Positions 1 to 64,000 of a DNA stretch of 64,000 nucleotides are shown in pieces. The translations under genes were made by a program, and so were the position numbers. This DNA is from Armatimonadota bacterium (GTDB taxonomy: Bacteria; Armatimonadota; UBA5829; DSUL01). Within the stretch, counting starts at the first letter, position 1, and each line of letters starts with the position of its first letter. The stretch lies in the NCBI GenBank assembly GCA_039811685.1, contig JBDHZC010000006.1, forward strand, positions 32,001-96,000, given 5' to 3'. The notes below the pieces were generated by a model. It saw nothing but the letters and a program-made list of their open reading frames with translations. It had not been told where the DNA came from and made no database searches.

Positions 1-629
1 CGCGCTCCACCAGCGGCAAAGTCGTAGGCGCCAAAAAAGACACTGTCAACGCCGCACGCGGCGTTGCTGAAAGCTCCACCAGATCCGCCGCCATAGTCAA
101 TCCACAACTGCGTCCCGCTGTCCACGAGCTTGCGCAGAACATCCCGCTGCTCAGGATTGAGCTGAACACTCACACCCGAAGGAATGGGCAGATAAACAAG
201 GTCGAACTGAAGCAAACGCGACAGCGTGACTTCGTCCAGCTTCACGTCCCAGTACCACGCCTGGTCTTTGGTGACTCGCGGCGGCGTATTCAGACTCGAG
301 AGGCCATAGCGTGCAGCGATACGGGCGGTGATCAGCGTCGGAGCCAGCGGGTTGACCAGATCCCAGCCAGCGGGCTTGATGTCTGTGCGCTGATCGAGTA
401 CCGCAAACATTCCAGCGTTCCACTCTGCCGGAGAGTAGCCGCCCTGTGCCCGCGTGTTGTCCACAGTCGGCAGAAGCAGTGTACAGACCTTTATGGTTTT
501 GCGCCCCTGGGAATAGACGTAGCTGGCTGCGTGCAAGGGTGTACAGGCCACCAGAGCGAACGCGCTCACCACTACCGCGACGCAACACGCATAGAGATTT
601 TGCATCTTTGCTTTGTTCAGTCCAAACAT
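1..629 (-). CDS. Secreted protein, 5' part only (runs off left edge); DUF4159-like N-terminal region; probably continues the pilus operon
   Basis: Not in the ORF track because there is no stop in the window. My translation from ATG 629 (or 605) stays open to base 1: MFGLNKAKMQNLYACCVAVVVSAFALVACTPLHAASYVYSQ...LNPEQRDVLRKLVDSGTQLWID. Hydrophobic signal peptide; the last motif resembles DUF4159-type sequences. Confidence 0.7.
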   Translation of the reverse strand, partial: MFGLNKAKMQNLYACCVAVVVSAFALVACTPLHAASYVYSQGRKTIKVCTLLLPTVDNTRAQGGYSPAEWNAGMFAVLDQRTDIKPAGWDLVNPLAPTLITARIAARYGLSSLNTPPRVTKDQAWYWDVKLDEVTLSRLLQFDLVYLPIPSGVSVQLNPEQRDVLRKLVDSGTQLWIDYGGGSGGAFSNAACGVDSVFFGAYDFAAGGA

Positions 630-869
630 CAGGTGAAATTTTCTTCCCAGACGCACCAGGCTCACTTACTTATCATGAGACGCTGTGGAGTCACACTTTG
701 TTCGAATTTGGCGCTCAACAGCGCCCCTTGTCGCCCCTATACGTTGGCGGCACAACACGCCTATCCAACTTATGTTACCGCCTTGCTGTCAGAGGGCGGA
801 GCGTGCTGGCCAGCGCTGTGGCCGTCTCAGCGCCGACATGCGCGCAGCAAGCGCGCTTTGCGCTGCTCT

Positions 870-3515
870 TCAGCTTGAGAGGCGCCCGACGTAGATCAAA
901 TCCTGGGACACAGGCAGCTTTGGCGTAACTGGAAGCGCGCGGCCAAACTGGTCCGTTCGCAGCGGCCCAGCGGGCCCCACGGGAAAGCCGAGATGGGTGT
1001 CGTACAGGAAGGTGATTCCCTCGCCTGAATGCGCCGTGTCCTCACCGCTCGACCCGTACTTAGCTGGAATGTCACTCCACTTGCGCAGCCACGCCTCCAC
1101 ATCGGCTTCCGAGGCAGGGATATTCTCGGCCACCGCCCCGTCAACGGTTATCTTGATGTCAAGAGGTTCTCCGTAGAACGGAAAAGCCGGATTCTTGATA
1201 TACACTGGCCGCACACCGCCGCGACCTGCCATCTGGTCGGGTGTGTCTTCCGGGTTACTGTTGAACCACGGACCCGGAATGACAAAGAATGAGCCGTCCT
1301 GTGCGTACATCAGCGCCTGAATGTTAATGTCCATCGGCAGTACAGCAATCGACTGCAGCATGTAGTCTGCTCGCGTCTGCTCCAGCCCTGTTTGATGAAG
1401 CGCGATCTGCAAAGTGTTCTGAGCGCCCGGAGTTGGGTCAAGCGAGGCCGGACCAGCGCCAAACTGCAACGGAAACACCTGCCCCTCGTACGCAAACGGC
1501 GTCCACTGGGTCGTCGGGTCGCTCATCAGGTAGTTGAATGCGCCGCCAAAATCGTAAGCCTGTCCATTGAGAAAGAGGTTGATGCTGGCCGTAGCCCCCG
1601 CGCCAGCCTGCCGGACGAACAGGTGAGACTTGCGCCCGTCACCCCAGGCAGGGTAATCGACTGCCGTATTCAGCCCCGGCGCATTTGAGTACCAATACCC
1701 GAAGCTGAAGTCCGCAGTGAAGTCCGAAGATGCGGCGGATGTCACCCTGATAGCGTACGGCGGGCCAAAATCTCCAAAGGCCGACTCCCAGAGCGGAGAA
1801 GCGAGCGGCGGGAGACTCAAGAACTGAGTCGTATTGACGACAATGTTCTTGCGGGCAAGAAGCGATATTGCAGAGGTATCGCGGTCACCCTTCAGAACAT
1901 TGCCTTCGATGTAGATGTTCTCATTGGAGACTACTGTAAGTTGACGGTTTGGCGCAACGACACCTGAGATGCGAATATTGCCATCCGCATACACCACGCC
2001 GTTGGGTGGGTACGGCATCGTCATGGTCGGCCCGAGGTCTGGCCTCTGGACAAGACGGCCGCCAGACAGCTCGTACCATACGTATTTACGGCCTCCCTTT
2101 ATTGTGTCTGTGCGCGTGATGGTCAACGTCGCATCCGGATTTATGTGAATAACCGCGCCTGGCGGAACATACCGATCCCCCTGCCAGTTGCCTTTGCCGT
2201 CTGGATGTGTCCACTCGGTCTGCAGGGTCTGAACTCCCCCGAACATGGAGCTGCCTGCCTGCTGAGTGTCAGAAGAGTTTCCAATGTAGAGCCCATCACC
2301 CCAGCCGAAGCGTCCGCTGTTTTGGAACCGGTTTCCGAGAGGTACCCACTGACCGGAATCCCGCGTGACACGAAGGAAGCGCTCTACTCCGCTGGCCGGG
2401 TCCTCCTGATCAATGAGTGGTGGCTCCAGACGCTTCACACCTCTGGCGTACCCCTTGGAATCCGGCATATCGGAACCGTCTCTGTAAAGCCCCTGATAGG
2501 TACTGAAGTCCTGAGCGCGCGAGACCAATCCGGGACCGAGTGGTGTGGAAGTCGCACCACTCAGGTAGCGGAACAGCTTGACGTCAGCATTTGCATCCGC
2601 CGTGATCTCTCCAGCAACTTCTACACCGTCCGCTGGCAGAATCTGATTCGCCGCCCCGGAGTCATCAGCGGCCTGGACAGCGCGAAGATACAAATCGACA
2701 TTCCCGCTCCACCGCAGATTGCCATTGACGCGAACTGGAGCGGAGCGCGGCATTCCCGCAATGCGCCCGCCAAGCTGCATCGGCAAGGCTCCTATTGCCT
2801 TGCCCAGCGAAAAAGACTCTGCGCGCTTGCTCTTGTTCGTAATGAAGCGCGCATAATCTGTGATTCCAATAGGTTGATAGGCCGTCAACTCCTGACGCAG
2901 GCGGATGGGGCCGCTGTTGGCAAGTGTTGTCGGATCCGGCTGGCCGGAGCCCTGGAAGTCATTGTCAACGACACCAACGCGACCGATAGACTCAATCTTG
3001 ATGTAGCGGCTCATCGGGTCGCGCGGATCGGGATTGTAGCTGACCTTCAGCAGATAGCGTCCGTTGCCACTGAGAAAACTGGTGAACCCGCCTGTGGGAC
3101 CCGCGCCGGTAGAGGCGTTTTCCGCCACAGCATAAGGACGCAGCCACTGGATATCCGGATTAACCTCGTTCAATGGAGTCTTGGGATCGAGGTTGGCAGG
3201 TGTCGGGCGCCAGTCGGCACCATCCTCGCTGTAAAGCAGCATCTTGTGCGCCAGGCTAATGCCGGCCTCAGCAGCCTGCCTGGCAGTCAAAACGTCTCCG
3301 GATCGGAAAGCGCTCTGCAGGTTCCGGCCGATCATCGTGACGAAAATGGTACCCAGAAACACCAGCACAAACATCACTGACAGGGCAATGATCAGCGACT
3401 GACCGCTGTTGGCGCGCATAAGCCTGCCAGCGATGGCACGTCTGCCGATCTCCGGTACAGAGCCCGCTGAAGGCACACCGCCGCTTCGGCCAGCTTTTGA
3501 TCTTAACTCATACAT
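870..3515 (-). CDS. Large PilX/GspK-like minor pilin (881 aa)
   Basis: Class III signal RANSG^QSLIIALSVMFVLVFLG without Glu5, then the PilX_N-like motif ARQAAEAGISLA; last of a V-W-X series. Alternative start ATG 3419. Confidence 0.75.
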   Translation of the reverse strand: MYELRSKAGRSGGVPSAGSVPEIGRRAIAGRLMRANSGQSLIIALSVMFVLVFLGTIFVTMIGRNLQSAFRSGDVLTARQAAEAGISLAHKMLLYSEDGADWRPTPANLDPKTPLNEVNPDIQWLRPYAVAENASTGAGPTGGFTSFLSGNGRYLLKVSYNPDPRDPMSRYIKIESIGRVGVVDNDFQGSGQPDPTTLANSGPIRLRQELTAYQPIGITDYARFITNKSKRAESFSLGKAIGALPMQLGGRIAGMPRSAPVRVNGNLRWSGNVDLYLRAVQAADDSGAANQILPADGVEVAGEITADANADVKLFRYLSGATSTPLGPGLVSRAQDFSTYQGLYRDGSDMPDSKGYARGVKRLEPPLIDQEDPASGVERFLRVTRDSGQWVPLGNRFQNSGRFGWGDGLYIGNSSDTQQAGSSMFGGVQTLQTEWTHPDGKGNWQGDRYVPPGAVIHINPDATLTITRTDTIKGGRKYVWYELSGGRLVQRPDLGPTMTMPYPPNGVVYADGNIRISGVVAPNRQLTVVSNENIYIEGNVLKGDRDTSAISLLARKNIVVNTTQFLSLPPLASPLWESAFGDFGPPYAIRVTSAASSDFTADFSFGYWYSNAPGLNTAVDYPAWGDGRKSHLFVRQAGAGATASINLFLNGQAYDFGGAFNYLMSDPTTQWTPFAYEGQVFPLQFGAGPASLDPTPGAQNTLQIALHQTGLEQTRADYMLQSIAVLPMDINIQALMYAQDGSFFVIPGPWFNSNPEDTPDQMAGRGGVRPVYIKNPAFPFYGEPLDIKITVDGAVAENIPASEADVEAWLRKWSDIPAKYGSSGEDTAHSGEGITFLYDTHLGFPVGPAGPLRTDQFGRALPVTPKLPVSQDLIYVGRLSS

Positions 3516-3521
3516 AGCGGA

Positions 3522-5267
3522 CTACCTGTGGAAATTCCGGACCAGGACATTATTGGCAAGCGACATCTGTTGCGGCCTGTTCCGATCGTCAAAAATGCGG
3601 TAGGCCACCTCTACCCTCAAGACGTTCTTGGTCACATAATCCGCGCTCAGCATGTCTCCCTGAGCAGTGTCAAACCGCTGATTTGTCTGCACGGAGTACA
3701 GCACCTGAAGCCCATCCCCGTTTTCCGGCATATTTCGGGTGGGTGTCGAATCAAACCGGATCTCTCCGTCCTCAAAGTTGATGGAGAACTGGTTTCCCTT
3801 CGGGTCTTCTGCGAGAGAAGATACCCGCGTATACTGCACCTGGTGACCGTAGTTTGGCCCAGGAGTCCAGTCCGGCCCAAACACCCGCACCGAACCCGGG
3901 ATGATCTTGACAGTGCTGTTGGCCAGATTCAAACCGAACGGCGTAAGACGCACAGTTCGCAGGGCTGCCCCCTCCAGACCGTAAGCAGCGTGGAAATCCG
4001 CGTTGATCCTGGCGATCCTGTCCGGCGTCAGCGTCAAAGGCTCAGCGGGGATATCAAAGGTAACTTCACCTTTGTTCGGGTCCACCAGAAACATCATTTT
4101 CGGCTTGTCATCCGTCAACGTGCCATCGCGCTGATACTGTGTGATGTCAAATACCGCATCGCCAGTGGCCGCATCAATAATAACCACGTCGCCGTTTGTG
4201 TCCTGCGCCGTGTAATAGACAGCCTGCCCCGGCTGGCCAATGTTGCGGTACAGGCGAACCTGATAGCCCGGCGACCAGAGTCCACTGCTGGCGCGGTAGG
4301 TTGTCGGCGGGGCGTTGGGTTCCCCCTCAGCCGCCCGCCCTATCTCTGTGGGCGTCAGCACATCGTTGCGAACTGCGCGCGGCACAAACCGCACAACGGG
4401 ATTGACGATGGGCTGACCGGCAGTATTGAAGTCAATAGTGACCAGGTCAACGTCAGTGACCGGTCCGACGACCTTGGAAACTCGCTTCCAGTTAGCCGAA
4501 AACGTCTCGCCGTTGGGAGCTGCCGCCCTGTCATAGAAGAAATTGGGATCGTGCAGGATGAATCCGCCCGGACCCTGGCGCAACAGAGTCGGATCGTCCG
4601 GGTGGAACTCAGCCCTGTACAGGACGTAACCATTCGCCTGATCGCCCGCCAGGAGCGACCCGCTCCCGCCCCCGGAATACGGTTGGGAAGGGTCTCGCAA
4701 TCCGATAAAGTAGCGCACGATGGTGCTGTCTGGCTCCACCGGAGTAATCGGGCGCGCCTCGACCTGATCGTTGCCTTTGCCGTCCGTATGGGTGTAGGGA
4801 CACACTGGCCATGCGAGATCGCCACGCGGATAATCTCGAGGCTTGTTGGCGGGGTGGCTGGCGGCATCACAGTGCATCATCAGCTTTGGCGGAACCAGGT
4901 CCACCATCGCATAAGGCACAGAAACTACGGTTGGATTTCCATCGCGGTCAACAACCGGCAGATTCAGCGCCTGTCCAGAGTTGTCGTAGACATAAACCGC
5001 GCTCTGAATCTCACGCGTCACGGATTCCAGTGTCTGCCGGGCGCTCTCCTGCGCCAGCACAGTCAGCTGGGTGCGCTTGGTGATAGTAAAACCCTGGATC
5101 AGCGGCGCCATCAGCAGTGTCACGAGAATGGACGTGATAGCGATCACTACCAGAAGCTCGATAAGCGTGAAACCGGCGCTGCGGCGGCTCAGTCTGACGC
5201 GCGGGCAATCCAGACTGGCTTTTGCGCTCCTGCAAGCTCCTTTTGGTTTTGCGGCTGCATACATCAT
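3522..5267 (-). CDS. Large PilW-like minor pilin with prepilin N-methylation motif
   Basis: RRSAG^FTLIELLVVIAITSIL; ATG 5267 overlaps the upstream stop (ATGA). Confidence 0.85.
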   Translation of the reverse strand: MMYAAAKPKGACRSAKASLDCPRVRLSRRSAGFTLIELLVVIAITSILVTLLMAPLIQGFTITKRTQLTVLAQESARQTLESVTREIQSAVYVYDNSGQALNLPVVDRDGNPTVVSVPYAMVDLVPPKLMMHCDAASHPANKPRDYPRGDLAWPVCPYTHTDGKGNDQVEARPITPVEPDSTIVRYFIGLRDPSQPYSGGGSGSLLAGDQANGYVLYRAEFHPDDPTLLRQGPGGFILHDPNFFYDRAAAPNGETFSANWKRVSKVVGPVTDVDLVTIDFNTAGQPIVNPVVRFVPRAVRNDVLTPTEIGRAAEGEPNAPPTTYRASSGLWSPGYQVRLYRNIGQPGQAVYYTAQDTNGDVVIIDAATGDAVFDITQYQRDGTLTDDKPKMMFLVDPNKGEVTFDIPAEPLTLTPDRIARINADFHAAYGLEGAALRTVRLTPFGLNLANSTVKIIPGSVRVFGPDWTPGPNYGHQVQYTRVSSLAEDPKGNQFSINFEDGEIRFDSTPTRNMPENGDGLQVLYSVQTNQRFDTAQGDMLSADYVTKNVLRVEVAYRIFDDRNRPQQMSLANNVLVRNFHR

Positions 5268-6937
5268 TGGGCTGAAACCGTCCTCTGCAGCTCCCCATCC
5301 AGATCGTAATGCTGCCATCTGTTGACGATATTGTTGTTCTGATCTACTCGGCTGCCTTCACTCCAGAGCACCCGCACTTTCAGCGAGACTCCGCGCACAG
5401 CCCGAATTGCGACCGGCGGGTGATTGAGGACAAAGTGGGCGTTGAATCCGGCGGGAAACTGCTGCACCCCGTCATCGGCCCGGTGAACCTCGCCGACAAC
5501 CGTGCGGTCTGTGCCGTTGTCATCCCAGACATAGTCCACGGAAAAGGACTTGGAGGCATCCATCTCGCTGAGGTAGATATCCGCCGTTCCGTCCGGATTG
5601 AAAAACTCTCTGAACGACAGACCGTGATTATCCTGTGAAATGTAGCTTTCGTAGGCTTTCTGGGGCATTACGCGCCAATCGTCTTCGGCGCGGTAATACA
5701 CCCGCAGGCTGCGTCCCGAGATATTGATGGGAGACCCGCCGACGGGCACCACATTGCCGTTGTCCGGAAAGTCAAGAATACCGGCCTGGTAGTTGACGAG
5801 CACGCCGCCGGTTGCGGGAATTACCTCACCAGTGTCCTCATCCACAATGAGCATATCAGTTTGGCCGACAGGGCCTGCGCCCGGAGCAATCCCGTCGTAC
5901 AGCGTTCCGTCGTCAGCCATCGTGACGCCAAGCTGCTTGATGCGTCTCAGCGTCGTGCGCACGCGGAACGGCGCCTGGTTGGGAACCTGCAGGGTCTCGG
6001 AGATGATGCCCCAGTCGTACACGGTGTAGTCGATCCGCGCTGTCAGGTCCTCAACTCCGCGCGGCGTATTCTCTTTGTAGGCGTACCCAACCGGGTTGAA
6101 CGCCAGGCGTCCGGTAAGCGGATCCAGAACTTTGTATTCGTAAGGGTCGCTCGTGCTCCAGCCAGGCGTGCCAGTTACGTCCAGAAATGCCCGGGAGACT
6201 TTGTCGCTGCGGCCGTCTATGTACGAAAAGTTCGCTACATCGGACACCGGATTCCCATTGGCGTCCGGGATTGGCAGCCAGCCGGCGCCGGCGGGCACGT
6301 GGACGTTTACGCTGGTGACGGTAACGAGACGACGCCTTTTACTGTTATCTACTGTCCAGTAAGAATAGGACAGCGAATAGTCCGCGTCCTGACTCTTTGC
6401 CCTGAAGCAGATCATCGCGTTGTCGTAGTCAATGGCGTACTGCGTGATGCTCAGGAAGGTCCATGGCTGGATATCCACATCCTCGGAATCGAAACGCCTG
6501 CGCTGCATTGAGGCGGAGTAAACAGCGTCAATTCCCGAGATTGGCGAGAAAGCAACCGTGTAGATGGAGCCGGTAATCGTCCCCTTCACGCCCTCGCTGA
6601 GCTGAGGGCCGGGAATCTTTACTGTTTCACCGATCACCTTGCGGATGTTGTAGATGTTGTCTGTGTTCAGCGGCGGCCCAGGCACTGTGTTTATGCCGGT
6701 GACCGTCGTCAGGCCCGAAGGCATGGTGTCTGAGCGAGCCCTGAGCCGCTCGAACTCCTTCTCAGCCAGGCGCGAGGCAAAGGTGTAGTTCTCGCCACGG
6801 CGCAGCACAACATAGCCGCCAGAGAACATCCGTGAGACAGAGAGAATGCCCACAGCTATGATCACCAGCGTCACCAACACCTCGATGAGTGAGGTCCCGC
6901 GCCTGTTTTTGAGAAGTGTTGACATTGAGCCTTTCAC
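5264..6937 (-). CDS. Large PilV-like minor pilin with prepilin N-methylation motif
   Basis: RRG^TSLIEVLVTLVIIAVGILSV, a PilV-type N-terminus. Confidence 0.85.
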   Translation of the reverse strand: MKGSMSTLLKNRRGTSLIEVLVTLVIIAVGILSVSRMFSGGYVVLRRGENYTFASRLAEKEFERLRARSDTMPSGLTTVTGINTVPGPPLNTDNIYNIRKVIGETVKIPGPQLSEGVKGTITGSIYTVAFSPISGIDAVYSASMQRRRFDSEDVDIQPWTFLSITQYAIDYDNAMICFRAKSQDADYSLSYSYWTVDNSKRRRLVTVTSVNVHVPAGAGWLPIPDANGNPVSDVANFSYIDGRSDKVSRAFLDVTGTPGWSTSDPYEYKVLDPLTGRLAFNPVGYAYKENTPRGVEDLTARIDYTVYDWGIISETLQVPNQAPFRVRTTLRRIKQLGVTMADDGTLYDGIAPGAGPVGQTDMLIVDEDTGEVIPATGGVLVNYQAGILDFPDNGNVVPVGGSPINISGRSLRVYYRAEDDWRVMPQKAYESYISQDNHGLSFREFFNPDGTADIYLSEMDASKSFSVDYVWDDNGTDRTVVGEVHRADDGVQQFPAGFNAHFVLNHPPVAIRAVRGVSLKVRVLWSEGSRVDQNNNIVNRWQHYDLDGELQRTVSAQ

Positions 6938-6952
6938 CCGTTTACTGCGGAT

Positions 6953-7717
6953 TTACTGAGGCTTAATCGTGTAGGGATAATTCCAGGCTGTGCTCACGCC
7001 ATTCGGGTACATTTTGTCCGACGGGATGCGCACTACCGAGCCATTAAGCAGCAACACCAGGTCCAGACCCTTGCCCGGCTCCTGACTGCCGTCACGATGA
7101 TAGGAACACCAGGTGACGACGGTATCGGCTGGCGGGTTGCGAAACTTGAGCTGGCGCTGGAAAGTCAGAACCAGATCTGCCGCCGGGATATTCGGATTAA
7201 TCGCGGCGACATCCTCCGGTTTATCCGCCCAGGACAGCGTATAGCGCGGCAGTGCTGTCGCGCCAGCGCTGGCTGGCATGTAGTTCGGAATCTGCGAATC
7301 GTAGCTGTCGTAGGCGTAGAGCATGGCGCCCTGCGGCCTCTGGATAGCGATCAGTGAGGAACCGGCGAGCGGGTCTTTGAACGCCATCGTCTTGTCCGTG
7401 AAGCGTGAACGCGGACACGAAAAAATCTTGTAGTCTCCTTTTGTGTATTCGCCAAAGAGAAATCCACTGCGAATAGTGTCAAAGGATCGCCCGGACTCTA
7501 CAAACCCACCAAGCACTGGCGGATAGCGGTTGTTATCGTTATGGTAAAGCTGAAGGGACGTTTGAAGCTGACTCATGTTGGTGATACACTGAGTCTTCAA
7601 TGCGTTGGCCTTCGCCACGTTCATAACAGGGAAGATGATTGCCGCTAGTATCCCGATGATGGCGATAACTGTCAGCAGCTCGATAAGTGTAAAGCCTGAT
7701 CTGTTTGTCATTTTCAC
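6953..7717 (-). CDS. Type IV pilin / pseudopilin-like protein
   Basis: RSG^FTLIELLTVIAIIGILAAIIFPV followed by C-x-x-N-M-x-Q-L; C-terminal WCSYH...LVLLLNGSV resembles a degenerate H-X9-DG motif; RBS GGGGAGG. Confidence 0.85.
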   Translation of the reverse strand: MKMTNRSGFTLIELLTVIAIIGILAAIIFPVMNVAKANALKTQCITNMSQLQTSLQLYHNDNNRYPPVLGGFVESGRSFDTIRSGFLFGEYTKGDYKIFSCPRSRFTDKTMAFKDPLAGSSLIAIQRPQGAMLYAYDSYDSQIPNYMPASAGATALPRYTLSWADKPEDVAAINPNIPAADLVLTFQRQLKFRNPPADTVVTWCSYHRDGSQEPGKGLDLVLLLNGSVVRIPSDKMYPNGVSTAWNYPYTIKPQ

Positions 7718-7992
7718 GACTCTGATTCCCTCCCCTGAAGCCGACCTGCGCCCGGCGGGCCCTGCCGCCTATTAGACGCGCCTGACAACTTCAATGGGAC
7801 CTTCCTCTCTTTGCGCTGCGTTTCGGATCGCGAAACAGGGGTTGGCTGACTGAGGGATCGGCGCCTCCCTGGGCCTGACGCAGTCTGATCGTAGCGGACA
7901 AATACCTGCTATCAGAGTTTTCCACGTCTAACATACCTGACTGCAAAACGCTGCATCGTGTTCCCATAGACAAGCCCCGTCGCCTGCAAGCG

Positions 7993-8862
7993 CTATCTCA
8001 GGCCAGCGTATCCCAGCCACCAGTTTACCACCTGCCTGCCGAAGAAAATCATAACGATGGCGCCAACGACCAACATTGGCCCAAAAGGGATGTAGTCCAT
8101 CCGCTCACGCTTTCCGAGCACAATGAGCGGTATGCCAATCACAGTGCCGATTGCCGCCCCTATCAGGAAAGACACGATGCCCCAGGTTGCCCCAATGTTG
8201 GCCCCGATTGCCGCAGCGAGCTTGACGTCACCCCCGCCCATCGCCTCTTTCTTGAAGCCGATTTCCCCCAGAATTCCCACCAGGAGAACTGCCCCGCCAT
8301 AAACAACAAAGCCGAGAAGCGCATGGGGAACGGGTAGCTCCCAGCCTCCTGTAAACGGAACAGTCAGGTAGAGTAGATCGTTCCACGGGTAGCTCTTCCA
8401 CCCCAGGGCAAGGCCAATTCCTTCCGCCAGAAAGCCGACAGCCGCCATAAAAATCCAGAGTTGATCTGGAATGATATAGTGTTCGAGATCAATAGCAAAG
8501 ACGGCGATAAGCGCGGAGATTACGGCAGCGTACTGGAAAAACTCCAGACTCCACCCAAACCGGTACCACACCGCGATCCAGAGCAGACCCGTAAATAACT
8601 CTATCCAGAAGTAGCGTGAAGAGATGCGAGCGCCACAGTTGCGACAGCGCCCGCGGTAGATCAGCCACGAAATCAGCGGGATGTTGTCCCACGCTCGCAG
8701 CGTATAGCCACAGACCGTGCAGTGTGAGGGCGGACGGACAACAGATTCATCCCGTGGCAGACGCCAGATGAGGACGTTCAGAAAGCTTCCGACAATAGAG
8801 CCATAGACAAAGACTATGGCCACCGATAACCAATCTGGCAAATACACCTCCCCACCAGACAC
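7993..8862 (-). CDS. pilD: Prepilin peptidase / N-methyltransferase
   Basis: GSFLNVLIWRLP, two CxxC pairs, IDLEH and MGGGDVKL catalytic Asp motifs, IPFGP. Confidence 0.95.
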   Translation of the reverse strand: MSGGEVYLPDWLSVAIVFVYGSIVGSFLNVLIWRLPRDESVVRPPSHCTVCGYTLRAWDNIPLISWLIYRGRCRNCGARISSRYFWIELFTGLLWIAVWYRFGWSLEFFQYAAVISALIAVFAIDLEHYIIPDQLWIFMAAVGFLAEGIGLALGWKSYPWNDLLYLTVPFTGGWELPVPHALLGFVVYGGAVLLVGILGEIGFKKEAMGGGDVKLAAAIGANIGATWGIVSFLIGAAIGTVIGIPLIVLGKRERMDYIPFGPMLVVGAIVMIFFGRQVVNWWLGYAGLR

Positions 8863-8947
8863 TGCGCAGCGCGACTCAATCCCGCAGTGAGCTTTTGGCG
8901 AAGCCTGCCGCGACTCCTGCCCGGCAAACTCACCTCCGCAGGAAAAC

Positions 8948-8976
8948 CAGGCCCGAAAGCAAAGCTTCCGGGCCTG
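8948..8976 (-). terminator. Stem-loop between pilC and pilD (weak intrinsic terminator or mRNA-stabilising hairpin)
   Basis: Near-perfect inverted repeat CAGGCCCGAAAGC-AAA-GCTTCCGGGCCTG; only GTTTT follows on the minus strand. Confidence 0.4.
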
Positions 8977-9061
8977 AACAAAGACCAGAGGGCTACCCGA
9001 CTTGCGCCTGGCGCTTTATCTGGTTACGCCAGCGCCGCGCGCCTGACCCTGGACAGACTAT

Positions 9062-10294
9062 TTACTCGCCGCCACCACCGGAATCTCCACCGGACAGAGA
9101 GTTGACCACAGAGACCAGCGGCAGGAAGATTGAAATGACGATAAAGCCGACGGCAAAACCTAGAAATACGATCAGGACAGGCTCAATCGCGGCTGTCAGG
9201 CTGTCCAGCGCGGCGTCAACCTCCGCCTCGTAGAAGTCCGCAACCTTCGCAAGCATTGGGTCAAGCGACCCAGACTCTTCACCAATAGTGATCATCTGCA
9301 CGACCATCGGAGGAAAGAGCTTGCTCTTCTGGAGAGGCTCGCCGATGCGGTCCCCTTCGCGGATTCTCGCGCGCGCGTTGAGAATCGCCTCTGAAATGAT
9401 GTCGTTTGCCACCGTTCCGGCGACTGTTTCAAGAGCCGACAGAATGGGCACACCGCTGGCCAGCAGAGTGCCAAGAGTCCGCGAGAAGCGCGCCAGAGCA
9501 ATCTTGTGATTGAGCTTGCCGAATACCGGCGCTTTCAGCTTGAAACGGTCGTAACTGCGCCTGCCAACATCCGTCTTGACAAATGCACGAAACGCAATAA
9601 CAAAGATGACAGTGCCCGCGATCATGATGTACCACTTGCTGGTGAGGAAGTGGCTGAATCCCATCAGCAGCATTGTGGGAAGCGGGAAGTCCTTCACTCC
9701 CAGATCCTTGAACAGATCCATGAACTTTGGCAGAATGAAGGTCACCAGTCCGATCACGATGGACACCGCCACAATCATGACGATGACCGGATAGGTCATA
9801 GCCGACTTGACCTTACGCCGCAATTCCTGGTCTTTTTCAAGGAACGACGACAGTCTCTGAAGAGACTCTTCGAGGACGCCACCGATCTCCCCCGCGTGCA
9901 CCAGACCGATAAACAGATTGTTGAAGGTGTTCGGGAAGCGGCCAAGCGCGCGCGACAGGCTCTGCCCCGCCTCAACCTCCGCCTGTATCTCCCCGATCAT
10001 CTTCTTAAAGCGTGGGTTGACTGTCTGTTCCTGCAGAACTGCCAGACATCGCACAAGCGAGACGCCAGCGTCAATCATGGTTGAAAACTGCCGGCAAAAC
10101 ATTGACAACTCGTTGAGCTTGACCCTGGCAGAGCGGCTGGCGCTCTTCTTTGCGGACTTGGTCTGCTTGATCTCCAGGACCTGGAACCCCTGCTCGCCAA
10201 GGCGCTTTCTGAGGATTGCCTCACCTTCGGCTTCCGAGGTCCCTTTTCGAGTTACACCCTCTTCGTCTCTAACAGTGTAGGCGTAGGCAGGCAC
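9062..10294 (-). CDS. pilC: Type IV pilus inner-membrane platform protein (GspF family)
   Basis: FCRQFSTMIDAGVSL, AGEIGGVL, SAMTYP, GEESGSLD, IEP; three TM segments. Confidence 0.95.
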   Translation of the reverse strand: MPAYAYTVRDEEGVTRKGTSEAEGEAILRKRLGEQGFQVLEIKQTKSAKKSASRSARVKLNELSMFCRQFSTMIDAGVSLVRCLAVLQEQTVNPRFKKMIGEIQAEVEAGQSLSRALGRFPNTFNNLFIGLVHAGEIGGVLEESLQRLSSFLEKDQELRRKVKSAMTYPVIVMIVAVSIVIGLVTFILPKFMDLFKDLGVKDFPLPTMLLMGFSHFLTSKWYIMIAGTVIFVIAFRAFVKTDVGRRSYDRFKLKAPVFGKLNHKIALARFSRTLGTLLASGVPILSALETVAGTVANDIISEAILNARARIREGDRIGEPLQKSKLFPPMVVQMITIGEESGSLDPMLAKVADFYEAEVDAALDSLTAAIEPVLIVFLGFAVGFIVISIFLPLVSVVNSLSGGDSGGGGE

Positions 10295-10297
10295 GGT

Positions 10298-11482
10298 TTA
10301 TCCTCCTCCGTACGACGGGCCCCCATGCGGGGCGCCCTGAGGAGTTTCGATCATCTTTTTGAGTTCCTCAGGCGCCATCGCCCGGGTAATTGCATCGTCG
10401 TACGTAATGACCCCCTGCTGATACAGGTCTCTCAGGTGTTGATCCATCGTCTGCATTCCGAACTTTGCGCCGGTCTGAATGGCGGAGGGAATCTGGTGAG
10501 ACTTGGCCTCGCGAACAAGGTTTCTGATAGCGGGGGTGGCTATCATAATCTCCTGCGCGCAAACACGCCCGGGCATTCCGGCCCTGGGCAGAAGCTGCTG
10601 GCAGATGACGGCCTCCAGGTTGTTGGATAGCTGGAAGCGAATCTGCTCCTGCTGTCCGGGTGGAAACACGTCCACCATGCGGTCTACCGTCTGTGCGGCG
10701 CTGTTGGTGTGCAAAGTGGCAAAGACAAGGTGGCCAGTTTCCGCACAGGTGATGGCAATCTGGATGGTTTCAAGGTCGCGCATCTCACCCACCAGGATGA
10801 CGTCCGGGTCTTCGCGCAAAGACGCTCGCAGAGCGTTCTTGAACTCCCGGGTATCCATCCCAACTTCGCGCTGATTGATAATGCTGTATTTGTGCGTGTG
10901 CAGATACTCGATCGGGTCTTCGATGGTGATAATGTGCAGGCTGCTCTCGGTGTTGATGTGGCCGATCATAGCCGCCAGAGTCGTTGACTTTCCCGAGCCC
11001 GTAGGACCTGTAACCAGAACCAGGCCTCTCGGTTTACGCGTCAGCGTCTCCAGAACTTTTGGAAGTTGGAGGTCTTTGAGAGTGGGAATTTTGACGGGAA
11101 TTGTCCGGAAAGCCGCCGCCACCGCGCCCTTGTCCCGGAAGACGTTCAGCCGGAATCTGGAGAGGTCTTTGACCGAGTACGAGCAGTCCAGTTCCAGGTC
11201 TTCCTCAAAGCGGCGGATCTGCTCGTCGGTGAGAATGTCGTAGATAATTCTTTGCGATTCGGCAGCGGAGAGCTTGGTGAAGGCCAACGGCTTGAGCTGC
11301 CCGTCAATGCGCACAATTGGAGGGACACCTACGCAAAGGTGAAGGTCACTTGACCCAGCCTTGACCATCGCGCGCAGCAATTCATCTACATGGGTTTCCG
11401 CAATATCCTGAGAGTTTGGCAGACCGCTTCCACTGACGGCCTGCAGCATCTCCTCGCTGACTCCTCCGACTCCACCAGACAA
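10298..11482 (-). CDS. pilT: Type IV pilus retraction ATPase
   Basis: SDLHL, GPTGSGKST, TIEDPIE, LREDPDVILVGEMRD, AETGHLVFATLHT, AIRNLVRE motif, GMQTMD. Confidence 0.95.
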   Translation of the reverse strand: MSGGVGGVSEEMLQAVSGSGLPNSQDIAETHVDELLRAMVKAGSSDLHLCVGVPPIVRIDGQLKPLAFTKLSAAESQRIIYDILTDEQIRRFEEDLELDCSYSVKDLSRFRLNVFRDKGAVAAAFRTIPVKIPTLKDLQLPKVLETLTRKPRGLVLVTGPTGSGKSTTLAAMIGHINTESSLHIITIEDPIEYLHTHKYSIINQREVGMDTREFKNALRASLREDPDVILVGEMRDLETIQIAITCAETGHLVFATLHTNSAAQTVDRMVDVFPPGQQEQIRFQLSNNLEAVICQQLLPRAGMPGRVCAQEIMIATPAIRNLVREAKSHQIPSAIQTGAKFGMQTMDQHLRDLYQQGVITYDDAITRAMAPEELKKMIETPQGAPHGGPSYGGG

Positions 11483-11572
11483 ATTCGACGCTCCTTTTTT
11501 CTAAATCTGCCCTCTTGCGACCCTGTAGTCTGCTATGCCGCTCAACAGCCGCAAGGACATCCACTAACCCGC

Positions 11573-13411
11573 TCAGGCGCCGGCGGTAAAGACGACCCTC
11601 ATCACTTCTTCCGGCGTTGTAATTCCTTCCAGAACCTTGTAGAGACCGTCTTCTTTGAGCTCAAGCATTCCGTTTGCGCGCCCCGCATCGCGAACATCGC
11701 CCAGTGGCGCCCGCCGCACGATGAGCTCCTGAATCTCCTCGTTGATCTCCATCAGGGAATAGATGCCCAGTCGTCCTCTGAGTCCGCTTTGCCGGCAGTT
11801 CTCACAGCCCGCGCCACGCCACAGAGTGATAGTCTTGCGCCCCATCAGCTCTTCCGCCTTCTCAGGCCCAAGCACACGCTCCATCTCAGCCTTGTTCTCT
11901 GGCCGATATCCGAAGCGGTACAGATCCGAGACCTCTGCCTCATAAGGCTCGCGGCACTTCGGACAGATTTTTCGCGCCAATCTCTGGGCCAGGCAGGCGA
12001 TGAGTGTTGCGGAGATGAGGTAAGGCTCCACTCCCATATCCACAAGTCGGGTCACAGCAGAGGGCGCGTCGTTGGTGTGCAGAGTTGAGAGGACGAGGTG
12101 TCCGGTCAGAGAGGCCTCGACACCGATCTCCGCGGTCTCCAGGTCGCGCATCTCACCAACCATGATGATGTCCGGGTCCTGGCGCAGGAAAGAGCGAAGC
12201 GCGGAAGCGAAGGTTAGGCCCGCCTTCGTATGCACCTGCACCTGCGAGATTCCAGTAAGCTGATACTCAACAGGGTCTTCAATCGTGATGATATTCTTGT
12301 CGATCGAGTTGACTTTGTTGAGGATAGAGTAAAGCGTAGTGGTTTTTCCGGAACCTGTTGGCCCCGTTGTCAAAAACATTCCGTTTGGCTGGGAAACCAG
12401 CTCTTCGATGCGCGCCTGAACGCCCGGAAGAAAGCCCAGCTTGGCCAGTCCGATGAGAACGTTGGACTTGTCGAGAATTCGCATAACGATCTTCTCGCCA
12501 AAGATCGTGGGAAGGCAGCTCACGCGCAGATCGTAGTCTTTGTTCTCGGATCGGATCGGGATGGCGCCGTCCTGGGGAATGCGCCGCTCCGCGATGTTCA
12601 TGTTCGCCATGATCTTCAGGCGCGAAATGAGTGGAGCCTGAATATACTTGGGAACGGTCATCGTTTCGTGCAAAACGCCGTCCACCCGGTAGCGCACGCG
12701 AACACCGCGCCGGTCCGGTTCTACGTGGATGTCGGATGCGCCGTCCCTGATTGCCTGCAGGATCATCGAGTTCGCGATCTTGATGATCGGGGCTTCTTCA
12801 GCCTGCTTTGCGACGGCGTCCGTATCATCTTCCGCTGTCGCTACGTCCTGCTGCACGCCGTATTGAGCGATAAGGGACTTCATGTCCGAGCTACCGCTCA
12901 GGGTCGTCGCGCCGGGATTCTGGGCTGCCACGGGAAGGGTGTCCGTCCCGCCGGGGGCGCTGGCGCCGTCAGCGCCGCCACCGTACGCGCGTACGATGCC
13001 AGCCGCGACGTCGTCTGCGGTAGCGATGCTGGCTCGAATCTGCAGACCCCGGGCAGCCAGACGCACTTCGTCCAGAGCCATGATGTCGTCGGGGTCAGTC
13101 ATGGCAATCATCAACTGATTGCCCATCTTCGCAAACGGGACGATATTGTGCTTGCGGGCCACCCTTTCGGGCAGAACGTTCGCGGCGCTGGGGTCGATCT
13201 TGACTTTTGTCAGATCTACAAACTGCATCCCACGCTCCTCGGCGCGGGCTTCGGCTATCTGAGACTCACTGGCTATCTCCAGATCCAGCAGAATGCGCCC
13301 CAGATCACCGCGCGTAGCGCGCTGGGCTTCTCGAGCTTCTGACAACTGCTGCTGGGTGATTGCTCCTTTGCTCAGGAGAATCTCGCCAACGTCTTTCCGA
13401 GTCATTACCAT
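11573..13411 (-). CDS. pilB: Type IV pilus extension ATPase (GspE/PilB)
   Basis: N-terminal VGEILLSKGAIT (MshEN-like), ASDIH, GPTGSGKTT, RQDPD, tetracysteine CPKC...CENC. Confidence 0.95.
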   Translation of the reverse strand: MVMTRKDVGEILLSKGAITQQQLSEAREAQRATRGDLGRILLDLEIASESQIAEARAEERGMQFVDLTKVKIDPSAANVLPERVARKHNIVPFAKMGNQLMIAMTDPDDIMALDEVRLAARGLQIRASIATADDVAAGIVRAYGGGADGASAPGGTDTLPVAAQNPGATTLSGSSDMKSLIAQYGVQQDVATAEDDTDAVAKQAEEAPIIKIANSMILQAIRDGASDIHVEPDRRGVRVRYRVDGVLHETMTVPKYIQAPLISRLKIMANMNIAERRIPQDGAIPIRSENKDYDLRVSCLPTIFGEKIVMRILDKSNVLIGLAKLGFLPGVQARIEELVSQPNGMFLTTGPTGSGKTTTLYSILNKVNSIDKNIITIEDPVEYQLTGISQVQVHTKAGLTFASALRSFLRQDPDIIMVGEMRDLETAEIGVEASLTGHLVLSTLHTNDAPSAVTRLVDMGVEPYLISATLIACLAQRLARKICPKCREPYEAEVSDLYRFGYRPENKAEMERVLGPEKAEELMGRKTITLWRGAGCENCRQSGLRGRLGIYSLMEINEEIQELIVRRAPLGDVRDAGRANGMLELKEDGLYKVLEGITTPEEVMRVVFTAGA

Positions 13412-13508
13412 GGATGGTAGATTACCTCAATGTAAGCTGTAATTGGTAGGGGAGGGCTCAGGGAAGTCTCCCGCGGGGGAGTCGGGACTCACGGAACTTC
13501 CTCCCCGG

Positions 13509-13517
13509 ATTATACCA
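13509..13517 (-). promoter_or_regulatory. Extended -10 promoter upstream of pilB
   Basis: Minus strand reads TGGTATAAT (TGn + TATAAT) about 100 nt upstream of the pilB ATG; no clear -35. Confidence 0.55.
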
Positions 13518-13535
13518 TGCGCGCGGCGGCTGTCT

Positions 13536-14399
13536 CTAAAGCGTACCCTGCACCGCATTTTTCATAACGTCGAGTGGCGGCGCGATTCCCGTCCACAACT
13601 CAAACGATAGCGCCCCCTGATGCACCAGCATGTCAACACCGTTGAGCACCCGCGCGCCCTTCTCGCGCGCTTCGACCAGCAGCCGTGTCTGCGAAGGGTT
13701 GTAGATAAGGTCATAGACCACGTGATGACCGTCAATACAATCCGGCGGAAGGGGGCTTGAATCGGCCTTCGACCCCATCCCAACCGAAGTGCAGTTTACT
13801 ATCAAATCTGAATGCCTGACCGCATCTCTCAGATCATCCGGCTCCGTAGAGATTGCTGAGGGATGAGAACCCTGAACAATTCTGGCAATTTCCACGGCGA
13901 TCTTCTGCCCTTTCTCAAGCGTCCGGTTCGCTATGGTTATCTTTACTCCATGATCAGCCAGAGCGAAGCAGACCGCTCGCGCAGAGCCTCCAGCCCCAAG
14001 GACAAGCGCCCGGCGCGGAAGCCCCCCCTGAAACTCCTGGAGCGAACGCAGAAAGCCTTCCCCGTCCGTCGAATGACCCGCGAGCATATCGTTGTCCCAC
14101 CAGAGCGTATTGACAGCGCCTATACGCTGCGCTTCCGGGGACAGTCTGTCCACAAGCGCAACAGCCATCTCTTTTAGCGGGATGGTGAGGTTGACGCCTC
14201 CCATACCGAGCGCCCGCATGCCGGCGATCGCTTCCGGAAGCCGGCCTGGCTCAACTCTGAACGGGACGTAAACCGCGTCCAGCCCGAGTGCCCGGATGGC
14301 CGCGTTGTGCATGACCGGTGACCTGCTGTGATCGATGGGACAGCCAAAGACGGCCAGCACGACAGCTCTGCCGCTGATTTCACCCGGTGACCTATCCAT
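13536..14399 (-). CDS. aroE: Shikimate dehydrogenase
   Basis: PIDHSRSPVMHN, NLTIPLK, IGAVNT, STDG, LGAGGSAR, YDLIYNP, MLVHQG. Confidence 0.95.
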   Translation of the reverse strand: MDRSPGEISGRAVVLAVFGCPIDHSRSPVMHNAAIRALGLDAVYVPFRVEPGRLPEAIAGMRALGMGGVNLTIPLKEMAVALVDRLSPEAQRIGAVNTLWWDNDMLAGHSTDGEGFLRSLQEFQGGLPRRALVLGAGGSARAVCFALADHGVKITIANRTLEKGQKIAVEIARIVQGSHPSAISTEPDDLRDAVRHSDLIVNCTSVGMGSKADSSPLPPDCIDGHHVVYDLIYNPSQTRLLVEAREKGARVLNGVDMLVHQGALSFELWTGIAPPLDVMKNAVQGTL

Positions 14400-14556
14400 A
14401 GTGACGCTCCCCTCCTAACCTTTGTTCCGTATTAGGGGCGCTACAGTCAAAGACCTGCCTGTCAGTTTGGAGCTCACATCACCGTCTTTGTTCTGGTCGG
14501 CTTACGTGCGGGAGCGCTCTGGTTTCCTGCATAATAGGACGAAAGCAAACGCGACA

Positions 14557-15114
14557 ATGGGATTCGAAGCGACAAAACCAAGCAAAGACCGTTATTACAC
14601 CAATATCGCCGATTCTGTCGCGCAGCGCTGCACATGCCTGCGGCGCTGCTACGGCGCGGTGATCGTAAAAAGCGACCGGATTGTCTCGACAGGATTCAAC
14701 GGGGCTCCGCGCGGTGTGCAGGACTCCCTTGAGGCCGGCTGGTGCAGGCGCATCAGAATGGGCAACGGCGTTGACGGTCAGCGCAGCAACTACATGGCGT
14801 GCCGCGCCGTCCATGCGGAGATGAACGCGATTATCTCGGCGAGCACCGAAGAGATGGCTGGCGCAACGCTGTATGTCGCAGGGCGCAACAAGGAGCCGTT
14901 GATCGGCTTCGACAACCAGGGCTATCCTTTGAAAGAGTTGACTACAGCGTGGGAGGATCTGCCCTATGCGAAAGGCTCCCCCTGCCAACTGTGCGCCAGA
15001 ATGATTCTGAATGCGGGGATAGAGCGCGTGGTCTTCCGCGAGGTGGACGGATCGCTTTCGAGCGTCGATCCCAAAGAGTGGACTGTCAACACAGATATCC
15101 TTTTCTATGGCTAG
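14557..15114 (+). CDS. dCMP deaminase / ComEB-like zinc deaminase
   Basis: RCTCLRR, GAVIV, TGFNGAP, HAEMNA and PCQLC zinc motifs; ATG 14557 preferred over the TTG at 14422. Confidence 0.9.
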   Translation: MGFEATKPSKDRYYTNIADSVAQRCTCLRRCYGAVIVKSDRIVSTGFNGAPRGVQDSLEAGWCRRIRMGNGVDGQRSNYMACRAVHAEMNAIISASTEEMAGATLYVAGRNKEPLIGFDNQGYPLKELTTAWEDLPYAKGSPCQLCARMILNAGIERVVFREVDGSLSSVDPKEWTVNTDILFYG

Positions 15115-15156
15115 GTTTGCTGGCGTCTGGCGCTATGCTTTTGATGGATTGAAAAA

Positions 15157-15426
15157 ATGACTGATTTTACACAGCCTCACACATTTGACTCTCGCGCGCA
15201 GGGCTTCAAGGAGCTGCAGCAGTCCAACTTCAAGCTGTGGCAGTGGCTGGACAATGTGACTACAGTCTGGTGGGGACCAGGGCGTCAGCGCGTTGTCTCT
15301 CAAGAGAAGAAGGATGGCACGTTTCTTACTCAGGCGCTCCCGCCGCTGGACTGGCGCGACACAAGCAGCCATGTGGGTACAGTCGCGTCTCCAGGATCGG
15401 GCGATTCACTCATTGAGAAATCCTAA
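15157..15426 (+). CDS. Hypothetical protein (89 aa)
   Basis: ATG ORF 42 nt after the deaminase on the same strand; no motif recognised. Confidence 0.4.
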   Translation: MTDFTQPHTFDSRAQGFKELQQSNFKLWQWLDNVTTVWWGPGRQRVVSQEKKDGTFLTQALPPLDWRDTSSHVGTVASPGSGDSLIEKS

Positions 15427-15729
15427 GACGCACCAGACGCCGTAACCAGGTCCCGGGCAGCGCTCCTCCAGCGACTGCCGCACCGTAGCAGTCTGAGCTT
15501 AGGTCCGGCCTGCCGCTCGCTCTCCACACTGTATCCATACAAAGCCATGTGAAGAGCGAGTGTCCACTCAACTCTTTACACCTCAATGCCACTCTGTCTC
15601 TGATGTTTTTGACGGCTTTACCATGCGCTCGGCTACGTATTTTGCGCTTGAGCCACTCCTTCAAACTAACACCATCCGCGTTTGATCTACGATAGGCGAC
15701 AAGTGTTTTACAGGTCGTGGCAGGTGTTA

Positions 15730-15757
15730 TTGACAGCATGAGCAGTTCAGATATACT
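15730..15757 (+). promoter_or_regulatory. Sigma70-type promoter
   Basis: TTGACA-16 nt-TATACT upstream of the AGGAGGT RBS of 15795. Confidence 0.65.
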
Positions 15758-15794
15758 GCGAGTGAAAATATAGTACAGGAGGTATTCTTTCGTT

Positions 15795-16124
15795 ATGGCG
15801 ATTAACGATATCGACTTTTCTAAGTTGAGTGTAGATGAGTTGAACGAAGTCATCCGAAAAGCTCGCGAAGTCAAATCCAAGAAGTCAACTCCCAGCATTA
15901 AGATAAACGGCTATGTCATATCCGTCAGAAAGCATGTGGACTCGGCGCTGGAAGCTATCAAGAAGCTCTCTATCTCCGAAGGCGTCGCTCAGCGCAAGTG
16001 GGATGAAGTGGAAACGCAGCTTCGACGACTCCAACTGGACAGCTACCGTAGCGAGGCAGAGAAGGTAAAAATCACGCCGCGCACTCCCAGAGGCAGAGGA
16101 CGGCAGCGCGCAGCCAAGGGCTGA
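15795..16124 (+). CDS. Small basic protein, candidate nucleoid-associated protein
   Basis: Strong RBS and promoter; N-terminus IDFSKLSVDELNEVI; basic tail TPRTPRGRGRQR. Confidence 0.8.
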   Translation: MAINDIDFSKLSVDELNEVIRKAREVKSKKSTPSIKINGYVISVRKHVDSALEAIKKLSISEGVAQRKWDEVETQLRRLQLDSYRSEAEKVKITPRTPRGRGRQRAAKG

Positions 16125-16242
16125 AGCGATGTCGTTTGCCGGAAATTGCAGCACGCCTGGCTTTGCGTGTATATCAAAATGAGCGCCGCACTGCGTGCAA
16201 GACAGTGAAAGATGCGCGTAGCGCTGAGCGGTCTGTTGCTTT

Positions 16243-18063
16243 ATGAACTTAGTTGAGCTTCTCCAGGACAGAGTCATTGTGGCCGATGGAGCTATGGGCA
16301 CGTTGCTTTCCGCCCACGGCATTGCGGTCACCCACCCTTACGACTACGCCAACATCACTCACTCCTCACTTGTGACCTCCGTGCACGCTGAATATGTTGC
16401 GGCTGGCGCGGAACTGATCGAGACCAACACTTACGGCGCCAACCGGATCAAACTTGCCAACTACGAGCTTCACGTTCAGGTAAAGCAAATCAATGAGGCC
16501 GGCGTTCGAGCGGCCAGGGAAGCGTCAGCTGGCAGAGCGCTTGTGGCCGGCGCTGTCGGCCCCGTCGGCAAACCGCTTGCTCCGATCGGCATGATCGAGC
16601 CAGAGGATGCGCGCGCAGCGTTTCGAGAACAGATCCTTGCGCTGCTTGAGGCGGGCGTGGACGCATTGCTGCTGGAGACATTCGCGGACATTCACGAGCT
16701 GGAGATCGCTTTCGAAGTCGCTTCAGAGCTTGCGCAAGATGTCCCCGTCATCTGTCACAAGACGTTCATCGAAGACGGAGAGACACTGGCCGAAGGGCTG
16801 CCTCTTCGCGTGGCAGAGGAGCTGAAAGCCCGTGGGGCTTCTTTTATTGGCTCCAACTGCACGGTCGGCCCCCAGAGGATGCTTGGTATCGTCAGGCAGA
16901 TGGCGCAGGTCGAGGGTGTGGCTGTCGTCGCGATGCCCACGGCCGGCATGCCTCAGAATATTGACGGCCAGGTTATGTACGACATGCCCGCAGCCTACTT
17001 TGGGCGCTATGGCCGCAACCTGGCCGAAGCCGGGGCGCGGATTGTCGGTGGGTGTTGCGGAACGACTCCGGCTCACATCAAAGCTGTTGCGGATGCGCTT
17101 CGCGGCTTCAAGCCAGTCGCCATAGCCAGAACAGCGGCCGCTGTACGCGAACGGCCAAAAGAGCGCGAGGCTGTTGAGATTGACCAGCGATCAGCGTTTG
17201 CAAAGAAGCTGGGCAAAAAGTACGTTGTGTCAGTGGAGCTGGATTTGCCGCGCGGCACGGACATTTCCAAGGTTCTGCAGGGAGCTGAGGCGCTGCGCGA
17301 TCACGGGTGCGACTGCATCGACATTTCGGACGGGGCGAGGGCGCGACTGCGCATGAATCCGATGGTGGCGTCGCACATCATTCAGGAACGCGTCGGCATT
17401 GACGTGATGATGCATTTTTGCTGTCGTGACAGAAATATGCTGGCGATTCAGGCGGACTTGCTGGGCTGTCACGCGCTGGGCCTGCGCAACATCCTCACAA
17501 TCACCGGAGACCCCGCACAGATCGGAGACTACCCTTCAGCATCCTCCGTTTACGATGTGGACTCAGTGGGCATGGTGCGCATTCTGCGCATGTTCAATGA
17601 CGGACAGGATCTGGGCGGCAACTCCATCGGTGAAAAGACACATTTTCTGGTGGCCGTGGCCTTCAACCCACTGGCGCCAAATCTGGACGCAGAGCGCAGA
17701 CGACTGGGCAAAAAGGCGGAAGAGGGCGCGATGCTCATCTACACGCAGCCCATCTTTGAAGAGCGCATACTCGATATTGCGGTAGAAGCGGCGGCGGAGC
17801 ACAGTCTCCCGTTGCTGGTAGGGATTCTCCCTCTGCGCAGCAGCCGGCATGCGGAGTTTATGCAGAACGAGGTGCCGGGTATTGAAATCCCGGAAAACAT
17901 GCGGGCGGCCATAGCGGGGCTGGGTGAAGAGGACGCGCGAAACTACGGCATCGACCAGGCGCGCGAGTTTCTCATCAGGAGCAAGAGCAAGACGCAGGGA
18001 TGCTACCTGATGCCACCGTTTGGAAATTACAGGACCGCAGCGCAGGTCATGGAGGCGCTGTAG
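16243..18063 (+). CDS. yitJ: Bifunctional homocysteine S-methyltransferase / methylenetetrahydrofolate reductase
   Basis: DGAMGT, ETNTYGAN, NC and GGCCGT zinc ligands; C-terminal MTHFR (VELDLP, CRDRN, TGDP, TQP, NEVPG). Confidence 0.93.
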   Translation: MNLVELLQDRVIVADGAMGTLLSAHGIAVTHPYDYANITHSSLVTSVHAEYVAAGAELIETNTYGANRIKLANYELHVQVKQINEAGVRAAREASAGRALVAGAVGPVGKPLAPIGMIEPEDARAAFREQILALLEAGVDALLLETFADIHELEIAFEVASELAQDVPVICHKTFIEDGETLAEGLPLRVAEELKARGASFIGSNCTVGPQRMLGIVRQMAQVEGVAVVAMPTAGMPQNIDGQVMYDMPAAYFGRYGRNLAEAGARIVGGCCGTTPAHIKAVADALRGFKPVAIARTAAAVRERPKEREAVEIDQRSAFAKKLGKKYVVSVELDLPRGTDISKVLQGAEALRDHGCDCIDISDGARARLRMNPMVASHIIQERVGIDVMMHFCCRDRNMLAIQADLLGCHALGLRNILTITGDPAQIGDYPSASSVYDVDSVGMVRILRMFNDGQDLGGNSIGEKTHFLVAVAFNPLAPNLDAERRRLGKKAEEGAMLIYTQPIFEERILDIAVEAAAEHSLPLLVGILPLRSSRHAEFMQNEVPGIEIPENMRAAIAGLGEEDARNYGIDQAREFLIRSKSKTQGCYLMPPFGNYRTAAQVMEAL

Positions 18064-18327
18064 AGAGGCAGGGTGACAGCGTCATCCGGACTATCGTCTT
18101 CGTAGTTATCTGATTTTTTCGACTGAAAGACATCAAAAGCGCGGAACTGTGCGCGAGTTTTCAGCGTTGCCCGGTATCGAGTCCGGCTGACTGAGCGCAG
18201 CGAGGAATGTTCAGGGGCAGTCGGGCCCGCTGTGCCGCGCCAGAACCAGACACCAGCCGCATCCGCAAGACAACAGGGCGCGTGGCCTCTGTGGCTGGTC
18301 GTAGAGGAAGGTCTTCAGGTTTGTCCA

Positions 18328-21300
18328 ATGTCCATATCAACAATCTCAGATAAAACGCAGGAACTCAGGAACGAGCTGTCACGGCGAATTCTGGTGCTGG
18401 ATGGCGCCATGGGGACCTCACTGGAGCATATGCGTCCGAGTGCCGCAGACTTTGGAGGCGAGGAACTTGAAGGCTGTAACGAAGCGCTGAACATCAACGC
18501 TCCACAGTTCGTACAGGCCGTTCATCGCAGCTTTCTGGACGCAGGCTGTGATGTGCTCGAAACAAACAGCTTCAACGGCTCTGCGATTGTGCTGGCGGAG
18601 TACGGCCTTCAGGACAGGGTTATCGAAATCAACCGCCGCGCAGCAGAGCTTGCCTGCGAGGCTGCGGAGTCCATTTCAGACAAACGGCGGGTGTTTGTCG
18701 CTGGCGCGATCGGGCCTACCAACAAAGCGATTACGGTAACCGGTGGAACGACTTTTGACGCGCTGGTTGAGACTTTTCGTGAGCAGGCGACGGGTCTGAT
18801 TCTGGGTGGGGTGGACTATATTCTGCTGGAGACGCAACAGGATACTGTCAACGTCAAGGCAGCTCTGATCGGCGTTCAGCAAGCTATGAAGGATACCGGG
18901 CGGCCTTTGCCCATCGCCGTTTCAGCGACAATCGAGATGAACGGCACGATGCTGGCGGGGCAGAACGTGGAAGCGCTGTATTACACGCTGGCGGGACAGG
19001 ATCTGCTGTATCTCGGACTCAACTGCGCAACGGGGCCGGATCTTATGACCGACCACATCCGCACGCTCTCCCAGATTTCGCACTTCCCGGTCTCATGTGT
19101 GCCCAACGCCGGACTGCCCAACACTGACGGAGAGTATGACCAGACGGCTGACGACTTTCGAAGCGCCTTCAAAAGATTCGCATCAGAAGGCTTTGTGAAT
19201 GTCGTGGGGGGCTGCTGTGGCACGACGCCTGCCCACATTCAGGCTCTGGCAGAGGTGGCAGCGGAGTTTCCGCCGCGCAAGCCACAGCCGCAAGCACAGA
19301 GAGCTGCGCTGGCCGGCGCGGAGCCGCTTCTGCTCGACGATATCACCCGTCCCCTTTTTGTGGGCGAGCGCACTAACGTCATCGGAAGCCGAAAGTTCCG
19401 GCGGCTCATCAGCGAGGGCAAGTTTGAGGCAGCGGCAGAGATCGGCAAGGAACAGGTGCAAAAGGGCGCGCACATTGTAGATTTGTGCACGGCCGACCCG
19501 GACCGAAACGAGCAGGACGATCTGCTTGTCATCCTTCAGTCGCTCTTGCGAAAAGTGCGCGTGCCCGTGATGATTGACTCGACGGATGGGGAAGTCATCC
19601 ACGCCGCCCTCAAGCGTATAGGCGGAAAGCCTGTTATCAACTCGATCAATCTGGAAGACGGTGAAAAGCGCTTTGAGCAGATCTGTCCGCTGGCCCGGCG
19701 GTACGGCGCAGCGCTTGTCGTTGGTCTGATTGACGAAGACAAACAGGCGGGAATGGCCGTCACAGTGGAGCGCAAGCTGGAGATCGCCGAGCGTTCCTAC
19801 CGGCTCCTGACCGAAAAATACGACATCGCCCCCGGTGAGATCATCTTCGACCCGCTGGTGTTTCCGGCGGGCACGGGCGATCCCAACTACAAGGGCGCGG
19901 CGGAAGCGACCATTAAAGGCGTGCGCGCCATCAAGGAGCGATTCCCGGACGTCTTCACTGTGCTGGGTATCTCCAATGTGAGCTTCGGACTACCGGCGGC
20001 CGGGCGCGAGGTGCTGAACTCCGTTTTCCTCTACGAGAACACCCAGGCCGGACTTGATATGGCTATTGTCAACACGGCTGGCATCCGGCGCTACGCGCAA
20101 CTCAGCGAAGATGAAATCCGGCTTTCGATGGACCTTCTGTACGAGCGCACAGAAGATCCGATTGCTGCATTTGCGGAGTTCTTCCGTGAAGCCAGAGAAA
20201 CAGCGCGTGAAGACGAGCTGGCGCATATGAGCGCTGAGGAGCGAATTTCCCGGTGTGTGCTGGACGGGACTCGCGACGGTCTGGAGGGTTTTCTCGACGA
20301 AGCGCTGACACGGGCGACGCCGCTGGAGATTATCAACGGCCCACTGATGGCCGGGATGGACGAAGTTGGGCGGCTTTTTGGAGACAATAAGCTCATTGTC
20401 GCAGAAGTGCTGGAGTCGGCTGAGGCGATGAAGGCTGCCGTGGACTACCTGAAGCAGTTTCTCGATAGCGCTGAATCAGCCGCCACCAAAGGCAAGATGC
20501 TGCTTGCGACTGTCAAGGGCGACGTGCACGACATCGGCAAGAATCTTGTAGATATGATCCTGTCCAACAACGGCTATGAGATTGTGAATCTCGGGATCAA
20601 AGTGCCGCCGGAGACTCTGATCGAGGCTGTGCACCAGCATAAGCCCGATATTATTGGGCTGTCAGGCCTGCTGGTGAGAAGCGCGCAGCAGATGGTAGTG
20701 ACGGCGCAGGACTTCACGGCGGCGGGCGTGGACGTGCCGCTCATCGTCGGCGGGGCCGCTCTCACGAAAAAGTTTACGATGACGCGCATTTCTGATGCGT
20801 ACGGCGCCCCGACTTTTTACGCTGGAGAAGCGATGGAAGGCTTGCAGTACGCCAACAGACTGGTGGATGAAGCTGAGCGTCCCAAGCTGTTAGAGACTCT
20901 GGCAAAAGAGCGGGCGGCTGTTACAGAAACAGCTCCACCGCCGCCGCCGGAGCCTGTCGCCATCGAGAGGCCGGAGTGGAACGCTGTTGAAATCCCTCAG
21001 CCACCGGATATGGAAGAACACGTCCTGCACGGCATTCCTATCGAAGAAGTAACACCACTATTGAACCGGATTATGGTCTTCGGCAAACATCTCGGCCTGA
21101 AGACACCCATTCGCAGGCTGGAAGATGAGACGGACGTGAAGGCGCAGGAGCTCAAGGATCACGTGGACAGAGTGATACAGGAAGCGCATACGCGGGGAAT
21201 GCTGCGTCCACGCGCGGTGTGGCGATGGCTACCGGCGGAAAGTGAAGGGGATATAATCCGCCTGAGAGACCCTGACAGCGGGGATACCCTGGTTGAGTGG

Positions 21301-21786
21301 ACCTTCCCGCGCCGATCCAAGGAGCCTTTCACCTGCGCGGCTGACTGGATCAAGCCGGCGTCTATGGGCGGTGGAGACTACCTGGGGCTTTTCGTCACAA
21401 CGGCCGGTCCCAATCCTGCAGTGGAGGCTGCGAAGTGGCGCGAGGAAGGCAGGTTGCTGGATTCACACATTCTCTCATGCGTTGGTATTGAAACGGCAGA
21501 GGCGACCGCCGAGTGGATTCATCAGAAGATGCGCGCGGACTGGGGCTTTCCCGATCCGGCTTTCTTCGGGTATCAGGAGCTGTTCAAGACGCGCTATCGT
21601 GGCATCAGGCTCAGCTTCGGCTATCCGGCCAGTCCGGAACTGGCCTATCAGCGCGATCTGTTTTCTATCCTGCGTCCGTACGCCAAGATCGGCGTGGCCC
21701 TGACCGACGGTGACATGATGGAACCGGAGTCCTCCGTATCGGCGCTGGTGTTCCACCACCCGGACGGCCACTACTTCGTAACTTGA
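18328..21786 (+). CDS. metH: Cobalamin-dependent methionine synthase
   Basis: DGAMGT, NCATG, GGCCGT, GERTN pterin domain, SNVSFG, GDVHDIGKN B12 motif, RLSFGYP and PESSVSA activation domain. Confidence 0.96.
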   Translation: MSISTISDKTQELRNELSRRILVLDGAMGTSLEHMRPSAADFGGEELEGCNEALNINAPQFVQAVHRSFLDAGCDVLETNSFNGSAIVLAEYGLQDRVIEINRRAAELACEAAESISDKRRVFVAGAIGPTNKAITVTGGTTFDALVETFREQATGLILGGVDYILLETQQDTVNVKAALIGVQQAMKDTGRPLPIAVSATIEMNGTMLAGQNVEALYYTLAGQDLLYLGLNCATGPDLMTDHIRTLSQISHFPVSCVPNAGLPNTDGEYDQTADDFRSAFKRFASEGFVNVVGGCCGTTPAHIQALAEVAAEFPPRKPQPQAQRAALAGAEPLLLDDITRPLFVGERTNVIGSRKFRRLISEGKFEAAAEIGKEQVQKGAHIVDLCTADPDRNEQDDLLVILQSLLRKVRVPVMIDSTDGEVIHAALKRIGGKPVINSINLEDGEKRFEQICPLARRYGAALVVGLIDEDKQAGMAVTVERKLEIAERSYRLLTEKYDIAPGEIIFDPLVFPAGTGDPNYKGAAEATIKGVRAIKERFPDVFTVLGISNVSFGLPAAGREVLNSVFLYENTQAGLDMAIVNTAGIRRYAQLSEDEIRLSMDLLYERTEDPIAAFAEFFREARETAREDELAHMSAEERISRCVLDGTRDGLEGFLDEALTRATPLEIINGPLMAGMDEVGRLFGDNKLIVAEVLESAEAMKAAVDYLKQFLDSAESAATKGKMLLATVKGDVHDIGKNLVDMILSNNGYEIVNLGIKVPPETLIEAVHQHKPDIIGLSGLLVRSAQQMVVTAQDFTAAGVDVPLIVGGAALTKKFTMTRISDAYGAPTFYAGEAMEGLQYANRLVDEAERPKLLETLAKERAAVTETAPPPPPEPVAIERPEWNAVEIPQPPDMEEHVLHGIPIEEVTPLLNRIMVFGKHLGLKTPIRRLEDETDVKAQELKDHVDRVIQEAHTRGMLRPRAVWRWLPAESEGDIIRLRDPDSGDTLVEWTFPRRSKEPFTCAADWIKPASMGGGDYLGLFVTTAGPNPAVEAAKWREEGRLLDSHILSCVGIETAEATAEWIHQKMRADWGFPDPAFFGYQELFKTRYRGIRLSFGYPASPELAYQRDLFSILRPYAKIGVALTDGDMMEPESSVSALVFHHPDGHYFVT

Positions 21787-21814
21787 CAACCACCTGTCAG
21801 ACGGACAGGCGCTG

Positions 21815-22525
21815 ATGCCGTACCGCTACGATGCTTCCGTGCAGGAAGTGATCCGCGAGACACCGGACGTCGTCACACTGCGCCTTGGCCCAACTCCAGC
21901 AAGTCTCATGTGGGACCCGGGACAGTTCGTGATGCTCAGTTGTCAGACTCCGCAGGGACTTCTGCGCCGCGCCTATTCGATTGCAAACCCTCCAGGGCGC
22001 AGCGGACACATAGATATTACAGTTCGAGCGGGCACGGGCGTCTCGGCGTTTTTGTGCAACGGTATCTCAGCAGGCTCGGAGATCGCCTTCAGCGGCCCTT
22101 ACGGCCGGTTTATCTACAGAGAGACGGACTCTGACAGCATCGGACTGGTGGCCGCGGGCAGTGGGATTGTGCCTCTGATGTGTATCCTGCGCCATCTGCG
22201 GGACACGCGTGCGAACGTGTCCAGAGCGCTACTGCTGAGCGACCGGAGCGAAGATGACCTCATCTACCGCAAAGAGCTTCTTCAGATGAGCGAATCCGCA
22301 GGATTGGAGCTCAGTTTTGCGCTGACACGCCCAACTGCTGACGACTGGCGTGGGTTCAACGGCAGGATTAACCGTGAGATGACCGCGCGCTGGTTGGATG
22401 GACTGCGAGCAACACCGGACAGATTCTTCGTATGCGGTCCATTGGAGATGTGCCGCGAGACAAAGGAGCATCTGATTGGTCTTGGCGCGCGGCCGGATAG
22501 AGTTCTGACAGAGTTTTTCGGATAA
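21815..22525 (+). CDS. Ferredoxin-NADP reductase-like FAD/NAD(P)-binding oxidoreductase
   Basis: PGQF, RAYSIA, GPYG, AAGSGIVP, VCGP, terminal E-F-F. Confidence 0.9.
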   Translation: MPYRYDASVQEVIRETPDVVTLRLGPTPASLMWDPGQFVMLSCQTPQGLLRRAYSIANPPGRSGHIDITVRAGTGVSAFLCNGISAGSEIAFSGPYGRFIYRETDSDSIGLVAAGSGIVPLMCILRHLRDTRANVSRALLLSDRSEDDLIYRKELLQMSESAGLELSFALTRPTADDWRGFNGRINREMTARWLDGLRATPDRFFVCGPLEMCRETKEHLIGLGARPDRVLTEFFG

Positions 22526-22776
22526 ACACCAAATTCCCACAGAAAAACCCAGCAATAGTACGGGGATTTATCAAAAAACGTTGTCAGGCGGCAGTAGCGC
22601 TGGTACACTTGATTCAGTACGCAGAATTACTGGTTTCGCGGTGGACAGGTTGGCATGACGCTTCTTAGCCGCGGACTGGCTGGTGCGCTTTTCTCCCAGG
22701 CTAGTACATAGCGCATCGCAGTAACAACAAAGAGTTTCGCCCCATTGTTAGAAAACTCAGGGGGAGGGGATGTCGG

Positions 22777-23454
22777 ATGAACAAAAAGAGTTTGTGGATT
22801 ATTGGCGCGCTCGTTGCGACGGCCGTAGCAGGCGGGCGAGCTGGTGCGCAGATAGTGCCAAACGGCCTGCCGGCCGGATACGCTGTGCCTTCGATGTGGA
22901 CGGCCGCCGGACCACTTTCTCCGCAGCCTCCCAGGTACACCGCTCAGGTGTTCTGGGCGTACGAGCTCAAAGCAGGCGTTTACACTTACTGGTACAGAGT
23001 TGACCATCTGGGTCCAGGGCCTTCCTCGGGCAACCCGGCGATCATTGACAACATCGCATCTGCCGCTTTGGGAGTGGATCCGTCACTGATCGTGCAGAAA
23101 AACGGTGTGTACCAGTTTGGACAAAACGACACAGCGCAAAACAGACCCGGGCAATCCTGGGCGGCTGAACTGGTGAATGCGCAGGACACGTCCATCGGCT
23201 GGGGATGGCAGGGCAACGCAGCTTACAATCAGGTACAGCCGTATGAGACCGAGCTGCTGTGGTTGCAGTCTCCCTACGGGCCCACCAGCGTTACTTTCAG
23301 CCTGGATGTCCCGGAGCCGTGCCAGTGCGGACGAGCTTATACGACTATTGTGAAGGGTCCGGGCACGCCACCAGTGCCGGAGCCGGCGTCCATGGCGCTG
23401 GCTGCCGTCGGGCTGACAGTAGTTGGCTATGTAAGGCGACGACGCCTGAGCTAG
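22777..23454 (+). CDS. PEP-CTERM sorting-domain protein
   Basis: Signal peptide; C-terminal VPEPASMALAAVGLTVVGYVRRRR; RBS GGGGAGG. Confidence 0.9.
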   Translation: MNKKSLWIIGALVATAVAGGRAGAQIVPNGLPAGYAVPSMWTAAGPLSPQPPRYTAQVFWAYELKAGVYTYWYRVDHLGPGPSSGNPAIIDNIASAALGVDPSLIVQKNGVYQFGQNDTAQNRPGQSWAAELVNAQDTSIGWGWQGNAAYNQVQPYETELLWLQSPYGPTSVTFSLDVPEPCQCGRAYTTIVKGPGTPPVPEPASMALAAVGLTVVGYVRRRRLS

Positions 23455-23476
23455 CATTTTTCCTGTCTGAAATATG

Positions 23477-23510
23477 ATAAAGCCCCGGTGATTCTTCACC
23501 GGGGCTTTAT
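23477..23510. terminator. Bidirectional intrinsic terminator
   Basis: Perfect inverted repeat ATAAAGCCCCGGTGA-TTCT-TCACCGGGGCTTTAT between convergent genes. Confidence 0.85.
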
Positions 23511-23532
23511 TGGCACGTTGCCATAAAACGGG

Positions 23533-24363
23533 TCAAATAAACTCGAGCGGCGGTACTTCCGGGATCAGTCCCCTGTCGCTAGCGCGGCCCAGAAGCTCTT
23601 CGACCGCTCGCCTTCCCCGTTCACCGTAGTCCACCGTCAGATCGTTGACGTACATGCTGACAAAGGTGTCGGCTCTGGCGTCTTCCAGACCTCGACCGAA
23701 CTGCTCGGCATAGCGCAGAGCCAACTCCCGATGCTCCAGAGCATAGCTGATGGACTTGCGCACCATCTCAGTCAGTCTGCGTTGCTCGTCCACGGGGATG
23801 TCGCGGCGCACACCGTTGCCACCCAGAGGAAGCGGCAGGCCCGTCTCCTCCAGCCACTCCTCACCCAGATCCAAAAGTTTGACCAGCCCGTGGTCTTCAT
23901 AGGTGAGCTGACCCTCGTGAATGATCAGTCCTGCTTCAACTTCTCCAGCAGCAACGCGCTCGAGGATCTCGTCAAAGCGCATCACTTTGTACTTCACTTC
24001 GGGGTAGTAGAGTTTCAACGCCAGAAAGGCGGTCGTGCGCTCGCCCGGGATGGCAACTTCCAGATCGTTGATATCTTTGTCCGCCGTCTCCTCACGCGCA
24101 ATGACTATCGGGCCATAGCCATCTCCCATGCTGGCCCCACACGACATCAGGGCGTATTTATCCGCAAGGTAGGCGTAGGCGTGCATCGAGAAAGCCGTGA
24201 TCTCATAGGCCCCTTCCAGCGCGCGCTGATTGAGAGTTTCTATGTCCGCCAGGACATGCTCCACCTCGTAGTCTCCCGTTGAGACTTTTCCGTGGGACAT
24301 AGCCCAGAACATAAACGCGTCATCTGAGTCCGGACTGTGCGCCACGGTGATTTTCTTCGGCAT
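23533..24363 (-). CDS. mqnD: MqnD-family 1,4-dihydroxy-6-naphthoate synthase (futalosine pathway)
   Basis: AHSPDSDDAFMF, DIETLN, GASMGDGYGP, IHEGQLTY, LPLPLG, MYVN. Confidence 0.85.
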   Translation of the reverse strand: MPKKITVAHSPDSDDAFMFWAMSHGKVSTGDYEVEHVLADIETLNQRALEGAYEITAFSMHAYAYLADKYALMSCGASMGDGYGPIVIAREETADKDINDLEVAIPGERTTAFLALKLYYPEVKYKVMRFDEILERVAAGEVEAGLIIHEGQLTYEDHGLVKLLDLGEEWLEETGLPLPLGGNGVRRDIPVDEQRRLTEMVRKSISYALEHRELALRYAEQFGRGLEDARADTFVSMYVNDLTVDYGERGRRAVEELLGRASDRGLIPEVPPLEFI

Positions 24364-24608
24364 GGGTGTCTCCTTCCGCCGGGCGCTCTGCCCGTTCACA
24401 ATAGTCTGAATCGGCGCAGCGCTTTCGCGCGTCCCGCCAGTGTGTATAGTGCGCCAAATTCCACCCGCCCGCAAGCTCAGGGAGCCAGTGTCCGCGTTAC
24501 CAGACGTGCCAGTTTCCCGCTCGGCCTTACGCGGTCAACCTGGTATCGAAAACGTTATCGCGAGGGACTTCGGACCGTGACTTCAGGTGCAGAGTGAAAA
24601 GACGCGCC

Positions 24609-25547
24609 TCACTCTATGCCCTGGGATGCGAGCCAGCGTTCGGCGTCAATGGCGGCGGCGCAACCAGTACCCGCGGCTGTCACCGCCTGTCTGTAGGTGA
24701 AATCGGCTACGTCTCCGGCGGCAAAAACGCCCTCCACGCTGGTCTTCACACCGTCCACACAAAGATAGCCAACCTCATTCATCTCAAGCTGTCCCTGAAA
24801 GACGGCGGTGTTCGGGTGGTGCCCGATGGCTATGAAAACACCTTCCGTGGCAAAAAGACTGGTTTCGCCCGTCTCGAGGTTCTTGAGCGTGACACCGGTA
24901 ACCTGACCCTGGTCCACGTCGTGAATCTCTTCGATCACCGAGTTCCAAGCGAACTCGATTTTCGGATTGGCAAACGCCCGCTCCTGCATGATTTTGGATG
25001 CGCGCAGCTCATGCCGACGGTGGATGACGGTGACTTTTGAGGCGAACTTTGTGAGAAAGGTCGCCTCTTCTATCGCGGTATCTCCACCGCCGACCACTAC
25101 GATCTCTTTGTCGCGGAAAAAGAAGCCGTCACATGTTGCACAGGCAGACACACCATGCCCCATAAGTTTAGCCTCTGACTCGAGTCCCAGCAGCTTGGCG
25201 GAAGCGCCGGTGCTGATAATGACGCTGTGCGTGAGCAGTTCGTCCTCTCCGTCCACGACGATTTTGAACGGACGGCTGGAGAAATCCACCGAACTCACCA
25301 TTCCCTGACGGGTCTCGGCTCCAAAACGCTCGGCCTGGAGCCGCATCTCTTCCATAAGCGCAGGGCCCATTATCCCATCCTTGAAACCGGGAAAATTCTC
25401 AACTTCCGTGGTGATCATAAGCTGGCCACCAGGATCCTGCCCTGCGATAACCAGCGGGCTCAGATCAGCCCGCGCAGTATAGATGGCCGCCGTCAATCCG
25501 GCTGGCCCGGTGCCAAGTATAGTGACTTTTCGAACGCTGTCCTGCAT
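24609..25547 (-). CDS. trxB: Thioredoxin-disulfide reductase
   Basis: GTGPAG, GGQL, CATCDG, GGGDTA, HRR, FAAGDV, QAVTAAG. Confidence 0.96.
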   Translation of the reverse strand: MQDSVRKVTILGTGPAGLTAAIYTARADLSPLVIAGQDPGGQLMITTEVENFPGFKDGIMGPALMEEMRLQAERFGAETRQGMVSSVDFSSRPFKIVVDGEDELLTHSVIISTGASAKLLGLESEAKLMGHGVSACATCDGFFFRDKEIVVVGGGDTAIEEATFLTKFASKVTVIHRRHELRASKIMQERAFANPKIEFAWNSVIEEIHDVDQGQVTGVTLKNLETGETSLFATEGVFIAIGHHPNTAVFQGQLEMNEVGYLCVDGVKTSVEGVFAAGDVADFTYRQAVTAAGTGCAAAIDAERWLASQGIE

Positions 25548-25679
25548 AAAACTAGATGTAAGTGCCTTTCCGTCGGTAGTATACCCCGAAAGCGGCATGG
25601 CTCCCAGGCTACGGCGCACGGAGGCGCTACGGCGGGCGCAAATTGGCCGGGGAACGCGCGAGCCAGGGCCGAAAGCGGA

Positions 25680-26663
25680 CTACTTCAGACGCTTTGCAGC
25701 GGAGGCTATGAGCGCATCAACAGCGCTGTCGGAGCGAGTGATCCGGCAGCCAGCCGCTCGCCTGTGTCCACCGCCTTTGAACTCTCGAGCCACATCAGCG
25801 ACGTCGACATAGTCCCTCGAGCGCAGACTGACGCGATAGTCTTCCTGAGTTTCACGCAGCAGAATGGCCACCTCAACGCCGGCAATACTGAGCAACTCGT
25901 GCACGACATCGTCCATATCTTCGTGACTGGCCCGATACCTGGCAAAGTCAGCGTCTCTTGCGACTGTCCACGCGAGGCGGCCACTGCACTCCATTTTCAG
26001 CGCTTCCAGACAGTGCCCGCTCATCCGCGTAGCGCCCTCGGAGTGTTGCCAGAAAAGATTTCGCACAACGCGATGCAGGTCGGCTCCCGCCTCCACCAGA
26101 TCGGCGCAGATGCGGAAGGATTTGGGCGAGACGCTCTCATATTGAAAGCATCCGGTGTCCTCGACAATGGACGCAAGCAGGCACTCACCTGCCTCCTCTG
26201 AAATCGATGCGCCCATCCGCTCAGCCAGCGCGGTGATCATCTCGCCCACCGCAGCGGCCTGTGCGTCGATATACTCGATATCGCCAAAAGACTCCCCGAC
26301 GGCATGGTGGTCCACGCGGACAACTTTCCCACAGCGCAGTAGAGCTTCTCTCACGTTCCCTACCCGGTCCAATCCGCCACAATCCACCGCAATACCCAGA
26401 TCGTACGGGCGGTCCGCAGATGTCTGGATAGTCTGAGCTCCGGGCAGAAACTTGTACCGCTGCCCGGCGCCGTCCTGAGAGACAACCTGCACAGTCTTTC
26501 CAAGCCCGCAGAGAATATGGCGCAGCCCGAGAGCCGATCCAATCGCGTCACCATCCGGGTTGATGTGCGTGGTAATCATGATGGTGTCAGCAGACGCGAT
26601 AGCCTCAGCTACCTGATCCATAGCTGCGAATTGTGGGTCGCGATGTGTCCGGTGCGCTTTCAT
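25680..26663 (-). CDS. nrnA: DHH-family phosphoesterase (nanoRNase/pAp phosphatase)
   Basis: THINPDGDAIGS, DHH, DTG, SLRS, GGGH. Confidence 0.9.
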   Translation of the reverse strand: MKAHRTHRDPQFAAMDQVAEAIASADTIMITTHINPDGDAIGSALGLRHILCGLGKTVQVVSQDGAGQRYKFLPGAQTIQTSADRPYDLGIAVDCGGLDRVGNVREALLRCGKVVRVDHHAVGESFGDIEYIDAQAAAVGEMITALAERMGASISEEAGECLLASIVEDTGCFQYESVSPKSFRICADLVEAGADLHRVVRNLFWQHSEGATRMSGHCLEALKMECSGRLAWTVARDADFARYRASHEDMDDVVHELLSIAGVEVAILLRETQEDYRVSLRSRDYVDVADVAREFKGGGHRRAAGCRITRSDSAVDALIASAAKRLK

Positions 26664-26798
26664 AGAGACGGCCTTCCTCGCCTGACAGGCATCTGAAATC
26701 TGTTTGAAGAGCTGCCAGGGGGCATCAGTGCTACCGGCATGACGGCCTGTGCGTCGCGCGTGGGAGCGGAAGAATGAGAAAGCCAGACTGTGAGCAAT

Positions 26799-27488
26799 TC
26801 AGGAGATGAGAGCAGCTATGGACTCGGGATCGTTTCCGAGCTGCTTTCGAAGCCGCGCAAGCCCCCGATTGATGTGTGTGCCCACTGTGTTAATTGGCTC
26901 ATTGAGGATTTCTGAAATCTCCCTGTAGGACTTCTCTTCAAAAAAGAAGAGCTCAATCGGCTTGCGGTAGTGATCCGGCAGATTCGCCAGCGCCTTCTCC
27001 AGCACCGAGCGCTCCTCTGCCCGCTTGACGGAACCATCCACGTGACAGAAGCAGGTGAGAGGACAGTTCTCACAACCCTCTTTGAACTGCTCCAGTGAGA
27101 CTGTGGACTTTTGAGAACGCAGGCAGTCAACGCAAATGTTGCGCACAACTGTCCTCAACCACGCAGAGAAGCGAGACTCTCCCCGGAACTGCCTGGCGCG
27201 GTTGAGCACCTTCATATAGGCAAGCTGGTAGACGTCTTCCGCGTCGTCCTGCGACATCCCGAAGTTGTGAAGCGGCACAGAATAGACCAGCGCCGCGTAT
27301 TTACGAATGAGGGCCGCGCAGGCATCCGCGTCGCCGGCGCGACAGCGATGAATCAGCCGCTCTTCATCCAGATCGAGTGCCCTGGAGTCCTGAGGAGCTG
27401 ATTCAGTGGCTGCTTCGGTGGAGGACTCAACCTCCTCCTGCTCCAACTCCATTTCAGATCTGCTACGTTCTTGCTCGACGATACTCAA
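26799..27488 (-). CDS. ECF RNA polymerase sigma factor
   Basis: DAEDVYQ, FSAWL, LP...Y.EIS..L..PINTV...I.RG; Cys-rich linker between regions 2 and 4. Confidence 0.9.
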   Translation of the reverse strand: MSIVEQERSRSEMELEQEEVESSTEAATESAPQDSRALDLDEERLIHRCRAGDADACAALIRKYAALVYSVPLHNFGMSQDDAEDVYQLAYMKVLNRARQFRGESRFSAWLRTVVRNICVDCLRSQKSTVSLEQFKEGCENCPLTCFCHVDGSVKRAEERSVLEKALANLPDHYRKPIELFFFEEKSYREISEILNEPINTVGTHINRGLARLRKQLGNDPESIAALIS

Positions 27489-27632
27489 TCAGAATCCTTA
27501 TACCTGTCTGCTAGAGAGTGCTGTCATGCGGCTCTTGTCGTCATCTCAGTTACTAGATTACCATGATCGTACCGAACCTGATACCTGATGGGCGCTTCAT
27601 TTATCCGCCCGCATTCCCGGAGAGCACCACCC

Positions 27633-28235
27633 ATGGCATACAAGCTTGTTGACAAATCCGACCCTGTGCTGCGCCAGTCAGCGCGCCAGGTGACTGACTT
27701 CGGCTCCAAGAGGCTCCTCAAACTGGCTGAAGAGATGGACGTGTTGCGTATTGACGAGGGCGGCATCGGTCTGGCTGCGCCACAGATCGGACTTTCTGAG
27801 CGCGTCATCATTGTCGAGGTGCCGGATGAAGATTTCGTCGGGATACCCAACCAGCCCACAGTCCCCGCAATGGTGCTCATTAATCCGGAGATTATCTGGG
27901 AATCCGAAGAAGTCATCAAGCTACCGGAAGGTTGTCTGTCTTTGCCTGGAATGATGGGCAACGTCTTGCGCCCGTCCATAATTCAGGTGCAGGCTCAGGA
28001 TATGGACGGCGATCCCTTCACGATGTTTGCTGACCGCTGGCTGGCGCGTGTCCTTCAGCACGAGATTGACCACCTTGACGGGATACTGTTTCCCGACCGT
28101 ATAGAGAGCGCGGGCGAGCTCTGGTACGTCGAGAGAGTGGATATCTACGACCCGATCTGGAACAACAACCCGGAAATCTGCGAGCTGCGTGAGAAACGCA
28201 ATCACAACGAAAGTGGAGAAACTCGCTACGCCTGA
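27633..28235 (+). CDS. def: Peptide deformylase
   Basis: GIGLAAPQIG, EGCLS, QHEIDHLDG. Confidence 0.95.
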   Translation: MAYKLVDKSDPVLRQSARQVTDFGSKRLLKLAEEMDVLRIDEGGIGLAAPQIGLSERVIIVEVPDEDFVGIPNQPTVPAMVLINPEIIWESEEVIKLPEGCLSLPGMMGNVLRPSIIQVQAQDMDGDPFTMFADRWLARVLQHEIDHLDGILFPDRIESAGELWYVERVDIYDPIWNNNPEICELREKRNHNESGETRYA

Positions 28236-28351
28236 AGCGCCAGCCTGAGCCCGGCATTGGCCAGCAATGCAGCGCCCTCGCCGGGTGCGGCCAGGTGCGG
28301 GGGAAATCCAGAGGCTACTAGACCTGAAAGCCTGCGCAAACGCGATCGCGT

Positions 28352-29464
28352 TCAGGGAGTCTGTGAGGGCCTGCCCGTGGGCGGAACAGTCTGGAGCGCC
28401 GATTGAATCATCACAAACTCACCGAGGTTGTCCGCTGTCAGCAATCCGACCAGGGCGCCAGCTTTCTTGACAGGCAGTGTGCGGCAGTTGCAGTCTTGCA
28501 GGCGCCGGAAAGCTGTCTCCAGCATCTCGGATGCCTCCACCTGCTGAAACTCTCGTCGCATGCTGTCCTGGACCAGAGACTCCGGACCCCGCTGTTGCAG
28601 CGCAGCGACCAGATCTTCGCGCATAAGGATGCCGATGACTTCATCGCCATACAGGACAGGGAAGTCGTGCTGAGACCCGGCCAAAATGCGCTCCACCGCC
28701 TGCCCCAGCTTGTCTGCCGGATTGAGCACGTGGAACTCTGTCACCATAGCTCGGCTTACGGGAATGCCTCCGAGCGCGGTTTTCATCTGCACCATGGAGG
28801 CTTCCTCGGCGGCCCCTATCCAGACGAAGAACGCGATGAAGATCAAGAACGGGTTTCCGGCCATCAAGCCTAGAAAGCCGAATCCCAGGGCGATCATCTG
28901 TCCCACGCTGGCTGCGGCGGCTGTCGCCTGCGAATACTCCATCCGCGTCGCCAGCACGGCGCGCAAGACCCGTCCTCCGTCCATCGGAAATGCCGGGATC
29001 AGGTTAAAGAGAACAAGAAAGACGTTGACGAGGGCCAGCCTCTCCAGAAACGGCCCGTTTGTCATCGTCAGCCCGTTTGTTGGCACGAGCGTATGCGTCG
29101 CTTTGAGTACGGCAAAAAGAACCGCGGCGATAACTACGTTGACTGCCGGACCAGCCAGAGCGACCCACAACTCCTGCACAGGCTCATCCGGCATGCGCTC
29201 CAGTCTGGCCACCCCGCCAATGGGCAACAGCGTTATGTCCCTGGTCTTGATTCCGAAGCGTCTGGCGGTCAGCGCGTGCCCCAGCTCGTGAAAAACGATA
29301 CACGCAAATAGAGCGCTGACGAAGATCAAACCCAGTACGGTGGCGACGGCGCTCTTGCCCTGGAGATAGTACGCCAGAATGACCCACGCGAAAATTAGAA
29401 AGAACGTGGCGTGAACGAATATGTCGATTCCCGCAATCTTTCCAATTTTCCAGGACCATTTCAT
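28352..29464 (-). CDS. Site-2 (M50) intramembrane metalloprotease with CBS pair
   Basis: HELGH, AGPAVN, FNLIPAFPMDGGR; C-terminal CBS repeats. Confidence 0.93.
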   Translation of the reverse strand: MKWSWKIGKIAGIDIFVHATFFLIFAWVILAYYLQGKSAVATVLGLIFVSALFACIVFHELGHALTARRFGIKTRDITLLPIGGVARLERMPDEPVQELWVALAGPAVNVVIAAVLFAVLKATHTLVPTNGLTMTNGPFLERLALVNVFLVLFNLIPAFPMDGGRVLRAVLATRMEYSQATAAAASVGQMIALGFGFLGLMAGNPFLIFIAFFVWIGAAEEASMVQMKTALGGIPVSRAMVTEFHVLNPADKLGQAVERILAGSQHDFPVLYGDEVIGILMREDLVAALQQRGPESLVQDSMRREFQQVEASEMLETAFRRLQDCNCRTLPVKKAGALVGLLTADNLGEFVMIQSALQTVPPTGRPSQTP

Positions 29465-29652
29465 AGTAGTCTCTCGCCTTCCCAAACGGACGCTGCGTTG
29501 CCATCCAGACTCTCTGAAGTTCGGCGTCCATCTGCCAACCCAACTAACGCGAGACGGACGGCAGAAGTTTCTCAGCTCTATAAGCAGCATACCAAAAAAG
29601 GGCCCGGCAAACGCCGAGCCCCGAGCATGCAATCAGATCCCGACAGGATTGA

Positions 29653-30471
29653 TTAGAAATGCCAGTTGTAAGCGACAGACCCAAAAAGATCGGAGTTGTC
29701 GCCGAAGATACCAACCTGAGCGCGCCAGTTGCTGGGATCCGAATAGCGCAGAGCGGCATTTACGTCGTACCCATCGTACTCCACCACAGCGCTGACGCGG
29801 TTGTTAAAGAAGAGCTCACCACCCCCGATGATGCTCTTGTCGAATGCCTTGCTGCCGTATCCCAGGTGCAGTCGCACGCCCACTGAGTTATCTCGAAGGT
29901 CTCGCGGCGCGTGAAGAATGTCCGTGGAAACAACAGCGTACCAGGTAGTATCGATGTCATCGGTGTCTGTGAACACACCAATGCCAAGCTGATACTGCTT
30001 GATCTGCGGGGATTCCAGGCGGACCTTGGCTGCCAGCAACCCCTGACCATTGGAACCACCGCCTGTCCCCAGAGACTGCGACGCCATAAGAGACTCCTCT
30101 CCGCCGCCGCCCAGGCCTCCAGACCCTCCGGATCCAGAACCGCCCGATCCACTGGAGCTGGAGCCATCAACGTGAATCCAGGCGCCACCGATCTCGACAT
30201 TGTTGGCGACACCGACGTTGGCTGAGTAAGACTGAAAGTCCTGATGACCAGCCTGCCCAAAGGCAGCTCCAACCTGCACTTCACCCGTCGGCGAAACATC
30301 CGCAGTCGGCACGGCAATCATCCCAGTCGGTCCCCAGATGGTGTTGAAGCGCGCCGTGCCTGGATTCAGCGCTCCACCTCTTTGCGCAGTCGCGGGAACT
30401 GCGCAGGTCACAAAAGTTGACACCGTCAATACGAGAATGCTTCCTGCGATTCTCACATCTCTTAGAGTCAT
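29653..30471 (-). CDS. YjbH-like outer-membrane beta-barrel protein
   Basis: Signal peptide, GPTGMIAVPTADV motif, amphipathic strands, terminal YNWHF. Confidence 0.6.
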   Translation of the reverse strand: MTLRDVRIAGSILVLTVSTFVTCAVPATAQRGGALNPGTARFNTIWGPTGMIAVPTADVSPTGEVQVGAAFGQAGHQDFQSYSANVGVANNVEIGGAWIHVDGSSSSGSGGSGSGGSGGLGGGGEESLMASQSLGTGGGSNGQGLLAAKVRLESPQIKQYQLGIGVFTDTDDIDTTWYAVVSTDILHAPRDLRDNSVGVRLHLGYGSKAFDKSIIGGGELFFNNRVSAVVEYDGYDVNAALRYSDPSNWRAQVGIFGDNSDLFGSVAYNWHF

Positions 30472-30654
30472 TTATCTATCCTTTCTGCTCAGCTTACCCT
30501 CACCGTCCGGTCCAGCCCTCCAAGTGAAAGCTGCCAGATCCGGTGAAGACCACTGGCACACCCAATTGCGAACCGCTGCTCGCGCGCAAGTTTCCCATTG
30601 CGCCGGGCGGCCAAACTCGACAATCATTTGTCAGAGTTAGTATTGGCCGTTTGC

Positions 30655-31977
30655 CTACCGAGCTACAGTTCCCCGCAAGTTTAGCTGAATTTCTCCAATT
30701 AGCCAATCCACGAACTGTCGCGCCGCTCGCCCGCTGCGACTTTCCTGCCATCTGAGCGCCTCCGAAGCCAGCTCTTCCCTCTCCATTTTGATGCCGGCAG
30801 ACCTGGCGAGATTGAAGACAATCGCCAGATAAGCCTCCTGATCCGGCGTTGCGAAGGGCAGACGAATCCCAAACCGATCCGCCAGACTCAGCTTCTCTTG
30901 ATAGGAATCCATCATGTGCACGTCGTCATCGAGGTCTTTCTGGCGATCTGAGAAGCGCTCCTTCACCAGGTTGCGCCGGTTTGACGTGGCGTAAAGCGCG
31001 ACGTTCACAGGTCTCGTCTCAATTCCCCCTTCCAGGACAGCTTTCAGGGCTTTGAACTGCGAATCGTCTTCTTCAAAGGAGAGGTCATCAATGTAGAGGA
31101 TGAACTTCTGAGGGCGCGGGCGCACTGTTCGCAGAATGTCAGGGAAATCTACAAGGTGATCTTTCTGCACCTCAACCAGACGCAGCCCTTCATCAGCGAA
31201 CTCATTCACGAGAGCCTTTACGTGCGAGGACTTCCCGGTTCCACGGTCGCCGTAAAGCAGGATATTGTTGGACGGCAATCCTGCCAGCAGCTTCTGCGTG
31301 TTGCGGACAAGACTCTCCTTCTGCCACTCATACTCGTACAGATGGTTGAGCCGGATCGGGTCTGGCGCATCCACGCCCACAAGCTCCGAGCGCTCAGAGC
31401 TCCAGCGAAAAGCGTGGTAGCGGCCAAATACGCCGGCGCCGAAACGGTGGATGTCGCGAGCCAGCGTATCTGTGGCCGTCTTCCACGAAGACAGGCACGC
31501 CAGAGACTGTGCACTGCGCGGGATAGAAACGCGCAGCCCACTCCAGGATACAGCGGGCGATCCGCAAAGCTGTGAGACACGGGCGCAGACAAGGTCAGGA
31601 CTGATCGAGAACGCGCTGTGCAGAGCATCCAGATCGAGGCTGGCCTGAAGACGCAGTGCCGCTGGAACATCCTCCACTTCCAGGCGCTCCGCAGCAGTCA
31701 CAAAGGCGTTGTGGGACTCGACGATCCGCTGCAAAACGTGCGCTGTCCACACATCAGGCAGCTTGTCGTCGGTTTCAATGGTGTGTCCGGAGGCAAGAAG
31801 AGCGAAAAAACGGGCGTAGAGCTTGCCAGCCGATGCGTCCTCATCCGCAAGCGCGCGCAACAAAAGCAGGAACGCCTCTCCAACCGGATCTGCAAGCACA
31901 TCCGCAAACAGCGCGACGCGCTCGAGCCGGCGAAGCAACTCCGCAGCGTCCAGTGCGTGTTCCGTCATAGTTGCCAC
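30655..31977 (-). CDS. DUF815 AAA+ ATPase
   Basis: NILLYGDRGTGKSS, YIDDLSF, LEGG, YATSNRR, EKLSLADRFG, SGRAARQF. Confidence 0.9.
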   Translation of the reverse strand: MATMTEHALDAAELLRRLERVALFADVLADPVGEAFLLLLRALADEDASAGKLYARFFALLASGHTIETDDKLPDVWTAHVLQRIVESHNAFVTAAERLEVEDVPAALRLQASLDLDALHSAFSISPDLVCARVSQLCGSPAVSWSGLRVSIPRSAQSLACLSSWKTATDTLARDIHRFGAGVFGRYHAFRWSSERSELVGVDAPDPIRLNHLYEYEWQKESLVRNTQKLLAGLPSNNILLYGDRGTGKSSHVKALVNEFADEGLRLVEVQKDHLVDFPDILRTVRPRPQKFILYIDDLSFEEDDSQFKALKAVLEGGIETRPVNVALYATSNRRNLVKERFSDRQKDLDDDVHMMDSYQEKLSLADRFGIRLPFATPDQEAYLAIVFNLARSAGIKMEREELASEALRWQESRSGRAARQFVDWLIGEIQLNLRGTVAR

Positions 31978-31992
31978 TTCCGTAGTTGTGAC

Positions 31993-32820
31993 TCAGGCCA
32001 TTGCAGGAGCAAAGGGGTTATTCTCCTTCTCCTGACCAACTGTAGTTACAGGGCCGTGACCTGGAAGAATCAGCGTATCATCGGGAAGACTGAGAATCTT
32101 GGTACGGATGTTTCGATGCAGGTCTTCGTAGGAAACTGCCGCTCCTCCAGCCGACCCGGCAAAAATCGCGTCACCAACCACAGCCAGCGCCGGTTCCGTG
32201 TCGGAACGATTTACAACAAACGTCAGCCCCCCGGGGCTATGTCCTTCTGTTTCTCGAACTATAATGCTCAAAGACCCAATCTGAACACTGTCTCCGTCCT
32301 TCACGAGCTGGGCGCCCGGGACTGGTTCTTTGGGGGATGCGAGAATCGTTGGGTGATAGTGACTTACGACATCGTCGAGTACAGCTACGTGATCGCCATG
32401 CGTGTGCGTGAGCGCCAGGGTATCTACAGTCAATTTGTTAGCGTCCACAAGCTGCTGGATTGCCCCGAAATCAGTGCCTGTGTCGAACAGCACGGCCTTT
32501 TCACTGGAAGGGCCCCAGACGAGAAAGGCGTTAACGTAAAAATCGGTGTAGGGTGAGGAAATAACGCGGACGGTCGGCCACAGAGCCGAGCTGTCAGGTG
32601 AGTAGATGTCCCGGGCGATTTTGACGAGGTTTTCTCCTCGCAGTCCCAGCGCTCGGCCAATTCTGCCCAGTGCCTCCTCGTCTGGAGCAAACGCGTAGTC
32701 CAGAAGCTGCTCAACCTGCTCTGTTGTCAGGCCGGCCCGGGCTGCCAGATCGGCCGCCGAAACCTTCTGTCCCCGCATCGCTTTTCCAACGACATCCCCC
32801 AGCGCATCTTCAAGCGCCAT
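31993..32820 (-). CDS. MBL-fold metallo-hydrolase with N-terminal HTH-like domain
   Basis: THTHGDH, GHSPG, GDAIF, PGHGP; N-terminal ~65 aa resembles an XRE HTH. Confidence 0.88.
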   Translation of the reverse strand: MALEDALGDVVGKAMRGQKVSAADLAARAGLTTEQVEQLLDYAFAPDEEALGRIGRALGLRGENLVKIARDIYSPDSSALWPTVRVISSPYTDFYVNAFLVWGPSSEKAVLFDTGTDFGAIQQLVDANKLTVDTLALTHTHGDHVAVLDDVVSHYHPTILASPKEPVPGAQLVKDGDSVQIGSLSIIVRETEGHSPGGLTFVVNRSDTEPALAVVGDAIFAGSAGGAAVSYEDLHRNIRTKILSLPDDTLILPGHGPVTTVGQEKENNPFAPAMA

Positions 32821-33049
32821 CTTCTGCCCTCCTCAACGCTTACGCTTTTTGCGATCACAAAACTATATAGCACACAGGCGTTCCCAACGCAGGAGGCGCT
32901 AGACGATACGAGCGCTCACGCTTTCATTCAACACGGAACAAAAAAGTATCTCCGTTTCGTAGAAAAGCGTGGAAGAGATTATTTGGAACCTTTTCTCCTT
33001 TCTGCTATCTGAGCACACGGAGCATCCAATGCATCCGTTTCAGAAGATT

Positions 33050-33079
33050 GCCCGCCGGATCTCCGGCGGGCTTTTTTTT
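33050..33079 (+). terminator. Intrinsic terminator with no plus-strand gene upstream
   Basis: GCCCGCCGG-ATCT-CCGGCGGGC followed by 8 T on the plus strand only. Confidence 0.8.
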
Positions 33080-33145
33080 GTACGCAGGCAGCCGGGCGAA
33101 CCACAGATGGCGCGAAATGATCTTCGAAAAGGAGTAGCTGAGGGG

Positions 33146-33499
33146 TTACTCAGTGATACGTGAGAATTGCACGACAGTCACGATCTCAAGCGGCGTGATG
33201 GTGCGGTCGTAAAGCCGCTCGAGGAGTGTGATCAGGTCATCGATGTGGCGGAACTCCGGGTTCTCTTTCTCAATCTCTCGCCTGGTGAGGTCCTGAATCG
33301 GTTTGACAGCGACTTCATCGATGATCGCACAGAAGAGCTTCTGACGAGGGCCGTAACGCCGCCCCACCGTCACCCACACCAACTGCCCCGGCTCGTACTT
33401 GGCGGTCTTGTCTCCAAGGCGAATGGTCGCCGTTTTCCGTCCCTTTCGCAGGACGTCTCCGTAGAGCTCGGTGTAGAAATTGATAGCGTAATTGGGCAT
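33146..33499 (-). CDS. ASCH/PUA-like RNA-binding protein
   Basis: GRKTATIR motif (GxKxxTxR) near the N-terminus. Confidence 0.8.
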   Translation of the reverse strand: MPNYAINFYTELYGDVLRKGRKTATIRLGDKTAKYEPGQLVWVTVGRRYGPRQKLFCAIIDEVAVKPIQDLTRREIEKENPEFRHIDDLITLLERLYDRTITPLEIVTVVQFSRITE

Positions 33500-33536
33500 A
33501 AGAGTGTGCGGCCCTGACGTGCTCAGAGGTCGCAGG

Positions 33537-33566
33537 ATTGTAACCCTCAGCCGTACCGCCTGTCAA
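33537..33566 (-). promoter_or_regulatory. Sigma70-type promoter of the ASCH gene
   Basis: TTGACA-18 nt-TACAAT on the minus strand. Confidence 0.55.
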
Positions 33567-33662
33567 GGAATTGCGCCGCGCCTGCGCCAACAGCGCGTAC
33601 AGCAATACGAAAACCGGAGAGCGAACCCAGCCTCAGCAGGCCTCAGTCTCCCAGAGCGTCTG

Positions 33663-34010
33663 TCAGCTTCTCGCTTCTACGAACTCTTTGAGTACGACGG
33701 CGGCATTGTGCTGGGTGTCTTTGGCGCCGTAGACGAAGGTCACATCGCCGTTTTGCACAAGCTTCGTCAGTTGCTCAACAGGGGCCTGATTGGCCTGCAA
33801 CTCACCGCGGTAGCGCGCGCGGAACTCCTCCCACTTTGCCGGATCGTGGTTGAACCATTTTCGCAACTCCGGCGTCGGTGCGACATCTTTGAGCCAGAGG
33901 TTGAGAGCAGCTTCTTCTTTGGTTATTCCGCGAGGCCAAAGCCGCTCAACAAGCACCCGGTAGCCATCAGTCAGCTCGGCTGTCTCATAGGCTCTTTTCA
34001 GTTTAATCAT
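33663..34010 (-). CDS. DUF488 (YeaO-like) protein
   Basis: KRAY, DGYRVLVERLWPRG, WLKDVAP, LRKWF, HNAAVVL. Confidence 0.92.
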   Translation of the reverse strand: MIKLKRAYETAELTDGYRVLVERLWPRGITKEEAALNLWLKDVAPTPELRKWFNHDPAKWEEFRARYRGELQANQAPVEQLTKLVQNGDVTFVYGAKDTQHNAAVVLKEFVEARS

Positions 34011-34350
34011 CTCTGAACGAGCTCCTGTCTGTGGAGATAGAGCTGAGTGTTAACTGGAAGTGCGACCTGCCATTCCAGTTAGTCAGCTTTTTTAGTTTTA
34101 TTTACCCATTTGCGCCTGGTCTGTCCTGTCTATAGAGACTGATCAGGAGCATCTGCAGTGGGCAGTCTTCCAGGCACTGGTAGCGTTCAATGCAGCATGC
34201 CCTATCGCTTGCTTGTAACTGCGGTAATAGCGTGTACAATGTTCAGAAGCAGGCGTTGCGATTTATCCACGCCTGTTGAGGTAGCTCCGAGCCGAGCCTG
34301 GTTGGAAAGGATAGAAGAAACTGGCTTTTGCAGGTTGGACATCAAAGGAT

Positions 34351-34941
34351 GTGGCGGTCTTTGACGTTGAAGACTTTCAGGAGAGAATGAACCTGATTCG
34401 CTCTACCATCACGCCGCGTTTGGCGATGCTGGCCGACGACCTGCAACCGTACCTGAGAGATAAGCCTTTTGATCTGTATCCGCACGTCGCGCGTCATCTG
34501 CGCCGCCGCACGAACCCACCCGATGAGACCTGGGTGGCTTTTTCCCGTGACAGACGCGCGTATAAGAAGTACGCGCACCTGCTGGCCGGTATATCTGGCC
34601 GGGGGCCTTTTGCCCGGCTGGTGATAAAGACTGACGGCATAGATTTCGCCAACCTGCAGGCCCACTCAAGAGACACTGAGATGATTCAGCGCACTGTTTC
34701 TAATATGCAGGACAAAACAGCAGAATTCGGCTTTGAGCTTGAAAGATTCGATGGGGCAAGCTGGGTCCCTGTAAAAATGGCGGATATCTCCGCTGCATGG
34801 GCTGCCGGAACAAATGATTTTGCTCTCGGCGCCCACTTCACCACGGCCGATGCCGCAGAAGGCTCGCTTTTCGTTCGCAAAGTTGCGGATATGTTTGACG
34901 TTCTTACACCGTTTTATGAGATTGGAGCTCAGATGAGCTGA
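34351..34941 (+). CDS. DUF1054 (YktB/UPF0637) family protein
   Basis: HVARHLRRRTNPPDETWVAF...R.YKK..H; the true start may be CTG at 34321. Confidence 0.8.
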   Translation: MAVFDVEDFQERMNLIRSTITPRLAMLADDLQPYLRDKPFDLYPHVARHLRRRTNPPDETWVAFSRDRRAYKKYAHLLAGISGRGPFARLVIKTDGIDFANLQAHSRDTEMIQRTVSNMQDKTAEFGFELERFDGASWVPVKMADISAAWAAGTNDFALGAHFTTADAAEGSLFVRKVADMFDVLTPFYEIGAQMS

Positions 34942-34990
34942 TCTGGACTTTTGCGGATTATGCAGTCCACGGCCAGCGACCTGGAACACT

Positions 34991-36091
34991 ATGGGAACAG
35001 CACTTATCCAACAGATTCTTCCGGACGAATACGCGAACATGACCGATGAGGAGGCTGATGAGCGTATCCGGCTGGCCGACACCCTGCTTGGTGACCGGCT
35101 GGTCATTCTCGGTCACCACTACCAGGTAGATGAAATAATCAAGTTCGCGGACTACACGGGCGATTCGTTCAAACTGAGCCAAGAGTCCGCCGCGCGCACA
35201 GACGCTGAGTTTGTCGTCTTCTGCGGCGTCCACTTTATGGCGGAGAGCGCGGACATCCTGGGAGGGGAGCACCAGCACGTCATACTTCCGAACCTGACTG
35301 CGGGCTGTTCTATGGCCGACATGGTCAACCTGGAGCAGGTGGGCGACCTGTGGGACACGCTGGAGGAGGTGACAGACGCCCGTTGCGTCCCTGTCACCTA
35401 CATGAACTCCTCTGCTGCCATCAAAGCGTTTTGCGGCGAATACGATGGCTCAGTGTGCACGTCTTCCAACTGCGCCAAAGTCTTTGAATGGGCGCTGACA
35501 CAGGGCGATAAGATCATTTTCTTCCCGGATGAGCACCTCGGAAGAAACACGGCTCTTGCGATGGGCTTCAGCGAGGATGATCTGATGGTGTGGAATCCTC
35601 TGATTCCACCCGAAGACAACGACCTGGAGAAGCTGAAGCGATGCAAGTTTATTCTGTGGAAGGGATGGTGCTCTGTACACGGACGATTCAGCGTGGAGCA
35701 GATTGAGCTGGCGCGAAGAGACTTCCCCGACATCACGGTCATTGTGCATCCGGAATGCCGGCATGAGGTTGTCGCCAAGGCTGACGGCTTTGGCTCTACG
35801 GCCTACATTGTGAAAAGAGTCAACGAGGCCGCTCCAGGTACCGCGTGGGCAATCGGCACTGAAATCAACCTGGTGAGCAGGCTGGCAAAGCAGCATCCTG
35901 ACAAGACCATCTTCTGTCTGGACCCCATTGTCTGTCCGTGCTCCACGATGTATAGAATCCAGCCGCAGTATCTGGCGTGGGCGCTGGAAAATCTCTTGCA
36001 GGGCAATATCGTCAACGAAATCAAAGTCCCGGAACGGGAGAAGCAATTCGCCCGTAAGGCCCTCGATAGAATGCTGAGTCTGGCCAGCTAA
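34991..36091 (+). CDS. nadA: Quinolinate synthase
   Basis: GHHYQ, GDSF, FCGVHFMAE, AGCSMA, YMNS, CTSSN, PDEHLG, HPEC, GTE, CSTM. Confidence 0.95.
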   Translation: MGTALIQQILPDEYANMTDEEADERIRLADTLLGDRLVILGHHYQVDEIIKFADYTGDSFKLSQESAARTDAEFVVFCGVHFMAESADILGGEHQHVILPNLTAGCSMADMVNLEQVGDLWDTLEEVTDARCVPVTYMNSSAAIKAFCGEYDGSVCTSSNCAKVFEWALTQGDKIIFFPDEHLGRNTALAMGFSEDDLMVWNPLIPPEDNDLEKLKRCKFILWKGWCSVHGRFSVEQIELARRDFPDITVIVHPECRHEVVAKADGFGSTAYIVKRVNEAAPGTAWAIGTEINLVSRLAKQHPDKTIFCLDPIVCPCSTMYRIQPQYLAWALENLLQGNIVNEIKVPEREKQFARKALDRMLSLAS

Positions 36092-36559
36092 ACCGAACTG
36101 CAGGGCCGGCAAGCGCTTCTCCGTTTTTTCCGCAAGCATAGCCGGCCCATTTTTTGACACACTTCACAGCCTGGAACCGGCTGTCTTCCGGCCTGAGTAA
36201 ACGCGGGCAAACTCCTGACATTAGAGCGTGAGCGCCAGGCAGCACACGCGTCTTTGTAACCTTCCATCGGCGTACGTTCGCAGATTGGGAACGCTCCTGG
36301 GCAGCCACGAGTCAAATACTCAAAGTTGAGACTTACGGCCTGATCCATAAAGCCAGCGCACAGAAATGTGCGACAACTGTCTAAATTCGCAACGCCGCGT
36401 ATGATATTATGGAAGATAGAGACTGATCTTTTCTCCAACATCGGGCCCGCATTTGCCGAGCCTGTGCATCGCCTGCGCGTAAATCCTGCGGGCCACATCC
36501 GTCTATCTGGGCGGCAAGTAAGCCTTCGATGTGGGGCCGCTTTGACGCAGGATGATTCT

Positions 36560-39500
36560 GTGACGCCAAAACCCGGAGCATTGACTGGATTTCTCGTTGT
36601 CCTTGGCACTGCGCTCTTGTGTACGCGCGCCATCGCCCTGCCCGTTCTACTAAAGAGCGGAGCATTTGACCCTGCGCGCTCATCCGTCCATCTGCAATCA
36701 ACTCCCACCGACAGCTACTACCTGGTGCAGTTCTCATCGGCGCCTGGAGCTGCTGAGCGTCAGGCCCTTGAAGAAGCGGACGCGACGATTCTCGGCTACA
36801 TCCCGGAGAACTGCTATCTTGTTCAGGCGCAGCCGCAGGCGATGCTGGCTGCCGGACAGATACCGGGTGTCGTCTGGACCGGGCCTTACGCCAGCGCGTA
36901 TCGGATTGCGCCGTCCGTGCCCAACACAGATGCGCCCGTTCATATATCCGTCACGACCTTCCCGGGTGTCAGCGTCAAGAAGCTGATTGCTCAGATGGGG
37001 CTCTCGAGGGAATCGCTCATCGCTTTGTCAGCGTCTGACAGCGGGGACATTTTTTCCGTGAAAGCGACGGGGGCTCAAGCTCATGCCTGGACTCGCCTTG
37101 CGGGGGTGCGTTGGATACAACCGCGCATTCAACCAAAGCTGGCAAACGACATCGCCCGCGGCATTATGAATGTGAACCCGGTCTGGACCGATGTCGGCCT
37201 CTACGGGCAGGGGCAGACGGTGGCAGTATGCGACACCGGCCTTGACGTCGGGGCGACCAGTCCATTGCTGGATATAGACTTTCAGGGCCGTGTGAGCGCT
37301 GCGTTTGCCCTTGGGCGCACGGGACTCACTGACGATCCTCATGGGCATGGCACACATGTCAGCGGGTCAGTTCTCGGGAATGGGAAGCTCAGCGGATCTG
37401 ACCCTTCGACTCACAGCTATCTAAACTCTTACGCAGGAGTGGCGCCAGAAGCAAATCTGATTATGCAGAGCGTGCTGGACGCCAATGGCAATCTCGGTGG
37501 GCTTCCAGCAAATCTCGCGACACTGTTCACACAAGCCTATCAGGCCGGTGCGCGTGTGCACACAAATAGTTGGGGCGCAACAGTGGCGGGCGTCTATGAT
37601 ACTGACGCCAGTCAGGTCGATCAGTTTGTCTGGTCACATCCGGATGCAGTTGTGCTGTTTGCGGCGGGCAATGACGGCGTGGACGCTGACAGTAACGGTG
37701 TTATTGATCCGCAGTCGGTCGGTTCTCCAGGCACCGCCAAGAACTGTATCACTGTGGGCGCAACAGAGTCCGTTCGGTCGTCAGGCGGATATCAGTTTCA
37801 ATGGGGGACTGGTTCCTGGGCCAGCAATTACCCAGCTCCGCCCATCAAGAACGACCTGATCTCAGACAACAGTTTTGGCATGGCAGCTTTCTCCAGCCGC
37901 GGGCCGTGCGAAGATGGGCGAATCAAGCCCGATATTTGCGCCCCAGGCACGAATATCCTGTCTGTGCGCAGTCACAATCCTGCGGCTGGTACAGGCTGGG
38001 GCTCGTACAACGCAGACTATGTGTACATGGGCGGAACGAGCATGGCCACTCCTCTGGCGGCGGGAGCGACGGCGTTGCTGCGGCAATATTTCCAGCAGGT
38101 GAAGGGCATTGACCCTTCCGCCGCCCTGATCAAAGCAACTCTTCTGGTAAGCGCCCGGGACCTGACTCCTGGACAGTATGGCGCCGGCTCATCTCTTGAG
38201 ATTCCTGCCCGACCGAACAACGTCGAAGGCTGGGGACGGGTGGACCTGCAGGCGGCTGTCAACCCCGCACCACCGAATACCCTGCAGCTTGAAGACTACA
38301 AAGCCGGTTTACAGACCGGGGAGATCCGCTCTTTCTCTTTCAGGATCGTTACCGCAGGCGTGCCGCTTCGTATCGCCCTGGCGTGGACGGACTATCCCGG
38401 TGACGTGTCTGCATCCAAAGCCCTTGTGAACGACCTGGATCTACAGGTACACGCGCCGAGCGGCCAGGTCTTTGCGGGCAACGGAACGTCAGACCACGCC
38501 AACAACGTGGAAAGCGTGGACATCGCCTCACCTGAGATCGGCACGTACACGGTGACCGTCAGCGGCTACAGCGTTCCGCACGGACCACAGCCCTTTGCCC
38601 TGGTAGCTCAGGGGGGGCTTCCAAATGCCGCACTCTCCGGACATATTACGTCAACATCTGGCACACCAATCCCCAACGCTGCTATTACCGCAACTTCCCT
38701 CAGCGCGGTCTTCACAGCCTCTTCCAGACCGGATGGCAGTTATGACATCGCTGTCATTCCGGACGATTACAGCGTGGAGGTGTCTAAGAATGGCTGGAGT
38801 TTCAATCCGGTATCGCATAGCGTGACAGTACCTGCCGAAGGCGCCGGGAATGTAGATTTTGTAGGGACAGCCTCTCCCGCCTCCATAAGCGGCTCTGTTT
38901 TTGGCGCCCAGACACAACAGGGCTCCGGAACGTGGCAGTCTGTGCACCCCTATCTTAATAACACAAACGACTCCGTCACAATCTCCGGACCAGCCAATGC
39001 TGTGCGCATGCGGGTGCATTTTGCCCAGATGGCGACAGAGAGCGGGTACGACTTTGTAACGATCAGCGACAGCGATGGCGGAAGCGCGACGAGCTATTCC
39101 GGCAATAACAATGACTTCTGGAGTCCCTGGATAGACGGAAACGCAGTGCGGGTGAATCTTTCATCAGACGTCAGCGTGACGCGGTATGGCTGGCTGATAG
39201 ATGCGTTCCAGGCCACCATTCCAGGTTCGCCGATGACAGGCGTCACAGTTACAGACAGTCTCTCCGGCATCTCGAGCGTCAGCGGCCTCGACGGTTCCTA
39301 CGTATTTCCCAGCGTGCAGCCGCTGCCGACGACCCTTTCAGCTTCGATTGCCGAGCACGTAATAAAGCCGTCACAACGCGACATTGCGCCGACACCGGGG
39401 CAGAGCGTGCAGGGTCAGGATTTTGTGGCTATACCAGAGGTTCCGGTCATCCACGTCAAACTGACTCACAGCTACCCGGGAGACCTGGTTATCAAGACCG

Positions 39501-40408
39501 GTGTTGGAACCGTCGCCAACCCGGTTCTGATACGCACTATCTGGAATCGCCAAACTGCGAGCAATCCGACCCTGACCCTCGATATTCCTGTGGATGAAGG
39601 CAATCCCTACTTTCCGCCGAGCGCCGCCCATCCCTGGTTCCTTCAGATCTGTGATCAGTCTGCCTATGACCAGGGCACACTGCTGGAGTTTTCGATAAGC
39701 AGGAACGGGCGAACGTACGGTTCCTTCCAGACTCCCGCGGCGATAAACGATCTGACCTGTGTGACGGTGAGCGTTCCCTCCCAGACTCCGATTCGAATAG
39801 GCGACGCAAAACAGCTTGCCAACAACACCAGTTGCCTGCTGATGGACAAGATAGTGACGGCCGTGTTCGCCGATCGCATATACGTGCAGGAATCGGATCG
39901 CTCTTCCGCTATCTGTGTGCCAGGAGTCTTTGGAGTCACTGCGGGAGACTGCGTTTCTGTACTGGGCGCAGTTGATCTGATGGGGTGCGAGCGGATTGTA
40001 AATGCGGCTCAGGTGCAGAAGACGGCGCAGGGATCCTGGCCGGTGCGCCCGCTGTTCATCGGAGGCAGGAATGTGGGTGGTGAGCCGCTGTCACCCGTGA
40101 CTCCAGGCTTTGCAGATTCAATTGACCTCAACAACATAGGGTTGCTGGTCACTGTGTCCGGCACGGTACGAAAAACTGATGCAGGCTGGTTCTATGTGGA
40201 TGATGGAACTGCGGCGCCAGACGGCAGCGGGTACGGCGGCATACGCGTGGCCGCCGATGTGCTACAGATACCTCAGACTGGAGCGTTTGTTACCGTGACA
40301 GGAATCTCCAACTGCAGAGACTCTGGCTTTGGCGCAGCGCGCATCATCTATCCAAGATCGCAGGAGGACATTGTAGTTCTCCATGACGCACCCTCACCGC
40401 AACCGTAG
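36560..40408 (+). CDS. Secreted multidomain S8 subtilase (PPC, carboxypeptidase-regulatory-like, CUB-like, P-domain-like, C-terminal recurrent domain)
   Basis: Signal peptide from GTG 36560; catalytic triad VCDTG, HGTHV, GTSMATP; ESGYDFV (CUB-like); HSYPGDL (P-domain-like). Confidence 0.9.
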   Translation: MTPKPGALTGFLVVLGTALLCTRAIALPVLLKSGAFDPARSSVHLQSTPTDSYYLVQFSSAPGAAERQALEEADATILGYIPENCYLVQAQPQAMLAAGQIPGVVWTGPYASAYRIAPSVPNTDAPVHISVTTFPGVSVKKLIAQMGLSRESLIALSASDSGDIFSVKATGAQAHAWTRLAGVRWIQPRIQPKLANDIARGIMNVNPVWTDVGLYGQGQTVAVCDTGLDVGATSPLLDIDFQGRVSAAFALGRTGLTDDPHGHGTHVSGSVLGNGKLSGSDPSTHSYLNSYAGVAPEANLIMQSVLDANGNLGGLPANLATLFTQAYQAGARVHTNSWGATVAGVYDTDASQVDQFVWSHPDAVVLFAAGNDGVDADSNGVIDPQSVGSPGTAKNCITVGATESVRSSGGYQFQWGTGSWASNYPAPPIKNDLISDNSFGMAAFSSRGPCEDGRIKPDICAPGTNILSVRSHNPAAGTGWGSYNADYVYMGGTSMATPLAAGATALLRQYFQQVKGIDPSAALIKATLLVSARDLTPGQYGAGSSLEIPARPNNVEGWGRVDLQAAVNPAPPNTLQLEDYKAGLQTGEIRSFSFRIVTAGVPLRIALAWTDYPGDVSASKALVNDLDLQVHAPSGQVFAGNGTSDHANNVESVDIASPEIGTYTVTVSGYSVPHGPQPFALVAQGGLPNAALSGHITSTSGTPIPNAAITATSLSAVFTASSRPDGSYDIAVIPDDYSVEVSKNGWSFNPVSHSVTVPAEGAGNVDFVGTASPASISGSVFGAQTQQGSGTWQSVHPYLNNTNDSVTISGPANAVRMRVHFAQMATESGYDFVTISDSDGGSATSYSGNNNDFWSPWIDGNAVRVNLSSDVSVTRYGWLIDAFQATIPGSPMTGVTVTDSLSGISSVSGLDGSYVFPSVQPLPTTLSASIAEHVIKPSQRDIAPTPGQSVQGQDFVAIPEVPVIHVKLTHSYPGDLVIKTGVGTVANPVLIRTIWNRQTASNPTLTLDIPVDEGNPYFPPSAAHPWFLQICDQSAYDQGTLLEFSISRNGRTYGSFQTPAAINDLTCVTVSVPSQTPIRIGDAKQLANNTSCLLMDKIVTAVFADRIYVQESDRSSAICVPGVFGVTAGDCVSVLGAVDLMGCERIVNAAQVQKTAQGSWPVRPLFIGGRNVGGEPLSPVTPGFADSIDLNNIGLLVTVSGTVRKTDAGWFYVDDGTAAPDGSGYGGIRVAADVLQIPQTGAFVTVTGISNCRDSGFGAARIIYPRSQEDIVVLHDAPSPQP
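39791..40380 (+). repeat. Recurrent ~200-aa domain, copy 1 (C-terminus of S8 protease)
   Basis: IGDAK..KIVTA..IYVQESDRSSAI..NNIGLLVTVSG..FYVDDG..GIRV..VTGIS..RSQEDI. Confidence 0.8.
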
Positions 40409-40448
40409 TGGACTGATCTGGATTTACGACACTGGCGTGAGCGCATCC

Positions 40449-40997
40449 CTAGAGCAACATCGCAGCGGCAATTACAAACGCTGCTGACCAGATCGCCACT
40501 GCAAGCTCTCGCAGGATGAGATGCGGCCAGCAGAGAACCGTTCCGGGCCCCTGGCATGGCCATCTGTGCGGAGCGGTATCGGAAGCCGCCACCTCACTAT
40601 ACTCACGCTCACGAGACCAACCCGGGTCTAAAGGAGCAGCCCTGCCCGGGCCAAAGATGAGCCAGACCGCAGACCCAACGGCCCCAGTAGCGACCGACAG
40701 CAGCAGCAGGCGCAGGCCAACGTGCGCTTGGGACGTCCACCTTAGAGCAAAACCCAGCAGTGCGGCGGCTGCAGCGCCTTTCCACATTCCAGCCAGAGCG
40801 TGATTCCAAAGATTCCTGGACAAAACTCGCAGCGGCCACACTCTATAGAATCCATTTACCAGCACAAACTCAGCCTTCTCGCGTTCATTGCGCGGAACGA
40901 AGAATCCCCTGTTTCGCAGAGCTTTTCGCATGCGCGCGATCTTTCCAGCCAGCCCGGGAGCCACCGCCGGGTCGATACCTGCGGGCAGTGGTTTCAT
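40449..40997 (-). CDS. Hypothetical membrane protein
   Basis: ATG overlaps the upstream stop (ATGA); about three hydrophobic segments. Confidence 0.55.
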   Translation of the reverse strand: MKPLPAGIDPAVAPGLAGKIARMRKALRNRGFFVPRNEREKAEFVLVNGFYRVWPLRVLSRNLWNHALAGMWKGAAAAALLGFALRWTSQAHVGLRLLLLSVATGAVGSAVWLIFGPGRAAPLDPGWSREREYSEVAASDTAPHRWPCQGPGTVLCWPHLILRELAVAIWSAAFVIAAAMLL

Positions 40998-42208
40998 TTC
41001 ACGCGGGTATGGCAAGTGATCTCCTCCACATGCTCCAGCGCCTGCATGCTGATTGCGTCTTCAAGGCAGATGCGCGCGCACAGCCCGCAACGGGTGCATT
41101 TGCTGTCGTCCTTCAGTAGCACGGCCACGTGTCCCGCGCCCGCCCGCACCTGAGCGCCAGGCACCATGGCAATTACCTGCTCCGGGCAAATCTCCACGCA
41201 AAGGCCACACATCGTGCAAGCGTCAGCGTCGAAGACAGTATTGATGTCACAACGAAGACAGCGCGCTCCCTGTTGCTGCGCGACAACTTCCGGATAGCTG
41301 AGCATGACTTCGACTGGTTCTGTCATCCGTTCAGGCTTCTGGCGCGGGTACACATCCCAGTTCACCGGCATCCTGTAGGCGGGTAGCGGAATGGGGGTAA
41401 GGGCCCGACAGGTGCGCTCTTCCAGCGTCTGCGCTGTGAGGTGTTCGTGAACCTGACGCGCTACCTGCTGCGCGTTTGCCATAGCATAAATGAAGGGCTC
41501 TGGGCCAATCGCGGCATTCCCCGCAACAAACGTACTCGGCGCATCCACGTGTGGTCCTGGATGTCCGGACGCCAGGACAGCAGCGTCAAACTGAGACTCA
41601 AGCTCGCCCAGAGCTTCCCGGCCGATTTTCTGCGCCAGACGAAGCTCGACACCGAGAAGGCCAATGGCGTCAACCTCCGCCTGAAGGACTGCGGCAGGGA
41701 GAACAGACTCAGGCATAGCACACAGCTGTCCGCCAGCCCGGTTTTTCTCTTCAAACACAACGCAGCGATATCCGAGGCGCGCCAGGTCGTGGGACAGCGT
41801 TAGCCCGGCTGGCCCAGCGCCTACGACAGCTACACTCATGCCGTTTGGCTCCGGATGGGCCGATCCGGACGCGGTAGACAGCTCCAGCCCGTAGTGAGAG
41901 TCCACTAAAGCCTCTGGCCCAAGCTGTTGACAGACAAACGTCTTCAAGTCCCGAATAGAGACAGGAGCGTCAATATTCCGGCGATTGCAGGCATCCTCAC
42001 AGGGCGCAGAACATGCGCGACCGCAGACACTGGCGAGCGGATTGCGCGCCCGGGCAATTCGATAGGCATCCAGGTAGCGCCCCTCGCTGATGGCCACAAC
42101 GTAGCCGCGCGCATCGGTCCCCAGCGGACACGCCACCCGGCACGCGACATTGTGGGAATAATAATCCAAATCCGGCTTGCGCGTTTTGAACTGTTGAGAC
42201 TCTGCCAT
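40994..42208 (-). CDS. GltD-like Fe-S flavoprotein with C-terminal 4Fe-4S dicluster, apparently lacking the central NAD(P)-binding domain
   Basis: CRVACP, VCGRACSAPCEDAC, GAGPAG, RCLRC, CxxCxxCxxxCP and CxxCxxCxxxCL; RBS GAGGGAG. Confidence 0.8.
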   Translation of the reverse strand: MAESQQFKTRKPDLDYYSHNVACRVACPLGTDARGYVVAISEGRYLDAYRIARARNPLASVCGRACSAPCEDACNRRNIDAPVSIRDLKTFVCQQLGPEALVDSHYGLELSTASGSAHPEPNGMSVAVVGAGPAGLTLSHDLARLGYRCVVFEEKNRAGGQLCAMPESVLPAAVLQAEVDAIGLLGVELRLAQKIGREALGELESQFDAAVLASGHPGPHVDAPSTFVAGNAAIGPEPFIYAMANAQQVARQVHEHLTAQTLEERTCRALTPIPLPAYRMPVNWDVYPRQKPERMTEPVEVMLSYPEVVAQQQGARCLRCDINTVFDADACTMCGLCVEICPEQVIAMVPGAQVRAGAGHVAVLLKDDSKCTRCGLCARICLEDAISMQALEHVEEITCHTRVK

Positions 42209-42459
42209 AGCTCCCTCTGCCAGAAGCGTCATCGTACTGAACCTGATTCCACGCGGGGACCTAACGACGCTCCATCGCTTTACCCCCATCCGCGGCTACC
42301 GTGCCGAGCAGATCATAGGCTGGTTTACTACGCACGGCAAGAGCTTCTGCGCCGATTACCAGACAGGCTCCACTCCTCGAGGAGCTGCAGGAACGCGAAG
42401 AAAGCATGCGCGGCGCACTCCAGGGGAAGTTTGCGGTAATCACGGGCGGCGCTGGCGCC

Positions 42460-44622
42460 CTAGAACTTCATCCCGAGCTTCATTTCGGCTTCGTATCTCC
42501 GTCTCTGTTCGGCAGCCGCCTCGTCATCGATGCGAGACCCGCTAAGAGACAGATTGAAGTCGCTGCCAAGGTTGCGCGTGACGCCGAGACTGATGCGCCG
42601 GGACGACACGCCCGCGCTCTCCTGCGTCTCGCTGTACTCATAGCCGCCGGTCAGTTGCGTAGCCCGCGCCACTGCGACACCCAGTCCCAGCCGCGTCTGG
42701 AACCACTGCCGCCCGATGGCGTACTCGTCTTTGTAGGAGTAGTCGCCCGTCAGCGCCAGAATTCCGAATGTTGACTTCAGACCGAGCGAGCGGCTGGAGT
42801 ACTGCTGCGGGTTTCCCTTGCTGTCTTCTGGGTTATCCGCCAGAGCCGCAGTCAGCCCGAGATACTTCCAGGGCTCCAGAGTGAAGCTGAGCATCGTGGT
42901 GTCGATGCTGTAGTCTCCGGCGTCCCGGGTCTTGTAGCCGCCTGCAATGTTGAAATAGTCGAGAGGTTTGGCGGAGGCATTGATATCCTTCACCGCCAGT
43001 GTATTATCGTCGGAGTCCGAAAACGCATACCCACCGGATAGTTTCAGGGTCTTGTAAGGCTGGGCATCCAGACGGATGTCGTGCGTGCGAAAGCCTGCGC
43101 TTGCCTGCCGGTCAGTGATGCCGGCGGAAAGCTTCCAGCGGTCGCTGGCAGCAGTCGCGACACGCAGCCCGGCGCTGTTGTCTGCTCCGCCGAGATCGCT
43201 TCCTCGTCCAGCGAAGTTCGCCTGCAGTTCGACAACCTTGAGAGGCCTGGCTTTGACTCCAATATCAACCGCCGTAGTGTCCTCACCTGACTGTACAGTG
43301 TTGGCCTGGAAAGCCGCCGTTAACGCAACGTCCTTGAGTGGCGCGGCGCTGAGGCCCACATTCAACGCGCTGGCGGATCCGGTGGCCTCGGAGTCCGTGA
43401 GCTTCATCCCCGCATTGACAGCCACATCCTTCAGGAGGCTTGTATTCAGCGTCACCTGTTGCGTAGTCGTGCGGCTGAGCGCATCCTGTGGACCCTGAAG
43501 CGTATCCGTCCATACAAACTGTGTGCTGGTTTTCTGGCCGATGGCGGAGGCCAGCTTGAACTCGTTGACCTGCACGTCAGTGACCCCGCTGCCGGTCTGC
43601 GTCGCCGTAGCGGTGCGAGTAAACAGAAAAGCTGTTCCGGGCGCAACGTTGTAGCCAAGCGTGTTGTTGAGCGTTGTCACTGTCTTGGCGCCCCCGGAAA
43701 AATCCCTGCGGTCATAAGACGATCCCAGCGACAGGCGAGAGCCTTCCGGCTTCCACGCGAGCGCCAGATTTTGCTGCCCTTCACCGCCCTTGAAGCCGTA
43801 GTCCTTGGCTGCGGAGAAGGCCTGCCCCGCGCTGACGTATGAGCCCGTGATGCTGAGATCGCCAATCTGCGTCGTGCCGCCAAACCTGGCCGCCGCGCGC
43901 TGCCAGAGACTGCCAGAGTTGGCGGCGCCTCCCTGATCCATATACACGGAAGAGGCAAAGCTGGTGTTGGCGCCAAGCTGGGTCTTGCCCTGAAAGCCCA
44001 GAATGGCGTCTGCAGCATTTGGATCTGTGGCGCTCTGGCGATAGAGAGCACTCATCTGTAAGCTGGAGGAGCCCGAAGAATAAAGATTCAGGGCGAGCGG
44101 AAGGGCAAATCCACTACCACTGCGTACAGAAGTTGCGGGGTCGAGGCCGTACTCCACCTTGGCCATACTGCTGGCGCCCAGAGGCGAGGTGAACGCGATA
44201 GTCCCGGAAGCGGGGTCCAGATTGTAGTCAACTCCGCGCAGACCCGGACGGCCGTCAATCAAAACCGTCTCACGTCCCGGAACGATACCTTTCCACGAGA
44301 GTCTGAACGGACCACGAGAGCCATTGCCGGAAATGACATCCCTCGCAAAACCGCGCTCCAGATCGGAGGAGCCAGCGGCGCTGAGGGTGGTTCCACCAGG
44401 AGAAATCTGTGCCGCACGGCCCACCCCTGACTCGCTGAAGCTCTGCGATGCAAATCCTGCCTTGACGGCAGGCAGCCAGACGGCCGGCAGGCACAGACAC
44501 AGACAAATGGCCTTCCGGCTTAGCGCCGGCAGACCACTGAAGCGCGCGCCCGGTTTTGCTCCAGTCACATGCATCTTTGACTCCGTACTATGAGACGCCC
44601 GAAGACGCATAATGTTTCCCAT
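42460..44622 (-). CDS. Large exported beta-rich protein, probable outer-membrane barrel
   Basis: Signal peptide, long run of alternating amphipathic strands, C-terminal KLGMKF; RGVDYNLDPASGTIAF motif. Confidence 0.65.
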   Translation of the reverse strand: MGNIMRLRASHSTESKMHVTGAKPGARFSGLPALSRKAICLCLCLPAVWLPAVKAGFASQSFSESGVGRAAQISPGGTTLSAAGSSDLERGFARDVISGNGSRGPFRLSWKGIVPGRETVLIDGRPGLRGVDYNLDPASGTIAFTSPLGASSMAKVEYGLDPATSVRSGSGFALPLALNLYSSGSSSLQMSALYRQSATDPNAADAILGFQGKTQLGANTSFASSVYMDQGGAANSGSLWQRAAARFGGTTQIGDLSITGSYVSAGQAFSAAKDYGFKGGEGQQNLALAWKPEGSRLSLGSSYDRRDFSGGAKTVTTLNNTLGYNVAPGTAFLFTRTATATQTGSGVTDVQVNEFKLASAIGQKTSTQFVWTDTLQGPQDALSRTTTQQVTLNTSLLKDVAVNAGMKLTDSEATGSASALNVGLSAAPLKDVALTAAFQANTVQSGEDTTAVDIGVKARPLKVVELQANFAGRGSDLGGADNSAGLRVATAASDRWKLSAGITDRQASAGFRTHDIRLDAQPYKTLKLSGGYAFSDSDDNTLAVKDINASAKPLDYFNIAGGYKTRDAGDYSIDTTMLSFTLEPWKYLGLTAALADNPEDSKGNPQQYSSRSLGLKSTFGILALTGDYSYKDEYAIGRQWFQTRLGLGVAVARATQLTGGYEYSETQESAGVSSRRISLGVTRNLGSDFNLSLSGSRIDDEAAAEQRRRYEAEMKLGMKF

Positions 44623-44716
44623 GGCCTCCTTCCTGTGAAAGACTTCGGCTGCACACCGATGCGCACTTTGCCCTGCCGCGTAGATATGTTACACTGAAGC
44701 TGGAGAGGAATGTAAT

Positions 44717-47176
44717 ATGATTCGACTCTACCCTCTGATACTGGCCCTTGCAGGGGTATTGTGGTCTGCGCCCGCTCACGCGCTTCTTGTGTGTCTGGAC
44801 GCCGGCGCCCCGATCAACGAAAGCACTGGCCAGATTCAACTCAACGCGGCAGCGCTGAAGGCTACCGGCACGCAGTACGTTCGCGTAAACTTTATTCTAG
44901 GACCGTGGAGCAATCCCAATGACGCCACCAAACGCGGCCCGCAGAATATGAGCTGGAAGCAAACTTACGACCAGATCATCCACAGCCTGACTTCTCAGGG
45001 GATTGAGGTGTACGCTCTGATAGGTGCGCAGGCTGTCCACAGCTCGGCAGGCGGCAACTACAACAGCGATCAATGGGTCAATGACTACGTAGCAAACTTC
45101 ACCACCATCGTTGGCCAATTCAAAGATCGCGTGCGGGTTTACGAGTCTTTCAATGAACCCAACGACTGGGCCGGCGGCACAACCGCCCAGGTGCAGCCAT
45201 TCTGGTTTGCAAAGATGCTGCAAAACATCTACCTTTCGGTGAAGATCAATAACGGGCACCAGAGTGACCAGAGCTGGCAGGTAACGCTGGTGAGTGGGCC
45301 TGGCTTCAGCCACGACATGGACACCGTCGCCACTTACATGCAGCAGACCTACCAGGCGGGTATCAACCAGCTTTCGTGGACGTCAGTCAAGAACAGCTAC
45401 GGAACGTATCCGTTGGACGGCATCGGCTATCACATCTATGTCGCTCAGGGATCAACAGACACAACCACAGTCCGCAACGCTGTCAACAAGAACCTCAACG
45501 CAATCTGGAGTACAGTCAAGAGCTTTGAGGGGTCCAACACGCCTAAGAAGCTCTGGGTATCGGAGTGGAGCTGGAACACGGCATCGGTTTCAGAGAGTGG
45601 GCAGGCCAGCAATCTGACGACTGTGTTCAATCTGTTCAAAAGCGACGCACGCGTCGCGCTGGCGAGCTGGTTTCAGATTACGGACTTTGGGGCCTCCGAC
45701 AAGTGGGGGCTCTTTCGGGCGGGCGGCCTCACTGAGGCTAACAAGAAGCCGTCCTGGCAGGCCTTCCACGATTTTGCGGGGGCGCAGAACACTCCCGGCT
45801 CCATTACAGGCACAGTGCGTGACACACTGGGCAATTACCTGCAGGGTGTACAAGTAACCGCTTCGCCGGGCGCTTTCTCTACTACGACAGCGGCAGACGG
45901 AAGTTATACTTTATCTAATATACCTGTGGGAACTTATACTGTAGCTGCACAGAAGTTTGGCTACCGCCCTGGCAGTCAAGCGGTGAATGTGACATCGGGC
46001 ACAGCGGCAACGACCTCTTTTGTCCTGGGGTTACCAGCTACAGTCACATCTCCGGCCGGCGCAAAGCAGAGAACGGATGGGAGCTTCGTCAGACTGGACA
46101 ACGCAGTCGTGACCGCAAACTTTGCCGGAGACCGCATCTATATCGAGGCGGCCGATCGGTCCAGCGGCATCGGAGTAACCGGCGCGCAGGCGGCAGTGGG
46201 AGACCGCGTGAACGTGACGGGTACGATGGTAAGTGCCGACGGAGAGCGTGTGTTCACATCGGCCGGCGTTCAAGTGGTTGCCTCAGGCCAGCCTGTCCCT
46301 TTTCCGCTGTCTATGCGCAACTCCACCCTTGGGGGTGAATCATTTGCGGCTCAGGGAGGTGTTGTGGATAATGCGACCACCAATCCTGCCACTCCGGGCA
46401 TTGGGCGCAACAATGTGGGACTTCTGGTTACAACATGGGGAAACGTCACGTTTGTTGACGGTCCGGGTGCGTGGTTTTACATTGACGACGGCTCAGGGCT
46501 GAAAGACGGGTCTGGCCATGTCGGTGTACGGGTCGCGGCTTCCGGGCTCACTTTGCCCGCCGAAGGGAACCTGGTGCGCATCACAGGTATCAGCGGAGTG
46601 ACGCGGATTGGCTCCAACAATGCCAGAATTGTGAGGGCGCGGCAGCAGAGCGATATTGTAAGGCTCTACCCTCAAACGCTGGAGCCAATCGTCGGCAACG
46701 CCAGTTTTGAGGATGGAGCGCTTGCGCCCTGGAGCGCCTGCGGGTCAACGGATAACATTATTACGGGGACGTGGTTTGGTGGAATCACGGCGCACTCTGG
46801 CAATGCCTTCGCCGGCACGGCCACGAACGGAGGAGTGCGGTCCGGTGGCTACTACCAGACGGTGGCTGTGGAGCCGGGCACGTCCTGTGTGGCCAAAGTC
46901 TGGAGCGCGGTATTTCGAGCTGCCAATTCCACCACATCCACGCTGTCGCGTATCGGGATTGACCCGAGTGGCGGAACGAATCCCGCTTCAGCGAACATCG
47001 CCTGGTCCGCCTGGGACATGCAGAGCGCAGACTACACCTTCGTCTGGCGGCAACTCCAAACACCTGCGGTTACCTCGATTTCTTCTACTGTGACTATCTT
47101 TCTGGACTTTCAGCAAAGCGAAAGCGCGGGCTGGCATGTCAACTGCTTCGACGACGCAACGCTTGAGGTCCACTGA
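44717..47176 (+). CDS. Secreted clan GH-A glycoside hydrolase with accessory domains
   Basis: Signal peptide; FNEPN acid/base, GYHIY, WVSEW nucleophile; carboxypeptidase-regulatory-like domain; recurrent domain; C-terminal NASFE CBM-like domain. Confidence 0.8.
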   Translation: MIRLYPLILALAGVLWSAPAHALLVCLDAGAPINESTGQIQLNAAALKATGTQYVRVNFILGPWSNPNDATKRGPQNMSWKQTYDQIIHSLTSQGIEVYALIGAQAVHSSAGGNYNSDQWVNDYVANFTTIVGQFKDRVRVYESFNEPNDWAGGTTAQVQPFWFAKMLQNIYLSVKINNGHQSDQSWQVTLVSGPGFSHDMDTVATYMQQTYQAGINQLSWTSVKNSYGTYPLDGIGYHIYVAQGSTDTTTVRNAVNKNLNAIWSTVKSFEGSNTPKKLWVSEWSWNTASVSESGQASNLTTVFNLFKSDARVALASWFQITDFGASDKWGLFRAGGLTEANKKPSWQAFHDFAGAQNTPGSITGTVRDTLGNYLQGVQVTASPGAFSTTTAADGSYTLSNIPVGTYTVAAQKFGYRPGSQAVNVTSGTAATTSFVLGLPATVTSPAGAKQRTDGSFVRLDNAVVTANFAGDRIYIEAADRSSGIGVTGAQAAVGDRVNVTGTMVSADGERVFTSAGVQVVASGQPVPFPLSMRNSTLGGESFAAQGGVVDNATTNPATPGIGRNNVGLLVTTWGNVTFVDGPGAWFYIDDGSGLKDGSGHVGVRVAASGLTLPAEGNLVRITGISGVTRIGSNNARIVRARQQSDIVRLYPQTLEPIVGNASFEDGALAPWSACGSTDNIITGTWFGGITAHSGNAFAGTATNGGVRSGGYYQTVAVEPGTSCVAKVWSAVFRAANSTTSTLSRIGIDPSGGTNPASANIAWSAWDMQSADYTFVWRQLQTPAVTSISSTVTIFLDFQQSESAGWHVNCFDDATLEVH
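46046..46666 (+). repeat. Recurrent ~200-aa domain, copy 2 (internal in the glycosidase)
   Basis: GAK..DG..VVTA..IYIE..DRSSGI..NNVGLLVTTWG.V..FYIDDGSG..GVRV..ITGIS..RQQSDI. Confidence 0.8.
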
Positions 47177-47212
47177 AAAATTCTTTCTACAAAAAACCAG
47201 TATTGCAAGTGA

Positions 47213-47241
47213 TTGACAGCAACGGTCTCAAGTGGTAGCCT
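47213..47241 (+). promoter_or_regulatory. Sigma70-type promoter for the paralog pair
   Basis: TTGACA-17 nt-TAGCCT with a TG extension. Confidence 0.5.
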
Positions 47242-47314
47242 TGATTGATAATGCGGGAGGAGCCGGGGGATGGATCACATGTCCGAGCACGCCCCGCAAA
47301 GAAAGGGAGAAACG

Positions 47315-48079
47315 ATGAAAGCTTCTTTTAGCCTTCTGGTCCTGGCTGCGACTGCTGTGTGCGCTAACGCAGCGCCAGTCGTAACCACCACCCAGGGTAA
47401 TGACGGCGATCTGGCAAAAAGCCCCAGCGCGATTGATCTGATTGAAGGCAAGATTGCGACAGAGCTGCCCGGAGACAAGGGATGGCATCCAGCCAATAGC
47501 GACCCACTGGATAAGTTGCCAGCGTTCACTGACGGTCAGGGAATGCGCGCAACCGGTCTGACCGGTTTGCTGAACGACTTTCCAGGCCCGGGCACACCGA
47601 CCAAACTTATTCAGTACGATCTGAACTCTCCCACAGACATCTGGGAGATTGACGTGTTCTCTGGCAACAACGGCAGAGACGGCCGCGTGTTTCACACTTA
47701 TACGGTGGCCTTCTCAACAGACGGCGCCAATTACAGCAATCCGATCTACGTGCAGTCGCATCCCTCTGGCACTCTCAACAACGCGAACAACAATCAGTGG
47801 GCGAGAGTGTTGACGCAGCTCACGGATAGCGCCGGCCCGCTGGCGACTGGTGTCACCAACCTGCGCTTCAGCTTCTACGCAGTGGACAACACTCAGGGAC
47901 AGATGCGGGATCCGTTTGACGGTGTTAACCCGTTTACAGGTATTGACGACGGACTGGGCGCACCGATCTCATCTCCATTGATTCTCGAGATTGATGTGGT
48001 TCCGGAGCCGGCTTCCGTAGCCGCGATGGCCCTTGGGCTGACCGGATTTGCCGCGACCTTCCGCCGACGGCGCGCGTAA
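47315..48079 (+). CDS. PEP-CTERM protein (discoidin/F5-8-like passenger domain)
   Basis: Signal peptide; C-terminal VPEPASVAAMALGLTGFAATFRRRRA. Confidence 0.9.
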   Translation: MKASFSLLVLAATAVCANAAPVVTTTQGNDGDLAKSPSAIDLIEGKIATELPGDKGWHPANSDPLDKLPAFTDGQGMRATGLTGLLNDFPGPGTPTKLIQYDLNSPTDIWEIDVFSGNNGRDGRVFHTYTVAFSTDGANYSNPIYVQSHPSGTLNNANNNQWARVLTQLTDSAGPLATGVTNLRFSFYAVDNTQGQMRDPFDGVNPFTGIDDGLGAPISSPLILEIDVVPEPASVAAMALGLTGFAATFRRRRA

Positions 48080-48146
48080 ATCCAGCGTTCAAGTCATGGG
48101 AAGCGCAGTGCCCACTCTGCGCTTCCCCTGCCGAAAGGAACAATCG

Positions 48147-49493
48147 ATGAAAGGCTATTTTCTGCCGCTTGCTGCCGCTGTGCTGGCAGTATCTCTGAGT
48201 GCCCCCGGGATCACTGCACCCGTTGTCGTGACGACGCAGGGTGAGCTGGGCGATCTGGCAGCCGCCTACAGCACCACTGATCTGATCGAGGGAATGATCG
48301 CAACCGAGCTGCCTGGCGACAAAGGTTGGCATCCTGCCAACGCCGACCCCTTGGACAAGCTGCCGGCTTTCACTGACGGACAGGGCATGCGGCCAAGCGG
48401 CCTTACGGGCCTTCTGAACGATTTCCCAGGCGCGGGCACACCGACAAAGCTGATTCAATATCAGTTTGACAGCCCAAAAGACATTGACGAGATTCGTGTT
48501 TTCAGCGGGAACAAGAATAATACTGACGGACGTGTTTTTCACACTTACACTGCAGAGTTCTCACCCAACGGGATAGACTTCACGCCGCCGATCTATGTCC
48601 AGTCGCATCCCTCTGGCACTATTAACAATGACGCCGGAATATTCAACCACTGGCACAACGCGTTGACGCAGTTGACGGACGATTCCGGAAAAGTTGCTTA
48701 TGGCGTGCGCTATTTGCGACTCAAATTCTATTCCGTTGACAACACCGGTGGTCAGATGCGCGATCCGTTTGACGGCGAGAACCCGTTTACCGGTACGGAT
48801 GATGGATTGAGCGCAGGCTTTGTCTCTCCGTTGATTCTGGAGATCGACGTGTTCGGCGCCAACAGTGTTGCGCAGCCAGTTGCCACTATTGGCGAAGCGC
48901 GCGCAAAGCCGCTGGGGATGCTGGTTTCACTGAGTGACAAGGTTGTCACCAAGAGCGCTACAACCGAGTTCTTTATGGAAGAGGCGAACCGCAGCGCCGG
49001 AATCAGAGTAGTTTCTGCAGAGAACCCACCGGCAAACCAGAAGGTGTCGATCACGGGACAGATTGTAACCTCGTCCACCAACGGCGAGAAGTATCTGGAA
49101 GCCACGGGACAGCCTGCCACTGTTGGGGCGGCTGCGACAGTTGGCCCACTCGATATGCGAAACGGCGTCATCGGAGGTCAATCCGCAACTGGTAGCGCAG
49201 GGCTGGCGACAGATGGTCTTCTGGTCACGACATGGGGCAAAGTCACCGGCATTGATATTGGCAACAGCGTCGTGTACATTGACGATGGCAGCAATGCAGC
49301 CAACGATACGCCGGTCGGAACTTTAGGCGAGCAGGTCGCGGGGCTTAAGGTCGGTCCTGGTGATGTGTTCAGCCTCCTGCCGGGTCAGTATGTCGGTGTG
49401 ACGGGGATTTCCCGTCTGGACGCCGGCGGCCTCGGCATTATCCGACGCGTAGAGCCGCTGGACTTTGGCTCTTCTATAGTGAGTCTCGACTGA
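48147..49493 (+). CDS. Secreted paralog of the upstream PEP-CTERM protein, ending in the recurrent ~200-aa domain instead
   Basis: Shares IATELPGDKGWHPAN.DPLDKLPAFTDGQGMR, DGRVFHTYT, PIYVQSHPSGT, QMRDPFDG.NPFTG.DDGL and SPLILEIDV with 47315..48079. Confidence 0.9.
   Translation: MKGYFLPLAAAVLAVSLSAPGITAPVVVTTQGELGDLAAAYSTTDLIEGMIATELPGDKGWHPANADPLDKLPAFTDGQGMRPSGLTGLLNDFPGAGTPTKLIQYQFDSPKDIDEIRVFSGNKNNTDGRVFHTYTAEFSPNGIDFTPPIYVQSHPSGTINNDAGIFNHWHNALTQLTDDSGKVAYGVRYLRLKFYSVDNTGGQMRDPFDGENPFTGTDDGLSAGFVSPLILEIDVFGANSVAQPVATIGEARAKPLGMLVSLSDKVVTKSATTEFFMEEANRSAGIRVVSAENPPANQKVSITGQIVTSSTNGEKYLEATGQPATVGAAATVGPLDMRNGVIGGQSATGSAGLATDGLLVTTWGKVTGIDIGNSVVYIDDGSNAANDTPVGTLGEQVAGLKVGPGDVFSLLPGQYVGVTGISRLDAGGLGIIRRVEPLDFGSSIVSLD
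48885..49490 (+). repeat. Recurrent ~200-aa domain, copy 3
   Basis: IGEAR..DKVVT..EE.NRSAGIRV..PL.MRN..IGG..GLLVTTWGKV..YIDDGS..GLKV..VTGIS. Confidence 0.8.
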
Positions 49494-49519
49494 ACTATTC
49501 CTGAGCCGCTTTTCCTGCT

Positions 49520-49550
49520 GAGCCGGAGTAAACCTCCGGCTCTTTTTTTT
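49520..49550 (+). terminator. Intrinsic terminator
   Basis: GAGCCGGAG-TAAAC-CTCCGGCTC followed by T8. Confidence 0.85.
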
Positions 49551-49627
49551 GTACCGATGTTAAGGACTTCTTCAGAACGCCCGTCATACTCAGCAGAAGG
49601 CCTTCGAGACAACAGCAAAACAGGATA

Positions 49628-50047
49628 ATGAGGAGTATGAAAAATAGAACACTGGCTCTCTTAGCCACAGCCTTTGTGCTGATAACCTCCGTGGGAGTCT
49701 GGGCAGCGGACACTCACCCGAAAACTCAGAACGGGCGACTCGATCCGCAGGCAAGACACCGCGCCATAGGCTGTCTGCAGAAAGCCGCAGACGCCGCCGG
49801 CGTAACTCCGGAGCAGAAGGCTCAGATTAAACAGATCAACGACAAGTTCCGGGCGGACGTGAAGGCCTTGCGCCAATCTGACCTGCCTCAGGACCAGAAA
49901 CGCGCAAAGTTGCGCGAGTTGAGGATCGCGCACCGCGAGGAGATCAAGAAGGTTTTGACTACACAGCAACTGACGGCGATCAAGAAGTACATGAAAGAGA
50001 ACTGTCCGCGAACTGGCGACGCTGCCCGACAAGGCAAAAAGGCATAG
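49628..50047 (+). CDS. Spy/CpxP-like periplasmic helical chaperone
   Basis: Signal peptide; VTPEQK and LTTQQ (LTxxQ) motifs. Confidence 0.75.
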   Translation: MRSMKNRTLALLATAFVLITSVGVWAADTHPKTQNGRLDPQARHRAIGCLQKAADAAGVTPEQKAQIKQINDKFRADVKALRQSDLPQDQKRAKLRELRIAHREEIKKVLTTQQLTAIKKYMKENCPRTGDAARQGKKA

Positions 50048-50092
50048 CGCCAAATCTGACCAAACTTACATCTGACCCACACACGCACTCAA

Positions 50093-50125
50093 AGGTCCCG
50101 CCTTTCACAGGCGGGACCTCTTTTT
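50093..50125 (+). terminator. Intrinsic terminator
   Basis: AGGTCCCGCCT-TTCAC-AGGCGGGACCT followed by CTTTTT. Confidence 0.8.
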
Positions 50126-50219
50126 GTCAAAGGCAGGCAGGAGTTGACAGGCACTCCTGCAATCAGACAACCTCTTCGCACGAGATTCCTTTCAGTTTGA
50201 ACAAGGGGTGCGAAAGAAA

Positions 50220-51197
50220 ATGGATATGCAGTACACACAACTTGGCCGATCCGGGCTGAAGGTCAGCCGCTTCTGCCTGGGCACAATGAACTTTGGCCCT
50301 GTCACCAGTGAGGCCGACAGCCACAGGATTATGGATCGCGCACTGGAGCACGGTATCAATTTCTTTGATACCGCCAACGTCTACGGCTGGGCGCTGGGGG
50401 AAGGCATTACGGAGCAGATCATCGGACGCTGGTTCGCAAAAGGTGGCGGCCGGCGCGAGAAAACTGTGATTGCAACCAAGCTCTACAACGAGATGGGAAA
50501 CTGGCCGAACGAATCCCGCGTGTCCGCCCTGCACATCCGCCACGCCTGCGAAGGCAGTCTGAAGCGCCTGCAGACTGACTATATCGACCTTTACCAGATG
50601 CACCATATCGCCCGTGAGTGCCCCTGGGAAGAGGTCTGGCAGGCATTTGAAAAGCTTTACAACGACGGCAAAATCCTGTATGCAGGCGCCAGCAACTTTG
50701 CTGGCTGGCACATTGCCAAGGCACAGGAGGAAGCGCGCAAACGCAACTTCATGGGCCTGGTCTCGGAACAAAGCCTTTACAACTTGAAGGCGCGTACGGT
50801 GGAGTTGGAAGTGCTGCCAGCCTGCCAGGACTACGGCCTGGGTGTGATCCCGTGGAGTCCGCTCGGCAGCGGGCTTTTGGGCGGGGCTTTGAAGAAAGCA
50901 AGCGAGGGCCGGCGCGCTCAGGAAGGCGTGCAGCAGACCATTGAAGCTCACCGTCCCCAGCTTGAGAAGTATGAAAAGCTCTGCGCGGACATTGACGCAG
51001 AGCCCGCCAATGTGGCGCTGTCGTGGCTCCTGCATCAGCCCGCTGTGACTGCGCCCATCATCGGCCCGAGAACTCTGGGGCAATTGGACAACACTCTTCG
51101 CGCGCTTGAGGTCAAACTGAGCGAAGAGACGCTCAAGAAGCTGGACGATATCTGGCCGGGACCGGGAGGAGCTGCCCCTGAGGCCTACGCCTGGTAG
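50220..51197 (+). CDS. Aldo/keto reductase
   Basis: LGRSGLKVS..CLGTMNFG, FFDTANVY, ATK, SLKRLQTDYIDLYQMH, WSPL, PIIG. Confidence 0.95.
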   Translation: MDMQYTQLGRSGLKVSRFCLGTMNFGPVTSEADSHRIMDRALEHGINFFDTANVYGWALGEGITEQIIGRWFAKGGGRREKTVIATKLYNEMGNWPNESRVSALHIRHACEGSLKRLQTDYIDLYQMHHIARECPWEEVWQAFEKLYNDGKILYAGASNFAGWHIAKAQEEARKRNFMGLVSEQSLYNLKARTVELEVLPACQDYGLGVIPWSPLGSGLLGGALKKASEGRRAQEGVQQTIEAHRPQLEKYEKLCADIDAEPANVALSWLLHQPAVTAPIIGPRTLGQLDNTLRALEVKLSEETLKKLDDIWPGPGGAAPEAYAW

Positions 51198-51259
51198 GAC
51201 GCCCCGTTTCACCGCCGCTGCGATGACAGTCGGGTCTGATCTCGCAACGACGCATTAAT

Positions 51260-51293
51260 AAAGCGCGCCGCTTTACCGCGGCGCGCTTTTTTT
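51260..51293. terminator. Bidirectional intrinsic terminator
   Basis: AAAGCGCGCCGC-TTTACC-GCGGCGCGCTTT(TTTT) between convergent genes. Confidence 0.8.
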
Positions 51294-51313
51294 AGAACAG
51301 GTTCGTCGAGAAT

Positions 51314-52582
51314 CTACACCCAGCCGCGCAACTTCATGGCCTCGGCCACGCGTTGGATGGAGACCATGTAGGCGGCGGTCCGCATATCAACGCCAAACTC
51401 TGTCGACGTGTTGAGAACCGCGCGGAACGCTTCGGTCATCTTACGATCCAGGCGGTGATGTACCTCCGCTTCCTCCCAGTAGTAGCCACTCGAGTTCTGC
51501 ACCCATTCAAAGTACGAAACAGTGACTCCACCGGCATTACACAGGAAGTCTGGAATTACAAACACGTTGTTGTTAAACAGGATCTCGTCAGCCGCGGGAG
51601 TCGTCGGGCCGTTAGCGAGCTCTGCGATAATATTAGCTCGAATACGGGAAGCATTGTGTTCCGTAATGACCTCTTCCAACGCGGAAGGCGCAAGAACTTC
51701 TACATCCAGCTCCAGCAACTCATCATTGCTGATCTGCTGAGCGCCAGGGAAATTGGCCACAGTACCCGTGCGCCGCTTCTCATTTACGAGTGCCTGTGGA
51801 TCAAGTCCGCCGGGGTTATAAACTCCTCCGCGCGTATCACTGACAGCGACAATCCGGCATCCGAGAAGGTCGTGGAAGAGTGTCGCCGCATACTGGCCAG
51901 CGTTGCCGAATCCCTGAATGGCAACCGTGCTTGACTTGAGGTCCAGCCCAAGGTGCTCCGCTGCCTCACGGACCGTATAAGCCCCACCCCGGGCAGTGGC
52001 ATCGCCACGCCCGGCGGATCCGCCGATAGCCAGCGGCTTGCCCGTAATAACTCCGGGCGCATGGTGGCCAACGATGGTGGAGTACTCATCCATCATCCAG
52101 GCCATAATCTGCGGTGTGGTGTACACATCTGGAGCGGGAATGTCTTTATCTGGACCAATGAAGCGGCTGATTGCGCGCACGTAGGCGCGGCTCAACCTCT
52201 CAAGCTCCGTCTCGGAGAGAGATTTCGGGTCACAAATGATCCCACCCTTACCGCCGCCCAACGGAATGTCCACAACGGCGCACTTCCACGTCATCCACGC
52301 GGCAAGCGCGCGCACGGTGTCAATCGTCTCCTCAGGATGAAAACGGATGCCGCCCTTGTTCGGACCTCGAGCGTCGTTGTACTGCACTCGATAAGCATTG
52401 AACGTCCGGCAAGATCCGTCGTCCATCTTGATGGTGAGGGTAACGTGCATCTCACGCGCCGGCTGTCGCAGCGCAGTGTGAATGCCAGAGTCGAGTTTAA
52501 GGATTGCCGCAGCCTTGTCAAGCTGCTGCTGTGCTATATGGAAGGGGTTGATCTTCTCTTCCAACAGTTGTGCGTGGGCCAA
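51314..52582 (-). CDS. gdhA: Glutamate dehydrogenase
   Basis: [59 protein letters not shown] start after GAGGAG. Confidence 0.95.
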
Positions 52583-53043
52583 TGTCGTTCTCCTCAAGTG
52601 GTAACGCCGAGAAGGCTACGCATGAAAGAAGTATGGCGCACGACTATGTGCTGGTAAGTAGCCAGCGGTCTCCCGCTCTGCATTGCCAGTGCAGGCGTTG
52701 TGAGCAAGGAAACATCTCAGAGATCCAAACCAGGGGCTTTGTTCGCGTGCTCTTGCGCGCGATGTCTGATCAGACTCTTTTGCCTCAGAATGGGCAAATC
52801 ATGCACAACCTTACATTTCGGGAAGTACAATTTAGCAAGATTACGCGCTCTGCGTCAAGATATGAAGATACAAAAATTCAGTCTTTTCAGGGGGACAACT
52901 CACTTTTTCGAGCCAAAACAGACGCAAAATGCCTTGACGCGCAGATTTTCCACTTGTCTCAGCTTGCTCTATGAGCGCCTACAATACGGGCGAGAACAAG
53001 GGTTTTTGCGGACGCCCCAATAAGACGAGCCGGGGGAGATGCG

Positions 53044-54078
53044 ATGAGAGCGGCTGTGCACACCGATGCTTTTGAACTGAGTTTGCAGGACTGGCCGGAC
53101 CCGGAAATCCGGGCGCCGGATGACGTCATTGTCCGAGTCGGATCGGTGGGCATTTGCGGAAGCGATAAGCACGATCTGGACCACTTCCCGGCGCGTCCGC
53201 AGATTCCGGGCCACGAGTTCGCCGGAGTCATCCATGAGGTGGGCGCTGATGCGGCTGGTTTCAAGCCTGGCGACCGTGTCCTGGTCAGGCCGCATACGCG
53301 GTGCGGAAAGTGTGGAGAGTGTCTCAAGACACCTCGCGGAGAGTGTCTGTCCCCGGGAGTTTTTGGCTGCCGTGGTGTGCAACACCCACCCGGCGCTATG
53401 GCGGAGCAGATACTGGTCCGGGCGGAAAATCTCTGGAAAGTCCCAGACAATATTCCGCTTGCGCACGCTGCCCTTGCCGACCCTCTGGCGGTCGCCATTC
53501 ATGCCGTAGAGCGCGGGCCGTCCGTACGTGCAGAGACCTGCGTTATTATGGGCGCCGGGGTCATCGGGCTGTTGCTTGCACAGGTGCTGCGGCTTGACGG
53601 CGCCGGTGAGGTCGCGCTGGTGGACGTGCTGGCGTCTCACCTGGAAGTGGCGAGGGGACAGGGTGAGTTCCTGACATTTTCGGGCGATGACCGGGAAAAG
53701 CTCGAAGGTGATCTGAACGCGCTGAAATCCGGAATCTTCTTCGAGCTCGCGGGCGGAGAGGCTCCGACGCTGGATGCTGCCATTCAGTGTATCCGCCCGG
53801 GTGGGACCGTGCTGCTGGTGTCTCAACGTCCAGGTGGCGCATGGATCAATTATCAGAGAGTAATGGGTAACGAGCTGAACCTGCACGGGGTCGCGGGGGT
53901 GTCGGACGAGGCCTGGGAGCGCGCCGTTGAGTTGCTGTTCTCCGGGCGAATCAACGCAGCGCCGCTGATTACCCACACCTACCCGCTCGAAGAAGCGACC
54001 CGGGCGCTTGACACAGCCTGTCACGGAGACTCGCTAAAGGTCTGTCTGTCACCTAACCCGGACCTGATGGGATGCTGA
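53044..54078 (+). CDS. Zinc-dependent MDR dehydrogenase (sugar alcohol/threonine dehydrogenase-like)
   Basis: GICGSD, GHE, CGKCGEC...C, GAGVIG. Confidence 0.92.
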   Translation: MRAAVHTDAFELSLQDWPDPEIRAPDDVIVRVGSVGICGSDKHDLDHFPARPQIPGHEFAGVIHEVGADAAGFKPGDRVLVRPHTRCGKCGECLKTPRGECLSPGVFGCRGVQHPPGAMAEQILVRAENLWKVPDNIPLAHAALADPLAVAIHAVERGPSVRAETCVIMGAGVIGLLLAQVLRLDGAGEVALVDVLASHLEVARGQGEFLTFSGDDREKLEGDLNALKSGIFFELAGGEAPTLDAAIQCIRPGGTVLLVSQRPGGAWINYQRVMGNELNLHGVAGVSDEAWERAVELLFSGRINAAPLITHTYPLEEATRALDTACHGDSLKVCLSPNPDLMGC

Positions 54079-54890
54079 GGCTCGGTCTGGATTCCTACAG
54101 TCTGCACCGGACTCTCGACGCCCTTGAGCCCTACTCCGCCGTTCGCGTCTTTCTGAAAAAAGTGAAGGAACTGAAGCTGGATGGCTGGCAGTTCGACCCG
54201 AGGCACCTGGACGGCTGGAACAAAGACCTGGTGCGGGAAATCGGCGCCATCAGCCGGGGCGAGGGGCTGTATCTGGAGCTGGGCAGCGGGGGATTTGAGC
54301 ACGACCACCTGATTGGACGCCTGGAGATGGCTGCGCAAGCCGGGGCGAGGAGCCTTCGCACTTTTGTAGCGCCGGAGCGGATTGCCGTAGGCGCCGAGCG
54401 AGTCAGGGAGATTGCCGGGTTTGCCGTACCACACCTGACTCGACTCGCTGCAGCCGCCTGCGACCTGGGCGTTCCAGTCGCGGTTGAGAACCACGAAGAC
54501 CTCACGAGCGAAGAGCTTCAGCAAATGCTGGAGGCTATCGGCAGCGATTGCGTTGGTGCGTGTCTGGACGCAGCTAACGCTTTGTCCGTTGGAGAAGACC
54601 CCGCCGAGTGCGCGCGCCGCCTAGCTCCGTGCACAATAGCCTGCCACCTGAAGGATTGGAGTGTGCGCGTGCAGGACGGCAGACTGGAGCGGACCACCAG
54701 GCCGTTCGGCAGCGGTGACGCCAGATTGGACGAGGTCTTTAACCTGCTGCGCGAAACCAGACCAGAGCTGCCTATCACTGTCGAGCAACCCTACATAGAT
54801 CCGCGCGATCCCGGAGCGCCGGATAACGAAGACGCCGCCGTACGTCAGGCAGTTGAATACGTGCGCGGTCTGGAGAGCGGCCAGCCCTAG
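54072..54890 (+). CDS. Sugar phosphate isomerase/epimerase (xylose isomerase-like TIM barrel)
   Basis: ENH, D..N, HLKD, G.G, terminal E; overlaps the upstream gene. Confidence 0.88.
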   Translation: MLRLGLDSYSLHRTLDALEPYSAVRVFLKKVKELKLDGWQFDPRHLDGWNKDLVREIGAISRGEGLYLELGSGGFEHDHLIGRLEMAAQAGARSLRTFVAPERIAVGAERVREIAGFAVPHLTRLAAAACDLGVPVAVENHEDLTSEELQQMLEAIGSDCVGACLDAANALSVGEDPAECARRLAPCTIACHLKDWSVRVQDGRLERTTRPFGSGDARLDEVFNLLRETRPELPITVEQPYIDPRDPGAPDNEDAAVRQAVEYVRGLESGQP

Positions 54891-54909
54891 CTTCTAAGGA
54901 CGTTCCCAG

Positions 54910-56742
54910 CTATTGCCGTCTGACGACGAGCAGCCAGTCTTCATTATCCGGAGCATTGAAACTCGCTTCGACCGGTCCTCGAACCTTGCTCTGAGATAGA
55001 AGCGCCTTCGTGCCCTCACCTGTCCGCGGGTTGAACCAACCGGCAGTGAAATTCCCTTCCGGCAAATCGAGTTGAACCAGGCCGCCAGAGGGTTTGTACA
55101 CGAGGTACGTCCTACCCTCTTCGCACAATACGTAATCGTCTTCAGCAGATGTGAGGCGGTCCCGCGTGAACAGGCGCTCAATCGGAATCTTCTGCTGGCG
55201 GAAGAACTCAAGAGCGATATGCGCATATTTCCACGACTCCTCGCGACTTCTCCAATCCTCGCAGAGCAAATCGTTGCACGGGAGCGCATAGCCGAAGTAG
55301 TACTCAACGCCTGCGCCGCCCGCCATCAGGTTACCCCAGAGGGTGCGCTTGCGGATATCGTCTGCGCTGCGCCCGATGGCCTTCGGGTCGAACCCGTCAT
55401 AGCCTTTATCCGGAGGTACACCCGTGTCCGCGCCGTTCTGCTCATCGCTCGCCACAACCCAGAGCTTTCCAGCCCTCGTGGATTCCCACACCCACCAGAT
55501 CGTGAACCCGTGTACGTCGTCCCAGCCGTTCTGAAGGGAAGCTCCGGTCAGATCGGACGCTTTGCCAAGATGCGCCTTGTAGAGCTTCTCCTGATCGCCG
55601 GGAAAAGTGTGCAGGGCGATGTTGTGACCGTACGGGTCATGCTTGTGGAAGAACGCGGCCATCGCCTTTTGCTGGGCCACTGTTTGAGAGTTCTCTTCCC
55701 CGAGATTCCACGTCAGCCCCTGAAGATGGCCGAAGCGCGCGATCAGTTCCCTGTAGTAGAGCCTGCGCTCCGTGCCAAGTTCGCCACCGTCCAGGGACTC
55801 CGGCACATCGTTGTCGTTCTCCGTTTCCTGCGTCTTAAACTGGAGATGTATGCCTTTTGCCTGCGCGTGCTCGAATACAATAAGCCACTGATCGAGCTTC
55901 GAACAATCATAGCGGGTTTTCTGGTTGCGGGTCACAAATGGCCAGACATTATCGCCGTCTCCTCCGGCGTTGTACGTGAGGAAGGAAACCGTATTCATCC
56001 CCTGTGAGGCGAGATAGTTGATGGCGCCAATAAGTCCGCGACCCTTGCCAGCCTTCCAGACCGGATCGCCAGGTCGCCAGTCGCGCACGTGCGCCTGGAA
56101 CGTCTTCAGCGGCGTTTTGAGCGTGGAGGTCCCGTCGAAGTCCTTGTAGGCAAGCAGCGTCTCCGGAGAGTCCGGCCCCGCCTTCAGAAAGTACTCCTTC
56201 GAACCCGCGAAGCGCAGATAGCGCTCGCCAACATACTGCAACCATCCCCTTGCGCGAAAGTCCGGCCACCTCTTGTCAGAGGGCGCAACGCGAACGGAAC
56301 CGGTCTCACCGTCAAAGAAGCCCGCTGAGACACCGGCCCTGGGGTCCTGACTTACGGCAATATCAGGGCCTTTTCGGAAGGAGACGTTGTAATCCCACAG
56401 TCCGGTTTCATTTGGACAGAACTGCGCGCGCCAGACGCGCCCGGAGGAAGCGGAAGTCTCCGCTGCCCGGCCATCCGCCGCATAGTAACCGTAGATGAGA
56501 TAGGTCTTTCCCGTTGCCTTGTGGCGAAAGGTGACATTTAGTCTGTAATCGAGAAACGGATTGGGATCGGCGGTTTCACTTGTATCCGGACCGGCAAAGC
56601 TCAGACTTAGAGTGTGCCACTGCTTGAGCTCTCCGCTAACCCTGGCGCCCGCCCGCACGGAAGGTGCAGTGACGGCGCACAGGGCAGCGAACAGAATGAC
56701 GGTCGTGAGTCTGGCAGGAGAAAGCATAAATCGGACTCTCAC
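54910..56742 (-). CDS. Secreted DUF5060 / putative glycoside hydrolase with C-terminal collagen-binding-like domain
   Basis: Signal peptide; NPFLDYRL, GYYAADG, WNLGEE, DEQ, WGNLMAGGAGVEYYFG, WFNPRTG. Confidence 0.75.
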   Translation of the reverse strand: MRVRFMLSPARLTTVILFAALCAVTAPSVRAGARVSGELKQWHTLSLSFAGPDTSETADPNPFLDYRLNVTFRHKATGKTYLIYGYYAADGRAAETSASSGRVWRAQFCPNETGLWDYNVSFRKGPDIAVSQDPRAGVSAGFFDGETGSVRVAPSDKRWPDFRARGWLQYVGERYLRFAGSKEYFLKAGPDSPETLLAYKDFDGTSTLKTPLKTFQAHVRDWRPGDPVWKAGKGRGLIGAINYLASQGMNTVSFLTYNAGGDGDNVWPFVTRNQKTRYDCSKLDQWLIVFEHAQAKGIHLQFKTQETENDNDVPESLDGGELGTERRLYYRELIARFGHLQGLTWNLGEENSQTVAQQKAMAAFFHKHDPYGHNIALHTFPGDQEKLYKAHLGKASDLTGASLQNGWDDVHGFTIWWVWESTRAGKLWVVASDEQNGADTGVPPDKGYDGFDPKAIGRSADDIRKRTLWGNLMAGGAGVEYYFGYALPCNDLLCEDWRSREESWKYAHIALEFFRQQKIPIERLFTRDRLTSAEDDYVLCEEGRTYLVYKPSGGLVQLDLPEGNFTAGWFNPRTGEGTKALLSQSKVRGPVEASFNAPDNEDWLLVVRRQ

Positions 56743-56982
56743 TTATCGTTGTGGCACGTTGGTGAATGCCAGCGTAGCCTGTAATCTTGATGATTAATTC
56801 GGCGAGCACAAGTGAAAATCATCCAGAAAAGACGGTTCTCGTACGAAGACGCCGTCCGCCTCCCGCTGCAGTTTGTCCTCTTACCCGGTAAGAGTCTCCA
56901 AACCAGTACTCACAAAAGAGCGCGAGGGACGTATCTATTTCTTAGAAAATTCAAATATTTACTGAAAGAATATGCTTAATCG

Positions 56983-57012
56983 TTGACACGAGGGGCTTGG
57001 AGGCCGTAGAAT
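56983..57012 (+). promoter_or_regulatory. Sigma70-type promoter for the nos operon
   Basis: TTGACA-18 nt-TAGAAT preceded by an AT-rich tract. Confidence 0.5.
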
Positions 57013-57064
57013 TGGCGCGAACCACACGCGAGTGAGCATACGATAGAGTGGCTGTCGTATACTC

Positions 57065-57082
57065 TTGTGCATTTTTGCGCAA
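57065..57082. promoter_or_regulatory. Rex-like operator palindrome
   Basis: TTGTGCA-TTTT-TGCGCAA versus the Rex consensus TTGTGAA-N4-TTCACAA. Confidence 0.5.
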
Positions 57083-57214
57083 AGGTCGCGATTCTATAGC
57101 AACCAAGTCCGGATGTCCGCCGGCAAAAGACCTGACACTTGTTCTTTCTGTCGTGGCAACTCTCCGCTGGCTGTCCGGAAGCGTCTTACCTCACGAAAGC
57201 AGAGGAGGAGTGAA

Positions 57215-59251
57215 GTGGCTTACGAGACTTCTGACAACAGCAAGACCTGGGCTGTCGTGGCAGCCATTGTGGTCGTTGTGTTCGCAGCGATTGGCTGGCT
57301 GATTTTTCGGCCAAGCGGTGAAGGCGGCGCACAGGGACCGGGTGGCGCTACCCTGACAAGAATGCCGGGTGACGCCAACTCCATTATCAAGAATCGCCAG
57401 ATGTCGCCTGAGGACGTTCTGGCGGCGCTGACAACCTACATGCCCTCCGGCAAGCATGACGACTACATGATGTTCGCCTCTGGTGGGCATGGTGGCCAGG
57501 TGCTGGTGATAGGCGTGCCTTCAATGCGACTGCTCAAGGTGATCGGGGTGTTCACTCCGGAGCCGTGGCAGGGCTGGGGTTTTTCGGAAGAAACCCGTGC
57601 CGTGATCAACGGCAAAGCTGGGGATGGCACTGATCTGTTGTGGGGCGACACGCATCACCCGGCCTTGAGTGAGACCAATGGCGAGTATGACGGCCAGTTT
57701 CTCTTCATCAACGACAAGGCCTCAGCGCGTGTCGCAGTCATCGATCTCCGAGACTTCGAAACCAAGCAGATTGTTAAGAACCCGCTGGCCATCAACGACC
57801 ACGGCGGCGCCTTTGTCACTCCGGACACCGAATGGGTTATTGAAGGCGGTCAGTATGCGCATCCTATCGGTGGAAAATACGCGTCCCTGGCTGATTACAA
57901 GAAATCCTACAGGGGGTTGGTCACCTGCTGGAAGTTCGATCGCAAGAAGGGCCGCATAGACCCGTCCAAATCCTTTGCTATTGAGTTGCCACCGTACTGG
58001 CAGGATCTGTCGGACGCCGGCAAACTTGTGAGTGACGGGTGGATATTCCTGAACTCGTTCAATACGGAGATGGCCACAGGCGGCGGAGAAAAGAAGGGCG
58101 GCGTCTGGTTTGAGGCCGGCACAACCCAGCGTGACATGGACTACCTGCACGTCATCAATCTCAAGAAGGCCATCGCGACAGCGGCTGCAGGCAAGACGAC
58201 CACCATCAACGGATTCCGGATGATCCCGCTGCAGACTGCAGCCTCTGAGAGCATTCTGTACTTTGCCCCAGAACCCAAAAGCCCGCACGGGGTGGATGTC
58301 ACCCCTGGCGGCGAGTATATGGTAGTCTCCGGCAAGCTGGACCCACATGTCACAATTTTCAGCTTCCAGAAGATGATGGATGCTATCAAGAACAAGTCAT
58401 TCTCCGGGAAAGACCCTTACGGCGTCCCGATCTTTGACTTCAAGAAGGTTGTGGAAAAGCAGGTGGAGTTGGGCCTGGGGCCACTTCATACGCAGTTTGA
58501 CGACAAGGGATACGCCTATACGAGCCTTTTCCTGGACAGCGCTGTGGCGCGGTGGTCACTGGGTGGGCCGTACGAAAAACTCCACTCAGATAAACCGTGG
58601 ACGCTCGTCAAGAAGATACCTGTGCAGTACAATGTCGGACATCTTGCCGCCGCGGAAGGTGATACCGCCAAGCCCGCCGGTCACTTCCTGGTCGCGTTGA
58701 ACAAGTGGTCGGTGGACCGGTTCGCTAATGTGGGCCCTCTTCTGCCGCAGAACCTGCAGCTCGTGGACATTTCCAATCCCGGCGATAAGATGCAGGTGCT
58801 GTATGACATGCCCATTGGAATCGGCGAACCTCACTATTCGCAAATCATCAAGGCCGACAAGATCAAGGCGTGGGACGTGTACCCTGAGATCGGATGGTCG
58901 CCTGTTACGCAGAGCAAGTCTCCAAAAGCCACGACTGTTGGCCAGGAGCGCATCGTGCGCAACGGAAATACTGTTGAAGTGTTCATGACGGCCATCAGGA
59001 GTCATCTGAACCCGGAGCATGTCGAGGTGAAGAAAGGCGACAAGGTGATCTGGCACGTGACGAACGTGGAGCGAGCGCGCGACGCAACGCACGGATTCGC
59101 GCTGTTCAATCACAACCTCAGCCTTGAACCGGGTGAAACGGAGACTATCTCCTTCACAGCGACGAAAGAGGGAGTCTATCCGTACTACTGCACGGAGTTC
59201 TGCTCAGCGCTTCACCTGGAGATGACCGGGTATCTTCTGGTGAAACCGTAG
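57215..59251 (+). CDS. nosZ: Nitrous oxide reductase, clade II (Sec-type)
   Basis: SGGHGGQ, VFTPEPWQG, CuZ His motifs DTHH, NDH, PHG, PLHTQF, VGH, EPH; CuA HGF...CTEFCSALHLEM; no twin-Arg signal; GTG after GAGGAGGAG. Confidence 0.96.
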   Translation: MAYETSDNSKTWAVVAAIVVVVFAAIGWLIFRPSGEGGAQGPGGATLTRMPGDANSIIKNRQMSPEDVLAALTTYMPSGKHDDYMMFASGGHGGQVLVIGVPSMRLLKVIGVFTPEPWQGWGFSEETRAVINGKAGDGTDLLWGDTHHPALSETNGEYDGQFLFINDKASARVAVIDLRDFETKQIVKNPLAINDHGGAFVTPDTEWVIEGGQYAHPIGGKYASLADYKKSYRGLVTCWKFDRKKGRIDPSKSFAIELPPYWQDLSDAGKLVSDGWIFLNSFNTEMATGGGEKKGGVWFEAGTTQRDMDYLHVINLKKAIATAAAGKTTTINGFRMIPLQTAASESILYFAPEPKSPHGVDVTPGGEYMVVSGKLDPHVTIFSFQKMMDAIKNKSFSGKDPYGVPIFDFKKVVEKQVELGLGPLHTQFDDKGYAYTSLFLDSAVARWSLGGPYEKLHSDKPWTLVKKIPVQYNVGHLAAAEGDTAKPAGHFLVALNKWSVDRFANVGPLLPQNLQLVDISNPGDKMQVLYDMPIGIGEPHYSQIIKADKIKAWDVYPEIGWSPVTQSKSPKATTVGQERIVRNGNTVEVFMTAIRSHLNPEHVEVKKGDKVIWHVTNVERARDATHGFALFNHNLSLEPGETETISFTATKEGVYPYYCTEFCSALHLEMTGYLLVKP

Positions 59252-59285
59252 GACTGTTCGGGAGCACCCTTACGAGACGCAGAAT

Positions 59286-59939
59286 ATGAAAAAACGACTG
59301 AATACAATTATCGGACCGCGAGTGCCGCCCGATCTCCAGAAACAAGACTCTCTGAGGTTTCTGCTCCCGACACTACTGTTGTCGCTTTCGGTGGTGTGCC
59401 TGCTGGTAAGTATCTCTCAGCCTTACTGGCGGCTGAAGCTGCACGCTCCCCAGTATCCTGGAGGGTTGTCCGTGCAGGTTTACCTCACCCACACCACCGG
59501 CGACGTCAAAGAGATTGACGGACTGAACCACTATATCGGGATGAAGTCTTTGTCGGAAGCGGCAAAGCTGGAGAGGTCCATAAGCGTCGCCGCTGTGCTG
59601 GTGCTGGCAGTTCTATTGCTGGGGGCGACATACGTTCACACACGGTGGGCGGTCTTGCTGGTCATCCCGTGCCTGATCTTTCCATTTGGATTTCTGGGGG
59701 ACCTGTACTACTGGTTGCGGGCTTTTGGGCTGAACCTCAATCCAGAAGCCCCGCTCAATCATGCGGTCAAACCCTTTGTGCCAACGATTCTCGGAGAGGG
59801 ATTCGTCGGGCAATTCAAGACAGTCGCATCCGTTGACAGCGGGTTCTACCTGGTGTGCATGGGTTGCGTGCTGGCGATTGCCGGGTTGTGGTTCCATCGC
59901 CTTGCGTACAAGCCTCTGCAGGACCAGGCCTTGTCGTGA
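59286..59939 (+). CDS. nosB: Clade II nos membrane protein
   Basis: P.W...L.APQYP.GL, EIDGLNHYIGMK, four TM segments, directly after nosZ. Confidence 0.85.
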   Translation: MKKRLNTIIGPRVPPDLQKQDSLRFLLPTLLLSLSVVCLLVSISQPYWRLKLHAPQYPGGLSVQVYLTHTTGDVKEIDGLNHYIGMKSLSEAAKLERSISVAAVLVLAVLLLGATYVHTRWAVLLVIPCLIFPFGFLGDLYYWLRAFGLNLNPEAPLNHAVKPFVPTILGEGFVGQFKTVASVDSGFYLVCMGCVLAIAGLWFHRLAYKPLQDQALS

Positions 59940-62104
59940 GATCTGCTTTTCTTGCTGCGCTGCCAGTCGGCTTCGCGGCGCTTTTGTGCGCCGGGTCCCT
60001 CGGAGCCCGCACACTGACAGTCACACCTTCAGACAATCTCCAGGCTGCGCTGGCCATGTCTCGCGCAGGCGATACGGTGCGGGTTGTCGGCGGTCACCAC
60101 CAGGGCCACTTCAAGGTTTCTGTACCAATGACGCTGGCGGGTGAGAACAGCCCGATTCTGGACGGTGGTGGTCATGGCACGGTGCTTGCTATAGATGCGC
60201 CCGATGTCACCGTGCGCGGATTCCATCTTCGCGGAAGCGGCGACTCCCTGGATATGGAAAACTCCGGCATTGTCGTTCTGGCGCCGCGAGCCCGAGTTGA
60301 GAACAACACAATTTCTGATGCGCTCTTTGGCATCTTTCTGCGAAAGGCCGACGATTCAGTTCTCAGGAGTAATCAAATTACCGGCAAGGACCTGGATGTG
60401 CCACGCCGGGGAGACCTGATCCGCATCTGGTACAGCAATGGTGTGACAGTTGAGGATAACACCCTGAGCCAGGGGCGCGATGCGGTCCTCTGGTACTCAC
60501 AAGGCTTGAAGATTCGGCGCAACCGCGCCCTCAACAGCCGCTACGGGCTTCACTTTATGTACTGCGACGACGCAGACATCGAGGGCAACACTCTATCCAA
60601 CAACTCGGTCGGCATCTTTTTGATGTACAGCAGGAGACTGCGGCTGGTCGGCAACACGATCGCGAGCAACCGGGGTCCAAGCGGCTACGGTGTGGGTCTG
60701 AAAGATATGGACGATGCGTTGATTGAGAACAACGCACTCGTGGACAACCGCATCGGCATCCACACGGACAGTTCTCCAAGAGAGATTGACAGCATTCAGA
60801 CAATAGCGCGAAACCTTATCGCCTACAACGATGTTGGCATCAGCATCCTCCCAGATACGCAGCGCAACTACATAACCACAAACAGCTTCCTGGAGAACGG
60901 GGAGCAGGTGCAGGTGGCGGGATCCGGCCAGTTGCAGGGCAACATTTGGGCAGAGCGCGGCCGGGGAAACTACTGGAGCGACTACGCAGGTTACGACAGG
61001 AGCGGGCGAGGTGTGGGGGAGGTACCCTACCGATCGGAAAGTCTCTTCGAGAATCTCACACAACGAGCGGAGGTCTTGAAGGTGCTGGCTGGCAGCCCGT
61101 TCCAGGTAGCGCTGGACTTCGCGGCTCGCGCGTTTCCTGTGTTCAGACCTGCTCCGAAACTGACCGATCCCAATCCGCTTATGACGCCTGTGCTGCCGCA
61201 AGGCGTCCCGGCACTCCCGCGTAAACAGGGACGAGGCCTGGCTGGCACAGCAACTGGTCTGATGCTTGCGCTAGTTGCGATCGCTGGCCTGCCGCGTGCG
61301 CAGAAGGACCCTCGGCGTCCGAGACGTCTGCGCACACCGACCGCTGATCCACTCATCGAAGTGGAAGCTCTCACAAAAAGATTCGGCGCAATCGAAGCGG
61401 TCAAGGGCGTCTCCTTTGCGGTAAGACAGGGAGATGTCGTAGCTCTGTGGGGCCCAAACGGAGCTGGAAAGACCACCGTACTTCGATGTCTTCTGGGTCT
61501 GTTTCCTTTCAGTGGCCAGGTCAGGGTGGTCGGCGTAGATATGCGATCCAGAGGGCGTCTGGCGCGCAGGTTTATCGGATTTGTTCCGCAAGAGCTCAGC
61601 TTTCACGACAGACTCTCGACGGCGGAGACACTTGAGATGTACGCTCGTCTGAAGCACGCGCCGCTTGCCCGGGTTAAAGAGTTGCTTGAAACTCTCGGAC
61701 TGATGGAGCATCATCGCAAGAGCGTGCGCGCGCTGTCTGGAGGACTGAAGCAGCGGCTGGCTCTGGCGTGCGCACTGCTGTCGGACCCGCCCATTCTGCT
61801 GCTGGATGAGCCGACCTCCAATCTGGATCAGGCCGCCAGAGACGATTTTTTGAGTTTGTTGTCCGATCTGAGCCGCGCCGGCAAGACTCTGGTATTCACG
61901 TCACACAGACCCGAAGAGGTCGAGTCGCTTGCGACACGCATTATCCTGATGGAAAATGGCAAGATTGTCCGGGATACCCAGATCAAAGGAACTCCCTCTG
62001 AGGCGGTCACGGATGCGGATGCTCATTCTGAGTTGAAAGACGCCACAGATATTCTTGCGTCCGCGAACCCGAACGAGTGCGGCCTTGCTCTGGAGGGACA
62101 TTAG
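59936..62104 (+). CDS. nosD: NosD-NosF fusion: periplasmic NosD beta-helix, TM helix, ABC ATPase
   Basis: RGD.IR.W, RYGLHFMY, GNYWSDYAGYD, D..PLM; then a hydrophobic helix; then GPNGAGKT, LSGGLKQR, LLLDEPT, SH in one reading frame. Confidence 0.9.
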   Translation: MRSAFLAALPVGFAALLCAGSLGARTLTVTPSDNLQAALAMSRAGDTVRVVGGHHQGHFKVSVPMTLAGENSPILDGGGHGTVLAIDAPDVTVRGFHLRGSGDSLDMENSGIVVLAPRARVENNTISDALFGIFLRKADDSVLRSNQITGKDLDVPRRGDLIRIWYSNGVTVEDNTLSQGRDAVLWYSQGLKIRRNRALNSRYGLHFMYCDDADIEGNTLSNNSVGIFLMYSRRLRLVGNTIASNRGPSGYGVGLKDMDDALIENNALVDNRIGIHTDSSPREIDSIQTIARNLIAYNDVGISILPDTQRNYITTNSFLENGEQVQVAGSGQLQGNIWAERGRGNYWSDYAGYDRSGRGVGEVPYRSESLFENLTQRAEVLKVLAGSPFQVALDFAARAFPVFRPAPKLTDPNPLMTPVLPQGVPALPRKQGRGLAGTATGLMLALVAIAGLPRAQKDPRRPRRLRTPTADPLIEVEALTKRFGAIEAVKGVSFAVRQGDVVALWGPNGAGKTTVLRCLLGLFPFSGQVRVVGVDMRSRGRLARRFIGFVPQELSFHDRLSTAETLEMYARLKHAPLARVKELLETLGLMEHHRKSVRALSGGLKQRLALACALLSDPPILLLDEPTSNLDQAARDDFLSLLSDLSRAGKTLVFTSHRPEEVESLATRIILMENGKIVRDTQIKGTPSEAVTDADAHSELKDATDILASANPNECGLALEGH

Positions 62105-62934
62105 TGGATCCAAGCGTCGTCCTCGTACTGGCTCAGAAAGAGCTCAAAGACTCCTTCCGCAGCCGCTGGTTTGTCGTTTTTGCAGGAGTGTTTGCAGGGC
62201 TGGCGCTGGCGCTTGTGGCGTTCAGCATGTCAGGAGCGGCCAGCTACGGAATCTCCGGATTTGGCCGCACGGGGGCTTCGCTGGTCAACCTGGTGCTTCT
62301 GATTGCGCCATTGATGGGGTTGACTCTGGGGGCGCTGGGGCTGGCTGGAGAACAGGAGAGAGGTACGCTGGCGTATCTGTTAGCGCAGCCACTCGGAATG
62401 CTGGAGTTGCTGGTCGGCAAGTATTTGGGCATGGCGCTGGCGATTCTTGGCGCGTTGTCGGCGGGCTTTGGCGTCAGCGCGGTGGTCATTCTCGCCCAGG
62501 GCGGATATGCGGATGGCGGCGACTTTCTGGCTCTGATGATACTCTCGTATCTGCTGGCGCTCGTCAGCCTGAGCCTCGGATTCCTGCTGGCCAGCCTTGT
62601 GCGAAGCAGCGTGACGGCGCTTGGCGCGGCGTTATTTGTCTGGCTGATGCTGGTATTTGTGGGGGATCTTGGCCTTATGGGCACGGCATTGGTGCTGCGG
62701 TTTAAGATAGATACTCTTTTTGTTGCGGCGCTGGTCAATCCGCTGCAGGTTTTCAAGATGGCGTCAGTGATCCGGCTTGGCACTCAGCCGGAAGTTCTGG
62801 GTCCGGTTGGCGTCTATGCGTCGCGCACGTACGGGTCGCATTTGATGGCGCTTCTGGTAAGTATTCTGCTGGTCTGGATTGCGGCGCCACTGGCCGGGTC
62901 GGTGGCCTTGTTCAGCAGACGAGGCGCCGCGTGA
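62104..62934 (+). CDS. nosY: ABC transporter permease NosY
   Basis: KELKD..RSRW, GEQERGTL..LLAQP, GKYLG, NPLQVF; multiple TM segments. Confidence 0.9.
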   Translation: MDPSVVLVLAQKELKDSFRSRWFVVFAGVFAGLALALVAFSMSGAASYGISGFGRTGASLVNLVLLIAPLMGLTLGALGLAGEQERGTLAYLLAQPLGMLELLVGKYLGMALAILGALSAGFGVSAVVILAQGGYADGGDFLALMILSYLLALVSLSLGFLLASLVRSSVTALGAALFVWLMLVFVGDLGLMGTALVLRFKIDTLFVAALVNPLQVFKMASVIRLGTQPEVLGPVGVYASRTYGSHLMALLVSILLVWIAAPLAGSVALFSRRGAA

Positions 62935-63395
62935 AGGCACGTTGGCTGGTGCTGCTTGCTCTGACGACGGCATTTCTCAACGCTGGATGCGCCCGCCAGG
63001 ACCCAACAGCCACACCGCCACAGGTGCGCTACGGACAGGACCCCTGCACCGAGTGTTCGATGATTATCAACGAGTCCAGATACGCTTCTGCGCTGGTGAC
63101 GGCAGATGGGCAAACGCTACTGTTCGACGATCTGGGAGAGCTTGGAGCTCACGCGAGAAAACTCGACAAACCACCGCTCATGGTGTGGGTGCGCGATTAT
63201 AGCCGTCCAAAAGAGGAAGCATGGCTGAAGGGCTCGCAAGCAGTGTTCGTTCAGAGTCCACAATTGAAAACCCCCATGGGATACGGATTTGTGGCTGTCG
63301 CTTCAGAAAGCGAGGCGAAAAATCTGGCCGTCGAGACGAAAGGGCGCGTTCTACGTTTGAAGGAGATCCTTTCTGCGGAAGAACAACTGCGCTGA
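62931..63395 (+). CDS. nosL: Copper chaperone lipoprotein NosL
   Basis: Lipobox LNAGC, CTECSMII, FDD.G, TPMG. Confidence 0.9.
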   Translation: MKARWLVLLALTTAFLNAGCARQDPTATPPQVRYGQDPCTECSMIINESRYASALVTADGQTLLFDDLGELGAHARKLDKPPLMVWVRDYSRPKEEAWLKGSQAVFVQSPQLKTPMGYGFVAVASESEAKNLAVETKGRVLRLKEILSAEEQLR

Positions 63396-63448
63396 GACAG
63401 AATTTTCCAGACATGGTATCTTGTCTGGAATCTTGTAAGGAGGAATGA

Positions 63449-63946
63449 GTGAAACTGAGTAACCCAAAGTGGGTAATGTTTGCGGCGCCAACAGTCTTGG
63501 CGATGGCATTGGTAGCGGGCTGCGGTGGCCCGAGCACGGAAAGCTCGCAGAGTGGGTCTTCGTCGTCTGGCTCTTCAACCAGCGCGCCAGAAACAACGGC
63601 TCCGTCGTCCACAGCTTCAACGCCTGCGGGTTCGACGACCACGGCTTCCAGCTCTTCAGCCAGTGATGAAGCCAAAGGCAAGGAGCTGTTCGGAAAGACA
63701 TGTGCGACGTGTCACGGCCCGAAGGGCGAAGGCATGCCGGGTCTGGGCAAGGACCTTATTACGAGCAAGTTCGTGAAGTCGGAGACAACCGACAAGCTGG
63801 TCGCTTTCTTGAAGGTGGGGCGCCCTGCGACGGACCCGCTTAACACGACCAAAGTTGATATGCCGCCAAGAGGCGGCAACCCGGCTCTCACAGACGATGA
63901 TCTGAAAGACATCGCTGAATACGTCAGACAGATGAATAAGGGCTAG
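63449..63946 (+). CDS. Monoheme cytochrome c lipoprotein with Ser/Thr-rich tether
   Basis: Lipobox LVAGC, long S/T linker, CATCH, distal MPP. Confidence 0.9.
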   Translation: MKLSNPKWVMFAAPTVLAMALVAGCGGPSTESSQSGSSSSGSSTSAPETTAPSSTASTPAGSTTTASSSSASDEAKGKELFGKTCATCHGPKGEGMPGLGKDLITSKFVKSETTDKLVAFLKVGRPATDPLNTTKVDMPPRGGNPALTDDDLKDIAEYVRQMNKG

Positions 63947-64000
63947 AGCCTCTTACAAGGGAAAACGAGCCATTTGCGGCTGGTCGCACTTGCGGCCAGC

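Follow-up and report, generated by a model that had tools for sequence, protein, structure and literature searches.

Our analyses of a 64,000-nt stretch of DNA (hereafter the window) from a 3.42-Mb genome of the phylum Armatimonadota have identified three open reading frames (ORFs), viz. an S8 protease, a glycosidase-like protein and a discoidin-like protein, which have in common a tandem OB-fold domain of about 200 amino acids (aa) that is labeled OB2 in this work.

Genes and domains of the window

The original prediction had placed one and the same domain on these three proteins, and the positions obtained with a hidden Markov model (HMM) iterated on the copies in the genome (39791–40381, 46046–46666 and 48882–49487) agree with the predicted boundaries within a few bases. 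The three copies (translations P0001–P0003) can be aligned end to end with 38 invariant columns, copies 2 and 3 showing 44% and 30% identity, respectively, to copy 1, and all of the predicted motifs are present in the predicted order (IGDAK/IGEAR, VVT, Y-x-E-x-x-DRSSGI, PL..GG, GLLVT-x-WG-x-V, Y[IV]DDG, G[IVL][RK]V and TGIS). Signal peptides had also been proposed for the three proteins, and signal-peptide-like starts are found in all of them (36560 MTPKPGALTGFLVVLGTALL, 44717 MIRLYPLILALAGVLW and 48147 MKGYFLPLAAAVLAV) by a crude hydrophobicity rule, which also underlies the genome-wide counts of such starts given below. The genes and their domains are summarized in Table 1.

Table 1. Features of the window that carry or adjoin OB2.
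Feature	Position	Strand	Remarks
Secreted S8 subtilase gene	36560..40408	+	ORF opens at 36368; signal-peptide-like start GTG 36560
Peptidase_S8 domain of the subtilase	37205..38179	+	Domain order: Peptidase_S8, PPC-like, CarboxypepD_reg, OB2 tail
OB2 copy 1	39791..40381	+	Stop codon 8 residues downstream
819-aa secreted protein gene	44717..47176	+	N-terminal 358 aa without family match
CarboxypepD_reg (prealbumin-like) spacer	45800..46027	+	E 6e-15
OB2 copy 2	46046..46666	+	Internal; 169 aa downstream of the copy
CBM-like beta-sandwich, 169 aa	46667..47173	+	Fold match to TmCBM61, TMq 0.70 / TMt 0.80
PEP-CTERM-ended paralogue of the discoidin-like gene	47270..48079	+	68% identity over 242 aa
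Discoidin-like domain + OB2 gene	48147..49493	+	ORF opens at 48048; signal-peptide-like start ATG 48147
OB2 copy 3	48882..49490	+	Runs up to the stop codon

The second protein had been described as a GH-A glycosidase. A secreted 819-aa protein is indeed encoded here, but the family label found no backing, as residues 1–358 match nothing in Pfam, NCBIfam or the PDB sequences. The further domain of about 165 aa that had been predicted behind its OB2 copy is present; it has no sequence match in the PDB, its assignment as a CBM-like module came from its fold, and the same module precedes OB2 in other proteins of the genome. A link to the S-layer was considered for this protein and rejected, because the match to NF052345 (Kustd1514; E 2e-12, residues 356–516) covers the CarboxypepD_reg spacer and not OB2, and none of 30 isolated OB2 domains match this model. 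The discoidin-like character ascribed to the third protein has its basis in a below-cut-off F5_F8_type_C match (E 0.0017), which lies in the paralogue only. In that paralogue a PEP-CTERM sorting signal (47999–48073; 22.4 bits, cut-off 16) replaces OB2, and the pair at 47270–49493 thus carries the same passenger domain with a PEP-CTERM tail in one gene and an OB2 tail in the other.

Fold, copy number and distribution of OB2

The two OB-fold-like halves of the original prediction are recovered in an AlphaFold2 model of OB2 (pLDDT 95.7, pTM 0.90), in which two OB barrels are predicted, each matching the OB folds of RPA, AspRS, MCM and YgiW with Z scores of 10–11. The two halves are homologous to each other (hhalign probability 94.7%), and we propose that an internal duplication of a single OB barrel gave rise to OB2. 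Neither Pfam nor NCBIfam has a model covering OB2 in the window proteins or in the 30 isolated domains, and those portions of the literature on Armatimonadota PEP-CTERM, OB folds and secreted-protein C-terminal domains that were available to us yielded nothing on OB2. The tRNA_anti-codon OB (PF01336) matches 8 of the 30 domains (best E 8.9e-5), and with the complete protein L104 this model gives 32.2 bits (cut-off 27). Weak matches were obtained to the N-terminal OB of extracellular nucleases (ExeM/NucH, NF033681; 3/30, best E 0.056; PDB 9sf8, E 0.051) and, under the respective cut-offs, to the BOF family (PF04076; 3/30, best E 0.091) and to the NCBIfam YgiW models (TIGR00156; 2/30, E 0.079). 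The first half of OB2 superimposes on YgiW (1nnx) with Z 9.9 and rmsd 2.0 over 75 residues (Foldseek TMt 0.66), and the best whole-domain Foldseek match is to HIN-200 (TM 0.42–0.45, 9–14% identity).

Like OB2, the BOF proteins (YgiW/YdeI) are exported bacterial OB folds; however, they are small, single-domain and stand-alone, whereas OB2 is tandem and fused to large enzymes. ExeM/NucH likewise has an OB fold on a secreted enzyme and HIN-200 has two OB folds in one unit of about 200 aa, but both bind DNA, whereas OB2 is acidic (median pI 5.2; net negative charge in 62 of 80 domains) and its matches to both are weak. This acidic pI speaks against the binding of nucleic acids and makes extracellular DNA an unlikely ligand. 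Conservation in OB2 is concentrated on glycines and on the D-x-G turn that OB folds typically show; the conserved residues therefore look structural and mark no obvious ligand site. A prediction for a complex of two OB2 copies, which was run without controls, gave a score of 0.00 and no verdict on self-association.

An HMM built from the three window copies alone retrieves 81 additional matches from this genome, with E values as low as 3e-49, bringing the carriers to 84 ORFs with one copy each, i.e., about 1 ORF in 33 of the approximately 2800 genes in a crude gene call. Signal-peptide-like starts are present in 75 of the 84 carriers vs. 534 of 1376 control ORFs. Each observation that had been named beforehand as speaking against the predicted reading (a characterised family, few copies, many cytoplasmic carriers) thus turned out otherwise. 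In 70 of the 84 carriers, at most 10 residues separate OB2 from the C-terminus; more than 40 aa follow it in 10 copies, and one copy (L047) is N-terminal. Two library proteins (P0004 and P0022) consist of a signal peptide, a leader of about 70 aa and 2–3 copies of OB2.

The domains to which OB2 is fused (its passengers) include proteases and amidases (S8, Amidase_2/3), glycosidase types (alpha-amylase, GH10/GH39-like, arabinofuranosidase-like, GHL10 and glucoamylase), EEP, metallophosphoesterase and beta-helix proteins, placed on fn3, CarboxypepD_reg or Big_7 spacers. The partner domains in the 80 carriers scanned are of extracytoplasmic type, and the set takes in most of the recognisable secreted hydrolases of the genome. 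CBM-like modules occur within the same proteins, on either side of OB2. No SLH (PF00395) or dockerin (PF00404) match was found in the 83 carriers scanned (E ≤ 0.1 for the window proteins and E ≤ 1e-5 for the rest).

The expansion of OB2 is limited to one class of the Armatimonadota, in which 48 of 53 genomes contain it, while outside this class only weak OB2 matches were obtained, 1–2 per genome, in 20 of 267 genomes; among metagenomic sequences, 6372 clusters at 50% identity match the domain. The proposed lineage-specific anchoring, docking or export tag is therefore lineage-specific, its range being narrower than the phylum, but no partner or machinery was identified for it. A replacement tail in genomes lacking OB2 was also sought. 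The C-terminal region of about 270 aa in the S8 proteases of two such genomes (G011 and G021) was rejected for this role, as it is not expanded there (1–2 matches); it is present also in genome G000 (5 matches). An orthologue of the window S8 protease was not found in genomes without OB2 at E ≤ 1e-10, an empty answer that says little.

Co-inheritance with the exosortase/PEP-CTERM system

The original prediction had suggested looking for co-inherited machinery, and a single such system, exosortase/PEP-CTERM, was found among the few candidates tested. Among the 46 genomes of the class that were tested for all three features, OB2, PEP-CTERM and exosortase are all present in 41 and all absent in 5 (G011, G014, G020, G021 and G321), and the numbers of OB2 and PEP-CTERM copies are correlated (Spearman rho 0.74), counts in which related genomes are not independent. 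Two controls, the DUF1559 pseudopilins, found in 41 of 41 relatives, and an OMP-like protein of the window, do not follow the OB2 pattern. OB2 and the exosortase/PEP-CTERM system are thus co-inherited within the class, a relationship that is new here. The joint absence spans three genera and may go back to no more than two or three events in evolution; the same pattern would result if these lineages had changed their lifestyle in common. The link is one-way only, since 188 of the 267 genomes outside the class have exosortase but no OB2 and one genome (G015) has 30 PEP-CTERM matches and only 2 OB2 matches.

The association extends to gene order and to the passengers. PEP-CTERM genes adjoin an OB2 gene in 14 of 54 cases, five times the chance level (random mean 2.8; 0 of 2000 shuffles reach 14), whereas other signal-peptide genes beside OB2 (23 of 359) are not enriched (136 of 1000 shuffles reach that level). 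Thirteen PEP-CTERM ORFs have passenger domains common to OB2 proteins, and four of these tail swaps involve neighboring gene pairs (68%, 59%, 31% and 29% identity). However, the PEP-CTERM signal is a motif of about 25 aa with a transmembrane helix and a basic cluster (TIGR02595, PF09721 for PEP-CTERM/exosortase), whereas OB2 is a soluble folded domain, and the three OB2 tails of the window show no PEP motif, hydrophobic helix or Arg-rich end. Hence, OB2 cannot serve as a substrate for exosortase in the manner known for PEP-CTERM.

Several candidates for the OB2 partner were examined and rejected. An OMP-like ORF of the window (720 aa, 42460–44622, minus strand) is present in a genome lacking OB2 (G021) and was not found in an OB2-rich genome (G030). 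General loss of exopolysaccharide (EPS) as the cause of the joint absence was likewise rejected, as Wza/Wzc-type polysaccharide export genes are kept where OB2 is rare or absent (5 of 5 genomes), and binding to the EPS in general is thus unsupported. A pyruvylated polysaccharide was rejected as the ligand, because the CsaB-like transferase of exosortase locus 2 occurs only sporadically (12 of 41) and its distribution bears no relation to that of OB2. Lastly, the 14 PEP-CTERM neighbors of OB2 genes are mutually unrelated, so that no single receptor family emerges from them.

Possible role of OB2

We tentatively favor the view that OB2 is a non-covalent localisation module that operates in parallel with PEP-CTERM anchoring. 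OB2, which would itself have no catalytic role, is fused, usually as the last module, to Sec-exported hydrolases and adhesin-like proteins, and it may bind a single shared extracytoplasmic partner non-covalently, by which diverse enzymes are probably retained on the cell surface or within the matrix. The route would run beside that of PEP-CTERM/exosortase, the same passengers taking either tail, often in neighboring duplicate genes, and the partner would be something present only where the exosortase system is present. We infer the binding by OB2, its bound partner and the final location of the proteins from these patterns. The internal, N-terminal and repeated copies fit a binding module, and the caveat of the original prediction, which leaned towards a binding or anchoring module rather than a signal that is cleaved off, is right, in that OB2 does not always stand at the C-terminus and 2–3 copies occur in some proteins. 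The role would resemble that of SLH domains and dockerins, non-catalytic and sometimes repeated modules common to many exoenzymes, which hold them on a common partner (a pyruvylated wall polymer and cohesin, respectively), although their folds and sequences are unrelated to OB2.

It is unlikely that OB2 is instead an export or sorting signal, i.e., a folded tail recognised in the periplasm (e.g., by a T2SS-like apparatus with pseudopilin-like proteins) for crossing of the outer membrane and perhaps then removed. Removal of this kind is a feature of the T9SS CTD of Bacteroidota, a single Ig-like beta-sandwich of about 80–100 aa that always occupies the extreme C-terminus and is cut off by a sortase-like enzyme. 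Like that CTD (Por_Secre_tail), OB2 is a mostly C-terminal module on dozens of otherwise unrelated Sec-exported proteins per genome in one lineage. Prepilin-type (DUF1559-like) genes are enriched beside OB2 genes (8 of 32 adjacent vs. a random mean of 1.6), 15 of the 36 members of this family being within two genes of them, which would fit a role in secretion. However, OB2 is about 200 aa long, has two OB barrels and is sometimes internal, N-terminal or repeated in tandem after a short leader, with the CBM-like module on either side of it; the T9SS CTD models (PF18962 / TIGR04183) match neither the window proteins (E ≤ 0.1) nor the 30 isolated domains (E ≤ 1). The pseudopilin family is most abundant where OB2 is rare or absent (G011, G015, G020 and G038) and is thus independent of OB2, and no secretion component with the phyletic pattern of OB2 was found among the few candidates tested.

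OB folds bind oligosaccharides and nucleic acids. It is decidedly unlikely, however, that OB2 concentrates the enzymes on an environmental polymer (polysaccharide, peptidoglycan or extracellular DNA) rather than on the cell, even though the weak ExeM/NucH, 9sf8 and tRNA_anti-codon matches agree with this and tandem copies fit avidity. The passengers are unrelated extracytoplasmic enzymes acting on proteins, starch, xylan-type glycans, peptidoglycan and phosphoesters, which makes a common substrate unlikely; separate CBM-like modules are present in the same proteins, the acidic character of OB2 speaks against DNA, and the joint absence with exosortase would be left unexplained. A mesh of enzymes like that of cohesin and dockerin, in which OB2 tails self-associate or bind a protein scaffold, is highly improbable: P0004 and P0022 could serve as multi-OB2 hubs, and the RPA and RMI cores, both among the fold matches, make protein–protein contacts via OB folds, but no candidate scaffold family was found and the PEP-CTERM neighbors are mutually unrelated. 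We give almost no credence to a role within its own protein (as folding aid, solubility or stability domain, or protease shield) with no shared partner; the modeled domain looks compact, all-beta and very stable, with no evident ligand site, but a common need for one 200-aa helper among 84 unrelated passengers is difficult to understand, as are the interchange with PEP-CTERM on the same passenger and the loss together with exosortase.

It is possible, though doubtful, that the tails of the OB2 and PEP-CTERM types belong to a single exosortase-dependent surface-display system as its two arms, in which PEP-CTERM proteins would be fixed by exosortase, OB2 enzymes would dock non-covalently on an exosortase-built protein layer or glycan, and passengers would be switched between the fixed and docked states by gene duplication and tail swap. 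If true, no folded docking domain would have been linked to exosortase before OB2, which would also give a first handle on the destination of exosortase cargo. The strict co-inheritance with exosortase/PEP-CTERM offers a testable way into the exosortase system, and knowledge of what OB2 binds would allow annotation of such proteins in thousands of metagenomic sequences and might yield a new tag for display or retention. The partner of OB2, once known, would show how exoenzymes are arranged in a poorly studied, polymer-degrading phylum.

An uncharacterised domain shared by three exoproteins

The three exoproteins listed in the table below share a tandem OB-fold domain of about 200 aa (OB2), in stretches that translate cleanly in all three carriers (i.e. 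ORFs with OB2). The copies can be aligned over their full length, with 38 columns invariant, and the second and third show 44% and 30% identity to copy 1. All of the ordered motifs named in the original prediction are found in this alignment, in the same order. An HMM built from the three copies yields 84 matches in the organism's own 3.42-Mb genome, with copies from outside the window reaching E 3e-49, and the similarity of the three copies hence represents real homology. No Pfam or NCBIfam model covers OB2 in these proteins. The Kustd1514 S-layer model (NCBIfam) matches carrier 2, and was rejected as a property of OB2; because none of the isolated OB2 copies matches that model, the match is assigned to the adjoining CarboxypepD_reg domain. 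The N-terminal region of carrier 2 has no Pfam, NCBIfam or PDB sequence match, and its earlier label of GH-A glycosidase is therefore putative; it contains a ...YESFNEPND... stretch that looks like a motif of clan GH-A.

Features of the window discussed in the text
Feature	Positions	Strand	Characteristics
Carrier 1	36368-40408	+	1346 aa; Peptidase_S8, PPC-like, CarboxypepD_reg; OB2 at 39791-40381
Long ORF	42460-44622	-	720 aa; signal-peptide-like start; Ser/Thr/Gly-rich alternating sequence; C-terminal ...MKF
Carrier 2	44717-47176	+	819 aa; sole family match CarboxypepD_reg; OB2 at 46046-46666
Carrier 2, N-terminal region	44717-45790	+	358 aa
Paralogue of carrier 3	47270-48079		PEP-CTERM signal at end, where carrier 3 has OB2
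Carrier 3	48048-49493	+	481 aa; no family match; OB2 at 48882-49490
Short ORF directly 3' of carrier 3	49628-50047	+	139 aa; signal-peptide-like start; charged, helical-looking body

In an iterated HMM search of the same genome, OB2 was identified in 84 stop-to-stop ORFs, as a single copy in each. The distance from its end to the stop codon is at most 10 residues in 70 of them, 11-40 in 4 and greater in 10. Signal-peptide-like starts are present in 75 of the 84 carriers versus 534 of 1376 other ORFs of at least 350 aa, as called by a crude and permissive charge-plus-hydrophobicity rule, and some of the exceptions among the carriers are contig-end fragments. The passengers, i.e. the domains attached to OB2, were surveyed in 80 whole carriers against Pfam (E<=1e-5) and in the three window proteins. 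They comprise diverse enzymes (viz. S8 proteases, alpha-amylase, GH10-/GH39-like, arabinofuranosidase-like, GHL10, glucoamylase, Glyco_hydro_cc, Amidase_2, Amidase_3, EEP, metallophosphoesterase, GSDH, NAGPA, and FGE-sulfatase) as well as beta-helix/NosD, LTD, PQQ propellers and lectin-like domains, with fn3, Pur_ac_phosph_N, CarboxypepD_reg or Big_7 as the usual spacers; 35 of the 80 carriers have no Pfam family at this threshold.

The expansion of OB2 is a trait of one class of Armatimonadota and not of the phylum, since many copies are present in that class and only one or two in a few genomes of others. Within the class, OB2 was detected in 48 of 53 genomes (E<=1e-10), typically with from at least 20 to more than 60 matches each; among 301 sampled genomes of the phylum, it is matched by 31 of the 34 of this class and by just 20 of the 267 of other classes (1-2 matches each, mostly E 1e-6 to 1e-15). 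The predicted lineage restriction is thereby borne out, while the anchoring, docking or export role suggested with it stands as a proposal. Among 1.84 billion cluster representatives OB2 matches 6372 proteins at E<=1e-3 and 2253 at E<=1e-30; the related MAG contigs that carry it are labelled Armatimonadota/Armatimonadetes, and short family members are annotated at source as "hypothetical protein" without a Pfam domain. OB2 also occurs in a MAG labelled Acidobacteriaceae (five matches, two of them adjacent on a 296-kb contig; L033 = G308) and on two short contigs labelled Phycisphaerales and Bathyarchaeia (library proteins P0154 and P0159), which may represent binning errors or gene transfers.

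Fold and domain order

The AlphaFold2 model of OB2, produced from an alignment of 30 genome copies, is confidently all-beta (pLDDT 95.7, pTM 0.90). Residues 1-82 and 85-197 each superpose separately on classical OB folds in VIA-align (Z of 11.1 for M. maripaludis RPA, 11.0 for AspRS, 10.3 for P. abyssi RPA14 and 9.9 for YgiW), and the top Foldseek match of the whole domain is the tandem-OB HIN-200 domain, at a TM of just 0.42-0.45. The two halves also match each other (profile-profile probability 94.7%, E 6e-8), which indicates that OB2 arose by internal duplication. The predicted structure, the fold matches of each half and their homology to one another bear out the two OB-like halves that had been proposed. 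Sequence links to other proteins are weak, with E values of 0.003 for RPA14, 0.05 for the N-terminal OB of an EEP nuclease and 0.12 for YgiW, and so are the family matches of the 30 isolated copies (tRNA_anti-codon in 8, RMI2 in 4, BOF in 3 and ExeM/NucH in 3). Conserved positions are chiefly glycines and a D-x-G turn common to other OB folds, and hence the sequence points to no clear ligand site.

The 169 aa that follow OB2 in carrier 2 are predicted to form a beta-sandwich (pLDDT 88) resembling CBM61, CBM16 and CBM4 (TMq 0.70, TMt 0.80). This CBM-like module lies N-terminal of OB2 in several other carriers, so the order of the domains can vary and OB2 does not require a terminal position; in one locus (L047) OB2 precedes an FGE-sulfatase domain. 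Some library proteins carry two or three OB2 copies, P0004 consisting of a signal peptide, a leader of about 70 aa and three OB2. Such a leader (…S.LRI.GSVGQA.AG.ANS..…WLGLW…) lies ahead of OB2 both in small proteins and in those with 2-3 copies (P0004, P0022; L120 and L121 in the own genome, which have no family match at E<=1e-5).

Association with PEP-CTERM and exosortase

The gene immediately upstream of carrier 3 encodes its paralogue (68% identity over 242 aa), with the known C-terminal sorting signal PEP-CTERM in place of OB2. A PEP-CTERM-like tail terminates about 56 ORFs of the own genome (a regex picked out 61, of which 5 were judged false by eye), and 13 of these have a passenger domain that is also present in an OB2 carrier (BLASTP E<=1e-6), four as neighbouring gene pairs. 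Of 54 PEP-CTERM genes, 14 adjoin an OB2 gene versus a random mean of 2.8, and none of 2000 shuffles gave as many as 14. Other genes with signal-peptide-like starts show no such enrichment: 23 of 359 adjoin an OB2 gene, and 136 of 1000 shuffles gave at least that number. Separately, six tandem PEP-CTERM genes (C7:84698-90674 of the own genome, minus-strand coordinates of the ORF names) have a distinct tail variant, IPEPAFFQMGALIGMSGLGLLRLRKRS, unlike the usual VPEP[AGS]S... tails.

Among 41 relatives, OB2, PEP-CTERM and its processing enzyme, exosortase, occur together in 37 genomes, and none of the three was detected in the other four (G011, G014, G020, and G021); of five further genomes, G321 has none of them and G313, G317, G318 and G324 have them all. 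A search for co-inherited machinery, as originally suggested, thus finds that exosortase/PEP-CTERM tracks OB2 within the class (46 genomes), whereas the other few candidate families compared do not: Wza- and Wzc-like export genes are kept in non-carriers, a CsaB-like transferase is distributed differently, and so is the 720-aa protein (38 of 41 relatives), which from its sequence looks like an outer-membrane beta-barrel and has no Pfam or NCBIfam match. DUF1559-type pseudopilin genes are present in 41 of 41 genomes, most numerously in OB2-poor ones; per-genome counts of OB2 correlate with those of PEP-CTERM (rho 0.74) and not with theirs (rho 0.18). Of the own genome's three exosortase genes, at least two lie in clear EPS loci (Wza, Wzc, priming transferase, EpsI, flippase), and the third is accompanied by Wza- and Wzc-like genes.

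The five non-carriers span three genera, so the joint absence may represent only two or three loss events; nor are related genomes independent of each other. Outside the class, exosortase occurs without OB2 in 188 of 267 genomes, and one relative (G015) has 30 PEP-CTERM matches versus 2 of OB2. The PEP-CTERM proteins beside OB2 genes proved mutually unrelated on comparison, so that no receptor family emerges. The association is on these grounds one-directional, and it could be due to a common lifestyle and not to a physical link. In two OB2-less genomes, G011 (L128) and G021 (L129), the only S8 proteases carry a different C-terminal region of about 250 aa with a GWN[ML][IV]GNPF motif, which occurs once or twice in these genomes and five times in the own genome (four clustered at C1:714-730 kb).

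A putative localisation module

The reading with the best support, which we put at somewhat short of an even chance, is that OB2 is a non-catalytic, non-covalent localisation module parallel to PEP-CTERM anchoring. Attached to a range of unrelated Sec-exported enzymes and without a catalytic role, it would bind one common extracytoplasmic partner non-covalently, and it would work alongside PEP-CTERM anchoring, either tail being exchangeable on the same passenger. That OB2 is instead a cleaved export tag is unlikely, given that some copies are internal, N-terminal or repeated and that the pseudopilin family, which in relatives is largest where OB2 is rare, is independent of OB2; the idea is retained because OB2 genes have more pseudopilin-like neighbours than expected (8 of 32 such genes are adjacent). 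The own genome has 36 such prepilin-type genes (GFTLIELLVVIAIIAILAAILFPVF ... DGHV; DUF1559-like; e.g. C1:176658-177539, C1:564558-565508, and C2:328507-329361), 15 of them at most two genes away from an OB2 gene and often on the same strand. That the passengers are so diverse, and that separate CBM-like modules occur, argues against a substrate-binding role; the acidity of OB2 (median pI 5.2; 62 of 80 copies net negative) argues against DNA binding.

As a common module on exoproteins, OB2 is of a kind already known from T9SS CTDs, SLH domains, dockerins and PEP-CTERM. The OB2 family, a tandem-OB fold in such a role and the exosortase tie are absent from Pfam (2025 copy) and NCBIfam 20.0, and a full-text literature search gave no match to the domain in the opening parts, at most, of the abstracts retrieved. 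What is new here is the tie of OB2 to the PEP-CTERM/exosortase system.
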